The position numbers and the translations under genes are program-made. 64,000 nucleotides of DNA from Patescibacteria group bacterium (lineage in GTDB: Bacteria > Patescibacteriota > Microgenomatia > Levybacterales > GWA1-39-11), in NCBI GenBank assembly GCA_035549315.1, contig DASZRC010000003.1:10374-74373 (forward strand). The letters run 5' to 3'. The notes under the pieces were generated by a model. That model worked only from the letters and a program-made list of their open reading frames with translations. It had not been told where the DNA came from and did no database searches. Shown one piece after another: positions 1 through 64,000 of the stretch; within the stretch, counting starts at the first letter, position 1; each line of letters opens with the position of its first letter.

Positions 1-8214: not shown

Positions 8215-9663
8215 TTAGGCGGCTATTTTTGCTCGACCTTCAGTAATTATTCTCTCCGTGATTGGAACTGCTTTACCAATGTATGTTCTTGGAGATTGTC
8301 CCATAATCTCATCTTTTAGTACATCTTTAATTGGTAGGCTATCTATTACCACTTTCCATTGGTCCCTAGATGTTATTTTAACTCCCCGAACTCTATCTTT
8401 TAGAATGTTGTATGCACCATCAACTCCTGCGACCCTAAGTCTTTGCTGAGCCCATTCGGACATTACGGCCCAATTTGAATCTAATGCCTCGCCAATTGCA
8501 TCAGTGTCAGGATAAACTGTTCTTAATCCTCTTAAAGCATTTGTGTAGGAAATTGCAGCTGTAGCATATACATTCGGGATAATATATCTTCTTAGTGCAC
8601 TATCCGAAAGATCCCTTTGAAGTCTTGATTCAGGAAGTCTATCTGCAAATATAGTAACATTACCGCTAGACAACTCTGCGTGTGCTTCACTATTTTCAAA
8701 TCTTATTGGATTTACCTTTTGTGACATTGTTGAAGAACCGATTGCACCTTTTATGACCTCCTGAGCCAACCAATCATCACTTATATATCTCCACATGTCC
8801 TGATCCATATCATGTACAACACCATTGATTCTTTGAACTATTTGAATCCTTTCAATAACATCTTCGTATGGGTTAGTCTGTGTACTAGCAGGGTTGTACT
8901 CTAAACCAAGACTTTCAACAAATTTTTGTGAGAAAGCAAGCCAGTCAACGTCTGGCTTAGTAGCTGTATGAGCAGAATGTAATCCCACTGCACCATTAAG
9001 CTTCCCCGTAAGTTTATGTTTTTTCATTTTATCTATTTCTCCTGCTACCCTACTACCAAAAACTGCAAACTCGTGTCCAAAAGTTACGGGTAAAGCGTCT
9101 TGTCCATGGGTTCTACCCATTATAGGTAATTCCTTATATTGATCTGCCTTATTAAACATGTCTTCTGCAACTCTTTTGGCAAGTGGTAAATAATTATTCT
9201 CTGTCGCTCTCTGGATATTTAATCTGAGAGCTAGATTATCAATGTCTTCTGAGGTTAGGCCAAAATGAACCATTTCTGAAAGATCTTCCAGTGAAGTTCC
9301 CGCAAATTTTTCCTTCATCCACAATATAACCGAGGCAACATCGTGATCCGTTCCTCCAGGAGACGCCTCAATCTCCTTGATTCTTTCACCATCTTTTAAT
9401 GTTAGGGATGGACCCATCCCCTCAAGTCTAACTCTCTCTTCGGGCGTCAATGTTCTTCCCGTAACTACTCCCTCATCACACAATGCAATTAAGTATCTGG
9501 CTTCAATTTCTGTACGCGTTGCCATTAAACCAAGTTCTGACGAATATTCTCTAAGCTGTTTTGTTTCTTGTGCGTACCTTCCATCAATTGGAGAAACTGC
9601 GGTCAAAGGATGAAACTCATCGAACCCTCTTTGGGAAAAACTTAATTCTCTTTCAAAAGCCAT
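8215..9663 (-). CDS. purB: Adenylosuccinate lyase
   Basis: SPIDGRY N-terminal motif, fumarate-lyase family signature region (GSSTMSQKVNP), length 482 aa. Confidence 0.8.
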   Translation of the reverse strand: MAFERELSFSQRGFDEFHPLTAVSPIDGRYAQETKQLREYSSELGLMATRTEIEARYLIALCDEGVVTGRTLTPEERVRLEGMGPSLTLKDGERIKEIEASPGGTDHDVASVILWMKEKFAGTSLEDLSEMVHFGLTSEDIDNLALRLNIQRATENNYLPLAKRVAEDMFNKADQYKELPIMGRTHGQDALPVTFGHEFAVFGSRVAGEIDKMKKHKLTGKLNGAVGLHSAHTATKPDVDWLAFSQKFVESLGLEYNPASTQTNPYEDVIERIQIVQRINGVVHDMDQDMWRYISDDWLAQEVIKGAIGSSTMSQKVNPIRFENSEAHAELSSGNVTIFADRLPESRLQRDLSDSALRRYIIPNVYATAAISYTNALRGLRTVYPDTDAIGEALDSNWAVMSEWAQQRLRVAGVDGAYNILKDRVRGVKITSRDQWKVVIDSLPIKDVLKDEIMGQSPRTYIGKAVPITERIITEGRAKIAA

Positions 9664-9710
9664 ATGAGAAGGATTATATTAAAAATGCAGGTATTTGCAA
9701 TGGGTAATGC

Positions 9711-10988
9711 TTACTTTATAAATTCGTTAATTGCTGCTTGAAGTTGATTATCTAGCCCGCTTTTTAGCTTTGCACTCTTTGAAGCATCATAAGTAACTTT
9801 GATATCTGGAGTTAAACCTTTGTGGTGAACCCATGTACCATTTGGAGTAAGCCACTTTGCAACTGAAATATGTACGCTGCCGCCACCATCGAGATCCTCT
9901 GCTTGCTGCACCGTACCTTTACCAAAAGATGTTTCTCCAAGAAGTTTTGCGCGATTATTATCTCTTAGGGCTCCTGAGACAATCTCACTTGCGGAAGCTG
10001 AACCCTTGTTGATTAAAACTATTACAGGCTCGTCTTGCAAAGTTCCGACACGTGATACATTCATTGGTTCCTGATTTCCTGTTCCATCCTCCTGAATTAC
10101 AACTGTTCCACCTTTTAGAAACTCTGACGCAATAAATACGGCGTCGCTAAGATATCCTCCCGGATTATTTCTAAGGTCCAAAACTACTCCACTCAATTTC
10201 TTTCCGGCAGCTTTTGAGTGAATTGAATTTACAACACTCTGCCATTCGTCATTGGTTTTGTCTCCAAATTGAGAAAGCCTAATATAGGCAACGGGCTTAC
10301 CGCTTGCGTCTTCGCTGCAGTTTCCATCATTACATGAGAAATTCTTGACCCATCCGGTTACACTTTTTACTACTATAGTATCGCGGTTTATTTTTACATC
10401 AAAAGGAGTTTTGCTCTTTTCATGAAGCACAGTTAGCATTACGGGTGTACCTTTTGGTCCGCGAATATTATCAACTGCTTTTGAGACATCCCAACCGGCA
10501 GTTGTCTCTCCATTTACCTTTAGAATCATATCTCCTGCTTTAATACCGGCTTTTTGAGCTGGTGAATCATCAAGCGGGGAAATGACTGTAATTATGTTAT
10601 CGGAATTAACAGAAAGCTCTGCCCCAATACCAGAGAATTCTCCGGCCATAGTGGTTTTGAAAGCGGTGTTTTGTTGAGGTGGGAAGAAGGATGTATATGG
10701 ATCATCAAGAGATGACAACATTCCGCTTATTGCCCCATACTCTATCTTTTTTGCATCAAGCTTTGATTTATCATAATAGCTTTCGTTAACTCTGGCTAAT
10801 ACGTCATAAAAAAGCTTCATGTCCAGGTTTTCTCCGGGAGGAGGATTTTTGGAAGTAACGGATAATATTGGCTTGTAGTTTTTGAGTGCAAAATTAACTT
10901 TGCTTGATCCAGCGAGGTAACCTATTACGGCAGATATTAAGACTATAAGAATTATTTGAAAACCCCTAAGGTTAATTACTTTTTTCAT
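9711..10988 (-). CDS. Carboxyl-terminal processing protease (S41, Ctp/Prc) with PDZ domain and N-terminal membrane anchor
   Basis: S41 family layout: PDZ segment (GDMILKVNGE), catalytic region (FGKGTVQ), N-terminal TM helix. Confidence 0.8.
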   Translation of the reverse strand: MKKVINLRGFQIILIVLISAVIGYLAGSSKVNFALKNYKPILSVTSKNPPPGENLDMKLFYDVLARVNESYYDKSKLDAKKIEYGAISGMLSSLDDPYTSFFPPQQNTAFKTTMAGEFSGIGAELSVNSDNIITVISPLDDSPAQKAGIKAGDMILKVNGETTAGWDVSKAVDNIRGPKGTPVMLTVLHEKSKTPFDVKINRDTIVVKSVTGWVKNFSCNDGNCSEDASGKPVAYIRLSQFGDKTNDEWQSVVNSIHSKAAGKKLSGVVLDLRNNPGGYLSDAVFIASEFLKGGTVVIQEDGTGNQEPMNVSRVGTLQDEPVIVLINKGSASASEIVSGALRDNNRAKLLGETSFGKGTVQQAEDLDGGGSVHISVAKWLTPNGTWVHHKGLTPDIKVTYDASKSAKLKSGLDNQLQAAINEFIK

Positions 10989-11039
10989 GGGAAAATCTTC
11001 AGTTTGGGCAGAAAATTTTGGGCATTTGGGGACAAATGC

Positions 11040-11291
11040 TTATTCTGGTCTAACCACAAAAGGAAGAAACGCAAGATATCTAGCTCTTTTCACTTCAGTT
11101 GTAAGTTTTCTTTGATGTTTGCTACAAATTCCTGTTCTAACACGTGAGTGAATCTTTCCACGTTCCGATGTGTACTTTGAAAGCACATCAAACTCTAAAA
11201 AGCTTGGGTTCTTTTTTTCTTTACAGAAAAAACACTCCCCTACTACTTTTTCCGGTCTTCTTTTTCTTGTTATGTTTTTTTTATCTGCCAT
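11040..11291 (-). CDS. rpsR: 30S ribosomal protein S18
   Basis: KYTSERGKIHSRVRTGICSKHQRKLTTEVKRARYLAFLPF matches the S18 core. Lies in the rpsF-ssb-rpsR operon. Confidence 0.9.
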   Translation of the reverse strand: MADKKNITRKRRPEKVVGECFFCKEKKNPSFLEFDVLSKYTSERGKIHSRVRTGICSKHQRKLTTEVKRARYLAFLPFVVRPE

Positions 11292-11355
11292 ATAATTTTA
11301 TGTTTATTTGTATTTCGCTTTTCGCAATTCGTTAATACGAACTACGATTAACTTT

Positions 11356-11853
11356 TTAGAAAGGGATGTCGTCCGGATTTACTTCTGGACTTTCTTCCTC
11401 AGTCTTTTTTGGACTTTCACTTGCCTTAGCTTTCTTAATAGGCTTAGAAGCTTCTGCTTCCATTGGTAAGTCCTCATCTACAAAATCTGCTGTCTTTTCC
11501 GCTTCTTCTCCCTGATCACGTCTGTTATCAAGAATAATCATATCATTGATTACAATTTCTGTTACAGACTTTTGTGCTCCGTCTTGTCCTGTCCAGCTTC
11601 TGTTAGCAAGTCTTCCTTCAACGTAAATCTTTCTTCCCTTTGTCAAAAGCTGTGAACAAAGTTCTGCTAACTTGTTCCAAGCAACGATTCTGTGAAATTC
11701 TGCTTCTTCCTTCTTTTCTCCCGAATCTGTAACCCAACCTCTATTTGTTGCAATTCCAAAAGTACAAACTGCAGTACCCTGCGGAGTGTATCTCAACTCT
11801 GGATCCCGCGTTAGATTACCTATTAACTCAACCTTATTTAAACTTCTTGCCAT
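11356..11853 (-). CDS. ssb: Single-stranded DNA-binding protein
   Basis: OB-fold N-terminus (VELIGNLTRDPELRYTPQG) and the acidic C-terminal tail ending DDIPF. Confidence 0.9.
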   Translation of the reverse strand: MARSLNKVELIGNLTRDPELRYTPQGTAVCTFGIATNRGWVTDSGEKKEEAEFHRIVAWNKLAELCSQLLTKGRKIYVEGRLANRSWTGQDGAQKSVTEIVINDMIILDNRRDQGEEAEKTADFVDEDLPMEAEASKPIKKAKASESPKKTEEESPEVNPDDIPF

Positions 11854-11855
11854 TT

Positions 11856-12131
11856 TTAATTAGTACGAACCAAAAGGTGACGCAAAATTTCATCTTTTAT
11901 TAAAAGCTTCTTGTTATAGTCTGAAGTTACATTGTCTGTTGCAAAATTTATTACAACATATTCCCCACTTCTCTGACTTTTAATTGGGTAAGCAAGCTTT
12001 TTTTCACCAATAGACTCTACTTTGTCCTCTTTGACATCTCCCATTATTTTCTTAACTTCGTCAAAAAGTTTGTCCTTTTGGTCTTTCTTTAAATCTGATT
12101 TTAACAACAAAACTAACTGATAATTTCTCAT
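11856..12131 (-). CDS. rpsF: 30S ribosomal protein S6 (start trimmed to MRNYQLV)
   Basis: MRNYQLVLLLKSDL is the typical S6 N-terminus. Operon context with ssb and rpsR. Confidence 0.85.
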   Translation of the reverse strand: MRNYQLVLLLKSDLKKDQKDKLFDEVKKIMGDVKEDKVESIGEKKLAYPIKSQRSGEYVVINFATDNVTSDYNKKLLIKDEILRHLLVRTN

Positions 12132-12186
12132 TGGTTCTCGTAATGATACAAAATTAAGCCTCAAATTACAATAGTTAAATGGAATT

Positions 12187-13314
12187 TTACTGCGTGGATT
12201 GAGCTAATGTTGCTTTTAGGTCAATAGACTTGTCATCCCTAAAAACCTTTATATCAACCGTTTGTCCAACCTTTTTATTATTAATTATTGCGGCAAGACT
12301 TTTTGTATCATCTATTTTTTCTCCATCAATTTGCGTAATAATATCATCCCGCTGAACTCCAGCCTTCTCTGCGGGTGAACCTTCAACTACATCTCTTACA
12401 AGTGCCCCTTCATGTAAATCATTTGCCGCAGCTTGCTCTTTGTCTATTAATACGTAAGACACTCCCAAGAAAGCCCTGTTAAACTGTCCTGTTTTGTTGA
12501 ATGAGTCCAAAGATTGCTTAACCAGGTTAATAGGAATAGCAAAGCCAATGTTTTGCCCCTGTGATGCAACGGCCGTATTAATACCAATAACTTGTCCTGC
12601 AGAATTAAGAAGAGGCCCACCGGAATTACCCGGGTTAATTGCCGCGTCTGTTTGGATTACATTATCCAATTGCTCTACAAACCCTTCCATGGGAGAACCG
12701 GCATTAATTCCACGGCCAAGACCTGAAATAACTCCTGTTGTAACGGTATTTCTAAATTCTCCAAGAGCCGTACCAATTGCTATAGCAAATTGTCCAACTT
12801 GAAGCTTGTCCGAATCCCCAAAGGCAATTGGCTTTAAGCCTTCTTTTGGCGGATTTGAAATTTTAAGTATTGCTAAATCATTTAGAGGATCGCGATAAAT
12901 GTTTCCAATACTATATTTATTGCCTTTGGAATCTACAACTACATAAGTAACCCCCTGCTCGCTCACTACGTGCTTATTGGTGACTACCAAACCATCTTTT
13001 GAAACTATAAATCCGCTTCCTATATAGTCTTCTTCTTGTTTTCCTATTGTTGGGGTTGGTTCTTGGAAGAAAAATGAAAATGGACTATTCTCTTGTGAGG
13101 CTCTATCGCTAGTTTTAACTCCAACTGTAATTACAGATGGACCAACATTTTTTACTACATCTATTACATCCGACTGCTCTTTTACAAAAGGCGAGACGGT
13201 GTTAATAGAAGGCACAGATTGTTTATTTAGGAGTGCTGGTGCGTAATTTGTAAACGCCTCCCAAATAGCAAGAATAACTGCCAAAATTACTACAAATATT
13301 ATTAATCTACGCAT
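12187..13314 (-). CDS. htrA: HtrA/DegP-family serine protease (trypsin-like S1C with C-terminal PDZ)
   Basis: Catalytic triad context (GNSGGPLLN), N-terminal TM anchor, C-terminal PDZ segment. Confidence 0.85.
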   Translation of the reverse strand: MRRLIIFVVILAVILAIWEAFTNYAPALLNKQSVPSINTVSPFVKEQSDVIDVVKNVGPSVITVGVKTSDRASQENSPFSFFFQEPTPTIGKQEEDYIGSGFIVSKDGLVVTNKHVVSEQGVTYVVVDSKGNKYSIGNIYRDPLNDLAILKISNPPKEGLKPIAFGDSDKLQVGQFAIAIGTALGEFRNTVTTGVISGLGRGINAGSPMEGFVEQLDNVIQTDAAINPGNSGGPLLNSAGQVIGINTAVASQGQNIGFAIPINLVKQSLDSFNKTGQFNRAFLGVSYVLIDKEQAAANDLHEGALVRDVVEGSPAEKAGVQRDDIITQIDGEKIDDTKSLAAIINNKKVGQTVDIKVFRDDKSIDLKATLAQSTQ

Positions 13315-13401
13315 GGAAAAATATTCTAGTACATTGTTTTATGACTGTCAAACATAATAAAAAATGTTGCGAGCTTGCGGTTGGTAAGCTAAACTTTTAT
13401 T

Positions 13402-13956
13402 ATGTCTTCAAAACCAATAGTAAGAAAAGTTGTAGAGGAAGTAGCTGAAAAACCGCTGAAAGCCGTGGCTGAGGAAGGCGGAAAACAACTAAAAGCTGCA
13501 AGCCGCGACTTTGTTCAACAGCTGTTTGGAACTACTGATTTATCTGATAGCGATGTTGTCCAAAGAAGAATGGAGGACAAAGTGGCTGCTTCCCAAAACA
13601 TTGACTACATTCATAGAGAATTGGGAATGATGTCCGGGAAAAAAACCGAAACAATAAACCAACAAAACAAACAACAGTCAAATGAACTGTTAAAACGAGA
13701 ACTACATCGTGAACAGGTGGCAGAGGTTGTAGATAACAAAAGAAAAGGACCAACCCAACAAGAAATCGACAGAAGACGCCTGGAAGATTTGGAAAATGAA
13801 AAGAAAAATATAAACCTACAAAGGAAACAGGCAATGATGGCTCCGGTTGAAGCCCCAATGGGAAGAAAAACCGGAATGCCAAAAAGAAAATCTGCTCCCC
13901 ACCGCATGCAACCTCCAAAAACTAGTGAAAACAAAGCCGGCAGCTCTAGAGAATAA
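13402..13956 (+). CDS. Hypothetical low-complexity K/E/Q-rich protein
   Basis: ORF with strongly charged, coiled-coil-like composition. No family recognised. Confidence 0.4.
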   Translation: MSSKPIVRKVVEEVAEKPLKAVAEEGGKQLKAASRDFVQQLFGTTDLSDSDVVQRRMEDKVAASQNIDYIHRELGMMSGKKTETINQQNKQQSNELLKRELHREQVAEVVDNKRKGPTQQEIDRRRLEDLENEKKNINLQRKQAMMAPVEAPMGRKTGMPKRKSAPHRMQPPKTSENKAGSSRE

Positions 13957-13970
13957 TATTAGGCACAAAT

Positions 13971-13999
13971 TTGACAAAAGATTGATCTTTTGGCATAAT
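13971..13999 (+). promoter_or_regulatory. Sigma70-like promoter TTGACA-N17-CATAAT
   Basis: TTGACA at 13971-13976, exact 17-nt spacer, CATAAT at 13994-13999. Confidence 0.5.
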
Positions 14000-14106
14000 C
14001 AAAATCGTGAAAAGCAAATCTACTTTAAACCATTGGTATCACATCGTCTCCAAGGCGGCTGTGATTTTTGTGGTCTAAAATAGCAAATTAATTTCACAAA
14101 TAGCAA

Positions 14107-14128
14107 CCGCCGAAAGGGCGGTTTTTTT
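14107..14128 (+). terminator. Intrinsic terminator (CCGCC-GAAA-GGCGG hairpin plus T7) ending 19 nt before the aminotransferase ATG
   Basis: Perfect GC-rich stem, GNRA-like loop, TTTTTTT tract. Only functional on the + strand. Confidence 0.7.
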
Positions 14129-14146
14129 GTGGCAAAAAAGATAAAT

Positions 14147-15229
14147 ATGAAAATTTCGAACAAATTTAAACAATTTATGGAATCTAATCAGCAAATGTAC
14201 TGGATGCAGGACAGAAATGATATGGAGATAGATCTCTCACTTAGCGAAAACCCGCTAGGCTGCTCTCCTATGGTTAGAGATGCTCTATCTGAATCCAATG
14301 GCATAAATCACTATCCAGATCCGACAAACTCTAAATTAAAAACTAAATTGGCTGAAGAATTTTTACTGAACAAAGCAAATATAGCCATTGGGAATGGTAT
14401 AGGCCCCATTTTTGATGCCATTTGCAGAATAATTCTCGATGAAGGTGAAAACGTGATTATTCCACAACTTACTTTCCCTCTTATTGAACAATTAGTGAGG
14501 CTTAATTCTGGTAAACCCAAATTAATTCCCATGAAGTTAGATCTGACAACAAATTTGGAAACGATAGAAAGAGGAATAGATAAGAAAACTAAAGCTGTAT
14601 GCCTATGTAATCCCAATAACCCTACCGGAGAAGTGATATCAAGCAAAAAACTTATTAATTTGGCAAAGAAAATTTCACCCCTACTTTTAATCGTGGATGA
14701 GGCCAATATAGATTTTGGAGGCAAGAGCATTATCAACAGCATAAAATCTCAAAACAATATTGTTGTGTTAAGAACTTTCTCTAAAGGCTTTGGACTAGCC
14801 GGATTAAGAATCGCATTTATGGCTGCCCAAGAAGATATAGTGGATATGGTTGAAGAAATATTGATTTCATCCGAAATGAGCTCCGTTTCTCAATTGGCAG
14901 CTTTAACTGCTTTATGTGACAGAAAATTTCTATATGCAACTAGAGAATTTGTAAAACAAGAAAGAAAGTTTTTAGTTGATGAATTAACTTCTAGAGGCTT
15001 TGAGGTTGTTCCCGGCAAAGCTCTAAATATTCTAGTGAAAGTTAACGATTTCTTTTCCTCCTCTTCTTTACTATGCACTGAGTTGGAAAAAAGAGGTGTA
15101 AAAACTGTGAATGGAAATTGCTTTCAGGGGCTAGGAGAAAATTTTTTGAGAATATCCCCTCGTACAAGAGAAATAAATTTACTATTTTTAAAAGTTCTGG
15201 ATGAATTGTTAGAAAGGAGTTCAAATTAA
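14147..15229 (+). CDS. Class I/II (HisC-family) PLP-dependent aminotransferase; start moved from GTG 14129 to ATG 14147
   Basis: LSLSENPLGCSP (the HisC N-terminal motif), NPNNPTG, and FSKGFGLAGLRIAF containing the PLP-binding Lys. Confidence 0.75.
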   Translation: MKISNKFKQFMESNQQMYWMQDRNDMEIDLSLSENPLGCSPMVRDALSESNGINHYPDPTNSKLKTKLAEEFLLNKANIAIGNGIGPIFDAICRIILDEGENVIIPQLTFPLIEQLVRLNSGKPKLIPMKLDLTTNLETIERGIDKKTKAVCLCNPNNPTGEVISSKKLINLAKKISPLLLIVDEANIDFGGKSIINSIKSQNNIVVLRTFSKGFGLAGLRIAFMAAQEDIVDMVEEILISSEMSSVSQLAALTALCDRKFLYATREFVKQERKFLVDELTSRGFEVVPGKALNILVKVNDFFSSSSLLCTELEKRGVKTVNGNCFQGLGENFLRISPRTREINLLFLKVLDELLERSSN

Positions 15230-15230
15230 A

Positions 15231-16700
15231 ATGCTTGAACAATTTCAAAATATTGAAAACAGACAGAATACTTCATTAATAAATGAGTGGATTAACACTT
15301 CTTTACCATTTATACAAAGAAGGGACCAAATGGTAAGAGATTTGCAACAAGGGTTAGTGGAAATGGACGGATCTGACATAGTTTTTACTAGCGGACTTAG
15401 GGCGCCTAAATACCTTGCAAAAACAATGATGCTATGGGCAAATGAAGGTCCGCTATTTTTAGGATCATACTGCCACCCGGAACAATTTGATCTTTATACT
15501 GCAACCGCGTCTATTAATGCATCTCTGTTTTTAAAACAGTTAGCAACAAGAGGTAGAACGGTAGATAGACACGAAATGGCTGAAAATTGGTATGAAACGG
15601 TTGCTCTTGATAGAACGCTCACTACCCCATTTAGCTATGGCGATATATTTGGTGTAAAAAATGATTTTCTTGGACTTGGGGGTGTTAAATATGGAACTGA
15701 ACCATTATCCATAGAGGATCAGCAAGATCTTCTTGAACAAACCGACTGCATGGAGATAAGCACATCTATTGTAGGGAGACTATCGACTGAAATACTTAAC
15801 GAGCAAAATACAATAGGGCTTAATAGGCCACAGAAAAAAATGCAACAAGAAGCAATAGCATCACTTGTTTCTTCTAGACTCCAAGAAATAAAAGATTTAG
15901 CTGCTTCTTCACTTGAAGGAGTTGCTGGACAAAACCCAAGAATAGACGACTTCCTAATGATATTTGAACAAAAGTTTTTTGGAAAAATTATTAAAACCCA
16001 ACCTATTCCTTTAGAACCCAGGTTATCAGATATAGTTGGGATAGAAAGCACACTCTTCTCTAATAATCGCAGGCACCTCAGTTTAATTTTTAAGACTCTG
16101 GAAATTCTAAATAACGAATTTGGCCCTCAAATATTTAAAAAACTTATTGAGTCATCTAGCGAAGGGCTGTTTTTTGGCAATCTAAACGGAAGAGAAACCG
16201 ATATTACCGTAGCCGATGATACAAAAGAGTTTATTCTAAGAGATAGAAAAACCGGAGCAATGGGGACAATATTAAGCGATGATAGCATGATAGGTTTTGT
16301 TAGGGACAATAATTTTCTCCCCTTGGCCAAATCCGAGATGCTTGCCGTTGCAAGCGGTGCTACAACTTTACATATGGGATCGGAACACGGAAATAGAGAA
16401 AAAGTTCTAGATGCTCTAGGCATAAATAAAGATCAATATTTTGAATTTAGATCATTTATGAATGGTATGAGAGTAGGTCAAGATTTGGAGCAGGGACACC
16501 CCGTAATAAAAATAGAAGGTGTAGCTAGATTTATCTCACCAATTCTCCTATATGCACTTTTGGGAAAAGACTTTCTTAGATCAAGAATTTTAGCCAAATC
16601 TGGAACACGAGATGAGTCTGACATATTCACAAATAAGGAGTTTAGAGTTTTTTGTGCAAAAGAGTTAGTAAAATTGACAACTCCCACTGATTTAATATGA
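15231..16700 (+). CDS. Hypothetical protein (489 aa), operon member with no recognisable family
   Basis: Long ORF tightly packed between the aminotransferase (2-nt gap) and the M29 peptidase (ATGA overlap). Confidence 0.55.
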   Translation: MLEQFQNIENRQNTSLINEWINTSLPFIQRRDQMVRDLQQGLVEMDGSDIVFTSGLRAPKYLAKTMMLWANEGPLFLGSYCHPEQFDLYTATASINASLFLKQLATRGRTVDRHEMAENWYETVALDRTLTTPFSYGDIFGVKNDFLGLGGVKYGTEPLSIEDQQDLLEQTDCMEISTSIVGRLSTEILNEQNTIGLNRPQKKMQQEAIASLVSSRLQEIKDLAASSLEGVAGQNPRIDDFLMIFEQKFFGKIIKTQPIPLEPRLSDIVGIESTLFSNNRRHLSLIFKTLEILNNEFGPQIFKKLIESSSEGLFFGNLNGRETDITVADDTKEFILRDRKTGAMGTILSDDSMIGFVRDNNFLPLAKSEMLAVASGATTLHMGSEHGNREKVLDALGINKDQYFEFRSFMNGMRVGQDLEQGHPVIKIEGVARFISPILLYALLGKDFLRSRILAKSGTRDESDIFTNKEFRVFCAKELVKLTTPTDLI

Positions 16701-17809
16701 ATAAAACAAAAAAAATATTAACTAATTTCCTTAAAAATATAGCAAAAATTCATTATGGGAATAGTGTTTTAATTATATCCTCTTTGGGAAAAGGGAATAA
16801 CAATGGATATGAAATCGGAAAAGCCATCTTTGAAGTTTGTGAACATATAGGGTGTAAAGTAAATTTGGTTGTTCAAACACCTCGCCTTTTCTCAAAACCC
16901 ATGGATCATATAGTCCGAAACAGCATGATGGAAAACTACGATATAGTTTTTCAGACAGATGTTGATAAATTAGGACACGATCCTATCGGTGCAGCCACAC
17001 CATATTTAATAGGAAAAAATAAATACACAAATATTCTTTATTACCGAAAAGCCAAAAAAGAAATCACTGCATATTGGTTTGACGTATCAGATATCGACAA
17101 ATGGCTAAATTCTATTGATATTGACTATGAAGAAATGGGAAAGCTGTCTATAGATCTTGAAGAAAAGCTTAAAAAAACAAAATATATTCGCGTAATTAGT
17201 GATGGAGGGAAAAATCAACTTAAATTAAAGGTAGATAGAACAAACTTTCCTCGATCTGATTATAGCCCTAAGCGGTCCATAAAAGGCGCTGGAGGCAATA
17301 TTCCATTCGGAGAGACACTTATAACTCCCGATAATTCTTTTGCAACGGGAAGTTTGGTTGTGGATGGAAGCTTCTACAATGAGCTGGAAGAAAATACCGT
17401 AATAGTAGAAACACCAATAACATTGTCATTCAGAAATGGCAAGTTATCCGAAATAAAAGGAGATAAAGAAGCAGAAACACTTACGCATATACTTAAAACA
17501 GTTAAAAAACAAACCGTTAGAATGGCGATAAAAAATAAACACATTACCAAAAACTATCTTAATAACATCTACGGGATAAATGAATTTGCTATAGGAACAA
17601 ACAAAAATGCAACCATATCCGGCGATCTAGTTATTGATGAAAAAACATATGGCACAGCACACATAGCACTTGGCAGAAGCTATGATGGTGATCCTGCTTT
17701 TTTACATTGTGATCTTATTGTAAAAAAGCCTAAAATTATTTTTGAATATTACTCAGGTAAAAGTGAAATAATCGTTAATGAAAACGTAATACTACCCACA
17801 CAAACTTGA
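16697..17809 (+). CDS. Aminopeptidase, M29 (AmpS/aminopeptidase T) family
   Basis: GGNIPFGETLITP, EFAIGTN...DEKTYGTAHIALGRSY and HCDLIV match the conserved M29 metal-binding blocks. Confidence 0.65.
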   Translation: MNKTKKILTNFLKNIAKIHYGNSVLIISSLGKGNNNGYEIGKAIFEVCEHIGCKVNLVVQTPRLFSKPMDHIVRNSMMENYDIVFQTDVDKLGHDPIGAATPYLIGKNKYTNILYYRKAKKEITAYWFDVSDIDKWLNSIDIDYEEMGKLSIDLEEKLKKTKYIRVISDGGKNQLKLKVDRTNFPRSDYSPKRSIKGAGGNIPFGETLITPDNSFATGSLVVDGSFYNELEENTVIVETPITLSFRNGKLSEIKGDKEAETLTHILKTVKKQTVRMAIKNKHITKNYLNNIYGINEFAIGTNKNATISGDLVIDEKTYGTAHIALGRSYDGDPAFLHCDLIVKKPKIIFEYYSGKSEIIVNENVILPTQT

Positions 17810-17810
17810 T

Positions 17811-18764
17811 ATGGAAATATTTGATTTACACATAGACCTTTCTTCATTTTGTCTTACATCAGGACGGGGAAGTATTGAAAATAAAAATAGATTGGGTGAT
17901 TTTTTCTTACCTGACCAAGTGGATATCCCAAGATTAAAAAAAGGTAAAGTGAAGATTCTATTGGCCAATATTTGCCCGATCCTTGCTACTCCCCAGGGTT
18001 TTGAGCTCCCTGAGAACAGTATTAATGAAACTATGCGACAAATTAATTTTTATAAAACTCTTAAAGGTATAAATTTAATAGATAATTTAAATTCTAGGCT
18101 AAAAGGCATTTCGGCCCTACTTTCAATTGAAGGGGCTTATTTTATAGAACAAAAGAAAGATCTAGCATTATTGATTGAACTTAGAAAACTTGGCGTTGTT
18201 TCTATTTCTCCAACCTGGAATATAGATAACGCCCTAGGTACGGGTGCCGGTAATCAAAATTCTAAGACAGGATTAACAAGACTTGGACAGGAGTTTATTG
18301 AAATGTGTGAGGACACTGGCATAATAATAGACGCAGTTCACTCGAGCAGGGCTACATTCAAAGATATAGCAAGCTTTTCAAAGAAACCTTTCTTTGTTTC
18401 CCATACTGCTTCTTATACTGTAAATAATCATAGGAGGAATCTAAAAGATACTGAGATTAGAAGGGTTGCGAATAGCGGTGGAATAATTGGTTTAAGTTTT
18501 ATTAAAGACTTTATTGGTGGAAACTCAATAAATCTAGTTACCAAGCACTTAAAACATCTTCTAAACGTTGCTGGGGAAGATCATGTAGCAATTGGTAGCG
18601 ACTTTGATGGAATGGGTCAGGGAGATTTAATAAGGGGCATTGAAGATATTGGTATGATGCAGGGCTTATTCGAATTTTTTAAAATGAGTGGAATTAATAA
18701 TAGAATACTTGAAAAAGTTGCATGTAAAAATGCCCAAAAGTTCTTCAGAGATTCTCTAAAATAG
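17811..18764 (+). CDS. Membrane dipeptidase, M19 family
   Basis: DLHID, DAVHSS, VSHTAS and IGSDFDG blocks typical of renal-dipeptidase-family metallohydrolases. Confidence 0.65.
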   Translation: MEIFDLHIDLSSFCLTSGRGSIENKNRLGDFFLPDQVDIPRLKKGKVKILLANICPILATPQGFELPENSINETMRQINFYKTLKGINLIDNLNSRLKGISALLSIEGAYFIEQKKDLALLIELRKLGVVSISPTWNIDNALGTGAGNQNSKTGLTRLGQEFIEMCEDTGIIIDAVHSSRATFKDIASFSKKPFFVSHTASYTVNNHRRNLKDTEIRRVANSGGIIGLSFIKDFIGGNSINLVTKHLKHLLNVAGEDHVAIGSDFDGMGQGDLIRGIEDIGMMQGLFEFFKMSGINNRILEKVACKNAQKFFRDSLK

Positions 18765-18783
18765 ATATGATATTATTAAACGT

Positions 18784-19986
18784 ATGATAGAACCAAAAAC
18801 ACTTAAGGGGTTCCGTGACTTTTTGCCACGAGAAGCTAGAAAAAGACAATATGTCATTGATACCTTGAAAAAGGTATTTGAGTCTTATGGCTTTGAACCG
18901 CTTGAAACACCAACTCTTGAACTTGATGAGATACTAACAGGAAAATACGGCGAAGAAGGCGAACAATTAATGTATAGGTTTGAGGATAAAGGCGGACGAA
19001 AAGTTGCTATGCGTTATGACCAAACCGTACCTTTAGCCCGCGTTATAGCCCAATATGAAGGCAAACTCACTCTACCCTTTAAGCGTTACCAAATATCTAA
19101 TGTTTGGCGAGGTGAAAATACACAAGCCGGTAGATATAGGGAATTTTTACAGTGCGATGCTGACATTATTGGCTCTCCAAGTAGCGTAGCTGATGCTGAA
19201 ACCCTGGCGCTAGTTCTTGATATTTACTCTACCCTAGGACTTGATGTCCAGATAAAAATAAATGATAGGGCTAACTTTGAAGGATTAGATAAAAAATATG
19301 TTTCGGCAATCGATAAGTTAGACAAGATTGGGGAAGAAGGCGTAATTTCTGAATTAATTCAAAAAGGAATGAGTGAATCAGATGCAAAAGCTGCTCTTAG
19401 TAAGCTCCAAAATACTTTCTTAACGGCTAGAATTCACAAAATATTGGCAGATTTAAAAGCTATGGGGAAAGACGTAGGAAGAGTTAATTATATTCCTACT
19501 CTGGCACGCGGTCTTGATTACTACACCGGGATGATCTTTGAAACGGTTGCCGAGGGAAGCACCGGATCAATATGTAGCGGAGGACGCTGGGATGAAATGA
19601 TTGGGGTTTTTACCGGCAAAAGATATCCTGCCGTAGGATTTGGGCTTGGTTTTGACAGAACCGTTGAGGTTCTAGAAAGAAAAAACCTTATCCCGGACCT
19701 TACGGCAAAAACACAAGTTCTTGTGACGATCTTTTCATCCGATTTGCTCCAAAAATCTCTTGAAACAGTTGCTTCCATAAGGGAAGCTGGAATTGAGGCT
19801 GAGATTTATCTTGATGAAGGTGCAAAAATGGAGAAACAGATAAAGTATGCAAATACCAAACAAATACCTTATGTTGTAATTGTAGGACCAAAAGAAGTAG
19901 AAGATAAGACAATTACAGTAAAAAATCTTGCAACTGGCGAGCAAAAAACTGTTAGCTTGGAAAATCTTCCACAGATAATTGAATAA
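18784..19986 (+). CDS. hisS: Histidyl-tRNA synthetase (compact, 400 aa)
   Basis: KGFRDFLP N-terminal motif, class II aaRS motifs, C-terminal anticodon-binding domain. Confidence 0.85.
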   Translation: MIEPKTLKGFRDFLPREARKRQYVIDTLKKVFESYGFEPLETPTLELDEILTGKYGEEGEQLMYRFEDKGGRKVAMRYDQTVPLARVIAQYEGKLTLPFKRYQISNVWRGENTQAGRYREFLQCDADIIGSPSSVADAETLALVLDIYSTLGLDVQIKINDRANFEGLDKKYVSAIDKLDKIGEEGVISELIQKGMSESDAKAALSKLQNTFLTARIHKILADLKAMGKDVGRVNYIPTLARGLDYYTGMIFETVAEGSTGSICSGGRWDEMIGVFTGKRYPAVGFGLGFDRTVEVLERKNLIPDLTAKTQVLVTIFSSDLLQKSLETVASIREAGIEAEIYLDEGAKMEKQIKYANTKQIPYVVIVGPKEVEDKTITVKNLATGEQKTVSLENLPQIIE

Positions 19987-19988
19987 AC

Positions 19989-20912
19989 ATGAAACTGTCC
20001 AAAACTCAAATGGCCGTAATTGCATTAATGGCAGCCAACACCATTTGGGGAGCCGGCCCACCCTTTTTTAAATTAGCTTTAGAAAACATAGGTCCTTTTA
20101 CTCTGGCCTTTCTTAGGTTTTTTATAGCATCAGCCATAATCTTCCCTTTTGCCAAAAAATTTCTAAGGGTTGAAAAGGCGGATATGGCAGAGGTTTTTTT
20201 AGCAGGATTTTTAGGAATAGTTGTTAATATTTCTTTTTTCTTCTTGGGTTTAAAGCTTGCCCCCAGCATTAACTCTTCTATTATTACGTCCGCAGGTCCT
20301 GTTTTTTTACTATTAGCATCTTTTGTTTTTTTGGGAGAAAGACTAAAGAAAAAATTGGTAATAGGTACATTTGTGGGTCTATTTGGAGTCATATTAATAA
20401 TATTTGAACCAATATTTTCCACTGAGCCCAATCTGGATTTTATTGGTAACCTCTTCTTCTTTATTTCAATGCTTGGGGCAATTGCACACACTATAATTGG
20501 GCGGGAACTAGTCAAAAAATATAATCCACTTGGTGTTACTTTCTGGACATTTTTTCTTGCATCTCTTTGTTTCTTACCAATGGCAGTCAGTGAAAATATT
20601 CGTCAGAGCTTCTTACTAACTATCAATTTTTCCGTTATTTTTGCCATTCTCTGGGGGGCAATCTTCAGCTCGACAATCGCATATTTTTTCCTCTTCTGGG
20701 CACTCAAATATATGCCTGCAGCCTCCACCGGAGTGTTTACCTACATGGATCCGATTGCGACTATAGTTGTTGCTTACTTCTTGCTTGGTGAAAAACCCGA
20801 CACTTTTTATCTTGTAGGATCTTTATTTATATTCCTAGGGATCTACATTGCAGAAAGACGAATCCACTACCACCCTATCCATTTACTTCGACAAGGCCAA
20901 AACCAATCCTAG
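19989..20912 (+). CDS. EamA/DMT-family transporter
   Basis: Ten predicted TM helices arranged as two EamA-like repeats. Confidence 0.7.
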   Translation: MKLSKTQMAVIALMAANTIWGAGPPFFKLALENIGPFTLAFLRFFIASAIIFPFAKKFLRVEKADMAEVFLAGFLGIVVNISFFFLGLKLAPSINSSIITSAGPVFLLLASFVFLGERLKKKLVIGTFVGLFGVILIIFEPIFSTEPNLDFIGNLFFFISMLGAIAHTIIGRELVKKYNPLGVTFWTFFLASLCFLPMAVSENIRQSFLLTINFSVIFAILWGAIFSSTIAYFFLFWALKYMPAASTGVFTYMDPIATIVVAYFLLGEKPDTFYLVGSLFIFLGIYIAERRIHYHPIHLLRQGQNQS

Positions 20913-20950
20913 CCTTGATAATCTAGCCTAGAAGAGGTATAATACTAGTA

Positions 20951-21241
20951 ATGAAAGCTTCAATTCACCCACAATATTTTGACGATGCAGTTGTTGTTTG
21001 CTCTTGCGGCGAGAAATTTACTGTGGGCTCAACAAAACAAAACATTCACGTTGAACTTTGCAGCAAATGTCACCCATTCTACACAGGACAGCAAAGATTT
21101 GTTGATACAGCTTCACGTATTGAAAGATTCAAGATGAAGCAACAATCTCAATTAGCTCCAAAAGTTAAAAAAGATAAGAAACAAGCTGATGACCAACAGC
21201 CTCAGACTCTTCGTGACATGCTTCAAGCTTTAAAACGCTAA
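20951..21241 (+). CDS. rpmE: 50S ribosomal protein L31 with K-rich C-terminal extension
   Basis: MKASIHPQY...CSCG...[10 protein letters not shown] zinc-ribbon L31 signature. Confidence 0.85.
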
Positions 21242-21280
21242 CAATTGACAATTGACTATTAACAATTGACAATTACTCCT

Positions 21281-22189
21281 ATGGAAAACAATTACATCCA
21301 AGACCAACTAGACCTACTAGATCAAAAGATTAAGGAAGCAGAAGAATTACTAACTGATGCCGAACTTGCTCCTATGGCAAAAGAGGAGATAGAAAGCCTT
21401 AAGAAGCAAAAAGAAGAGCTACAACAAGCAGCTAGTGGTAATTCTTATGAGGCTAGTGAATCCAAACCGGGAGACACCCTATCTTACAGAAATGCCATTA
21501 TTGAGCTAAAAGGAGCAGCCGGTGGAGATGAAGCAAAAATATTCTCACAAGAATTGCTCCGAATGTACCAAAGATTTGCCGAACTCCATGGTTTTCGCGT
21601 AGAACAACTAGACGAAAATACCATTAAGGTAATTGGGCGTAATGCTTTTGGATTATTTAAGTACGAAGCAGGAGTTCACCGCGTACAAAGAGTTCCTGAC
21701 ACAGAGAAGAAAGGCAGAGTTCATACCTCAACGGCTGTTGTATCTTCCCTACCCGAGCTTGAAGAAATTGATCTCCATATTAGTCCTGATGATATTGAAT
21801 TTGAGGCATACCGCGCGGGTGGACATGGAGGACAAAACGTTAATAAAGTTTCAACTGCGGTAAGACTAAAACATATTCCTTCCGGAATTGTGGTTACTTG
21901 CCAAACAGAACGCCAACAACACCAAAATCGCGAAAATGCTATGAAGATTTTGCGTGCTAAGCTTTGGGAAGCAGAACTTGAAAAAAGAGCTGACATGATG
22001 TCTGAACTTAAGTCAACCCAGGTTGGAAGAGGAACAAGAGCAGAAAAAATAAGAACATACAATTTTCCCCAAGATAGATTAACCGATCACAGAATTAATC
22101 AGTCCTACCACAATCTACCTGCAATTATGGACGGGGATTTAGAAAAGGTGCTATTAGACCTCAAAGCCGCAGAAAAAGAAACCGAGTAA
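21281..22189 (+). CDS. prfA: Peptide chain release factor 1 (compact); start set to ATG 21281 rather than TTG 21266
   Basis: GGQ motif ([11 protein letters not shown]) and a PxT-type tripeptide (PDT), which indicates RF1 rather than RF2. Confidence 0.8.
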
Positions 22190-22190
22190 T

Positions 22191-22682
22191 ATGTCATCCG
22201 AAGTAATGCTACGTGTTAAAGCAATAGATCGAGTAAATGCGCTTATGCGTAGAAGATTGGAACAACAAAGATACATTCACGATGGCGCGATATCCAGAAA
22301 TAATCAGAATTTGGCTATTGCCTCAAGACAACGAATGGATAAATATCAAATAGCAATAAATGTAATGGGTGAAACTGATGATTTAATACTAGTGAGACAT
22401 GGGAATCGTAATATGAAAATAGAAGGATCTATTGATGGACACAAAGTATCAGTTTCTACTTGGATGAGCAGCAACCATTTCCGATTTGATGGAAGCGCCG
22501 GAGAAATCACCAGAAAATTTGGAGGAACATTCGATGGGAAAGAGCTTAACGCAAAACAGGCTCACGCATTTTTTAGCAGATATTTGTACGTGCTTAAGCA
22601 TATAAACTCTAGCCTAGCTTTTGTCAAAGAGGAAGAAGAAAAACATAGAAGAATAGAAGAAAGAATAAGAAACCAATTATAA
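22191..22682 (+). CDS. Hypothetical protein (163 aa)
   Basis: ORF immediately after prfA. It has no methyltransferase motifs, so it is not prmC. Confidence 0.45.
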   Translation: MSSEVMLRVKAIDRVNALMRRRLEQQRYIHDGAISRNNQNLAIASRQRMDKYQIAINVMGETDDLILVRHGNRNMKIEGSIDGHKVSVSTWMSSNHFRFDGSAGEITRKFGGTFDGKELNAKQAHAFFSRYLYVLKHINSSLAFVKEEEEKHRRIEERIRNQL

Positions 22683-23633
22683 ATTCTGTAGGACTTCGAC
22701 TACTTGATCAAGTGTAAGATTGGAACCTTTCATATCAGGATTTTTTGTACTTCCATTAAGTAGCATTCTTTTAGAAACATGTAGATACCAAGAAGCTTCA
22801 GGATCCATTTTCTTGAGTTTTTCATAAACCGGCGTCAAGTCTACATCTACATCGGAAAACTCCCCTTCTCCATTTGCTTCCCTAATCTCACTACTTCCAC
22901 TTCTTTTCTTTGGACGGGCCTTAATTCTGACATTTTCTGTTGATGGGTCTTTTCTAACAGTGACCACATAACCCATCATTTGCCCGAGCTTTAAAACAGT
23001 ATCATTTAGGGTTTCTACAGCTAACCCCTTACCCCATTTGGTATCAAATCTTATCCCCTTATCCTTTATTTCTTTTTCTGCCCAAATCTCATTTTCTAAA
23101 TAGTGATAAATACTGTCTAGAATATCCATTCCAAAATTAAGAGTTGTGAGGTCATCTTTGGGGTATAAAAGTTTTATTCCATGAATTAAAGAAACTATAG
23201 AAAAGTCATAAACCTTAAGCGTTGGATTAGGAAAGAAAACCTCCTGGAAATGGTCGTCATCAACTGCATAATCTACAATTCTTTTTAGAGCATCTAATTT
23301 GTTTTCGTCCTTTGCTAGATGCTCATTGTGTTCTAGAACATAGTCAAAGGCACGTGAGGTTGCGCATACATTGTCATCACTAGTCTGGTGGTGATCAAGA
23401 GGCGTAAGACCTGTATCAACATGAATTATGTCTGCCTCTTCTCCATCTCCCAATTCAATTTTTTCTATTACCTCCCCTTCGCGAAGATACTTTCCTGCAA
23501 GTTTTGAGCCGGCAGGAACAAATCTATGCTCCGCGTTCTCCCAACCTTCTAAAAATCTTTTTATAAACCAGGAGGAAGCAATTGCGTCCAAATCACAGGC
23601 TTTATGAGTAACTATAATCTTCATAATATTCAA
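22677..23633 (-). CDS. DHH-family phosphoesterase (NrnA/RecJ-like)
   Basis: DHH motif I (HKACDLDAIAS) and the LDHHQT motif (DHH). Confidence 0.65.
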   Translation of the reverse strand: MNIMKIIVTHKACDLDAIASSWFIKRFLEGWENAEHRFVPAGSKLAGKYLREGEVIEKIELGDGEEADIIHVDTGLTPLDHHQTSDDNVCATSRAFDYVLEHNEHLAKDENKLDALKRIVDYAVDDDHFQEVFFPNPTLKVYDFSIVSLIHGIKLLYPKDDLTTLNFGMDILDSIYHYLENEIWAEKEIKDKGIRFDTKWGKGLAVETLNDTVLKLGQMMGYVVTVRKDPSTENVRIKARPKKRSGSSEIREANGEGEFSDVDVDLTPVYEKLKKMDPEASWYLHVSKRMLLNGSTKNPDMKGSNLTLDQVVEVLQNL

Positions 23634-23805
23634 TAATTACCAAATTCCAATTAATCAACCAAGATTCAATGTTAAATAACTAAATTATTTTGAAAATTGG
23701 TCAATTGATTTATTGGTTATTGCCTAGCAAGTATACCTGTTTTAAGCATAATTAACAACTTTGGCCGGGGTTGACAAAGTATAAAGTTTACGCGATGATT
23801 TATGT

Positions 23806-24222
23806 ATGGATCCAAAGAAACAAAACTTAACCCCGGAGTTAAAACAAGTTTATGATAGGGTCATGAATACACAAGTTAGCAAGCCAGCAACGCCTGCTGC
23901 TCCAGCAGCACCCACTACTGCACCTGCAACACCAGCGAGTACACCTACCACTCCTATGCCTGCAACACCAGCAACGCCTGCTGCTCCAGCCGCACCCGAT
24001 ACATTTCTATCCTCTGTTCCTCCCAGACCATTAACAGATGATAAAACCTTTGTTTTTACAGGGAAAAAAGTTACAACACCAGAACACAAAGACGAGCATA
24101 AACAAACCCAACCTGCAGTTGCAGGTAGCAAGAAAATATCCGGGAAGATTATAGTCCTTTTGGTAGTAGTACTCGTAATAGTTTGGGGAGTCTTCTGGGC
24201 AAAACTTTTTGGCCTTATTTAA
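23806..24222 (+). CDS. Pro/Ala/Thr-rich protein with C-terminal TM anchor
   Basis: PATPAAPAAPTTAPATP repeats encoded by DNA direct repeats, followed by a hydrophobic C-terminal helix. Confidence 0.45.
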   Translation: MDPKKQNLTPELKQVYDRVMNTQVSKPATPAAPAAPTTAPATPASTPTTPMPATPATPAAPAAPDTFLSSVPPRPLTDDKTFVFTGKKVTTPEHKDEHKQTQPAVAGSKKISGKIIVLLVVVLVIVWGVFWAKLFGLI

Positions 24223-25907
24223 CCTCTAACAGATAGACTATCTAAGAACGATTCGAATGTATCTGTTTTTGATTCACTTTCGTTTCTTTTCTTTATCTCA
24301 ACTGTCCCCTCGCCTAACTTATCCGATACAACAAGACGAGTTGGAATACCAATAAGATCTGCATCTGCAAATTTTTCTCCGGCTGAAGTGTCACGATCAT
24401 CCCAAAGCACTTCAACACCAGCTTCATCTAACTGCTCATAAACTTTTTTAGCGTAAGATACATTGCCAAGATTTATAAGATGAACTTGGTAAGGCGCAAT
24501 ACCCTCAGGCCAAATAATACCCTTTTCATCACTATGAACTTCAACAATTGCAGCCATAGTTCTTGCTAAACCTATTCCATAACAACCCATGTAATAAGGT
24601 TTTTTTGAACCATCTTCTGCTGTAAATTCTGCGCCCTTCATTCTGGATGAATAATGAAAGCCGAGTTGGAAAATGTTTCCCACCTCAATCCCCTTCTTTG
24701 CTATAAGTTTCTTCCCATCAGAAGTTTCAAAACCTTCTTTTGCAAGCTTTAAGTCATAAAACTTATCCGGTTCTGCCAAGTCTCGACCAAAATTAACATT
24801 TATCACGTGATAGTTAGTCTTATTTGACCCCATCTCAAAGTTTTTCCTTCCCTTCATGGATTCATCCATAAATACCCTAACTTCTTTTGGCAAATTAAGT
24901 ATTCCAGCGTAACCAACCTCAGCTCCGGTTACACGCTTAACAGTCTCCGGACTAGCTAATTTTAATTCATATACTTTTGCAGCATGCTTGAGCTTTATTT
25001 CATTAATGTCATATCCCCCCCGCACCGCAGCCGCAATCACGTTTCCTTTTTCATCTTCAAAAAGTATAGTTTTTGTTGTAGACTCAACGGGTATTTTAAG
25101 ATATTTAGCTAATTCTTCTACTCCAATTATTCCCTTCCCTTCAACTTCTTCCATTTGCTTAGTTTCTTCATTTTGCTCTGTCATGTCTACGGCAAAAACC
25201 GCTACATCTTCATGAGCAGCATATTTTCCGTCCTCAGTAACCAAAAACTTACTTTCTCCGGCATCAGACTCAACAACAAACTCATGGCAATATTCTCCCC
25301 CAATGTAACCGTTATCTGATTCAACTTTTAATGTAGCTAACCCTAGTCTTTCAAATATTTTTGAGTATGTTTTTGCCATCAAGTCATATTCTTTCTTAAA
25401 GTCTTCTTCTGTTGCATGAAATGAGTATGCATCTTTCATAACAAATTCACGAAGTCTCAAAAGACCTCCCCTTGCCCTCATTTCGTCACGGAATTTAATT
25501 GAAAATTGATATAGATTTATAGGTAGATCCCTATATGAAAGTTGAAATTTACGAACCAGATCAACAAGCATTTCCTCTGCAGTCCCTCCTAAAACAAACT
25601 CGAATTCATTCCTATCTTTAATACTCATTAATTCAAATCCAACTGAATTTGTTCTATTTGTTTCTTCCCAAAGATGCTTAGGATGCAAAACCGGCGCTAT
25701 TATCTCTTCTGCTCCAGCATTATCCATTTCCTCTTTTATGATCTTTTGAATTTTTTGTTGAACTTTTAATCCTAGTGGTAATAAGTAGTACCTTCCAGCA
25801 ACAGACTCACGGATAAATCCACCTTTATAAAGTAGCTTGTGAGATGATAGGGTTGCATCCTTTGGAGTATCCTTAATTGTCTTCCCAAAAAGTTTTGAAT
25901 ATTTCAT
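24219..25907 (-). CDS. proS: Prolyl-tRNA synthetase (bacterial type)
   Basis: N-terminal KLLYKGGFIR...GRYYLLPLG and class II motifs. 562 aa. Confidence 0.85.
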   Translation of the reverse strand: MKYSKLFGKTIKDTPKDATLSSHKLLYKGGFIRESVAGRYYLLPLGLKVQQKIQKIIKEEMDNAGAEEIIAPVLHPKHLWEETNRTNSVGFELMSIKDRNEFEFVLGGTAEEMLVDLVRKFQLSYRDLPINLYQFSIKFRDEMRARGGLLRLREFVMKDAYSFHATEEDFKKEYDLMAKTYSKIFERLGLATLKVESDNGYIGGEYCHEFVVESDAGESKFLVTEDGKYAAHEDVAVFAVDMTEQNEETKQMEEVEGKGIIGVEELAKYLKIPVESTTKTILFEDEKGNVIAAAVRGGYDINEIKLKHAAKVYELKLASPETVKRVTGAEVGYAGILNLPKEVRVFMDESMKGRKNFEMGSNKTNYHVINVNFGRDLAEPDKFYDLKLAKEGFETSDGKKLIAKKGIEVGNIFQLGFHYSSRMKGAEFTAEDGSKKPYYMGCYGIGLARTMAAIVEVHSDEKGIIWPEGIAPYQVHLINLGNVSYAKKVYEQLDEAGVEVLWDDRDTSAGEKFADADLIGIPTRLVVSDKLGEGTVEIKKRNESESKTDTFESFLDSLSVRG

Positions 25908-25984
25908 TTATATAACTCCCGAGGTCTTACCGAGGGGTAGAACGAGTGTATCATCAAACCCTTTGGTTGACAATACACCCGTTC

Positions 25985-26833
25985 TTAGGCAGCTTTTGCC
26001 ATATTTTCGTAAGCTTGCTCTTGCTTTCTCTCTTCTTTACTCTGTCCATCCAATATTCCATCCCCTTCTTGTGGGACGAATTGGTTTAATAAAGCAATCA
26101 TTGCTTTAACAAGTAACTCTACTACGCTTACATTTTCTTCCTCTTTTTTATCTTTAAGAAGCTCTTCTAAAAGTGCTAGAGCTTGGCGAGATAAAACTAT
26201 GGCTTGCAAGCTAACCTCTGCATTTTTTAGCATTCCCTCTTTTAAGAGCTTGTTCTGCTCTATAAGGTTGTCTATCTTAGACTTAATTTCCTCTGCTCTT
26301 AAAAGCATTGGGTCCTGCTCTTCCTTTACTTCTTTTAGATCGGTAGGCTTTCCCTCTTCCAAAGGTGTATCTTCATCTTCCGAATCTTTTACTTTATCTT
26401 CAAAGATGCTTTCATCATTGGCAAGCTTGTCATAAGTTTCATCTGTCCCTAACTCTTTTGCCATTTTGGTAAGCTTCTCGTGATCCGGAACTTGATTGAT
26501 TTCTTCTTCTTTGTAATCCGGATCCAAAGCCCTGAGGCCGCGCATCTCTTTCTCTGCTTGAGATACGGCAACTCCTCCATTTTCACCAATTTGGGCTGAA
26601 ACTGATGCGCTTTCCCTCATGCCTGTAGCCAAAGTGTGAGGTTCTTTTGAAAGGAGAGATTGTGTGCGCCCTTTCTCTATTGCTTCTGATGCTTTGATGG
26701 TGTTTGATAAATGAGAATAAACAGTGCCTGCCTCCATTCCTACACCTGCTCTTGGTGCTACACCGCTAGGAACTCCTACTGATGCGTTAATTGTTGGTCC
26801 ACCCATTGATTCTGTCATGTTAATTTGTTTCAC
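25985..26833 (-). CDS. Hypothetical acidic coiled-coil protein (282 aa)
   Basis: ORF with E/K-rich heptad-like regions, co-oriented with two small ORFs downstream. Confidence 0.45.
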   Translation of the reverse strand: MKQINMTESMGGPTINASVGVPSGVAPRAGVGMEAGTVYSHLSNTIKASEAIEKGRTQSLLSKEPHTLATGMRESASVSAQIGENGGVAVSQAEKEMRGLRALDPDYKEEEINQVPDHEKLTKMAKELGTDETYDKLANDESIFEDKVKDSEDEDTPLEEGKPTDLKEVKEEQDPMLLRAEEIKSKIDNLIEQNKLLKEGMLKNAEVSLQAIVLSRQALALLEELLKDKKEEENVSVVELLVKAMIALLNQFVPQEGDGILDGQSKEERKQEQAYENMAKAA

Positions 26834-27155
26834 CCCCCTTCGCTAAAGATTGGAAGGGTTGGCCCCCTCCTGCCTTTAGGATCACCATTATTTGATTAAT
26901 TTTTTCGTCCCTATCTTTTGCTTCATATTCGGACATTCTTTTAATAAAGATGTCCAAAATTTCCGGTCTAGTTTCCGTAAGCTTATTCATTTTCATAAAT
27001 ACTTTTTTTGCTTCCTCTTCTGCAAATATCTCTAGTATTTCTTTCGCCAAAGTTTTGGCACCATATCTAGTTGTTTTACCGTGCTCCAGATTAACAATTA
27101 CTCTTATTAGCACGTCTCTTTTGAAATCTTTTTTGAATTGATCTAGGTTTTTCAT
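26820..27155 (-). CDS. Hypothetical protein (111 aa)
   Basis: ORF overlapping its neighbour by 14 nt, which suggests translational coupling. Confidence 0.4.
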   Translation of the reverse strand: MKNLDQFKKDFKRDVLIRVIVNLEHGKTTRYGAKTLAKEILEIFAEEEAKKVFMKMNKLTETRPEILDIFIKRMSEYEAKDRDEKINQIMVILKAGGGQPFQSLAKGGETN

Positions 27156-27157
27156 AT

Positions 27158-27388
27158 TTATGCAACTGCTTCACCTATCTTCTCTTTGGTTTCGCGGCCT
27201 TGTCTTTCTGCCTGCTCTTTTCTTTCTTTTGCGGCTTCAGCTTTTAGTAACTCTATCTCTAGATTTCTTTCTTCATTCTCAGCCGAAGCCGCATCAAACT
27301 CTACTTTGGCAACCTGCATTCTTGCTTCTGACAATGTTGCTCCGTTCTCAATCTTGCTTCCTTTTATTGATTGCTCGCTTGTTTTCAT
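27158..27388 (-). CDS. Hypothetical small coiled-coil protein (76 aa)
   Basis: ORF 3 nt from the next gene; E/K/A-rich. Confidence 0.35.
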   Translation of the reverse strand: MKTSEQSIKGSKIENGATLSEARMQVAKVEFDAASAENEERNLEIELLKAEAAKERKEQAERQGRETKEKIGEAVA

Positions 27389-27496
27389 GCTTGCAGTATA
27401 AGGCTAAGCCAAGGCTGAAACTTGATATTAAAGTTACAAGAACCTAACAGATTCGTCATTTACATTCCTCACCGCAGGCAGAAAAAGAGGTAGTAT

Positions 27497-28390
27497 CTAG
27501 AGGCTTGAGGCTAAAAGCTTTGCTATTGAAATTATTTCCAGTTTTTTAAATTTCTTATTTGGAGGAACCGGAATACTATCTGTTACAAAAACTCCTTTTG
27601 CTTTTGATGTTTCCAAAAGCGCCGGAGCATTATCCGAAAATACTGCATGTGTTGCCATAACGTACATATTTTTAGCCCCCTGATCCTGAAGAGCCTTAAG
27701 TCCCTTTATGATAGTTCCGCCGCTTGAAATCATGTCATCAACTATAAAGCATGTTTCTTTTATCTCTCCTTGTACTTTTGCAGCTTCAACGCTTCCGGTC
27801 TCAAGATCTCTATTTTTTTCAATTGTTGCGTAGGGAGCCCCATTTAATAGCTTGGATAGTATTTCTATTCTTCTTATTCCTCCCATATCGGGAGTTACAA
27901 GCGTATAAGAGCCTTCCCGCAAATTCATTGCTTTAATTTTGTCAGCAAATACGGATAGCGCGGATAAATTAACTACGGGAACATGGAATAGTTCAGGAAT
28001 TCTAATTGAATGGGGATCTACCAAAACGGCTTTTGCAAGACCTGCATTTTCTAGCATAGAAATAACAACTTCCAGGGGAACCCCCTCACCGGTTCTAAAC
28101 ATATGGTCTGCCCTCATGTATCCTAGATAAGGGATAATTCCTGTTACAAGCCCTGCTCCATTTCTTTTTAGAACATCAATAAGAAAACAGGTCTCCATAA
28201 CTGAGGAGTCAACAGGGTTAATGTGGGATTTAAGAACTATAACCTCTTGATCAACAACTTCTTTGAGGATTCTAACACGCATCTCTCCATCGGGAAAAAT
28301 ATGCTTATCCGGATAGATAAGTTCTACGTTTAATTCTTTTGAAAGTTTTTCAGATAACTCAGGATTATTTAGGTCCCCAACTAATATCAT
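27497..28390 (-). CDS. prs: Ribose-phosphate pyrophosphokinase
   Basis: PRPP synthetase layout with the PRPP-binding loop (VDDMISSGGT). Confidence 0.85.
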   Translation of the reverse strand: MILVGDLNNPELSEKLSKELNVELIYPDKHIFPDGEMRVRILKEVVDQEVIVLKSHINPVDSSVMETCFLIDVLKRNGAGLVTGIIPYLGYMRADHMFRTGEGVPLEVVISMLENAGLAKAVLVDPHSIRIPELFHVPVVNLSALSVFADKIKAMNLREGSYTLVTPDMGGIRRIEILSKLLNGAPYATIEKNRDLETGSVEAAKVQGEIKETCFIVDDMISSGGTIIKGLKALQDQGAKNMYVMATHAVFSDNAPALLETSKAKGVFVTDSIPVPPNKKFKKLEIISIAKLLASSL

Positions 28391-28665
28391 TTTCCTCCAA
28401 ACATTCCGCCTAAGCCGCCCATTTCTTGCATTTTCTGAGCTGCTCTTTTTTGAGCTTTTTCAATTGCATCATTTAAACAATCTCTAAGATCTGAATACTC
28501 TTCTCCGTTTATCTTGACTGAATGAATTTTCATATCAGCAGACAATTCGACTTTTGCTCTTCCTTTTTCTTCTGTAATTAGAATTTGTTTTAATGCATTT
28601 TGAAGCTGCATTGCTTGTTTTCTAAGTTCGTTTACTTCACCAAGTCCTTTTAATGGATTAAACAT
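28387..28665 (-). CDS. ybaB: Nucleoid-associated protein YbaB/EbfC
   Basis: Size and sequence (MFNPLKGLG...LQNAL...) match the family; it sits directly downstream of dnaX. Confidence 0.8.
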   Translation of the reverse strand: MFNPLKGLGEVNELRKQAMQLQNALKQILITEEKGRAKVELSADMKIHSVKINGEEYSDLRDCLNDAIEKAQKRAAQKMQEMGGLGGMFGGK

Positions 28666-28701
28666 AAAATCACCCCTTTCTTATAAATATTATACATTAT
28701 T

Positions 28702-30159
28702 TCAAACTATGTCTACAGTGACCTGAATCTCTTCTTTAAGAATTTCCGATGCTCTTTTATTTAATAATGCTGCCATTTTTGGTTCATTTAGCTTGTCTTT
28801 ATGAAATTTATATTTTGTTACAAACCTAACTTTGCCTTCTTCAATTCCAACTAATTGGCAGCCTCTTAATATTCCGATCACAGAATGGTTGTCTTGCTTA
28901 AGGACAGAAATAAATGCTGCCATAAAATTATCTGTTTTTATATTTGAATGGAACATATCTTTGTGTTTATCATTGCTTCCAGAAACAGATCCAATTGGAG
29001 ATTTAGCCTCTTCATGTTTTGGTACGTCAATTTTTACTTCTGCTTTAATCTCTACCCGTTCTTCCGGCACTAAATTTTTATTTTCCGGTTTATGTTCGGC
29101 TTGTCCTTCCTGAATTATTACCTGCTTACTGTTGTTGGTAGAATCTATACTCCATTCAATGGCTACCAACTCCAATGGAATCTGGGGCAAAACTGATAAT
29201 TTAATGTCTTTATAGCTTTGGTTTACCAAATTAAGTAAAGTTTTGAGATCCAAGACAGAAAGATTAAATTTATTTTCTCCTCCAATAATTAGACTATGAA
29301 TTGCCTGGGCAAGTTTTTCTGTAACCACCTTGAAATCTGATCCTTGCGAGGCCATTTCATCTATGATTCGTAGGCTTGCTTTTGCGTCTTTTTTTGCAAG
29401 AGACTCGATTAGATTTTGAACATTATTGTCTGTGCTTTGGGTTTTGTATGATTTTTCTAATATATCTTTTGTTATTTTGCCTCCATTAGCGGCTAAATTT
29501 AGCTCCTCTAAGTTTTTTGCTGCGTCCCTAAAAGCTCCATCTGATAATTCTGCTAAAGCGCTTAAGACTCCATCCTCTACTTCCAGTTTTTCTCCCTTAA
29601 CAATTCTATCCAGGGATCTAACTATCTCTTCTGTTGTTGGCTTTTGAAAAGTAACATGAAATGCTCTAGAAACAATTGTTGGAGGAACCTTTTCAATCTC
29701 TGTAGTACAAAGAATAAAAACAGCATGACTTGGGGGCTCTTCGAGAGTTTTTAGAAGCGCGTTAAACGCATCATTTGTTAGCATGTGAACCTCGTCAATT
29801 ATGTAAACCTTTTTTCGTAAGGCAATTGGAGCATATTTTATTTTGTCACGAAGATCACGAATCTCATCTATTCCTCTATTTGAGGCTGCATCTATCTCTA
29901 TTACATCAAGATTTGATCCATTGGTTATGGTTTTACAGACATCACATTCATTGCAGGGCTCAAACCCCTTTTTGTTTTCGCAGTTGATTGCTTTTGCAAG
30001 AATTCTTGCAGATGAAGTTTTTCCTAAACCTTTTGGACCTGTAAATAAAAATGCGTGAGGAAGCTCTTTTGCTTTGAGAATTGCCTCAAGCCGAGTTCTA
30101 ACATCCGGCAAATCTAATTCTGAAATATTTTGGGGTCTGTACTTACGATAATAAACCAT
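28702..30159 (-). CDS. dnaX: DNA polymerase III subunit gamma/tau
   Basis: YRPQ...FTGPKGLGKTS Walker A, zinc module CNECDVC, SRA/sensor motifs. Confidence 0.9.
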   Translation of the reverse strand: MVYYRKYRPQNISELDLPDVRTRLEAILKAKELPHAFLFTGPKGLGKTSSARILAKAINCENKKGFEPCNECDVCKTITNGSNLDVIEIDAASNRGIDEIRDLRDKIKYAPIALRKKVYIIDEVHMLTNDAFNALLKTLEEPPSHAVFILCTTEIEKVPPTIVSRAFHVTFQKPTTEEIVRSLDRIVKGEKLEVEDGVLSALAELSDGAFRDAAKNLEELNLAANGGKITKDILEKSYKTQSTDNNVQNLIESLAKKDAKASLRIIDEMASQGSDFKVVTEKLAQAIHSLIIGGENKFNLSVLDLKTLLNLVNQSYKDIKLSVLPQIPLELVAIEWSIDSTNNSKQVIIQEGQAEHKPENKNLVPEERVEIKAEVKIDVPKHEEAKSPIGSVSGSNDKHKDMFHSNIKTDNFMAAFISVLKQDNHSVIGILRGCQLVGIEEGKVRFVTKYKFHKDKLNEPKMAALLNKRASEILKEEIQVTVDIV

Positions 30160-30222
30160 AGTTTGGATCTTAGATATTGGATATTAGATCTTAGATAATT
30201 GAGCTTAGAAAGTCAACTTAAA

Positions 30223-30639
30223 CTACTTGTGGTGAATACCTAATAAATGCGTGACACCATGTTCAACAAGCTCTGAAACCCAGTCATCAATTAGCTTATT
30301 GTATTTTGAAGCTTCTTCTACAACTACAGGATAAGAAATTATAACGTCCCCTAAATATAATTTATCACCGGGCATAGGCATTTTTTCGCCTTCGCCTTGC
30401 GGAAAAGATAAAACGTTTGTTGGCTTATCAATATCTCTATATTTTTTATTAAGAGACCTCATCTTGCGGTTACCCACAATAGCAACAGAAACCTCTGTAG
30501 GCACAATAACTTTATGCTTAGCCAAAGTATCGGCAACCGACTGCTTTATTCTCTTTCTGTTGACTCTGAATCTACTCTCTATATAGATAGGAACGGTTAC
30601 ATTCATTTGTGGACTATTTTCCTGCGTTAATTCTTGCAA
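30223..30639 (-). CDS. ybeY: rRNA maturation endoribonuclease YbeY
   Basis: HGVTHLLGIHH metal-binding histidine motif at the C-terminus. Confidence 0.8.
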   Translation of the reverse strand: MQELTQENSPQMNVTVPIYIESRFRVNRKRIKQSVADTLAKHKVIVPTEVSVAIVGNRKMRSLNKKYRDIDKPTNVLSFPQGEGEKMPMPGDKLYLGDVIISYPVVVEEASKYNKLIDDWVSELVEHGVTHLLGIHHK

Positions 30640-30802
30640 ACTTTCTGCTTAATTGCTTGCGGAATTTACGTGCCAAAGATGGCTTGAGATGGAACTCGCG
30701 CCTCTTCATTTCCATAGGAATACCTTCATCCATTACTTTTCTTGTAAACTTTCTTATCATTGCGTCTGGTGAATCACCAGCGGTTTTTTTAACATAAACC
30801 AT
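30614..30802 (-). CDS. rpsU: 30S ribosomal protein S21 (start trimmed to MVYVKK)
   Basis: RREFHLKPSLARKFRKQ...RKFAR basic tail typical of S21. Overlaps the ybeY start. Confidence 0.7.
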   Translation of the reverse strand: MVYVKKTAGDSPDAMIRKFTRKVMDEGIPMEMKRREFHLKPSLARKFRKQLSRKFARINAGK

Positions 30803-30953
30803 AAATAAAAACACCCCCTTAAATTTAATTATCAAACTCAAACTCCAAACAAAAAATAAATTAACTATTTAATTTTCAAATGTTGATCTTAATATTATAC
30901 TCCAAGATACTTTTAAATTAAAGCGCTCGTGAAGCGGAACCTTAAAAAACTAT

Positions 30954-31304
30954 TTATTCTCCGCGTCCTACCGGCCCCCTGAGGTGAAAATGAAGATGAT
31001 TTACGTCTTGTGCGCCTCCGCCATTAACCGAAATTCTATATCCTTTACCCATAAGCTCTTTTTTATCTATAAGTTTTTTGATTGCATTGGCAATTGCCAT
31101 ATGGGTCTTATCATCCACATGGAAAAAATCTTCTATATGTTTTTTAGGAATTACGAGTAAATGAACCGGAGACAAAGGATGAATATCTGCAAAAGCAACT
31201 ACTTCATCATCTTCATAATCAAATTCTTTTGGGATGTCTCCTCTAACAATTTTACAGAATATACAGTCTTCCACATTGATATTATACACTACCAGTCCAA
31301 GCAT
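30954..31304 (-). CDS. HIT-family (histidine triad) nucleotide hydrolase; start trimmed
   Basis: N-terminal CIFCKI and the triad HLHFHL near the C-terminus. Confidence 0.75.
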   Translation of the reverse strand: MLGLVVYNINVEDCIFCKIVRGDIPKEFDYEDDEVVAFADIHPLSPVHLLVIPKKHIEDFFHVDDKTHMAIANAIKKLIDKKELMGKGYRISVNGGGAQDVNHLHFHLRGPVGRGE

Positions 31305-31335
31305 GCAGAAAACATAATATTGTATAATTTTAGTT

Positions 31336-32550
31336 GTGGATAGTCCTGAAAAGAACGCACCAGATGAAGGTGTCACTCAAATAGCTTCTTATCCGAGCAT
31401 TCGTATTGTTTCACCAGCTACTAGTATAGATGCATCTTGGAGAAACTATGAGAGCTCTAAGTATTTTGACGAGCTTTATAAAAAAGACCGAGGAAATACA
31501 ATTTATGTATTTTATTCAGATGGGCTATCAAACGAGGATCAACTTGATGCTTTAAAAAAAGGTGAATTTGATTTGTCCGATCTGGTCTTTCATCAAATGA
31601 AAACTAATTATTTTGGAGATAAATTGATTCAACGCCCATACGACAACACAAAAATGGCTGAAATAATTGAGCGTCATGCCATTGAGCCAAATTTCGACTA
31701 TCCCCAAAGGTCGACTAGAACCGACCAAAATGAAAATGTGCTTTTTGCTTTTAAAATTTTGCAGGGTAAGGTTGTATGTGAAGGAAATAAGATAACAACA
31801 ATTGATCAACTCAGTGCAATTTGTCGTGATAACAAAATACCAATAAACTACATCACACTAATTGAGGGTTTTGATGGACTCCTCTCTAAAGTAAATATTT
31901 TACGATTCACCCAGGAAGGAGTAATCCACAATAATGAAATTCCCTCGATATATGAGAGGGCTGCAAGTTTTATGACAGAATTGGCACTTCATGCCACTGG
32001 AGAAAATCCGAGTAAAAGAGCCGAAATAGTTTTACCTTACCCCGTCGGCGGAATATTCGAAGATACTCAATTACCGGATTTGTACTTTCTTCCTTTCATA
32101 ACATACTCTTTTCTTGAGTACATGGTTAGGCTACCGGAATATATAAAAGAAGGGGGACAAATAGGATTAGATTCTCTAATCCGGGCAGTTAATCAACTTG
32201 GAGATTTGAATAAAGCAACCATAACACGCGATCTCCAACATCTAGCTGGTACTACCGAAGAATTACCCTTTGATCAGTTGGTGAAAATGGCTAAAGCTAA
32301 CAACCCCGAAGCTATTCAAGGAATAAATGAAGTTAATAATTCTATAAATGAAATAGCACCTTTACTAGGAAGAGTGATAAGTCATTACAAAAATAATCCT
32401 TTCTTAATTAATAAATTTCTTCCGAAACATGAAGGGTCTGGTTCAGTTATTACTTATCCGCAATGGAGACATGAACTATTAGAGACAGGGGCCCGAGCCC
32501 CGCGAAAACCTATGAGTTTTAGATACAAATATGATTTGACAAAGAAATAA
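31336..32550 (+). CDS. Hypothetical protein (404 aa)
   Basis: Long ORF with no recognised motif. Confidence 0.45.
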   Translation: MDSPEKNAPDEGVTQIASYPSIRIVSPATSIDASWRNYESSKYFDELYKKDRGNTIYVFYSDGLSNEDQLDALKKGEFDLSDLVFHQMKTNYFGDKLIQRPYDNTKMAEIIERHAIEPNFDYPQRSTRTDQNENVLFAFKILQGKVVCEGNKITTIDQLSAICRDNKIPINYITLIEGFDGLLSKVNILRFTQEGVIHNNEIPSIYERAASFMTELALHATGENPSKRAEIVLPYPVGGIFEDTQLPDLYFLPFITYSFLEYMVRLPEYIKEGGQIGLDSLIRAVNQLGDLNKATITRDLQHLAGTTEELPFDQLVKMAKANNPEAIQGINEVNNSINEIAPLLGRVISHYKNNPFLINKFLPKHEGSGSVITYPQWRHELLETGARAPRKPMSFRYKYDLTKK

Positions 32551-32563
32551 TTTCCCCAATACT

Positions 32564-32920
32564 CTATACTGCTAAATTTCTTGCAATTACGGAAAGAAGG
32601 GTATCTATTTCAAAAGGTTTTGGCACAAAATCATCAGCCCCTGCTTCATAGACACTTGTTGTTGCGTTGGGATGAGCAGATAGCATAATTATTGGAATAT
32701 TGCTGGTCTTATCATTTTTTTTGAGCTTTCTGGCAATTACCCTACCGTCTTCACCAGACAAAAGAACGTCTAATAAAATAAGGTCCGGTAAATTCTTTTC
32801 TATGCTCCGCAAAAAATCTCCATTTGCAGAGGTTTGGACCTCATAATCATTGTCCTCTAGAATTAATTTCACAACTTCAAGAATTGCTGAATCATCATCT
32901 ACCACAAGTATTTTTTTCAT
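32564..32920 (-). CDS. Single-domain response regulator (CheY-like receiver)
   Basis: ILVVDDD...DLILLDV...MLSAHP receiver-domain signature. Confidence 0.8.
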   Translation of the reverse strand: MKKILVVDDDSAILEVVKLILEDNDYEVQTSANGDFLRSIEKNLPDLILLDVLLSGEDGRVIARKLKKNDKTSNIPIIMLSAHPNATTSVYEAGADDFVPKPFEIDTLLSVIARNLAV

Positions 32921-32922
32921 TA

Positions 32923-34962
32923 TTAATTTGCCGGCAACTTGAAATGAAAAGTTGAGCCTTCCCCTTTTTTACTATCTACCCAAAGTTTACCATGATGCCT
33001 CATAACTATCTCCCGCGATAAATACAAACCAATTCCTAACCCTGGAAATGTTTTTCCTTTTATATCTTTAACCCTATAAAATCTTTCAAATATTTTGTCC
33101 ATTTCATCTTTGCTTATTCCTATTCCATAATCTTTTACATCAACCCTAACACTCCCATCTAAGTCGTTTAGAATTACTTCCACCTTGTCACTGTTTGGTG
33201 AATATTTAGCCGCATTATTAATTAAATTTATGAGAACTTGGGATATTCTCTCCCTATCCCCTATAATCTTTTTTCTAACTCCATTTCTAAGAATTATTCT
33301 ATGCTTTTCTACACTGCGAAGGTCACTAACAACTTCCTTAACTAATTCACCAATATCAAACTCTTCAAGCCTATATTCTATTTTGCCTGATTGAATCTTT
33401 GATATATCAAGAAGATCCTCAATAAGCTCTGTAAGTTTGTCTAATTGTTTATCTATTCTATCCAAGAAGCTATAACTCTTGTCATAACCTTTATGGTCTT
33501 TTTTAAGTAAATGCACAAATCCCTTGATACTTGTTATTGGTGTTTTTAATTCATGGCTTGCAATACCTATAAAATCATCTTTCCTTCTCTCAAGCTCCTG
33601 CCTTTGGGTAATATCATGGGTTACACTTACAGATCCCGTAACATTTCCTAACTCATCCATAATTGGACTACCTTTAACAATTGCCCATTTCTCCTCCCCT
33701 GTCTTTTTATTGACAGATTTAATAACTTTTTCAACTTTTCTCTTAGCATAAATTGCTTTTCTTCCCGGTAGTTCTCTTACAGAAATTGGTTGGCCGTCTT
33801 CCCCAAACACCTTGAAAATATTTTTCCACTTTATTGGTTTTTTAAGCATTCCACCCACTGTTTCATACCCAGAAGCTTTTGAAATTGATGTATTGGCGTA
33901 AACAACTTTGGCGTTTTCGTCAAAAACTGTAATTCCATCATCAACAGTTTCTAGAATAGTTCTTAGCTTTCTTTCTGAGGATCGTAGGTCATTCTCAATC
34001 TTTATCCTGTTGGCAATTTCTGCTTTTGCTTCTTTATAAAGCCTTGCATTATCAATTGCTTGGCCGGCCATTCTACCCAGTTCTTCTATAAAAGCGAGGT
34101 CACTTTTATCATATAAATCTTTTTCATCTGTTGATACAAGTGTGATTACTCCCATAACTTTCTTCCCAGATATCAAAGGGACAATTAATAGTGATTTTAG
34201 TTGAAGTTCTAAAATTAGATCCCTATCCTCTTTGTTCTTTACAGTTTTTTTTACCATCTCATCTGTAATGAGAGGATAAATTTCTGATTTTCCGCTTTTT
34301 ATTACTCTATAAGTAGCATTTTGTGGATCATTTGGTTCTCTTTTAATTTTCTTTTGTAGTTTTTCTGCCCATTTAACTTTTTTTGGGTCAATGTGGGCTA
34401 TGGTTAGCTGAACCGGCACACCATTTTCATCAACTATATGTATAGAACTCCAATCCGCAAGATATGGAACAAGTAATCTTGCCAATTTTTTGAGGGCCAA
34501 ATCATATTTAAGTGTAGAAAACATGATCTTTTGAGCTTTGGCCAAGAATTGTTCTTTTTCTCTTTGTTTTTTCTTCTCTGTATTATCACGATCAAAAACA
34601 GTTATTCCAACTACTCTACCGCTTTGGTTAATAAGCGGGGAAATTTTGGCTAAAATATTGACCTCTTCTCCATTTTTTTTGACTCTTACAGTCTCGTAAT
34701 CCTCTATCCTTATACCTTTTGTTACAAGTCTTTTTATTCTCCCAAGCTCATATTTATTTTTTTTGGGAACAAGAAGTGAAAATGGTTTTCCAACCATTTC
34801 ATCAGAAGTATATTGGAATAATTCTTCCGCGCTTTTATTCCAAGAAATAATTATGTCATTGAGGTCTCTTGCAATAATTGCACTATCTGCGGATTCAACG
34901 AGGTTTTTATAGTGAAGCAACTCTTCAAGATATTTTTCTTTTGATATTGCTTTATTATCCAT
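32923..34962 (-). CDS. Sensor histidine kinase with PAS and GAF domains
   Basis: H-box (HELKTPITSI), HATPase_c N/G boxes (NLINNAAKY, GLGIGL), PAS- and GAF-like N-terminal modules. Confidence 0.8.
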   Translation of the reverse strand: MDNKAISKEKYLEELLHYKNLVESADSAIIARDLNDIIISWNKSAEELFQYTSDEMVGKPFSLLVPKKNKYELGRIKRLVTKGIRIEDYETVRVKKNGEEVNILAKISPLINQSGRVVGITVFDRDNTEKKKQREKEQFLAKAQKIMFSTLKYDLALKKLARLLVPYLADWSSIHIVDENGVPVQLTIAHIDPKKVKWAEKLQKKIKREPNDPQNATYRVIKSGKSEIYPLITDEMVKKTVKNKEDRDLILELQLKSLLIVPLISGKKVMGVITLVSTDEKDLYDKSDLAFIEELGRMAGQAIDNARLYKEAKAEIANRIKIENDLRSSERKLRTILETVDDGITVFDENAKVVYANTSISKASGYETVGGMLKKPIKWKNIFKVFGEDGQPISVRELPGRKAIYAKRKVEKVIKSVNKKTGEEKWAIVKGSPIMDELGNVTGSVSVTHDITQRQELERRKDDFIGIASHELKTPITSIKGFVHLLKKDHKGYDKSYSFLDRIDKQLDKLTELIEDLLDISKIQSGKIEYRLEEFDIGELVKEVVSDLRSVEKHRIILRNGVRKKIIGDRERISQVLINLINNAAKYSPNSDKVEVILNDLDGSVRVDVKDYGIGISKDEMDKIFERFYRVKDIKGKTFPGLGIGLYLSREIVMRHHGKLWVDSKKGEGSTFHFKLPAN

Positions 34963-35048
34963 AAGAACACATTCTGCCTGCAGACTAAAGACTAGTTAAG
35001 TATTTTTAAAAAAGGGGGAGGTTAAGGTAATGTAAGAAGGATGTAAGA

Positions 35049-36149
35049 CTATCTGCCAATTTTGAATTCTACAACGTCACCATCTGCCATTATATAGTCG
35101 CGGCCTTCCATGCGGGCTTTACCATTTGCACGTGCGTTTTTCCAACCGCCAAGCTCCACAAAGAGAGGATATGAAACAACCTCTGCCTTGATAAAGTTTT
35201 TAACAAAATCTGTGTGAATCTCCCCTGCTGCAACCGGCGCACTACTTCCTACATTAATGGTCCAAGCCTTTACTTCTTTTGCGCCAGTAGTAAGGAAGGA
35301 AATTAAGCCAAGTTTTTCATATGCTTTTTGAATAAGACGCTCAAGTCCGGACTTTTCTACACCAAGCGCTTCAAGATATTCAGCTTGTTCTTCACCATTT
35401 AACTCTGCCAATTCTGCCTCAACTTTGGCACAAATTACTACAAATTTGGATTCCGGAAGACCCAAAAGCTCTGAATATTGCTTAACTACTTGGTTAATTT
35501 TCTCCTCAGAATAATCCGACTCTGAAACATTGAGAACTATTATTTCATCTTTGCTGCTAAGTAAATTTAGGTCTTTTATTGCGTCTAATTCTTCATCAAT
35601 TAGGCTTGCATCCCAAACGCTTTTACCCTCATTAAACGCCTTTTTAAGTTTTTCAACGGCTGCTCCTTTTGTTTTCTCAAGCCTTAGGGTTTTTTCATTT
35701 ATATTTTGAAGTGTTTGCATGTCAGAAAGAATTAATTCATAGCGAATTGTTTCATAATCTGACTTGGGGTCTACTGCTCCTTCTTTTATAACGTCTTTGT
35801 CTTCAAAAACTCTTACAACGTGGGCAATAATTTTTACTTCGCGGATATGGGATAAGAATTTATTACCAAGACCCGCCCCTTCACTGGCTCCTTTAACAAG
35901 CCCTGCAATATCAACAAATTCTACAGTGGCAGGCTTAATGGGTGGAAGGTTCGCCATTTGCTCTTCACTTTTTGTTATCTCTGCAAGCTTTTCTAAACGT
36001 TCGTCTGGAACCGGAACTATTCCAACATTTGGCTCAATTGTGGCAAAAGGATAATTTGCAGCCAAAGCCTGCTGCTTTTTAAGCAACGCATTAAATAATG
36101 TAGATTTCCCAACATTCGGCAACCCAACAATCCCAACTGACAAGTTCAT
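35049..36149 (-). CDS. ychF: Ribosome-binding ATPase YchF (Obg family)
   Basis: G1 motif (GIVGLPNVGKSTLFNAL), YPFATIEPN, C-terminal TGS domain. Confidence 0.85.
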   Translation of the reverse strand: MNLSVGIVGLPNVGKSTLFNALLKKQQALAANYPFATIEPNVGIVPVPDERLEKLAEITKSEEQMANLPPIKPATVEFVDIAGLVKGASEGAGLGNKFLSHIREVKIIAHVVRVFEDKDVIKEGAVDPKSDYETIRYELILSDMQTLQNINEKTLRLEKTKGAAVEKLKKAFNEGKSVWDASLIDEELDAIKDLNLLSSKDEIIVLNVSESDYSEEKINQVVKQYSELLGLPESKFVVICAKVEAELAELNGEEQAEYLEALGVEKSGLERLIQKAYEKLGLISFLTTGAKEVKAWTINVGSSAPVAAGEIHTDFVKNFIKAEVVSYPLFVELGGWKNARANGKARMEGRDYIMADGDVVEFKIGR

Positions 36150-36208
36150 AGAAGCTAATTATAACAAAATTATGCTTGTAGTTTTGCAGATCTAATTAAA
36201 TCTATAAT

Positions 36209-36667
36209 CTAGGGTCGAGGATTTTTTTGTTTTATTCGCAAAAATCTTAATTCATTATACGATCCTTCCAAATTATAATAGCTATATTCTAGCACCTCTT
36301 CAAGCGGCATTGTTGTGACCGGCTCTCCAGCGTCTAATCGATGGATAACCGTTTTTCTATCGTTAGGATGAATAATTCCAGAATGAATATATAAACCATG
36401 CTCACCCAAACCAAAATGGCGATAAATCGCAAATGCTTGAGCTTCTTGCGGAGCTTCTTTCACCGGTACAGTTGATGTTTTTACAATCTCAAAATATTTT
36501 CGAAGAGGTCTACTCCTAGCAGAAGCATTTACATAATTCTCATCAATCATATTTCTAAGCCCAAGGAGATAAAATGTTAAACTATGGCAATTTAATTCTG
36601 GATCTACAATCTGACTTGCTGAGCTTAGTCTTTCTTCAAAATCAGGATGGTACATTTCTAATGACAT
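36209..36667 (-). CDS. Hypothetical protein (152 aa)
   Basis: ORF only. Confidence 0.4.
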   Translation of the reverse strand: MSLEMYHPDFEERLSSASQIVDPELNCHSLTFYLLGLRNMIDENYVNASARSRPLRKYFEIVKTSTVPVKEAPQEAQAFAIYRHFGLGEHGLYIHSGIIHPNDRKTVIHRLDAGEPVTTMPLEEVLEYSYYNLEGSYNELRFLRIKQKNPRP

Positions 36668-36698
36668 TTTGCGATTATATCAAACCCTTAGCGAGAGT

Positions 36699-37340
36699 TT
36701 ATTTAAACATTGAGGAGTGGTCGAGGATTATTCCACGAGCTAGTGTGTCTGCAAATTTTCCTGCTTGGTCAAAACCTTTTTTAAGAAGGTTACTCTTGTC
36801 TGTTGCATTTCCGGCTGCTACCGCATCAACTATTGCAAGCGTTCCGTTAACATGGTCGTTCATAAGTGATGTAATCGTTGAAGCTTTTAGGTTTTTGCTC
36901 GCAAGAGTTGTACCAAGATCTTTTGATATTTTTTGGAGGTTGGTCTTTGCACTATTCATTTTTGTTGTGTCATTGTCCTTTTTTGCTAAGGTGTAGTTCT
37001 TGTATTCAGTCATGTGCTGAGTCCAGAGCTTAACAAATTTGTTCTTCTTATCACTTCCATATACACTTTGAACAAGAGCTGCAATTTTCATTTCATTGGC
37101 ATCCATTAATTGCTCTAACCTTGTTGTATCATTGCCCTCATAAAGCGCAGTTAAAGTGACTCCACCCAATACCGTATGTTCGTGAAGTAACGCATTAAGA
37201 TTAACCCTAAGATTTGTTGCTTTAGAATTGAATGCGGCATCTATTCCCGGATTTGTTGCGGCTTGAGTACTGGGTGTAATAGCCAATACCCCTATTACAA
37301 GTGCAGCAAAAGAAACTAAAACTAAAATTCTATTTTTCAT
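36699..37340 (-). CDS. Secreted hypothetical protein with signal peptide
   Basis: MKNRILVLVSFAALVIGVLAITPSTQA signal peptide. Confidence 0.5.
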   Translation of the reverse strand: MKNRILVLVSFAALVIGVLAITPSTQAATNPGIDAAFNSKATNLRVNLNALLHEHTVLGGVTLTALYEGNDTTRLEQLMDANEMKIAALVQSVYGSDKKNKFVKLWTQHMTEYKNYTLAKKDNDTTKMNSAKTNLQKISKDLGTTLASKNLKASTITSLMNDHVNGTLAIVDAVAAGNATDKSNLLKKGFDQAGKFADTLARGIILDHSSMFK

Positions 37341-37447
37341 AAATATTAATATAGCCTTGCCGTGTAAAAGGACAACTGCAAAAACTGTAAGATAAACATA
37401 AGAAACATTAAGAATTAGTCGAGGATTATTTTAGATTTGCTAGACTA

Positions 37448-38794
37448 TTAATTAACCTTTACAAATTGTGTTTGAGACCACTCACCAGGCATGCAGTTAT
37501 TCATTCCGGATACTTTGAAGTACCAAGTTGTCGGAAATAAATAATTAATTGTATAAGGAATAACTCCGCCTGAGAAACCATAATTAAATGTTGTTGCAAA
37601 TTGGTTAGCATCGGGCGTAAATCCGTAAGAAATTGTATAGGCCGTATTTTGTCCGCTAACCGGTGCAAAATACAAAGTTGCATTGCTAACACCCGGCTTT
37701 ATTTGGAAAAGGTTAGGTGAACTCTGTGGAGCTGCCGCCGTACAAGATGTTGGCTGGTTAGGTGCTGAAGAAGCGGATCCATTAGAGTTAGTAGTTGGTG
37801 TTGGCGAACTATCGCTAATATAAAGACGGCCCCCATACGCTCCCGCAAGCAAGATTAGCCCATTACTACTCATACTAAGAGGTACCCATTCTTCATCTGC
37901 GGAACCAGCAGGCTGAGTTTCCGACCACGTGTCTCCTCCGTTGGTCGAAATATACAAACGACCAAAACCCTCTCCTACCAATATTGTCTGTCCATCGCTA
38001 CTTATACTTGACGCCGCCCAACTCTTATCTGTATTTCCAACAGGTTGAGTTTCTGACCATGTGTCTCCTCCGTTGGTCGAAATATACAAACGTGTATCAT
38101 CTCCTGCTAGGATTACTTGCCCATTACTACTCACACTTACTGTCTGCCAATTCTCATCTGCATTTCCAGCAGGTTGGGCCTCTGCCCAGGCGCCTCCACC
38201 ATTGGTTGTAATATACAAGCGTCCACCACTTACTCCCGCAACAATAACTTGTCCATTCCCGCTCATGTCAGCAGGAAGCCAATCTTTGTTTGTATTTCCT
38301 GCGGGACGTGTCTCAGACCATGTATCTCCGCCATTGGTTGTTAGATACAATCGCCCGCTACTTACTCCGGCCAATATTGTCTGCCCATCACTACTCATTC
38401 CACTTGGGTACCAAAAATTCTTATCTACGTCACCAGCAGGCTGAGTTTCCGACCATGTGTCTCCTCCGTTTTTGGAAATATAAAGACGTGCATCATCAGC
38501 AACCAAAATGACTTGTCCGTTGCTACTCATTCTAGCCATTTCCCAGTCTTGATCTGTATCGCCGGCAGGTTGGGTCTCAGTCCATGTATCCCCTGCATTT
38601 TTAGAAATATACAAGCGATCAGAGTTTCCGGCAATAACAGTCTGCCCATCAGAACTCATGGCGCTCCCTTCCCAATTGAAATCATCATTGCCAGCTGGCT
38701 GAGTTTCTTGCCAAGTAACAGCTGCATATGAATGCAAACTGAGGGAGAAAAATAAAATAATAGCTAAAAATGAGGATAGTAATACCTTTTTCAC
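37448..38794 (-). CDS. Secreted BNR/Asp-box beta-propeller protein with C-terminal FN3-like module (array member 1)
   Basis: Signal peptide; six repeats of I(S/T)xNGGDTWSETQPAG (BNR S-x-D-x-G-x-T-W). C-terminal module shared with the next three genes; it ends right after the module. Confidence 0.7.
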   Translation of the reverse strand: MKKVLLSSFLAIILFFSLSLHSYAAVTWQETQPAGNDDFNWEGSAMSSDGQTVIAGNSDRLYISKNAGDTWTETQPAGDTDQDWEMARMSSNGQVILVADDARLYISKNGGDTWSETQPAGDVDKNFWYPSGMSSDGQTILAGVSSGRLYLTTNGGDTWSETRPAGNTNKDWLPADMSGNGQVIVAGVSGGRLYITTNGGGAWAEAQPAGNADENWQTVSVSSNGQVILAGDDTRLYISTNGGDTWSETQPVGNTDKSWAASSISSDGQTILVGEGFGRLYISTNGGDTWSETQPAGSADEEWVPLSMSSNGLILLAGAYGGRLYISDSSPTPTTNSNGSASSAPNQPTSCTAAAPQSSPNLFQIKPGVSNATLYFAPVSGQNTAYTISYGFTPDANQFATTFNYGFSGGVIPYTINYLFPTTWYFKVSGMNNCMPGEWSQTQFVKVN

Positions 38795-38907
38795 TACATA
38801 TTAGTAAGCCATATTCCGAGGGATAAATCAAGAGTTTTGACCTTAAAAAACAATACAACTAATTAACTCTTACAAATTGTGTTTGAGACCACTCACCGGG
38901 CATACAG

Positions 38908-40491
38908 CTACCAACAAACGAATAGGAAACAGGATTTTTGAGGAGCAGGCTTTGGTTTTGTGACGTTTTTAGACTGTTGAGTCAAAATTTTTGTAGGAGC
39001 AATTGGCGTTGGCTTAGCAATTGGTAATTTTGAAGTATTTGCTCCTAAAACCGTTGTTTGTTTTGGAATTACACTCAAAATTTGAGAAATAATATTTTTG
39101 TAATATACTCCCCCATTTGTTTTGACTTGCATCGTGTTGCTCCAAGTGCCTATTCCACAATTGTTCTGGGCAAAAACCTTAAAGTAAACGTTAGAATTAG
39201 CTGGTAAATCGTTTATTGCATATGTTAAAACTCCGGTTGATGAACCTTGGTTTGTAAATACATTAAATTGATTGGCGTTGGAATTAAATCCATAGGATAT
39301 TAAATAGTTCTGGGAGTTTCCAACAGGAGAGAAGAAAAGTGTTGCTGCATTTTTAGTGGTATTTATCTGGAATAAATTAGGTGCGCCATTTGGTGTGGTT
39401 GAGCAGGTTGGCGTATTGTTTGAGTTGTTGCTCGAGCTTGAACCTCCTCCACCAGAAGTAGGAGTTGGAGTTGGCAAAAGATCTAAACCCAAATATAATC
39501 TATTGTCATAAGCTCCCGCGAGTAAGACCTGAGTATCAGATGACATACTGCCCAATCTCCAAGTTTTAGCTACATCACCACCGGGCTCCATCAAGTCCCA
39601 ACTAGAGCCCTGATTTGTTGAGAGGTACAAGTTATTTACTCCTCCAACAAAAAGGGTCTGTCCGTCTGAGGATACAGCACTAATATACCAGATATTATCA
39701 ACGTCTCCTGCAGGCTGCTCCTCTGTCCAATGATCACCTTCGTCTATTGAGAGATAAATTCTACTGTTTGAATCCACCAAGATCACATTACCATCATGTG
39801 AGGTACTTAAGCCAAACCACTGTTCATCTGTATCCCCCGCCGGCTGGATCTCCGTCCAAGAGTCCCCTGTATTTTTTGATATGTAAACTCTGGAATTAGC
39901 GACCACCATAACCTGACCATCTGATGACATGCTCGAACTAACCCAGCTTGAGTCAACATTTCCTACGGGCTGAACTTCAGTCCAATTATTTCCTCTGTCT
40001 ATAGATTTATACAATCTGCCACCGTTTATTCCAGCAAGCATAATTTGACCATCTGATGACATACTTGATAGACTCCAATTGAAATTACCAAGATCTATTT
40101 GTGTCCAATCATTTCCATAATTAGTAGACAAATATAGGCCTCCACCGTAAACACCTGCCAAAATTATTTGGCCATCTGATGACATACTTGTGGTATACCA
40201 AATTCGCTCACCTAGTCCACTTGGATCAATAGATGTCCAATTACTACCCCTGTCTGATGATAAATACAAACCGCCATACTGCTCACCTACTATAATTCTT
40301 TGTCCATCCGAAGACATTGCAGATGGGGTCCACCCATAATCCGCATTTCCCCCGGGTTGTATCTCAGACCAGCTTACTGCAGCAAATACTTTTATTGGAG
40401 TCGCAAAATAAAAAAACACTAAGAGCATTAGTAGCAGAATAAAAGAAGGTAATTTTTTGGGCATAACTAAATTTAGAATGTTCAGGATCAA
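38908..40491 (-). CDS. Secreted BNR beta-propeller protein with shared C-terminal module and Cys-containing C-terminal tail (array member 2)
   Basis: Repeats SSDRGSNW, SIDRGNNW, SKNTGDSW, SIDEGDHW. C-terminal module CSTTPNGAPNLFQINTTKN...FAQNNCGIGTWSNTMQVKTNG, K/P-rich linker, final KSCFLFVCW. Confidence 0.7.
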   Translation of the reverse strand: MILNILNLVMPKKLPSFILLLMLLVFFYFATPIKVFAAVSWSEIQPGGNADYGWTPSAMSSDGQRIIVGEQYGGLYLSSDRGSNWTSIDPSGLGERIWYTTSMSSDGQIILAGVYGGGLYLSTNYGNDWTQIDLGNFNWSLSSMSSDGQIMLAGINGGRLYKSIDRGNNWTEVQPVGNVDSSWVSSSMSSDGQVMVVANSRVYISKNTGDSWTEIQPAGDTDEQWFGLSTSHDGNVILVDSNSRIYLSIDEGDHWTEEQPAGDVDNIWYISAVSSDGQTLFVGGVNNLYLSTNQGSSWDLMEPGGDVAKTWRLGSMSSDTQVLLAGAYDNRLYLGLDLLPTPTPTSGGGGSSSSNNSNNTPTCSTTPNGAPNLFQINTTKNAATLFFSPVGNSQNYLISYGFNSNANQFNVFTNQGSSTGVLTYAINDLPANSNVYFKVFAQNNCGIGTWSNTMQVKTNGGVYYKNIISQILSVIPKQTTVLGANTSKLPIAKPTPIAPTKILTQQSKNVTKPKPAPQKSCFLFVCW

Positions 40492-40501
40492 ATTGCAACA
40501 T

Positions 40502-42373
40502 TTAGCAGCCTACTTTGAGGGTTTGGCCTACATTCAATTTGTTTGATGATAAATTGTTTTCTTGCATAATTGATTTATACTTTGCTCCGTTTCCTAATTT
40601 CAAGCTTGCTATTCCCCAAAGCGAATCACCCGCTTGCACAGTATAGTTTTCACATCTTGTTTTGGCCCCTAAAACCTTGCTAGTTTTTGCTCCAAGAACT
40701 GTTGTTTGTTTTGGTAACAAACTTAAAATCTGCGAGATAATATTCTTGTAATACACTCCTCCATTTGTTTTTGCCTGCATAGTATTGCTCCATGCGCCTT
40801 GACTACAGTTGTTTTGAGCAAAAACTTTAAAGTAAATTGTAGCATTAGATGGAAGGCTTCCAACTGTAAAACTTAAAACTCCTGTTGATGAGCCTTGGTT
40901 TGTCATAACATTAAACTGGTTGGCAGACGAATCGAAACCATACGAAATCTGATAATTTTGTGTGTTTCCAACCGGTGAGAAATATATAGTAGCCGAATCC
41001 TTTTTAGTATTTATCTGGAAAAGATTTGGTGATCCATTTGGTGTGGTTGAGCAGGTTGGAGTTATTCCTTGGTTCGGCGGCAAAGACACAGAACTGTTTG
41101 AATTAGAACCGGGAGAAGAAGTTGGAGTAGGATTTACCACATCCACAACACATCCCGTAGACTGAATTCCATTAGAAGTTGCAAATACATAATATTCACC
41201 GGTAGACGAATATGTAACAGTAGCTATTGAATTACCCGACCCGCTTGTATTCACCGAATCGCTACCACCTGCTAACCATGTGTAAGTTCCATCCCCTCCG
41301 CTTGCTGTAATTGTTGCATCCACAGACCCACCCGACAAAACAACGCTAGATGAAGATGGAGAGCAGGTAGGCTGAGATGGCGTAGGAGTCGGCGTTAAAG
41401 TTGGTGTAGGTGTTGGTGATGGAGTTGGGTTAGTAAATTTTTGCACATTATTTTTTGTAACATCACTAACAAATAAATTATTTGCGGAATCAAAAGCAAT
41501 ACCCTGCGGATTTTGAAATTGTCCGTCGCCTGACCCGCCAGATCCAATTTGCGCGATAAAACCTCCATCGCTATCAAATTCCTCAACTCGCTGATTTCCT
41601 GAATCGGTCACATATATATGCCCAAAAGAATCCATTGCAATATAATTTGGAGAGTTAAATTGTCCGTCCCCAGATCCTGAACCTCCCCATTTTTTAATAA
41701 ATGTTCCATCATAGGCAAACTTCTGAATTCTGTTGTTTCCATTATCAACTACGTAAACATTGTCTGCCCCATCCAAAGCTAGTGCCGTAGGACCATTAAT
41801 AAATTGCCCGTCACCCGATCCGTAAGATCCCCATTCCCTCACCTCACTAAAATCTGTCGCTGAAAATTCATACACCTTCTGTTCTTCAACGTCTGCTGCA
41901 TAAATATTTCCATGTGAGTCAAATGCTATACCGCCATATGCATTGAAATTTGATGCAACACCCTCAAGGTTTGAACCGTCTTGATCAAAACGGAAAATTT
42001 CTCCAAAATACCCGCCGGCTGATAAAAACATATAAGCGGAGACGTAAATCTTCCCATCAGAACCCAGCTTTACATCCACCGGAAGAACCTGACTAAAACT
42101 ATCACCCCACATCTCGAGCAGCTTCCATTGCTGATGGTACAATCCGATTGAATTAAACTCTTCAATTCGTTGATTATGTTCATCTGCCACATAAATATTA
42201 CCCGAACTGTCTATGGTCATACCCAAAGGAATATTTAAAAATCCCACAGCACTTCCTGATGAGGCAAATTTACTATCATATTGATAAGCTGCAAATACAG
42301 GAACGCTGCTTCTCACTATGAAAACAGTTACAAGACAAAAAACTAAAAATAGCGATAATATTTTTCTCATCAA
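40502..42373 (-). CDS. Secreted NHL-repeat beta-propeller protein with shared C-terminal module and C-terminal LysM domain (array member 3)
   Basis: NHL repeats (e.g. GSGDGQFNSPNYIAMD...IYVTDSGNQRVEEF), the same CSTTPNGSPNLFQINTKK... module, then YTVQAGDSLWGIA...GQTLKV (LysM). Confidence 0.7.
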   Translation of the reverse strand: MMRKILSLFLVFCLVTVFIVRSSVPVFAAYQYDSKFASSGSAVGFLNIPLGMTIDSSGNIYVADEHNQRIEEFNSIGLYHQQWKLLEMWGDSFSQVLPVDVKLGSDGKIYVSAYMFLSAGGYFGEIFRFDQDGSNLEGVASNFNAYGGIAFDSHGNIYAADVEEQKVYEFSATDFSEVREWGSYGSGDGQFINGPTALALDGADNVYVVDNGNNRIQKFAYDGTFIKKWGGSGSGDGQFNSPNYIAMDSFGHIYVTDSGNQRVEEFDSDGGFIAQIGSGGSGDGQFQNPQGIAFDSANNLFVSDVTKNNVQKFTNPTPSPTPTPTLTPTPTPSQPTCSPSSSSVVLSGGSVDATITASGGDGTYTWLAGGSDSVNTSGSGNSIATVTYSSTGEYYVFATSNGIQSTGCVVDVVNPTPTSSPGSNSNSSVSLPPNQGITPTCSTTPNGSPNLFQINTKKDSATIYFSPVGNTQNYQISYGFDSSANQFNVMTNQGSSTGVLSFTVGSLPSNATIYFKVFAQNNCSQGAWSNTMQAKTNGGVYYKNIISQILSLLPKQTTVLGAKTSKVLGAKTRCENYTVQAGDSLWGIASLKLGNGAKYKSIMQENNLSSNKLNVGQTLKVGC

Positions 42374-42388
42374 TTCAAAAAAGATTTA

Positions 42389-44008
42389 TTAAAGACAAAC
42401 AAAAAGAATGCAAGATTTTTTGGTTTGGATACCCAATACTTTTGATTTGGGTTTTACCACCGGTATTTTCTTTATGATTGGTTTTGCAACGTGGGTTTTA
42501 ATAATCTTTTTTGTTGAAGTAACTTTTGAAACTGGAGTTGAGGATGTTTTTGCTCCAAGAACTGTTGTCTTTTGCGGAATAATACTTAAGATTTGGGAAA
42601 CAAAGTTTTTATAATATATTTCTCCATTTGTTTTGACTTGCATTGTGTTGCTCCATGCGCCTATTCCACAATTGTTTTGTGCAAAGACTTTAAAGTAAAC
42701 ATTAGAATTAGTTGGCAAATTGTTTATTGTATATGTTAAAACTCCGGTTGATGAACCTTGATTTGTAAGCGCGTTAAATTGGCTAGCATCAGAATTAAAC
42801 CCATATGAAATTTGATAGTTCTGTGCACTTCCCACAGGAGAAAAATATGTAGTTGCCGAATTTTTAGTGGTATTTATTTGAAACAAATTTGGTGATCCAC
42901 TTGGAGTTGTTGAACACGTCTGTGTTGTCCCTTTGTTTGGTGGTAAGGATTCCGGCCCTTTGGAATTTGAACTTGGAACAGATGTAGGAGTTGGTGTTGG
43001 GGTGGGATTTGGCGATTGCCAATATAAAACTGGGTAGCTTGATCCGTTATTAACGGTGCTCCAAGTATTTACAAAATCCCAAGACGTCAAAGGCGGATTG
43101 GTTATAGTGTAGAAATAAGAAATATTGTTGGTTATGCGGTTGCAGCCGGTGTTTCCACTTGTATAACAAGACATAAAACCACCCGACACATCATTCCAAT
43201 ATCCATTACTAACTGTTCCGGAACTCATAAGACCAACCATTCCGGCAACAAATGAAACACTCACATATGTCATAGTGGTAAAAGAATTTGATGTTGAAGC
43301 ACTAGAAACAAATCTGCCGGCTATTCCGCCAACATTCTGCCCATGCGTGATACTACCGGTTGAATAACTATTTGTAATGCTTCCGCCACTCATGGTTCCT
43401 GCAATTCCACCGGTATTATTTTGGTTCAAAGTAGAATTCACAATGTTGCCGGAATAATAACTATTACTAACAACGGCAGATGTACCCTGACCAAGCAATC
43501 CCCCCATGACAGGGGCAATAAAATTTGCAGCACTTCCATCCATACTTGCCTTACTATATGAGTTTGTAATACTTCCGCCCGATACAACCGCCGCAAAACT
43601 TCCCATTTTTGAAGTATCACCTTGCTGGGTAAGACTTCCGCTCTCATAACCAATATTTGTAATTAGCCCTCCTGTTCCCAAAGTTTGAAATATTGCTACT
43701 CCGTTTTCATTACTGTTAATTGTGAGATTAGTAATTTTATGGCCTCCACCATCTAGCGTACCGGTGAAAAAATTACTGGTTGTATCTCCTATTGGAGCAA
43801 AGCTAAACCCATTACAATCCACATCGTTCATCATAAGGTAATTGGCGGTAAGGTTGTTGGAAATTTCATGAAGCTGTGAACAAGTCGTAATTTGGTATGG
43901 GTCGCCGCTTGTTCCATTGCCGCTCCCTGAAAATGCAAAGGCTTTTGAAGGTAAAACAAAAATTAAAATTAGGATAATTCCAACAAAGAAAAAACGCAAA
44001 AAGCGCAT
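42389..44008 (-). CDS. Secreted GLUG-motif beta-helix-like protein with shared C-terminal module and Cys-containing tail (array member 4)
   Basis: GSGNGTSGDPYQITTCSQL start and G-rich GGIAG/GGSITNSY repeats (GLUG-like), the shared module, K/P linker, final KSCILFVCL. Confidence 0.65.
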   Translation of the reverse strand: MRFLRFFFVGIILILIFVLPSKAFAFSGSGNGTSGDPYQITTCSQLHEISNNLTANYLMMNDVDCNGFSFAPIGDTTSNFFTGTLDGGGHKITNLTINSNENGVAIFQTLGTGGLITNIGYESGSLTQQGDTSKMGSFAAVVSGGSITNSYSKASMDGSAANFIAPVMGGLLGQGTSAVVSNSYYSGNIVNSTLNQNNTGGIAGTMSGGSITNSYSTGSITHGQNVGGIAGRFVSSASTSNSFTTMTYVSVSFVAGMVGLMSSGTVSNGYWNDVSGGFMSCYTSGNTGCNRITNNISYFYTITNPPLTSWDFVNTWSTVNNGSSYPVLYWQSPNPTPTPTPTSVPSSNSKGPESLPPNKGTTQTCSTTPSGSPNLFQINTTKNSATTYFSPVGSAQNYQISYGFNSDASQFNALTNQGSSTGVLTYTINNLPTNSNVYFKVFAQNNCGIGAWSNTMQVKTNGEIYYKNFVSQILSIIPQKTTVLGAKTSSTPVSKVTSTKKIIKTHVAKPIIKKIPVVKPKSKVLGIQTKKSCILFVCL

Positions 44009-44089
44009 ATAAATTTATATTACTTAGATTGAACTAATAACACAAGAAAGAACTAATGTTTATAATAGCGAACTTTCTAAATAGAGTGA

Positions 44090-44218
44090 TTATTTCTTAT
44101 GCTTGAAGTATTCTATTTGCTGTAATCGTTTTTTGGCTTCACCTTCCGTTTTGTAAGTACCCATGTTGCGCCCTTTTTCTGACATAACTCGGTACCCTTC
44201 TTTTACTTTTCTGATCAT
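44090..44218 (-). CDS. Unannotated small ORF (42 aa) MIRKVKEGYRVMSEKGRNMGTYKTEGEAKKRLQQIEYFKHKK
   Basis: Below the ORF-track size cutoff. ATG start, basic conserved-looking composition, lies in a 270-bp otherwise empty gap. Confidence 0.35.
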   Translation of the reverse strand: MIRKVKEGYRVMSEKGRNMGTYKTEGEAKKRLQQIEYFKHKK

Positions 44219-44281
44219 AAATTTAATTTACCGTTTATAAGTAAATTGTACTTGAAGAAAATGTAAGACTTCAAAAAGAAA

Positions 44282-44548
44282 TTAATTCTTTTTACCGGTC
44301 TGCTTGTTTCCTTCTGTCATTGTTATGAGTTTTCCAAACTCTGCCAAAAATTTCTTGGCATGTTCCCTACTCATTCCAATTCTTGAAACAATTCTAACTT
44401 GATTTGTCTGCCCTAGTCTTTGAAAAACATCCAAAACTACTCCGTCTTCATTTGTAGTCATACTAATGTTATCCGTGTAGTAAATTGGCGTGGTGTCAAG
44501 ATTTATATTTACTTGAATTTCTTGTGGATTATTGTTCTTATCATTCAT
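44282..44548 (-). CDS. Small hypothetical protein, DUF3467-like (88 aa)
   Basis: Pattern IQVNINLDTTPIYYTDNISMTTNEDGVVLDVF...MSREHAKKFL resembles DUF3467. Recalled from memory, unverified. Confidence 0.4.
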   Translation of the reverse strand: MNDKNNNPQEIQVNINLDTTPIYYTDNISMTTNEDGVVLDVFQRLGQTNQVRIVSRIGMSREHAKKFLAEFGKLITMTEGNKQTGKKN

Positions 44549-44664
44549 CTAAAATCACCTCCCTAGATTCGTCTTCCTATAATACCACTATTACAATTCA
44601 AATTTAAATGCATTTGCATGAGGATTACCAATATTTACTTGCATATTGGGTTTATAATATAAGT

Positions 44665-45243
44665 ATGGGAAGAGTCACTCTGTTTATAATAGTAATCATA
44701 TTATTAATTGGAGGAGGAATTTATTTTCTAAGACAATCTCCTAAACCTATTACTCCTGCTATTTCCCCCACCCCAACTATTACAGCTACCAATACGCCTG
44801 CAGAAAACTCTTTCTGTAATCCATCTGATCTTGTGGGAAATATTGTTTTTAATGGCGCTGCCGGAAGCATATATGGCAACCTAACGCTTAAGAATGTTTC
44901 TAACAAAACGTGCACAATTGATGGGAGCAATTTTGTTACAGCAAGTTTTTCCGCGCAAAATATTAGTGTAGTCCAACAAGGCCAAGCCGGTCCGGACACT
45001 ATTGCCCTTACTCCAAATCAAACTGCTTACTCTCAGATTAGATATCAAAATGGGCCACAATGTAGCAGTCCTATAAAAACAACTCCTGTTATTTTTTCTT
45101 ATCAAATTTCTTCACTTGGAACAGTTGACTTCCTAGGTCAGAATGGCAGTAAATCGCAAAACATTACAACCTGTACAAAGCTCAGCGAATCAACAACCGT
45201 ATGGGTTTGGAATGTTTCCAAAAGCCCAATAACTCCTCAATAA
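44665..45243 (+). CDS. Membrane-anchored secreted protein, DUF4232-like; start trimmed to MGRVTLF
   Basis: TM anchor, PT linker, Cys-containing beta domain (CNPSDLVG...GAAGSIYGNLTLKNVSNKTCTIDG). Confidence 0.45.
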   Translation: MGRVTLFIIVIILLIGGGIYFLRQSPKPITPAISPTPTITATNTPAENSFCNPSDLVGNIVFNGAAGSIYGNLTLKNVSNKTCTIDGSNFVTASFSAQNISVVQQGQAGPDTIALTPNQTAYSQIRYQNGPQCSSPIKTTPVIFSYQISSLGTVDFLGQNGSKSQNITTCTKLSESTTVWVWNVSKSPITPQ

Positions 45244-45282
45244 TAGCTTTACAAGAAACAATCTTACCGCTACAATTACTAG

Positions 45283-46527
45283 ATGTATAAAGCAATTTTT
45301 GCAAATAAACCTTTTCTTTTTATCCTCATAACCGCGTTTCTATCAATACTAGGAATTGGCCTAATAATCCCGGTTTTACCGTTTATTGTGGGACAGTACG
45401 TACCATCCGGTAACCAAGATACTATTGCTTGGTATGTTGGGCTGCTTACTTCCCTATATGCTTTTTGTCAGTTCTTTGCAGCACCAGTTCTTGGAGCATT
45501 AAGCGATAGATTTGGAAGACGCCCTATTTTGTTACTTTGTCTTGCAGGTTCTGCAATTGGTTATATTATATTTGGAATTGGCGGAAGTCTTGGTATTCTC
45601 TTCTTAGCAAGAATTGTTGATGGTATTACGGGTGGAGATATAAGTACTGCTTTTGCATATGTGGCAGATGTTACCAAACCTCAGGATAGGGGGAAATATT
45701 TTGGGATAATTGGCGCAACTGTTGGCTTTGGTTTTATTCTTGGACCTTCAATTGGTGGAATAGTAGCCCACATTTCACTCTCTGCTCCGCTCTTTTTGGC
45801 TGCCGGTCTTACCCTGCTAAACATGGCCTATGGTTATTTTGTGTTGCCGGAAAGTCTTGCTAAAAACAACAGGACTACTGATTTTTCACTGCACCATCTT
45901 AACCCATTTACGCACTTAAACTACATATTTAAAAATAATCTTTTAAAACAACTTATGATAGTTGGCGCGTTTTACTTTTTTGCCTTCTCCCAAATGGGAG
46001 GAATTCTGTCTGTATTCTACAAAGATACATTCAATTGGAGTCCCGGAAACATAGGCTTTCTATTCCTTATCCTAGGAAGCGGAGATATGTTTACACAAGG
46101 TTATTTATCCGGTAAGTTACTTCCTAGATTTGGAGCAATAAAATTAGCTCTTGCTGGATTTTTTGTAACAGCTTTTGCATTTGCAATAAATTCTGTTTTA
46201 CCTGTGTTTCCTATCGCGTTCTTTGTATACATTTATATTGTGATTTATGCGCTTGGAAGCGGACTTTTTGAACCGGCTTTTGGAGGTTTGGTATCAGGTG
46301 CTGCGAGCCCTCAGGAACAAGGACGCGTACAAGGAGCAAGCCAATCTGTGCAGTCTATAGCAAGAATTCTGGGACCAATAACAGGTGCATTCTTATATGG
46401 ATATGGCCACAGCCTACCTTGGATAAGCTGCGTTATTTTATCTATTGTGGGAGCAATAATCTTGATGCAAAAACAAAAAGAAATTACAAAACACCTTCAC
46501 AAAATGGAATGGCATGAACACGCTTAA
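45283..46527 (+). CDS. MFS transporter (TCR/Tet-like drug:H+ antiporter family)
   Basis: 12 TM helices; motif A GALSDRFGRRPILL after TM2. Confidence 0.8.
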   Translation: MYKAIFANKPFLFILITAFLSILGIGLIIPVLPFIVGQYVPSGNQDTIAWYVGLLTSLYAFCQFFAAPVLGALSDRFGRRPILLLCLAGSAIGYIIFGIGGSLGILFLARIVDGITGGDISTAFAYVADVTKPQDRGKYFGIIGATVGFGFILGPSIGGIVAHISLSAPLFLAAGLTLLNMAYGYFVLPESLAKNNRTTDFSLHHLNPFTHLNYIFKNNLLKQLMIVGAFYFFAFSQMGGILSVFYKDTFNWSPGNIGFLFLILGSGDMFTQGYLSGKLLPRFGAIKLALAGFFVTAFAFAINSVLPVFPIAFFVYIYIVIYALGSGLFEPAFGGLVSGAASPQEQGRVQGASQSVQSIARILGPITGAFLYGYGHSLPWISCVILSIVGAIILMQKQKEITKHLHKMEWHEHA

Positions 46528-46714
46528 CTTGTAGAGGTTTAGTTTTGTATGGAAGCAGAATCTATGAAGTTAAGAGTTAAGTCCGCAAACTTATCAATAA
46601 TATGATCGTACAGTTTGTATAACTTGATGGACAGGATTTTCATATAAAAGTATATTACACCCCTAGTCTTAAAATTTGCTTAAGGTTTTTGTATGAGAAA
46701 GGTAAAGGCTTTTA

Positions 46715-47347
46715 TTAACAAGAAGCAGCAGGAATATTGATGATAACGGTTGTAAATCCTAATGCTTTTAATAAGGCAGTCAATTGATTTCTTCCGTTTT
46801 TTGCAGCCTCATCAAGAATATTTTCTTGACAAGCAGCAGCTTGGATAGAAGTTTGTGCAGCTTCGCGGGCTTTTGATTCCAAGTCCTTATCGCCCTTGGT
46901 CAATATTCCCGTTGATCTGTCATAAACTCTGGTTTGCCCTTCATCCAATGTTGTGAATAGCACCTCAGGAGCCGGTAAGTCTAGCGTTATTGACTCACCA
47001 TTTATATGGACTGAGCTGCCGGTAAGTTTTGATAGATCAAAACCGGCAATAACTTGCCCGTGAGCTATAAGAAGAAGCTTATCTCCAAAAAGTAACTGCG
47101 AAAACACATTTCCACTGTTTCCAGCATCAATAATTTTTTCTATTGTAAAAGACACAGTCTCATAACGATTAAGCGCCTGGAGCTGCTTAACAACTGCTGT
47201 TCTATTGGTATTAATAAAATACTTATTTCCACCAAAAACTCTAAAGAACAGGAGAACAATCGCAATTATTCCTACTGCTGCTAAAGCCAAAATTGTTATT
47301 CTTAAATACCTATCTATAGCTAACTTCTTGGTTAAACTTGAAAACAT
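46715..47347 (-). CDS. Membrane-anchored DUF4230-like protein
   Basis: N-terminal TM helix; size and pattern typical of DUF4230. Unverified. Confidence 0.4.
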   Translation of the reverse strand: MFSSLTKKLAIDRYLRITILALAAVGIIAIVLLFFRVFGGNKYFINTNRTAVVKQLQALNRYETVSFTIEKIIDAGNSGNVFSQLLFGDKLLLIAHGQVIAGFDLSKLTGSSVHINGESITLDLPAPEVLFTTLDEGQTRVYDRSTGILTKGDKDLESKAREAAQTSIQAAACQENILDEAAKNGRNQLTALLKALGFTTVIINIPAASC

Positions 47348-47368
47348 AGACTTATTATATCAGATGCT

Positions 47369-48088
47369 TTAATTTGGGGATTCTCCGTAGATAGTAACAG
47401 TGGTCCCTGGGTTTTCAGCAGTTGCATAGGTAGTATTCCCCTGAGTTGCAGGATCTGCCCAGTTATAAATCTTCTCCGCATCCTCCGGCCTCATATTTAC
47501 ACAACCATGGCTCATGGGGTATCCAAAATTATTGTGCCAGTATGCTCCATGAATACTAAATCCGTCTCCTTTTGGAACCTTGTCGTTGTAGAAAAACATG
47601 GTGTACGGAACATTTGGAAGATCATAATAATCTGCTCCGCTTCCACCACTCATCCTGGTATAGAGTAACTTTATCCAAATCTTGAAATCTCCTGTGGGAG
47701 TTGGGTGCCACTTGCCGGTTGCTACCGGGAACTCATAAACCAAATCTCCGCCTTGGTAGGCATAAAGTTTTTGATTTGTAAGGTCAACATATATATGTTT
47801 TTTCTCGCTTGTTTCTCCCAAAACCTGGGTCTTCTGAGGAATACTTGCTATATACTGTGGCTCGTCTACTTTTTGGCCATTAAAAATGGCTTCTTGATTT
47901 GGTTCATAGTTACCGGATAAGTCCTTTATACAGCTTATTGAGTTGGCGCAAAATGGCTTATTAAAAGGTGTTAGATTAAGAAAATAGCCCAAGCCAAAAA
48001 ACAAAACAACACATGTTAAAACAAGCAAAAAGCCGTTCTTTCTAACTATAAAAAATCCCCTCTTTTTTGCCTTCTTTTTCTTGGCCAT
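47369..48088 (-). CDS. L,D-transpeptidase (YkuD fold) with N-terminal membrane anchor
   Basis: Catalytic motif HGAYWHNNFGYPMSHGCVNM (His...SHGC). Confidence 0.75.
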   Translation of the reverse strand: MAKKKKAKKRGFFIVRKNGFLLVLTCVVLFFGLGYFLNLTPFNKPFCANSISCIKDLSGNYEPNQEAIFNGQKVDEPQYIASIPQKTQVLGETSEKKHIYVDLTNQKLYAYQGGDLVYEFPVATGKWHPTPTGDFKIWIKLLYTRMSGGSGADYYDLPNVPYTMFFYNDKVPKGDGFSIHGAYWHNNFGYPMSHGCVNMRPEDAEKIYNWADPATQGNTTYATAENPGTTVTIYGESPN

Positions 48089-48172
48089 ATATCAATATTA
48101 GGAGATTGGGAAGCAAATGTAAATATGTGCTATTTTGAGGCTAAAAGACATGACTTTTGTGCCCAAAACTAC

Positions 48173-48201
48173 TTGACTTTTGTCCTATAGTATGCTATAA
48201 T
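48173..48201 (+). promoter_or_regulatory. Consensus sigma70 promoter TTGACT-N17-TATAAT
   Basis: TTGACT 48173-48178, 17-nt spacer, TATAAT 48196-48201, 38 nt upstream of the VanW ATG. Confidence 0.55.
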
Positions 48202-48239
48202 TCAGACTATGTATAGATCCTGAAAGCGGATCTTTTTTT

Positions 48240-48914
48240 ATGTTTAATATTTTCTTTACATATATCATTGCTCTATTCGTTTTGATGAAGGGTAACCACC
48301 CCGTGGTAGACCCTGGCCATATTTTGGCGCAAAGAGAATTTTCACTAACCGATAGGTACAACAACAAATTTGTTAATGATGTTTTTAAAGATAATATTCT
48401 TTTAACCATTAACTATCTAACCGGTGTGGAAAAGCCGACTACCAAGGTTAACTGGACCAACGTTAATAAACCATTTACATACAAAATGGTCTTAAAACCT
48501 GGAGAGACCTTTGCCTTCCACGATGATGTATTGCCACAATATGAAGGAAAGGTTACAAAAACTTCTAACGCACATTTTAACGCCCAAGAAGGTTTTAAAT
48601 CTGATGGATATTTGTTTGGAGACGGAGTTTGTCATCTTGCCTCACTCCTCTATTGGACTGCAAAGGATGCAGGACTTAATACCCTTGCACCAACAAGACA
48701 TGATTTTGCAAAAATTCCAGATGTTCCGGAACAATTTGGTGTGTCAATTTATGATACTCCCGGTAAAAATAATGGCGACGAACAACAAAACTTGTATATT
48801 ACAAATAACAAGCCGGCAACTGTGGCTTTTGAGTTTAACTATGATGGTCATGACCTTAAAATTAAGGCTGTCGAAGAAAAAGAAGACAAGCTTACCTACT
48901 TGCCAAACGAATAA
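48240..48914 (+). CDS. VanW-family protein
   Basis: GDGVCHLASLLYWTAKDAGL matches the VanW core G(G)GVCQxSTTLYNAxxxAGL. Confidence 0.6.
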   Translation: MFNIFFTYIIALFVLMKGNHPVVDPGHILAQREFSLTDRYNNKFVNDVFKDNILLTINYLTGVEKPTTKVNWTNVNKPFTYKMVLKPGETFAFHDDVLPQYEGKVTKTSNAHFNAQEGFKSDGYLFGDGVCHLASLLYWTAKDAGLNTLAPTRHDFAKIPDVPEQFGVSIYDTPGKNNGDEQQNLYITNNKPATVAFEFNYDGHDLKIKAVEEKEDKLTYLPNE

Positions 48915-49545
48915 CTGCCTGGCTTGGAACCTCGAACCAATATGATGGCCCACGCGTTCCATCTGTAAGGTTACTAAACACATGAAGTAAAGTATTTGAA
49001 TCCCATCCAGTAACTTCTCCCAAATTATTTCCTGTTTGCTTTGCATCAAATGCAGGAACTACATCAATAAAGTTATTACCATTCGCAAAAGCTTGCCCGT
49101 CTGCATTAAATACCCAATAAGCTATAGCTGCCCCTCCTGTTTTTCTTACAAAAACATATTTATTATTTGGTGACCATGAATTAAGCGGCAAATCTATAGA
49201 TTGGTCTTTTGGAAGAGAAATGGTTAATATTTGGGATTTATTTACACACTGCACTTCACAAGTATAAAGGGAGTAAGAATTAACACTTTCTTCCAACGTT
49301 TTATCCATAACAAGTTCCATTTTTCCATCAGGCGAATGGACGTTGGAGGTTTCTACTTTGGGTAAAGTTTTTGATTCTGCTGTTTGAACTACTGCAATAT
49401 TATTTGCACTTCCGCTTTTAAGAGAATTAGACATTTCCTTTGTTTTCTGTGTATTTTTAATGTAGGAGAAAGAAAAAACAGAGGAAAAACCAATACCAAC
49501 TAAAACAAATATTATTAGAAAAACTCTTCTATAGGAAATGCCCAT
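48892..49545 (-). CDS. Secreted hypothetical protein with TM/signal anchor
   Basis: N-terminal hydrophobic helix (IIFVLVGIGFSSVFSF). Confidence 0.45.
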   Translation of the reverse strand: MGISYRRVFLIIFVLVGIGFSSVFSFSYIKNTQKTKEMSNSLKSGSANNIAVVQTAESKTLPKVETSNVHSPDGKMELVMDKTLEESVNSYSLYTCEVQCVNKSQILTISLPKDQSIDLPLNSWSPNNKYVFVRKTGGAAIAYWVFNADGQAFANGNNFIDVVPAFDAKQTGNNLGEVTGWDSNTLLHVFSNLTDGTRGPSYWFEVPSQAVIRLASR

Positions 49546-49585
49546 ATATTTATGTTAAAGATTACTTAGCAACAAATCAAGAATC

Positions 49586-50269
49586 TTAAAATCCAAATGC
49601 CTTGCTGATAAGAATTACGCCTAGGATTAGGAAAAGAATAAACATAATTGTTGCGTTATTATTAACCAACCACTCTTTTAAGGACGTTAATGGTTTTTTA
49701 AGACTTTTGCCAAAGATTAGAAAACCTAACGTTGGAATTGTAATAGTACATGAGGCTAGTACTAAATAAACAATTAACACACTTAATCCCTTGTTACCCG
49801 CATCAGATATAGCTGCCCCAACCGTAATTCCCATGGGCGTATTTTTTACATTCAGCGTTGCGAGCAAAAACCCAAATACCAAGGCTTTACCTGGAGAAAA
49901 CTTCTCTACCGCATTCATCCATTTTGGTACTCTTGGAGCCTGCCCTTTTTTCTGCCTGTTCTTGAACTGCATAAAGGCCAAGAATAATAAAAGCAATCCC
50001 AAAACTACATCTATAACTGTTTTTACCGAATATCCGGTAGCATGTCTTACCTCTTGGTCTGATAGCCCTATTACATAAAGGGCCAACCACACCAAAGCAG
50101 CAAGACCAATTATCCAACCAACAGTAAACGCGACACTATTTATCTTTGCCTTTTTGGAAAGGAGCATTAAAATAAGTGCTGCAACAGGCATAGGAGAAAG
50201 TGCAACAGCCGTTGCGTAAGGAAGGATATCTGCAATATGTTTTTCCATTAGGATATAGGCGTAAACCAA
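49586..50269 (-). CDS. Integral membrane protein (GAP/Sap-like, about 6 TM)
   Basis: Hydrophobicity pattern only. Confidence 0.4.
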   Translation of the reverse strand: MVYAYILMEKHIADILPYATAVALSPMPVAALILMLLSKKAKINSVAFTVGWIIGLAALVWLALYVIGLSDQEVRHATGYSVKTVIDVVLGLLLLFLAFMQFKNRQKKGQAPRVPKWMNAVEKFSPGKALVFGFLLATLNVKNTPMGITVGAAISDAGNKGLSVLIVYLVLASCTITIPTLGFLIFGKSLKKPLTSLKEWLVNNNATIMFILFLILGVILISKAFGF

Positions 50270-51255
50270 TCGGAGTTTGAAGTATCAAGTCGCCTTATCT
50301 GGCTACCTGTAAAATCCAGGTCCGAAAGCTTAACGCCATAAACTTTAAAATTATCATAGCCACGATAGTAATAAATTTTTTGGGTTAAATCGGAAATGGT
50401 TGACCAAGAGGTGTAGTCATAGACTGTCTGCCCTTCCCTTGTTTCTCTTGCAAAACCGCGAGGCAAATCAAAATTGTTTAGTATATGGAATGCATTCTTT
50501 GTTGCCTCTTCCACATTCTCTGCCTTTACAATAGATTGAGTAAGAGCAACTGCCCTAACAAATCTTGATGGAGGTGTTGCGTCTCCAGGAAGCCCTAACA
50601 TTCCAGATCCCTGACCTATTGGCATAATATCATCACCATCAAGCTTAAGATCCGGCACATTGTTTGCAGAAAGGTTTACATAATTTCTTAGATTTATCAG
50701 GTGCCAATCAAAGTATGGAGAGTTTGTTACAACTCCAACGGGATTATCATGAATATTAAGTTTCCCATCAATGTATTCAAACAATGCGCTTTTGCCATTT
50801 GCATCATTCACTACAAAATGAAGTGGGGCTACCGATTTAATTTGAGGAACAAACATAGGCCAAACAAATACTCTTGATATTGCTTGCTTTGCCTCTTCAA
50901 CATTCTCACACTCTGAAAGTAAATATCCGGCGACATCTAATGGTGAGATAGAATTACCCTCTTCTCCTATTGGCACATCCTGATATTTAGCAAACCCCGG
51001 TAAATAAAGGTCCCCAACATAAAGTCCCTTTTCATTCATTCCATCTGACACCATTGGCATACCCAATGCATCCATACCTACAAACCCATATTTTGAAGAC
51101 CAAGAAAATCCAGGCTTATTATTTGCACCCATTCCTTGAAATTTAAATTCCCTTGGAAAAATAGAGATCTTACTTTGAAGGTCTATACCAAATTCCATGG
51201 TACGCCCTACTACAACCGATTTGTCTTTTGCTTTAACTAAAAAACATGTACACAT
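50248..51255 (-). CDS. Ntn-hydrolase of the choloylglycine hydrolase / penicillin V acylase (linear amide C-N hydrolase) family
   Basis: Begins MCTCFLVK, the hallmark N-terminal nucleophile Cys2 of this family. 335 aa. Confidence 0.65.
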   Translation of the reverse strand: MCTCFLVKAKDKSVVVGRTMEFGIDLQSKISIFPREFKFQGMGANNKPGFSWSSKYGFVGMDALGMPMVSDGMNEKGLYVGDLYLPGFAKYQDVPIGEEGNSISPLDVAGYLLSECENVEEAKQAISRVFVWPMFVPQIKSVAPLHFVVNDANGKSALFEYIDGKLNIHDNPVGVVTNSPYFDWHLINLRNYVNLSANNVPDLKLDGDDIMPIGQGSGMLGLPGDATPPSRFVRAVALTQSIVKAENVEEATKNAFHILNNFDLPRGFARETREGQTVYDYTSWSTISDLTQKIYYYRGYDNFKVYGVKLSDLDFTGSQIRRLDTSNSDWFTPIS

Positions 51256-51257
51256 AT

Positions 51258-52277
51258 TTATTTAACCTCAACCGTAACTTGAGGCACATGGATATGTAAT
51301 TTTCTTAATACTTTATTTATATGGGACTGAACTTTATCTAATTTTACAAATGCATAAAGAACAAAGGATATAATTGCAATTACCATGTAGATTACCCCAA
51401 TTTGTTTTACTTGACTGAGTAAATAACCAACCGCATCTATTACTAACCTATTTTGTGCCAAGGTAATTGGGTCTGAGGAGTTTGGCAATGCAAAAGCAAA
51501 TAACGTACCACGGGCAAGAAAAAGAAGAATAATTAACCCACCGCTTATACCAAACCCTATCCACAATGTTTTAAGTAAATCCTTGATTCTGTGGATGTTA
51601 TTTCCAATAGCAAATATCAGCGCTAAAATCATAACTATCCATGAGATTGTTACTATCTTGTGGCTATATTTAAGTGCTGTCCTAAGCTTAATTATTATTC
51701 CCAAAATACTATTGGGATGTTTTTCAAGATTTACAATTGTTAGATGAGCAGGAATAGAATCAATTAGAAATCCCGCGTTTACTAATAGAATTTTTGGTAA
51801 GCCAAAACCGGACAAAGTTTCCCTCGCTTGGTTTTTATATTTAGCGGTTGCAATCACCACATTGTTATCAATTATGGAAGTTGGGGCTTGTGCAAATTTA
51901 ACCGAAAGGTTAAGTGCCGGCTTAGCAACTTTTTCTACAGTTTGTGGTGTTACAACAAAATCAAGCAGCTTATTAGCAAGACCGGAAAGTATAATGCTGT
52001 TGTTAATTGTCTTGGGGTACCTACTCTCAATTTCCAGCCTTACAATATCACTTACATTGTTGTAGACATTGGCATTTTCTAGAAAACCAAGCATACTTGG
52101 GACATCTTTGAAATTTTTATTAACAACAGAGAAAAATCCAATACAAAGAGATGCAATAGATACAAGAAATATAATAACTATATTTAGAATTCCAAATTTA
52201 TTCATGAAAATTAAGCCTACATTAAATGTAAGGATTATAAAAAATTTATGCAAGGACCTAAAAATACCTACTTGCAA
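51258..52277 (-). CDS. Hypothetical integral membrane protein
   Basis: Multiple TM helices; 3 nt from the amidase gene. Confidence 0.45.
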   Translation of the reverse strand: MQVGIFRSLHKFFIILTFNVGLIFMNKFGILNIVIIFLVSIASLCIGFFSVVNKNFKDVPSMLGFLENANVYNNVSDIVRLEIESRYPKTINNSIILSGLANKLLDFVVTPQTVEKVAKPALNLSVKFAQAPTSIIDNNVVIATAKYKNQARETLSGFGLPKILLVNAGFLIDSIPAHLTIVNLEKHPNSILGIIIKLRTALKYSHKIVTISWIVMILALIFAIGNNIHRIKDLLKTLWIGFGISGGLIILLFLARGTLFAFALPNSSDPITLAQNRLVIDAVGYLLSQVKQIGVIYMVIAIISFVLYAFVKLDKVQSHINKVLRKLHIHVPQVTVEVK

Positions 52278-52306
52278 AGTTTTTTAAAACTTTCTACATT
52301 TAATAT

Positions 52307-52717
52307 ATGGCAAAGAAAAACCCTGAAGGAAATCCACTGTTGGTAGTATTGGCCGTAACAAGCCTTGTTGCATCCGGAGTAATACTTGCTATGTACTTTA
52401 GAATGGCTATGTCAATTAAACATATTCAGTCACAATACCAAGCTTCACAGATGGCACAAACAAATATTACAAACGCTACTTATAAATGTGATGATGCAAA
52501 AACCATTAACTCTGTTTTCTTTGACGACAAAGCAGAAGTAACTTTAAGTGATGGAAGAACACTCCTTCTTATACAGGGGATTTCTGCAGATGGGGTAAGA
52601 TATACAAACAGTGATGAATCAATAACTTTTTGGACCAAAGGAAACACAGCATTTGTAGAAGAAGGTCCAACTAATGCTACAACTTACCAGAACTGCGTAG
52701 AGACAAAAAATACCTAA
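52307..52717 (+). CDS. MliC-family (membrane-bound lysozyme inhibitor of C-type lysozyme) protein
   Basis: TM anchor, then YKCDDAKTINSVFFDD...SADGVRYTNSDESITFWTKGNTAFV, which resembles the MliC/PliC core (SASGAKY...W.KG.EA). Confidence 0.55.
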   Translation: MAKKNPEGNPLLVVLAVTSLVASGVILAMYFRMAMSIKHIQSQYQASQMAQTNITNATYKCDDAKTINSVFFDDKAEVTLSDGRTLLLIQGISADGVRYTNSDESITFWTKGNTAFVEEGPTNATTYQNCVETKNT

Positions 52718-52783
52718 TTCCCTCTTTCAAAAACAAACGCCCGAGTTTTTACCCCGAGCGCTTGAGATATTATTTAACTTTAA

Positions 52784-53374
52784 CTAGGTTCCAGGTGTTG
52801 GTGTTGGACTTAAAAAGTTCCCACCGTGTCTGTCAAACCTTCTAATCTTCCCCGGCATTCTCATTCCAAATCCCGGCAAAACGTATTTTGGATCTATACC
52901 CTGCCCGCTTGCCCATGACTTTATTTCATTTTGTTCGTCTGTAAACTTTTGTTTACGTTGGTCTTGGGTTAGGTTTCTAAAGTTGGCCGGATTATATTTT
53001 GTCTGTAATACTCCAAGCTCAGTTATTATTGCCTGCTTTTGAGCATCGGTTATCTTGCCTGCTTTAACTAATGCAGTGAGTCTATTGTCTTCTCTTTTCT
53101 GCATGTTATCTGCAATTTTTTGTTTATTTTTTTCTTTATAATCCCCTACAGCAGCTTTCACTTGTGTCTGATCTAGACCAAATTTTTGAGAGATGAACTG
53201 CATTAATCCAGAGAATATTCCTCCACTTTGCGATGCAGAAGTACTACTATCTGCAGCATAAGCATGGCTAGTGTTTGAGAGAACCGACATTAGAAGTATT
53301 GGAATTACCAGGACCGGCATTATGCTTCTTTTGGATAAATTCATACTGCACCTCCTTTCTTCCATATGTTGCAA
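52784..53374 (-). CDS. Secreted hypothetical protein
   Basis: Signal peptide (VLVIPILLMSVLSNTSHAYA). Confidence 0.45.
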   Translation of the reverse strand: MQHMEERRCSMNLSKRSIMPVLVIPILLMSVLSNTSHAYAADSSTSASQSGGIFSGLMQFISQKFGLDQTQVKAAVGDYKEKNKQKIADNMQKREDNRLTALVKAGKITDAQKQAIITELGVLQTKYNPANFRNLTQDQRKQKFTDEQNEIKSWASGQGIDPKYVLPGFGMRMPGKIRRFDRHGGNFLSPTPTPGT

Positions 53375-53412
53375 TATGATAGTAGGTTAAACTGAAAAAA
53401 CGCTTAAGAGAA

Positions 53413-54090
53413 CTAGTAAGAGATTTTTGGCCGCGGCGGCTTTGAAACAACTGGGGAGTTCATAATAAATACAAGATCCGGTAATTTAGGTCGAACCGAA
53501 GACTCGGCATAAGCAAGGTAGACCGATGGAATAATGGTTGAAATGGGTCTAATGATAGGAAATCCCGATTTTGAATCGGTAGGATTTAACCAAATTTTAT
53601 CGTAATTCTCTTTCATAACAAGGCTGGCACCCACTATAGTTCTTGTCTGTTGATCAATCTGTGGCAAAAGTCCGCTATACTCCTCCGGCAATCTTGGTAT
53701 TGCATCCTCTAACGAGTGCGGCACTGGATCCGGAGATACAATGGCGTCAAGCGGCGGAAGACTGACAACGTGTTGGCCTTCCGGAGCCCTTAGTGTAAAA
53801 TCTATCATTTGGTCAAAAGCAGATTCCGCTTGTCTCTGCTGAAGACTGGCGCTTATTGCGGGAAATGCCAATGCAATATTTGACCCCTCTATATGAACAA
53901 ATTCCGGATCGGCAACATCTACTCCCGCATATATTGCATAGTTCAATCTCTTATAAGCTTCTACTGACTCTCTTGTAACATGCAACCAAAAATTATTGGT
54001 GGTTATATTTCTAGCATCCAATATTGCATTTACGCGATTATCGGCAGCTTCTTTTACAAATGGATTTGGTATTCTGCCTTCTATATTCAT
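53413..54090 (-). CDS. Hypothetical protein (225 aa), locally GC-richer
   Basis: ORF with visibly higher G+C than its surroundings. Confidence 0.45.
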   Translation of the reverse strand: MNIEGRIPNPFVKEAADNRVNAILDARNITTNNFWLHVTRESVEAYKRLNYAIYAGVDVADPEFVHIEGSNIALAFPAISASLQQRQAESAFDQMIDFTLRAPEGQHVVSLPPLDAIVSPDPVPHSLEDAIPRLPEEYSGLLPQIDQQTRTIVGASLVMKENYDKIWLNPTDSKSGFPIIRPISTIIPSVYLAYAESSVRPKLPDLVFIMNSPVVSKPPRPKISY

Positions 54091-54122
54091 GAAAATGAAT
54101 TATAGCAATTAGATAGATCAAT

Positions 54123-54638
54123 TCAAGAGGATACTAACTCAGCACCAGTAGGAATAACTTCTGTGTTATTATCAATCGCTCTAGTTACACCACTTATATC
54201 TGGAGTTTTACCCCACCAAAAATTTGTACCTACAGGATTATAAACATATGAGTAATCTAACTTAGTATGGATTTTAGACAAATCGTTTGGAGAAACTCTT
54301 TCCTCATGCCATATTCCATTTTGATCGTTGGTAAATCTCCTTATTTCTTTTCCAACAGCAAGAACACTGCTTTGGTCTTTCTCTGCGCCACTTGTGTTGC
54401 GATGAATATCAATAAAAATCAATCTATAATCTGGGAGATTTACAATTGCCATGTATTCACCCTCTTGATTATAAGTAGAATATAGATATGAGAATCTGGG
54501 TGGTCTCTTCTCGCTTCTTGCCTCAGCCAGTTTATTGTCTAATAATTTTTTAAATTTTTGAGTTTTAGAAACTAACTCTTTCTGTTCTTTATCAAGATCT
54601 CTGAGATCGGACCTACCAACGGCTTCTAGCCTAATCAT
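54123..54638 (-). CDS. Hypothetical protein (171 aa)
   Basis: ORF co-oriented with the preceding gene and with bcp. Confidence 0.45.
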   Translation of the reverse strand: MIRLEAVGRSDLRDLDKEQKELVSKTQKFKKLLDNKLAEARSEKRPPRFSYLYSTYNQEGEYMAIVNLPDYRLIFIDIHRNTSGAEKDQSSVLAVGKEIRRFTNDQNGIWHEERVSPNDLSKIHTKLDYSYVYNPVGTNFWWGKTPDISGVTRAIDNNTEVIPTGAELVSS

Positions 54639-54647
54639 AGGTTTGAA

Positions 54648-55097
54648 TTATACCAAAGAAGCAAGGTCTTGGAGGATTTGAGAGGGATTGGTGAGAGGAT
54701 TTACTTTTTCATAGCTTTTTACAATCTCGCCTTTTGGATTAACTATATAAGTATTTCTTAATGTTCCATCAAACTCCCTACCCATAAATTTCTTTCTTCC
54801 CCATGCTCCATATGCTTCAATTACTTTGTGTTCTGGGTCTGCAAGCAACGTAAAGTTTAATTTATATTTTGTTTCAAATTTTTTGTGGGAACGTACCGTA
54901 TCTTTTGATATACCAACAACTTCTACTCCAAGCTTTTTAAATTCACTGCTTGAATCACGAAAACTGCATGCTTCTTTTGTGCAACCGGGCGTATCATCCC
55001 TTGGATAAAAATAAACAATTAACCATTTGTTTAAGTAATCTGAGAGCTTGTGTATCTCTCCATTTTGGTCCGGCAGTTCAAAGCTTGGTGCTTTCAT
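54648..55097 (-). CDS. bcp: Peroxiredoxin Bcp (thiol peroxidase, AhpC/TSA family)
   Basis: YFYPRDDTPGCTKEAC peroxidatic-Cys motif. Confidence 0.85.
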   Translation of the reverse strand: MKAPSFELPDQNGEIHKLSDYLNKWLIVYFYPRDDTPGCTKEACSFRDSSSEFKKLGVEVVGISKDTVRSHKKFETKYKLNFTLLADPEHKVIEAYGAWGRKKFMGREFDGTLRNTYIVNPKGEIVKSYEKVNPLTNPSQILQDLASLV

Positions 55098-55098
55098 A

Positions 55099-55563
55099 TT
55101 ATTGTATTGAACTTATTGATATTACACCAACAGTATCATATTTTGTACCTGGAATTACTTCTAATGTACCGTGGATCGTGACATTTGATCCATTGGGCTT
55201 TGAAGTTAGATTTGCATAATTGCTACTTGTGTCGCGAAGCGCATAATATTTACCGGTTTTAGTTTTAAGTCCATATGCACATTCCAAAGTTTGTGGACCC
55301 TTTTTATCCTTATGTGGCAAACATACAATCTCCCCCTTAACAATTACATCTTGCGGGGCTGGACTTGTAAAGGTCTTACCATTTGGAACTTGGCACGTGG
55401 GAGGGGTTGAACCCGACACAGGATATCCGGCGGCAACACATTCTGCAAAACTATTAACACTTATTGGTATTGGTTTTGTCTTATCATGGAAAATCCATCC
55501 TATGAATCCGGCAATAATAAGGAGGGCCAGTAGCTGAAGCCAAGGGTGTTTGAGTAATTGCAC
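55099..55563 (-). CDS. Secreted hypothetical Cys-containing protein
   Basis: TM/signal anchor plus Cys-rich domain. Confidence 0.45.
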   Translation of the reverse strand: MQLLKHPWLQLLALLIIAGFIGWIFHDKTKPIPISVNSFAECVAAGYPVSGSTPPTCQVPNGKTFTSPAPQDVIVKGEIVCLPHKDKKGPQTLECAYGLKTKTGKYYALRDTSSNYANLTSKPNGSNVTIHGTLEVIPGTKYDTVGVISISSIQ

Positions 55564-56388
55564 TTGTTCAATTATAGCATCTGGTTAGTTTTATCTGATA
55601 TATTTTTATTAGTGAAGAAACATTTACCTCTTCTTGTTATTATCGTTTGTATTATTGCTGCTTTTATTTGGAGGTCATATGCCATAAGGACCCAAGAAAT
55701 AAAAAATTTTAATAGCCAAAATTTTTTGAATGGTCTTGAAAAGGTTCTTAATATCAACTCCCCCATTCAAGAATATCCCTACTCTGATTGGATAACTTCA
55801 AATGGCAACTTGGAGCCTCTTAATGGCAAACTGTTTTGGATTGGCAGCTTTAGCCTTAATGACAAAAAACTAGCAAAGGAAATTCAAGATCATTTGGAAA
55901 TTGTAACCCAAACATTTTTAACTAAATACCAAACAACAATTAACCAATATTTTGTTGAGAATGGCTTTAACAAAAATATTATTAACTCAACAGTTATAAA
56001 AGGGCGCGATGTACCAATAGTCATGAGAACTGGCTATGAGCTTGGAGATATAAAATGTGTTGTTAATTTGTATCCCACAACGGATGCTTTTGGAAGCGTA
56101 TTTTGTGGGAAGATTGACCAAAATCAACAAAGCCTCCAAAAACAATTTATAAATGTATTCAAATATGAAAAGCGCCCGGACAATCTTTATTCATTTAGAG
56201 TGGATAAAATTGAGGGAAACTTTGCAACCGGAACAGCAACGGATGACGTACTTGGATATCAATGGATTGCAAAAAAAGAAAATGGAGTTTGGAAAGTAAT
56301 ATTTAAATCCAATGAATTAGGACAATGCCAGGAAATGGAAAGGCTTGGAATACCAAAAAGCATATACGGAGATTGCTACACCCCTTGA
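55558..56388 (+). CDS. Membrane-anchored hypothetical protein
   Basis: ORF with N-terminal TM helices. Confidence 0.45.
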   Translation: MHLFNYSIWLVLSDIFLLVKKHLPLLVIIVCIIAAFIWRSYAIRTQEIKNFNSQNFLNGLEKVLNINSPIQEYPYSDWITSNGNLEPLNGKLFWIGSFSLNDKKLAKEIQDHLEIVTQTFLTKYQTTINQYFVENGFNKNIINSTVIKGRDVPIVMRTGYELGDIKCVVNLYPTTDAFGSVFCGKIDQNQQSLQKQFINVFKYEKRPDNLYSFRVDKIEGNFATGTATDDVLGYQWIAKKENGVWKVIFKSNELGQCQEMERLGIPKSIYGDCYTP

Positions 56389-56426
56389 CAAGTAAATTTG
56401 CTTAACCAATACTTAAATATATCCTT

Positions 56427-56942
56427 GTGAAAAATTCTAAGATTCTTTCAATTCTAATTTTAGGCGCCATATTAATAGGAGTGGGATGGGTTTTCCTATA
56501 TAAGTATCAAGCAAAAAATGGGATAGAACCAAATAACTCTTCCTCTTCAATGAGCCCTATCTTTTATGATCTAAAGGTCTGGCTTCCGGATACTTCATGG
56601 AGCGTTCCAACCAAAACCAGTGAACAAACAATGTATGGAGACCTAAAAGGCGAACAGTCAACGGCCCAAATTACCACAAAACAAGCATCGGTCAATCCCT
56701 TTGAAAATGTTAAGGCAATGAATGATCTTGGATATCAACAAGACCTAAATCTTGCGGCTGGCGGCCCGGGATCTTCTGTTTGGGGTTATAAAAAAACTGA
56801 AGGAAATATGATGCAAATTGTAACCTTCTCATATAATACAGCTCCATCCTACAACAACCCAAATGAGCCTCTACAATTCAACTGTCCTTGTAAAACAACT
56901 CTAAAAGTTTTTGTCAGCGATCCCTTCAATGAAAAACAATAA
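56427..56942 (+). CDS. Membrane-anchored hypothetical protein
   Basis: N-terminal TM anchor. Confidence 0.45.
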   Translation: MKNSKILSILILGAILIGVGWVFLYKYQAKNGIEPNNSSSSMSPIFYDLKVWLPDTSWSVPTKTSEQTMYGDLKGEQSTAQITTKQASVNPFENVKAMNDLGYQQDLNLAAGGPGSSVWGYKKTEGNMMQIVTFSYNTAPSYNNPNEPLQFNCPCKTTLKVFVSDPFNEKQ

Positions 56943-57597
56943 GCTCCACCTTGGAAGAATTACAGAAATTGAGTTAAGGCTTATTTTTGGACTCATCGCA
57001 ATCTCATTGCTAAATATAATAATTTACAAAAGCTTGTCTGTGGGACAACCGTATGGACTAATTCTTTTAAATGATGTAGGTGTTTACCTATACGCAATCC
57101 TGATAGTTCTTACAATGATTTTTACCATCATTAGAGATAGAAGGCTTTTGTCTTACTCCTTTTATACTTTACTTGCATTAATGACAATTAACATTGTTCT
57201 TAATCTGTTTGATCTGATTGTTAATCACAGAATTAGCGATAACGGGCAAGCTATAGTCCTTGACGCAACTCTTATTTGGTTTTCAAGCCTTGGTGTCTTT
57301 GGCTTCTGGTATTGGATAGTTGACCGCGGCGGACCAATTAACAGAGCTATTGAAAGCAAAGATACAAGATATGATCTTCTCTTTCCCCAATATCAAACCG
57401 TTATTCCCGGCTGGGAAAAATGGAAACCGGAATTTTGGGACTATGTAGTTTTTTCTTTCTTTACAAGTACAGGATTTTCTCCGGCAGATACTCTACCCTT
57501 ATCCTTAAGAGTAAAAATTCTTATGATGATTGAAGCAACTATATCACTAGTCATAATAGGAATGGTCATAAGCCGTGCCCTTAGCTTGATACAGTGA
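56911..57597 (+). CDS. Integral membrane protein (DUF1345-like)
   Basis: Four to five TM helices with a TSTGFSP segment. Confidence 0.4.
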   Translation: MSAIPSMKNNKLHLGRITEIELRLIFGLIAISLLNIIIYKSLSVGQPYGLILLNDVGVYLYAILIVLTMIFTIIRDRRLLSYSFYTLLALMTINIVLNLFDLIVNHRISDNGQAIVLDATLIWFSSLGVFGFWYWIVDRGGPINRAIESKDTRYDLLFPQYQTVIPGWEKWKPEFWDYVVFSFFTSTGFSPADTLPLSLRVKILMMIEATISLVIIGMVISRALSLIQ

Positions 57598-57614
57598 TTT
57601 GTTAATGGTTAAAA

Positions 57615-58052
57615 ATGAAAAAGATAATTGAAATAGCTTTGCCGATATTAATAATTCTTATCTTAGGACGTGTTTTTATATTGGGGATAGATAAAAATAA
57701 ACAAAATTTAAATTCCCACACTGCTCCCACTTCTGCTCCTAGTCTTGCCAATCCTGCTTCTGTGAACTGTGCAAAGCAAGGCGGAACAACTGTTATTATG
57801 ACTATGGGAAATGGCGGGCAGTATGGATTGTGTCAATTTGAAGATAATATGAATTGCGAGGAATGGGCAATGATGAGAGGCCAGTGTCCTGTTGGAGGAA
57901 TTAAAACAACGGGATATGATACTATCCAGCAAAAATATTGTGCTTGGATTGGTGGAAAAACTTTTGCAGTTGCTAATGCTAAATGTACTCTTCCAAACGG
58001 AACCGTCTGCTCTGATGATGCCCTTTATAATGGGACCTGCCCAACAAATTAG
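57615..58052 (+). CDS. DUF333 (putative hemolysin-like) domain protein, two tandem copies
   Basis: NPASVNCAKQGG...GLCQFEDNMNCEEWAMMRGQCP and a second CAWIGG...CTLPNGTVCSDDALYNGTCP repeat. Confidence 0.55.
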   Translation: MKKIIEIALPILIILILGRVFILGIDKNKQNLNSHTAPTSAPSLANPASVNCAKQGGTTVIMTMGNGGQYGLCQFEDNMNCEEWAMMRGQCPVGGIKTTGYDTIQQKYCAWIGGKTFAVANAKCTLPNGTVCSDDALYNGTCPTN

Positions 58053-58057
58053 AATAA

Positions 58058-58471
58058 TTATTTCTTGAGGAGATAGAAAAGTTTACCGTAAGATATAAGA
58101 GCAATAAGAAATGCTATACCCATTATGAACGAGGCGGTTTCCGCTGCCGAATCTTTAAGACTAATCGTCGCAATTCCTGCTATAAAAGCAATAACCACAC
58201 ATAGAAAGGCTGCAATACCTACTCTTTTAATGAATATATTTTTTTCTTTTAATGAAACAATCAAAACAACAACAGACAGAACAACCAATACCAAACCTAC
58301 AACTCCGTGAGCGGCAAATGCAAGCTTTGCAAAATATGGAGCTTGATGCGTAGCAGTCTCTTCTTCCGGAGGAATACCAAAATGGCTGATTGTCATACCT
58401 AAAATATATTGCACAACTAAAGCGACCAAAACACCCCTTACTTTTTTCTGTGCCGGAGTTATATCTTTCAT
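58058..58471 (-). CDS. Small integral membrane protein (4 TM)
   Basis: Hydrophobicity only. Confidence 0.4.
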   Translation of the reverse strand: MKDITPAQKKVRGVLVALVVQYILGMTISHFGIPPEEETATHQAPYFAKLAFAAHGVVGLVLVVLSVVVLIVSLKEKNIFIKRVGIAAFLCVVIAFIAGIATISLKDSAAETASFIMGIAFLIALISYGKLFYLLKK

Positions 58472-58486
58472 AAAAAAATTATATCA

Positions 58487-59521
58487 CTATTTTAAATATT
58501 TATTAAAGAAGCTGACTGTATTTTCCATTGCCGGAACAAAGCTTGGTCCACTTATATTGTGCCCTCCGCTGGGATATTCATGTAATTCATGAGGAACTTT
58601 TGTTTTATCAAGAAGCTTATTAAGATCCCTACTATAACCAATATTCACGACATCATCATCTACCGCATGATTTAATTCTATTGCTCCTTTTAAATCATTG
58701 AGAAAATTAGTTGCCGCAACTTCTTTCCAAAACTCATTTGAGCTATCAAAAGAACCAAATCTTTTTATTATTTGGTTTCTAGAATTTTGCCTTTGTGTAA
58801 CATCTGCCGGAGGATGGTAACTTTGATCATTAAGACCATATTTCTGAAGATCAGCATATGTATAACCCGCCCCTGCCCAAATAACTGCTGCCGGAATTTC
58901 CGGCTTTACCGCCAAAGATCTAAGCACTACATTTCCGGCCATACTATGCCCCCAAAGCCCAACTTTGTTCTTGTTGACAAAATCCGCATTTTGGAGAGCC
59001 GATCTAGCATTGAGAGTATCTATTACGTAATCAGAAGAATAATATGATCCACCCGGTTTTCCTTCCGACTCACCATTACCTCTTAGGTCGATTTTAAACA
59101 CCACATATCCATTCCTCGCTAAATAATCCACGTAATCAACATATCTTTCTGTTGTCACATATAGAGATGGTGGTATATATCCATGAACAAAAACTATCCC
59201 GGGCCAGCCGCCTTTTGGAGTGTCACCATTTGGTATGGTAAGCAATCCATTTATTTTAAATCCGTCCGAATTGTAACTAGTTAGATAAGATTTGTAATTT
59301 AAACCATTTGCATAAAAATTAAGCTCGCCAAGCTTACTTGAATAATTTTTGGCTCTAAGATAAGGTATTGTCAAATTTTGAAAAGGAAATGGCGTAGGCG
59401 ACACTTTTTGATTTACCAAACTAGTATCTCGGCGATTGTTTTTGGAATGGCTTACAAAGAAATAAATTAAACCCGATATAACCACTACAATAAATATGAT
59501 CGCTAATGTATTTTTGTTCAT
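58487..59521 (-). CDS. Alpha/beta hydrolase (S9/dienelactone-hydrolase-like) with TM anchor
   Basis: Nucleophile elbow GHSMAG, plus catalytic Asp/His in the C-terminal part. Confidence 0.65.
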   Translation of the reverse strand: MNKNTLAIIFIVVVISGLIYFFVSHSKNNRRDTSLVNQKVSPTPFPFQNLTIPYLRAKNYSSKLGELNFYANGLNYKSYLTSYNSDGFKINGLLTIPNGDTPKGGWPGIVFVHGYIPPSLYVTTERYVDYVDYLARNGYVVFKIDLRGNGESEGKPGGSYYSSDYVIDTLNARSALQNADFVNKNKVGLWGHSMAGNVVLRSLAVKPEIPAAVIWAGAGYTYADLQKYGLNDQSYHPPADVTQRQNSRNQIIKRFGSFDSSNEFWKEVAATNFLNDLKGAIELNHAVDDDVVNIGYSRDLNKLLDKTKVPHELHEYPSGGHNISGPSFVPAMENTVSFFNKYLK

Positions 59522-59542
59522 AAAGTCAAAATAGAATAATAA

Positions 59543-60229
59543 CTAGGAGTCTGAAACTTTTTCAACTACGCTGGGTCTTTTAAACTTAAACATCTTATCT
59601 ACCATTATTAGTCCTATTATGACGAACACCCAGGAAAATTGTGCGATCAACGGATGTATAAAGGCAAGCGGAACAGCAATGGCAAAAACAACAGGAGGAA
59701 CAAGAAAAGTAAGGCTATAATATCTAATATGTCTTGGGCTTAAATTTTTATCTATTAGCTCTTTTTTCTCACATGCATAAAGCCATATACTGGCGAGCAA
59801 TAAACCAACAACCGCAAGACTTGCAGAATAAAAGGCAACAACAACAGGAACAGTATTATGGTCACCATACAAATCAACAGGAAATGGAAGAAATGAAAGA
59901 GAAATTAAAAAAACTATATTTATCCAAACTATATTCTTATCAAACTTTCTTATCAATCCAAAAATTGCATGGTGGTTTAGCCAGTAAAATCCTATTATTA
60001 AAAAGCTGATTATATTAGCAAGATATTGCGGCCAAAGAGAAATTAATGCACCGGGCAGCGCAATATTTACATCCCCTACTACTGCCGGCAGATCAATTTT
60101 TAATACAAGAAGAGTTGCAGCAAATGCAAAAACGCCATCGGAAAAGTTTGTTACCCTATTCTGATCTACCAAATCAATAATTGCTTCTACCGCTTCCTTC
60201 TTTTCTTCTTTATTTTTCTTTTTATCCAT
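59543..60229 (-). CDS. TMEM175/DUF1211-family potassium channel homologue
   Basis: RVTNFSDGVFAFAATLLVLKI matches the TM1 signature RxxxFSDGVFAIAxTLLVL; 6 TM; 228 aa. Confidence 0.65.
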   Translation of the reverse strand: MDKKKNKEEKKEAVEAIIDLVDQNRVTNFSDGVFAFAATLLVLKIDLPAVVGDVNIALPGALISLWPQYLANIISFLIIGFYWLNHHAIFGLIRKFDKNIVWINIVFLISLSFLPFPVDLYGDHNTVPVVVAFYSASLAVVGLLLASIWLYACEKKELIDKNLSPRHIRYYSLTFLVPPVVFAIAVPLAFIHPLIAQFSWVFVIIGLIMVDKMFKFKRPSVVEKVSDS

Positions 60230-60294
60230 ACATTAAGCCTACAATAAAAATCGCTAACCTAGCAAGTAGCAACAAAAAACTTTATAATATTTTT

Positions 60295-61821
60295 ATGAAT
60301 AGCCCCATTTTGCTTCTAGATAATTTCCTCAACTCTATAACTATGTACCGCCTAATCCTTTATGGATTAATATGCATGATTGCCTTTTCAATCTTTGCCG
60401 GATTTACAAAACTTATTCCATATGGCGGAGTTCAGCTTGTAATTTCTTTGTTTGTTCTTATTGTTTCTTGTTTTATATTTAATTTTATTTTTGAAAAAAT
60501 TCTTAAAGCAACCGTAAATCAAGAATCTTATCTAATAACGGCTTTAATTCTATATTTTGTTATGCTCCCAGCTGTAGATAAACAAGCAATAATTGCATTG
60601 ATACTGGCAAGTCTAGCCGCCATTGCCTCAAAATTTATATTTGCATATAAGAAGAAACATATTTTTAATCCGGCAGCAATTGCTGCCGTAATCATTAGCC
60701 TATCCGGACTTGGATATGCAATTTGGTGGGTAGGAAGTTTCATTATGCTACCCATTACATTGATCGTTGGTCTACTTGTTGTTAGAAAAATAAGAAGATT
60801 TAAACTATTTTTCGCCTTTTTAATTACCACTCTAATAACCATGGTTTTGTTTGGTTTTATAAATAACAGAAACCCTATAGAGGTTATAAAGGTTGCTATC
60901 CTCTCCTATCCTGTCATTTTCTTTGGAACAATCATGCTAACAGAACCCTCTACTACACCACCAACAAAAAAGCTTCAGGCTATATATGGAATATTAGTAG
61001 GTATAATTTTTGGTTCCCAATTCCGTATTGGACCAATTAGTCCTACACCGGAAATTGCATTAATAATTGGAAATATCTATTCCTATGCAGTATCTTCAAA
61101 ACAAAAGCTTTTCCTACAGTTTGAAAGCCAAGCCCAAATTGCAAAGGACACCTATGAATTTGTTTTTGGGGGAAAGAACAACTTTGCTTTTACAGCCGGG
61201 CAGTATTTGGAATGGACATTACCAAATGTAAAAATAAATTCAAGGGGAAACAGAAGATTTTTTACAATAGCATCTTCTCCAACCGAAGATAAAATAAAGT
61301 TGGGCCTTAAAATTTCACAAGACTCTAGCGACTTTAAGAAAAAGCTGCTTGGACTTAAACCCGGAGACCAAATAATAGGTAACCAATTATCCGGTGATTT
61401 TAGCCTTCCAAAAGATCAGAATAAAAAATTGGTATTTATAGCAGGTGGAATTGGCATCACGCCATTTAGAAGTATTATTGAATATATGCTGGATAAAAAG
61501 GATAGACGAGATATTACCCTGTTTTATTCAAACAAAACATCTGACGAAATTGCATACAAAAATATTCTTGAAAGAGCAAATAAAGAACTTGGTATTAAGA
61601 CCATTTTTCTTCTAAATGATGGCCAAACAATGCCAAGCGGTGTTGATTTTGAAATTGGGAGACTAAACGCTGATATGCTTAAAAAATATGTAGCCGATTG
61701 CACTAATAGAACTTTTTATGTCTCTGGTCCCGAAGGAATGGTTAATGCGTACAAAAGTTTATTAAAATCTATGGGTATTAAGAATAGCTGTATAATCACA
61801 GATTACTTCCCCGGTTTTTAA
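60295..61821 (+). CDS. Fusion protein: RnfD/NqrB-like polytopic membrane domain plus C-terminal FNR-like FAD/NAD(P)H oxidoreductase domain
   Basis: Membrane domain contains KHIFNPAA. C-terminus has RRFFTIASSP (the FAD RxYS motif) and FIAGGIGITPF (NAD(P)H binding). Start moved to the ATG at 60295, after a TATAAT box. Confidence 0.55.
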   Translation: MNSPILLLDNFLNSITMYRLILYGLICMIAFSIFAGFTKLIPYGGVQLVISLFVLIVSCFIFNFIFEKILKATVNQESYLITALILYFVMLPAVDKQAIIALILASLAAIASKFIFAYKKKHIFNPAAIAAVIISLSGLGYAIWWVGSFIMLPITLIVGLLVVRKIRRFKLFFAFLITTLITMVLFGFINNRNPIEVIKVAILSYPVIFFGTIMLTEPSTTPPTKKLQAIYGILVGIIFGSQFRIGPISPTPEIALIIGNIYSYAVSSKQKLFLQFESQAQIAKDTYEFVFGGKNNFAFTAGQYLEWTLPNVKINSRGNRRFFTIASSPTEDKIKLGLKISQDSSDFKKKLLGLKPGDQIIGNQLSGDFSLPKDQNKKLVFIAGGIGITPFRSIIEYMLDKKDRRDITLFYSNKTSDEIAYKNILERANKELGIKTIFLLNDGQTMPSGVDFEIGRLNADMLKKYVADCTNRTFYVSGPEGMVNAYKSLLKSMGIKNSCIITDYFPGF

Positions 61822-61844
61822 GATACATTTGGTAAAATACACCA

Positions 61845-62720
61845 ATGCAGCCAACTAGCTTCTCCTATCAATCCATGGGCACATCTTGGGAAATAACAAT
61901 TTGGGATAAAATTGATGACACAAAGTTGAAAAAAATTAAAAAACAAATAACTTCCGGATCAAGAGATTTTGATAAAACTTTTTCTCGCTTCAAACCCAAT
62001 TCTTTTATAACAAAAGTGTCCAAAAAGAAAGGAAAGATCAAAGTACCAAAAGATTTTGTAAAAATGCTTGAACTTTATTTTGATCTTTACGACTTATCAG
62101 AAAAGAAAGTTAACCCACTCATAGGACAAGCTCTATCTGACATGGGTTATGATTCTAATTATTCATTGAGGCCAAAAGAGAAAATAAGTAAAGTTCCGGA
62201 TTTAAAAAAAATGGTTTCCATAATTGATGATGAAAATGTATTTACAACTATCCCACTACTCTTTGATTTCGGCGCACTTGGAAAAGGATATTTTGTAGAC
62301 AGAATAAAGGATATTTTAGAAGAAAATAATATAGAAAGATTTCTTGTTAATGGTAGCGGAGATATATATTACAAGGGTCCACCCAATTCTCTTAGGGCTG
62401 GCCTGGAACATCCTATGGATGATACAAAAGTGATTGGGGTTATTAATATGGGAAATGGTGCAATGTGTGCATCTTCCGGAAACAGGAGAAAATGGAGAAA
62501 TTATCATCACATAATAAACCCAATAACACTTGCTCCCGCAAACGAAATAATTGCCACTTGGGTTATGGCTGATAACGCTGCACTTTCAGATGCGCTGGCT
62601 ACTTGTTTATTCTTTGTTTCTCCCAAAAATTTTGAAAATAAATTTAAGTTTGAATATTTAATTCTAAATAAAGAAATGAGGGTAAAAAAATCTGAAGGGT
62701 TTGCTGCGGAATTGTTCTAA
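61845..62720 (+). CDS. apbE: FAD:protein FMN transferase (ApbE family)
   Basis: SMGTSWEITIWD, GALGKGYFVD, NGSGDIYYKG and SSGNRRKW blocks match ApbE. Confidence 0.7.
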   Translation: MQPTSFSYQSMGTSWEITIWDKIDDTKLKKIKKQITSGSRDFDKTFSRFKPNSFITKVSKKKGKIKVPKDFVKMLELYFDLYDLSEKKVNPLIGQALSDMGYDSNYSLRPKEKISKVPDLKKMVSIIDDENVFTTIPLLFDFGALGKGYFVDRIKDILEENNIERFLVNGSGDIYYKGPPNSLRAGLEHPMDDTKVIGVINMGNGAMCASSGNRRKWRNYHHIINPITLAPANEIIATWVMADNAALSDALATCLFFVSPKNFENKFKFEYLILNKEMRVKKSEGFAAELF

Positions 62721-63184
62721 GCCCTTGCCTGTGCTTTTATTTGTTTCAAAGCGTCCATAAATCCTTTTGGAGTAAGGGAGGAACCATTAACAACGTCCAT
62801 GCTTATTTCATCAATTGGCTTTCCAACAACTAAATCTTTGTAGCCATCTTTAAAATTATTTTGCATAAACTTTGTAGTTGGGGCCGCATCTGACGAACCC
62901 ACAAAATTTACATCTGTAACCTTTCCGTCCTTTATAGTTAGCGTTACATTAACTGCCTCAATGCGATCCGGATTTTGGTAATGACCGGTTGCTTTGTATG
63001 TTCCGTCTTTATAGCTGGCTGCTGCGGAGGGGGAAGCCTCACTAGGCATTGGGGTGGAAGTTGGAGTCATTGTTTCAGACTTCTTATCTGTTGATTGACC
63101 CTTAATAGCAAATTCCCATATGGCAAATACTATGATTATAACAACGAGGGCGATGACAATTACCTTTATGCTTTTGGAATTCAC
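62717..63184 (-). CDS. Membrane-anchored FMN-binding-domain protein (NqrC/RnfG-like); probable GTG start at 63184, and the ORF could extend to 63247
   Basis: YKDGTYKATG...TLTIKDGKVTDVNF...DVVNGSSLT resembles FMN_bind domains, including the flavinylation-site region. Confidence 0.55.
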   Translation of the reverse strand: MNSKSIKVIVIALVVIIIVFAIWEFAIKGQSTDKKSETMTPTSTPMPSEASPSAAASYKDGTYKATGHYQNPDRIEAVNVTLTIKDGKVTDVNFVGSSDAAPTTKFMQNNFKDGYKDLVVGKPIDEISMDVVNGSSLTPKGFMDALKQIKAQARA

Positions 63185-63245
63185 AATAGTTAATAAGATA
63201 CAACAATTAAAAAATCTTTGCAACCCCAAAAGGGCCTCAAATAGC

Positions 63246-63278
63246 ATGAGAACTCTTTCTTTTAAAAAGAGTTCTCAT
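63246..63278. terminator. 13-bp perfect inverted repeat ATGAGAACTCTTT-N7-AAAGAGTTCTCAT
   Basis: Exact palindrome seen directly in the sequence, between convergently arranged minus-strand genes. Confidence 0.4.
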
Positions 63279-63299
63279 TAAACTTATTAAGAATCAGAT

Positions 63300-63494
63300 T
63301 TATTTCTTCTTCTTTCCTGTAAGTTTTAAGTAAGCTACGATCACTGCAACTATTCCAACAACTATTTCAATTACATTTGCTAGAGAAAGTCCAAGGCTAG
63401 TTACCAAAAGGTTGTTGCCGGTAAGACCGTCATAACCCCAAAGTAAACCTCCTACGATAAGTACCCAGATTAAATATGGTTTGTATTCACGCAT
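63300..63494 (-). CDS. Small membrane protein (64 aa, 2 TM)
   Basis: Hydrophobic ORF. Confidence 0.4.
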   Translation of the reverse strand: MREYKPYLIWVLIVGGLLWGYDGLTGNNLLVTSLGLSLANVIEIVVGIVAVIVAYLKLTGKKKK

Positions 63495-63614
63495 GTAATA
63501 TCACCACCTTTTTATAGCTATAATTTGAGAGACGTCATCTAAAACTTAAGCTATATATCAGTTTATGCACTTTGCCAAATGCTTGTCAAGTTTGTGAAAA
63601 GTGGTTATCTGTGG

Positions 63615-64000
63615 TTATTTGTTTTTTCCCCGCATCCAATCTACGGCTTTCAAAATTGGAGCATAAACGTCATCTTCAATTTCAATTTTTAATTCAGACA
63701 ACTCTTCTTCTGTAGGATTTCTGTCTTGGAATTTTACAAATGGAATATCTGTAATCACGGCTATTGGTGTTTGCTCTGCACCCTCCCCCATTACTAATCC
63801 CGCAGCATTTGCCAACCCATCCGCAACGGCAATCTTTGTCATTTTAAGCTTTCTTCCAAAAATATCCGGGGTTCCAATCATGTCATTTATTGCAGCAAAT
63901 CCGCTATGCGCAATAAAAATTACTCCCACTCCCCATCTTAACGGGGATGTTTTACTATCCGTTATAAGTACTCCCAAATTTTTTATGCCAAATTTTTTTG
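63615..64000 (-). CDS. CofE-like (F420-0:gamma-glutamyl ligase family) protein, C-terminal part; the gene continues past the window end
   Basis: GVGVIFIAHSGFAAIND...KIAVADGLANAAGLVMGEGAEQTPIAVI matches the CofE/FbiB ligase core. Confidence 0.45.
   Translation of the reverse strand, partial: KKFGIKNLGVLITDSKTSPLRWGVGVIFIAHSGFAAINDMIGTPDIFGRKLKMTKIAVADGLANAAGLVMGEGAEQTPIAVITDIPFVKFQDRNPTEEELSELKIEIEDDVYAPILKAVDWMRGKNK

Follow-up and report, generated by a model that had tools for sequence, protein, structure and literature searches.

A candidate NQR/RNF-like flavin module in a Patescibacteria genome: a membrane-reductase fusion, a signal-less ApbE and a divergent FMN-binding partner

Patescibacteria are generally portrayed as fermentative organisms that have no electron-transport chain. 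Among described flavin-dependent systems, the closest to the locus analysed here are the NQR/RNF-like systems, which have been predicted from genomes (Méheust et al. 2021, eLife, PMC8238504; Huang et al. 2024, mSystems, PMC11334425) and are found in CPR, Chloroflexota and Actinomycetota. They comprise a PF03116-PF00175 fusion whose gene lies next to apbE and to the gene for an NqrC/RnfG-like FMN-binding subunit, and they are predicted to pass electrons one way, from NAD(P)H outwards. According to the published model, the second subunit, an NqrC/RnfG homologue, binds to the membrane subunit from its outer side (Huang et al. 2024, PMC11334425). No experimental study of any member of this family was found in the literature. 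Two other systems offer a comparison, namely the Na+-NQR and Rnf complexes and the extracellular electron transfer (EET) chain of Listeria monocytogenes, in which electrons likewise pass from cytoplasmic NADH to a surface protein whose FMN_bind domains carry FMN attached by an ApbE-type enzyme, FmnB.

The window examined here, a stretch of 64,000 nucleotides from a Patescibacteria genome, contains three adjacent flavin-related genes. The first, on the forward strand (60295..61821), encodes a 508-aa fusion of an NqrB/RnfD-like membrane domain with an NqrF-like FAD/NAD(P)H reductase domain. It is followed 23 bp downstream on the same strand (61845..62720) by the gene for ApbE, a 291-aa member of the FAD:protein FMN transferase family, and the third gene, on the reverse strand (62717..63247; longest ORF 176 aa), encodes an NqrC/RnfG-like, membrane-anchored FMN_bind protein and is convergent with apbE, the two 3' ends sharing 4 bp. 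All of these genes, and every motif quoted in the initial annotation, were found where that annotation had placed them; the fusion ORF stood as well, although the 509 aa given for it proved to be 508 aa plus the stop. The grouping is real and not due to chance, because, of 80 related loci, 66 have an ApbE gene and 71 an FMN_bind gene next to that for the fusion protein; the first of these counts also answers positively the question of whether homologues elsewhere co-occur with ApbE. The complete trio stays together in about 64 of the 80 related genomes. Apart from these partners, no conserved fourth gene that might name the electron acceptor emerged, the neighbour clusters of the 80 loci reaching 13/80 at most; ABC transporter, HlyD-like and two-component genes come next in frequency (12–13 of the 80 loci). 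In the window itself, the module is surrounded by genes for a TMEM175-like channel, an alpha/beta hydrolase, small membrane proteins and a CofE-like protein, and the other window ORFs (20 large ones, scanned with Pfam) are either housekeeping genes or have no Pfam match. The Rfam scan returned two tRNAs only, both distant from the locus, and promoter and terminator scans around it gave counts no higher than the shuffled expectation. A 64-aa DUF378-like ORF located upstream of the gene for FMN_bind was considered as a further part of the module and rejected, since it is not conserved in that setting.

The fusion architecture had been put forward as uncharacterised, which holds as far as experiments are concerned; as a claim of novelty it fails, since this architecture has already been described, named and modelled, being defined as "NQR/RNF-like" by Méheust et al. 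(2021) and modelled by Huang et al. (2024). In line with the former definition, the window encodes an N-terminal PF03116 (NqrB/RnfD) and a C-terminal PF00175 (NqrF-type) domain in one protein, with an ApbE or FMN_bind gene within five genes of the fusion, and, as in the latter description, the membrane domain lacks the flavinylated Thr of NqrB/RnfD. The window module differs from the described systems in its longer ApbE (about 290 aa), in an NGSS rather than SGAT acceptor motif and in its convergent FMN_bind gene. We favour, with moderate confidence, the reading that the locus codes for an NQR/RNF-like system, in which two subunits make up a flavin-only transmembrane oxidoreductase and the third protein is the enzyme that matures it.

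When the fusion protein is considered first, its start codon (ATG at 60295) is supported by the fact that 30 aligned homologues all begin at the conserved IDxFLNxITMYR. The C-terminal FNR-type domain (61105..61818, forward strand; residues 271-508) consists of an FAD-binding barrel and an NAD(P)H-binding fold, includes the motifs RRFFTIASSP (61252..61281, forward strand) and GGIGITPF (61444..61467, forward strand), and matches Pfam NAD_binding_1 with 58.4 bits (cut-off 22). Profile, structure-prediction and fold-search tests agree on this half. The N-terminal membrane domain (60295..61104, forward strand; residues 1-270) is predicted to have ten membrane-spanning segments with both termini inside. 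It contains the RnfD/NqrB-type motif KHIFNPAA (60655..60678, forward strand; translation checked) in a predicted cytoplasmic loop, a region in which H122, F124, N125, P126 and A128 are invariant among the 30 homologues. Pfam NQR2_RnfD_RnfE scored 46.3 bits (cut-off 27.7), and NCBIfam rnfD (TIGR01946) covers residues 36-137. A phmmer search of the membrane half against PDB sequences found no match, and a profile of it found RnfD (8ahx_D, E 0.004) as its sole match. Sequence and profile searches being insufficient, the NqrB/RnfD assignment was settled by fold comparison; Pfam, structure prediction and fold search thus agree with the RnfD/NqrB-like nature first proposed for this half.

As regards topology, the loops of the fusion protein contain 12.3 Lys and Arg on the predicted inside compared with 0.9 on the outside, which places the FNR domain in the cytoplasm and a shortened loop outside, both as predictions. 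This short loop, residues 137-151 (SGLGYAIWWVGSFIM; 60703..60747, forward strand), was delimited by profile alignment to RnfD, in which RnfD residue 222 pairs with fusion residue 153 and about 90 RnfD residues are matched by about 24 in the fusion protein. The RnfD stretch is thus some 65 residues longer and presumably holds the flavinylated Thr at this position. In the fusion protein the loop has no charged residue and no acceptor motif, and this reading is in line with Huang et al. 2024 (PMC11334425). The absence of a site is general, as the fusion protein of the window contains no [ST]G[AS][ST] motif along its whole length, and in 258 of 261 homologues the membrane half is free of one as well. 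An invariant TEPxTTPPT loop was considered as a flavinylation site and rejected; RnfD has T-D-P-V-T-S-P at the aligned position, where we know of no reported flavinylation, and the missing [ST]G[AS][ST] motif likewise speaks against it.

These features bear on a rival reading, in which the genes are what is left of a conventional Rnf or Nqr ion pump, or code for one part of it, with the remaining subunits located at other loci. In its favour, the proteins are homologous to RnfD/NqrB, NqrF and NqrC/RnfG in both sequence and fold. However, RnfA/B/C/E and NqrA/D/E were absent both from the scanned window ORFs and from the 10 kb on either side of the module on the source contig, and no Rnf or Nqr subunit occurs among the conserved neighbours in the 80 loci. 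Moreover, the loop that is flavinylated in RnfD/NqrB does not occur here, no 2Fe-2S ferredoxin domain like that of NqrF accompanies the FNR domain (only the FAD/NAD part is matched), and hundreds of genomes have kept the three genes together as a unit of their own, all of which makes an ion-pump remnant highly improbable. Indeed, compared with Na+-NQR and Rnf, the module is without NqrA, NqrD/E (RnfA/E), RnfB, RnfC and an Fe-S centre, its B/D-type domain is without covalent FMN (on the SGAT Thr), and its reductase is fused to the membrane subunit. Electron flow is probably outward and one-way rather than semicircular and ion-pumping.

The membrane domain being without a flavinylation site, Ser157 of the FMN_bind protein is the only predicted target, so that the proposed search for such a site in both proteins succeeded, as a prediction, for the FMN_bind subunit and failed for the RnfD-like domain. 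The FMN_bind protein probably starts at a GTG at 63184, giving 155 aa. An N-terminal signal-anchor helix (IKVIVIALVVIIIVFAIWEFAI; 63104..63169, reverse strand) is followed by a Pro/Thr/Ser-rich linker, and the predicted flavinylation motif D-V-V-N-G-S-S lies at 62777..62797 (reverse strand), with the acceptor Ser157, numbered on the longest ORF, at 62777-62779. Profile and fold tests recovered the FMN_bind (NqrC/RnfG) fold and thereby confirmed the third gene as one for a membrane-anchored FMN_bind-domain protein. The homology and fold of NqrC/RnfG thus belong to the window's own subunit, and its docking to the published model only. When set against D-x-x-[ST]-G-A-[ST], the motif of FMN_bind (PF04205) domains flavinylated by ApbE, it keeps the Asp, the Gly and the acceptor Ser, with Asn at position 4 and Ser at position 6; hhalign aligned it with canonical SGAT, it also aligns with the 'SGAT' of PDB 8p2a, and the acceptor Ser is invariant in sets of 21 and 35 subtype-B homologues. 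Published mutagenesis of the ApbE motif found that changes at the Gly or Ala position lower flavinylation without abolishing it, and Ser is a worse acceptor than Thr. Flavinylation of Ser157 is thus inferred from the motif, the fold and the predicted topology of the subunit, which are themselves in evidence.

With respect to that topology, the flank N-terminal to the anchor is on average more positive than the C-terminal flank (net charge +1.70 vs +0.42 in 74 homologues), being more positive in 52 of them and less so in 10 (Wilcoxon p 6e-8), and two homologues have lipoboxes; the FMN_bind domain is therefore predicted outside, as had been expected of it. This evidence weighs directly on the alternative of a cytoplasmic FMN_bind domain, with FAD and covalent FMN on the inner side alike, with the RnfD-like domain serving as an anchor, an ion channel or a membrane-side acceptor site and with no extracytoplasmic chain at all. 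Such an arrangement would be the simplest account of an ApbE without an export signal, and it has parallels in known cytoplasmic ApbE/FMN_bind systems, such as the fumarate reductase of Klebsiella (review PMC12052999). It nevertheless conflicts with the charge rule and the two lipoboxes, with a Pro/Thr/Ser-rich stalk typical of exported proteins, and with the published AlphaFold-multimer model, in which the FMN_bind domain is extracytosolic and its flavinylation site comes close to where the membrane domain appears to bind flavin (Huang et al. 2024, PMC11334425). We consider a cytoplasmic domain quite improbable also from a physiological point of view. To our knowledge, Patescibacteria are generally reported to be without quinones, which could otherwise act as the membrane acceptor.

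The identity of the second gene as an ApbE flavin transferase is upheld by Pfam (PF02424, E 1.9e-44, residues 11-262 of the product of 61845-62720), FMN transfer itself being predicted. His222 aligns with the conserved His of the solved structures 6nxi and 1vrm and with that of Vibrio cholerae ApbE, a residue which we take to be the catalytic base; the D-x-x-x-T motif, here D249-A-L-A-T253, whose residues we take to be the Mg ligands, is likewise conserved against 6nxi and 1vrm, and the IIDP motif reads IINP in the window (N225). An N-terminal signal peptide or lipobox is typical of the ApbE family, though not universal. In the window ApbE, whose ORF allows no upstream extension, in 66 operon homologues and in 120 database homologues, neither a signal peptide nor a hydrophobic N-terminal segment was found. 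As the substrate is predicted to lie outside, the model leaves a step without explanation, and the question arises of where and when extracytoplasmic flavoproteins become flavinylated. In text searches, PMC8238504 and PMC11334425 made no mention of a missing export signal in the cognate ApbE.

A possible answer, which keeps the same complex and the same electron flow, is that ApbE flavinylates the unfolded FMN_bind precursor with cytoplasmic FAD before Sec export, in which case neither FAD nor ApbE would need to be exported. The absence of an export signal throughout the operon and database copies fits this order of events. So does the co-variation of ApbE subtype with acceptor motif (42/43 for subtype A, 20/20 for subtype B), which indicates an enzyme-substrate pair. 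At the biochemical level, ApbE recognises a tag of 7 residues, the enzyme works in the cytoplasm if produced there, and Klebsiella has cytosolic ApbEs (review PMC12052999). In Listeria, extracytosolic flavinylation depends on distinct ECF transporter subunits for extracytosolic flavin trafficking (PMC9973259). On the other hand, signal-anchored proteins usually insert co-translationally and would spend little time in the cytoplasm; we know of no precedent for Sec translocation of an FMN-esterified chain; and a second, secreted ApbE may be encoded elsewhere in the genome, of which 82 kb were examined. Flavinylation ahead of export is therefore to be held tentatively, as a rather unlikely solution. 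The same caution applies to a joint reading in which the signal-less ApbE modifies the exported subunit in the cytoplasm before translocation and the quinone-, haem- and Fe-S-free complex is the sole transmembrane redox device; it is a doubtful proposition, as is its extension to Patescibacteria, Chloroflexota and Actinomycetota alike, with the complex connecting the NAD(P)H of fermentation to an acceptor that is external or comes from the host.

Taking up again the favoured reading of an NQR/RNF-like oxidoreductase, the electron path could be as follows. Cytoplasmic NAD(P)H would be oxidised by the FAD of the NqrF-like C-terminal domain, an activity suggested by domain identity; the NqrB/RnfD-fold domain would then carry the electrons across the membrane, probably via a non-covalent flavin. 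NqrB itself holds flavins near both membrane faces. FMN esterified by ApbE to Ser157 of the FMN_bind subunit would receive the electrons at the outer face, and, since the RnfD-like domain has lost its own flavinylation loop, it is this subunit that would supply the outer flavin. That ApbE subtype varies together with the acceptor motif supports such a pairing of enzyme and substrate here too. The outer FMN might finally reduce an extracytoplasmic acceptor, e.g., Fe(III), soluble flavins, O2 or a host-derived oxidant. The flow from NAD(P)H to an extracytoplasmic covalent flavin, which the initial annotation had likened to that of Listeria, is thus supported and matches the published prediction for this cluster type (PMC8238504, PMC11334425). 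In contrast to Listeria, however, the module does without a type II NADH dehydrogenase, a demethylmenaquinone step and EetA/B, the membrane step being performed by an NqrB-fold domain. Listeria FmnB is a lipoprotein, and none of Ndh2, EetA, EetB, DmkA/DmkB, PplA and FmnB was found in the scanned window ORFs; the NCBIfam PplA match to the window FMN_bind protein is weak (E 5.7e-5, 22 bits vs a cut-off of 325). FmnB is extracytosolic (PMC9973259), whereas the ApbE of the module has no signal.

The same path might also serve a dedicated assimilatory ferric reductase acting on extracellular Fe(III) for uptake, in the manner of MsrQ-like, PepSY-like or FRE/NOX-type enzymes. Neither the window nor the 80 related loci, though, revealed an iron transporter or any other partner that is conserved. 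NOX/FRE/MsrQ-like proteins are six-helix bis-haem cytochromes, whereas the module has a ten-helix NqrB/RnfD fold with a single conserved His, no haem pairs and no conserved His/Cys ligand set for haem or Fe-S in the membrane half; without haem ligands, it is not an FRE/NOX homologue. A role in iron uptake is hence unlikely. For a fermenter free of quinones and cytochromes, the NQR/RNF-like module would likely bring a benefit by re-oxidising NAD(P)H or by reducing external substrates. A widespread and conserved flavin-only route of this kind, leading from NAD(P)H to the cell exterior, would let Patescibacteria dispose of reducing equivalents or reduce substrates outside the cell, with possible significance for how they live on host cells. 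Being small (two proteins plus a maturase) and present in cultivable Ktedonobacteria such as Dictyobacter, the module is directly testable.

Finally, the fusion family occurs in at least 593 species genomes, mostly of Patescibacteria, with others from Chloroflexota and Actinomycetota, and forms 1,869 clusters at 50% identity, so that the 127 clusters published for the NQR/RNF-like system are a large undercount. Published counts for this system, and for CPR flavinylation generally, are underestimates, based as they are on Pfam hits and signal-peptide filters. The window module belongs to a divergent subtype with an xGSS acceptor motif, whose FMN_bind partner is mostly missed by Pfam (6/120 precomputed hits). 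What is added to the published picture is thus Ser157 as the sole predicted target, the divergent xGSS subtype and the signal-less operon ApbE. Three long FMN_bind-ApbE ORFs (L050, L018 and L058), which might have been taken for natural fusions, were judged artefacts, either because the reading frame runs on upstream into the FMN_bind gene with which it overlaps or because of a frame shift in MAG assembly. The usual gene order is FMN_bind, ApbE, fusion; in the window, it is fusion, ApbE and a convergent FMN_bind gene.

The three adjacent genes of the initial annotation, and all of the motifs quoted there, are found at the expected positions when the translations are checked. The first, encoding the fusion protein, occupies 60295-61821 on the plus strand (508 codons), and its start is fixed by alignment, with 30 of 30 homologues starting at a conserved IDxFLNxITMYR. 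It is followed 23 bases downstream, on the same strand, by the ApbE gene (61845-62720, 291 codons), which converges with the FMN_bind ORF on the minus strand (62717-63247, 176 codons) and overlaps it by 4 bp. Between a 64-aa ORF and the FMN_bind gene lies an inverted repeat with perfect 11-bp arms (GAGAACTCTTT, 7-nt loop, AAAGAGTTCTC; 63248-63276, minus strand). Because it sits at the upstream ATG 63247, translation of FMN_bind probably begins at the GTG at 63184 instead, with a product of 155 aa that matches the NCBI annotation (P0315). The repeat itself may be a terminator or attenuator.

Profile searches bear out both halves of the fusion as first described. The RnfD/NqrB-like membrane half (residues 1-270) matches Pfam NQR2_RnfD_RnfE at 46.3 bits (cut-off 27.7) and the NCBIfam rnfD model over residues 36-137, and the FNR-like half matches NAD_binding_1 at 58.4 bits (cut-off 22) as well as NCBIfam FNR-family reductase models, NqrF included, over residues ~275-505. 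At the sequence level, the signal for the identity of the membrane half is weak: phmmer found no PDB relative for it, and a 14-sequence profile of this half had Azotobacter RnfD as its sole match (E 0.004, residues 153-257). When helices are taken from a predicted structure model and charges are counted over 30 homologues, lysine and arginine amount to 12.3 per protein on the predicted inside loops versus 0.9 on the outside loops. This bias indicates ten spans with both ends of the membrane domain inside, and the FNR module is therefore predicted to lie in the cytoplasm, on the NAD(P)H side. Across the homologues, the membrane half conserves a single His and a single Cys, and it shows no conserved haem or Fe-S ligands.

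The flavinylation motif, published as D-x-x-[S/T]-G-A-[S/T] (PMC12052999), was to be sought in both the fusion and the FMN_bind protein, and a predicted site is present only in the latter. No [ST]G[AS][ST] occurs anywhere in the window's fusion protein; it is missing from the membrane half in 258 of 261 full-length fusion homologues, and the full motif is found in the membrane half of none of the 261. In a profile alignment, ~24 residues of the fusion align with ~90 residues of RnfD, and the outside loop inside this shortened stretch consists of 15 uncharged residues; the RnfD stretch presumably includes the flavinylated Thr of that protein. The FMN_bind protein carries the motif D-V-V-N-G-S-S, whose last Ser (Ser157 of the 176-aa ORF; 62777-62779) occupies the position of the acceptor Thr in alignments to canonical FMN_bind domains and is invariant among subtype-B homologues. 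The N-terminus of the protein forms a single hydrophobic helix, after which comes a linker rich in Pro, Thr and Ser. Among 74 homologues, the N-terminal flank of this anchor is more positive than the C-terminal one (52 vs 10; Wilcoxon p 6e-8), and two contain lipoboxes, so that the flavin domain is predicted outside the cell, as first proposed.

The second gene unambiguously encodes ApbE (Pfam 1.9e-44), in agreement with its earlier assignment, and its H222 and D-x-x-x-T (D249, T253) align with solved ApbE enzymes; we take H222 to be the catalytic base and D249/T253 to be Mg ligands. Right after the His-containing stretch, residue 225 (62517-62519) is Asn instead of Asp (HHIINP vs HHIIDP of the solved enzymes). 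ApbE is usually a secreted lipoprotein (PMC12052999). The window's ApbE ORF has no possible upstream extension, and a hydrophobic N-terminal segment is found in none of 66 operon ApbEs, even from the most upstream start codon, nor in any of 120 independently called homologues (279-317 aa). The ApbE is thus without an export signal while its substrate domain is predicted outside, a mismatch with three candidate explanations. The unfolded FMN_bind precursor might be flavinylated in the cytoplasm and then exported, which would also spare the cell the export of FAD; the FMN_bind domain might be cytoplasmic after all, although anchor charges and lipoboxes predict the opposite; or a second, secreted ApbE might be encoded in the genome outside the ~82 kb covered here. 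Text searches of PMC8238504 and PMC11334425 found no discussion of a signal-less cognate ApbE.

Two subtypes of the module can be distinguished. Subtype A combines an ApbE of ~248 aa with an FMN_bind protein bearing the canonical VDxxSGAT, whereas subtype B, that of the window, combines an ApbE of ~290 aa with x-K-V-S-G-S-S-L-T-P-K-G-F, present as an N-G-S-S variant in the window and in another fusion-bearing locus, L008. ApbE subtype pairs with FMN_bind motif in 42 of 43 subtype A and 20 of 20 subtype B cases, and this near-perfect pairing argues that the two proteins are enzyme and substrate. The subtype B FMN_bind protein is nearly invisible to Pfam, with a precomputed PF04205 match in only 6 of 120 relatives and a match at E <= 0.01 in 9 of 21 proteins.

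The fusion has more than 7,800 matches among database proteins, the best 120 of which are all ~505 aa long with 95-100% query coverage, and searching 1.84 billion cluster representatives with a profile yielded 1,869 matches at E <= 1e-30. A pattern scan over one genome per species, which yields a lower bound, places the fusion in at least 593 species genomes; the carriers listed are mostly Patescibacteria, together with Actinomycetota and with Chloroflexota, one of them the cultured Dictyobacter aurantiacus S27. Many carrier MAG records (loci L004, L005, L007, L012, L016, L021 and others) are titled "uncultured Gammaproteobacteria" or "Pseudomonadales". These labels look unreliable, because the proteins have Patescibacteria proteins as best matches (45-57% identity to the Patescibacteria fusion protein) and two records titled "uncultured Gammaproteobacteria" each consist of one contig, 0.71 and 0.95 Mb long. 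Across 80 loci, the fusion gene is adjacent to ApbE in 66, the co-occurrence looked for at the outset, and neighbours FMN_bind in 71. The commonest order is an operon of FMN_bind, ApbE and fusion; in the window and L008 it is fusion, ApbE and convergent FMN_bind. No conserved fourth gene emerges among these neighbours, the top candidates reaching only 12-13 of the 80 loci: ABC-transporter ATPase/permease, HlyD-like, and histidine-kinase plus response-regulator genes after the module, at a distance of 2-5 kb downstream from the fusion gene in L011, L052, L060, L081 and ~10 others. The window contains none of them, and their association may be lineage-specific.

Méheust et al. 2021 (PMC8238504) apply the name NQR/RNF-like system to an apbE/FMN_bind cluster that contains a PF03116-PF00175 fusion, an operational definition that covers the window locus. 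The RnfD-FNR fusion, initially not recognised as characterised, had accordingly been defined and named; the literature search turned up no experiments on it, so the architecture is known and named, and experimentally uncharacterised. Huang et al. 2024 (PMC11334425) modelled the complex of Ktedonobacter racemifer with AlphaFold-multimer, report the flavinylation Thr missing from the membrane subunit, a trait shared with the window, and suggest that the small-subunit FMN samples the flavin site of its membrane partner. Méheust et al. also accepted only clusters in which a signal peptide was predicted, and for the candidate phyla radiation they describe flavinylation as "strikingly underrepresented"; owing to that demand and to how poorly Pfam covers subtype B, both their count and this statement are underestimates. 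The locus is a divergent-subtype example of a known, experimentally untested system, whose architecture will not surprise a specialist and which is small, widespread and testable.

Along the most likely path, NAD(P)H would reduce the FAD of the FNR domain in the cytoplasm, and electrons would pass to a flavin bound non-covalently by the NqrB-fold domain, then at the outer face to the FMN that is esterified to the FMN_bind subunit at Ser157, and on to some external acceptor. This path, whose catalytic steps, cofactor within the membrane, direction and acceptor are all putative, builds on the domain identities, topology predictions, conserved acceptor Ser, genetic linkage and absent haem/Fe-S ligands established here. 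The idea of a flavin chain from NAD(P)H to the outside is supported, and coincides with the hypothesis published in PMC8238504 and PMC11334425.

The window belongs to contig CAZPDH010000020.1 of the MAG GCA_964585445.1, the proteins of which are labelled "Patescibacteria group bacterium" at NCBI. It has a G+C content of ~36%, and of 20 large ORFs scanned with Pfam elsewhere in it, 13 belong to housekeeping families (DnaB, aminoacyl-tRNA synthetases, RF-1, a DNA polymerase III clamp-loader delta-prime family subunit) and 7 have no match. At 5 kb from the module, on its upstream side, is a peroxiredoxin gene (AhpC-TSA/Redoxin; 54648-55097, minus strand) surrounded by small secreted or membrane proteins without family assignment. 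Divergent from the fusion gene and 65 bp apart is a TMEM175-family potassium channel homologue (59543-60229, minus strand; Pfam 3.9e-26). A TATAAT hexamer at 60283-60288, 6 nt upstream of the fusion ATG, suggests a transcript that is leaderless or has a very short leader. The ORF immediately preceding FMN_bind (63300-63494, minus strand) encodes a two-helix membrane protein of 64 aa that matches DUF378 weakly (E 0.009) and is not conserved beside the module in the 80 related loci. Three further minus-strand genes adjoin the module, from 63615-63977 and past the window end (13240-15239 in locus L001): a CofE-like F420-0:gamma-glutamyl ligase family gene (PF01996), a DHFR/RibD_C-like reductase gene and a Vut_1 vitamin or queuosine-precursor transporter gene, all flavin-, deazaflavin- or folate-related. 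In L004, from the closest species-level relative, ORFs resembling this trio by size and order only are located upstream of the fusion gene.
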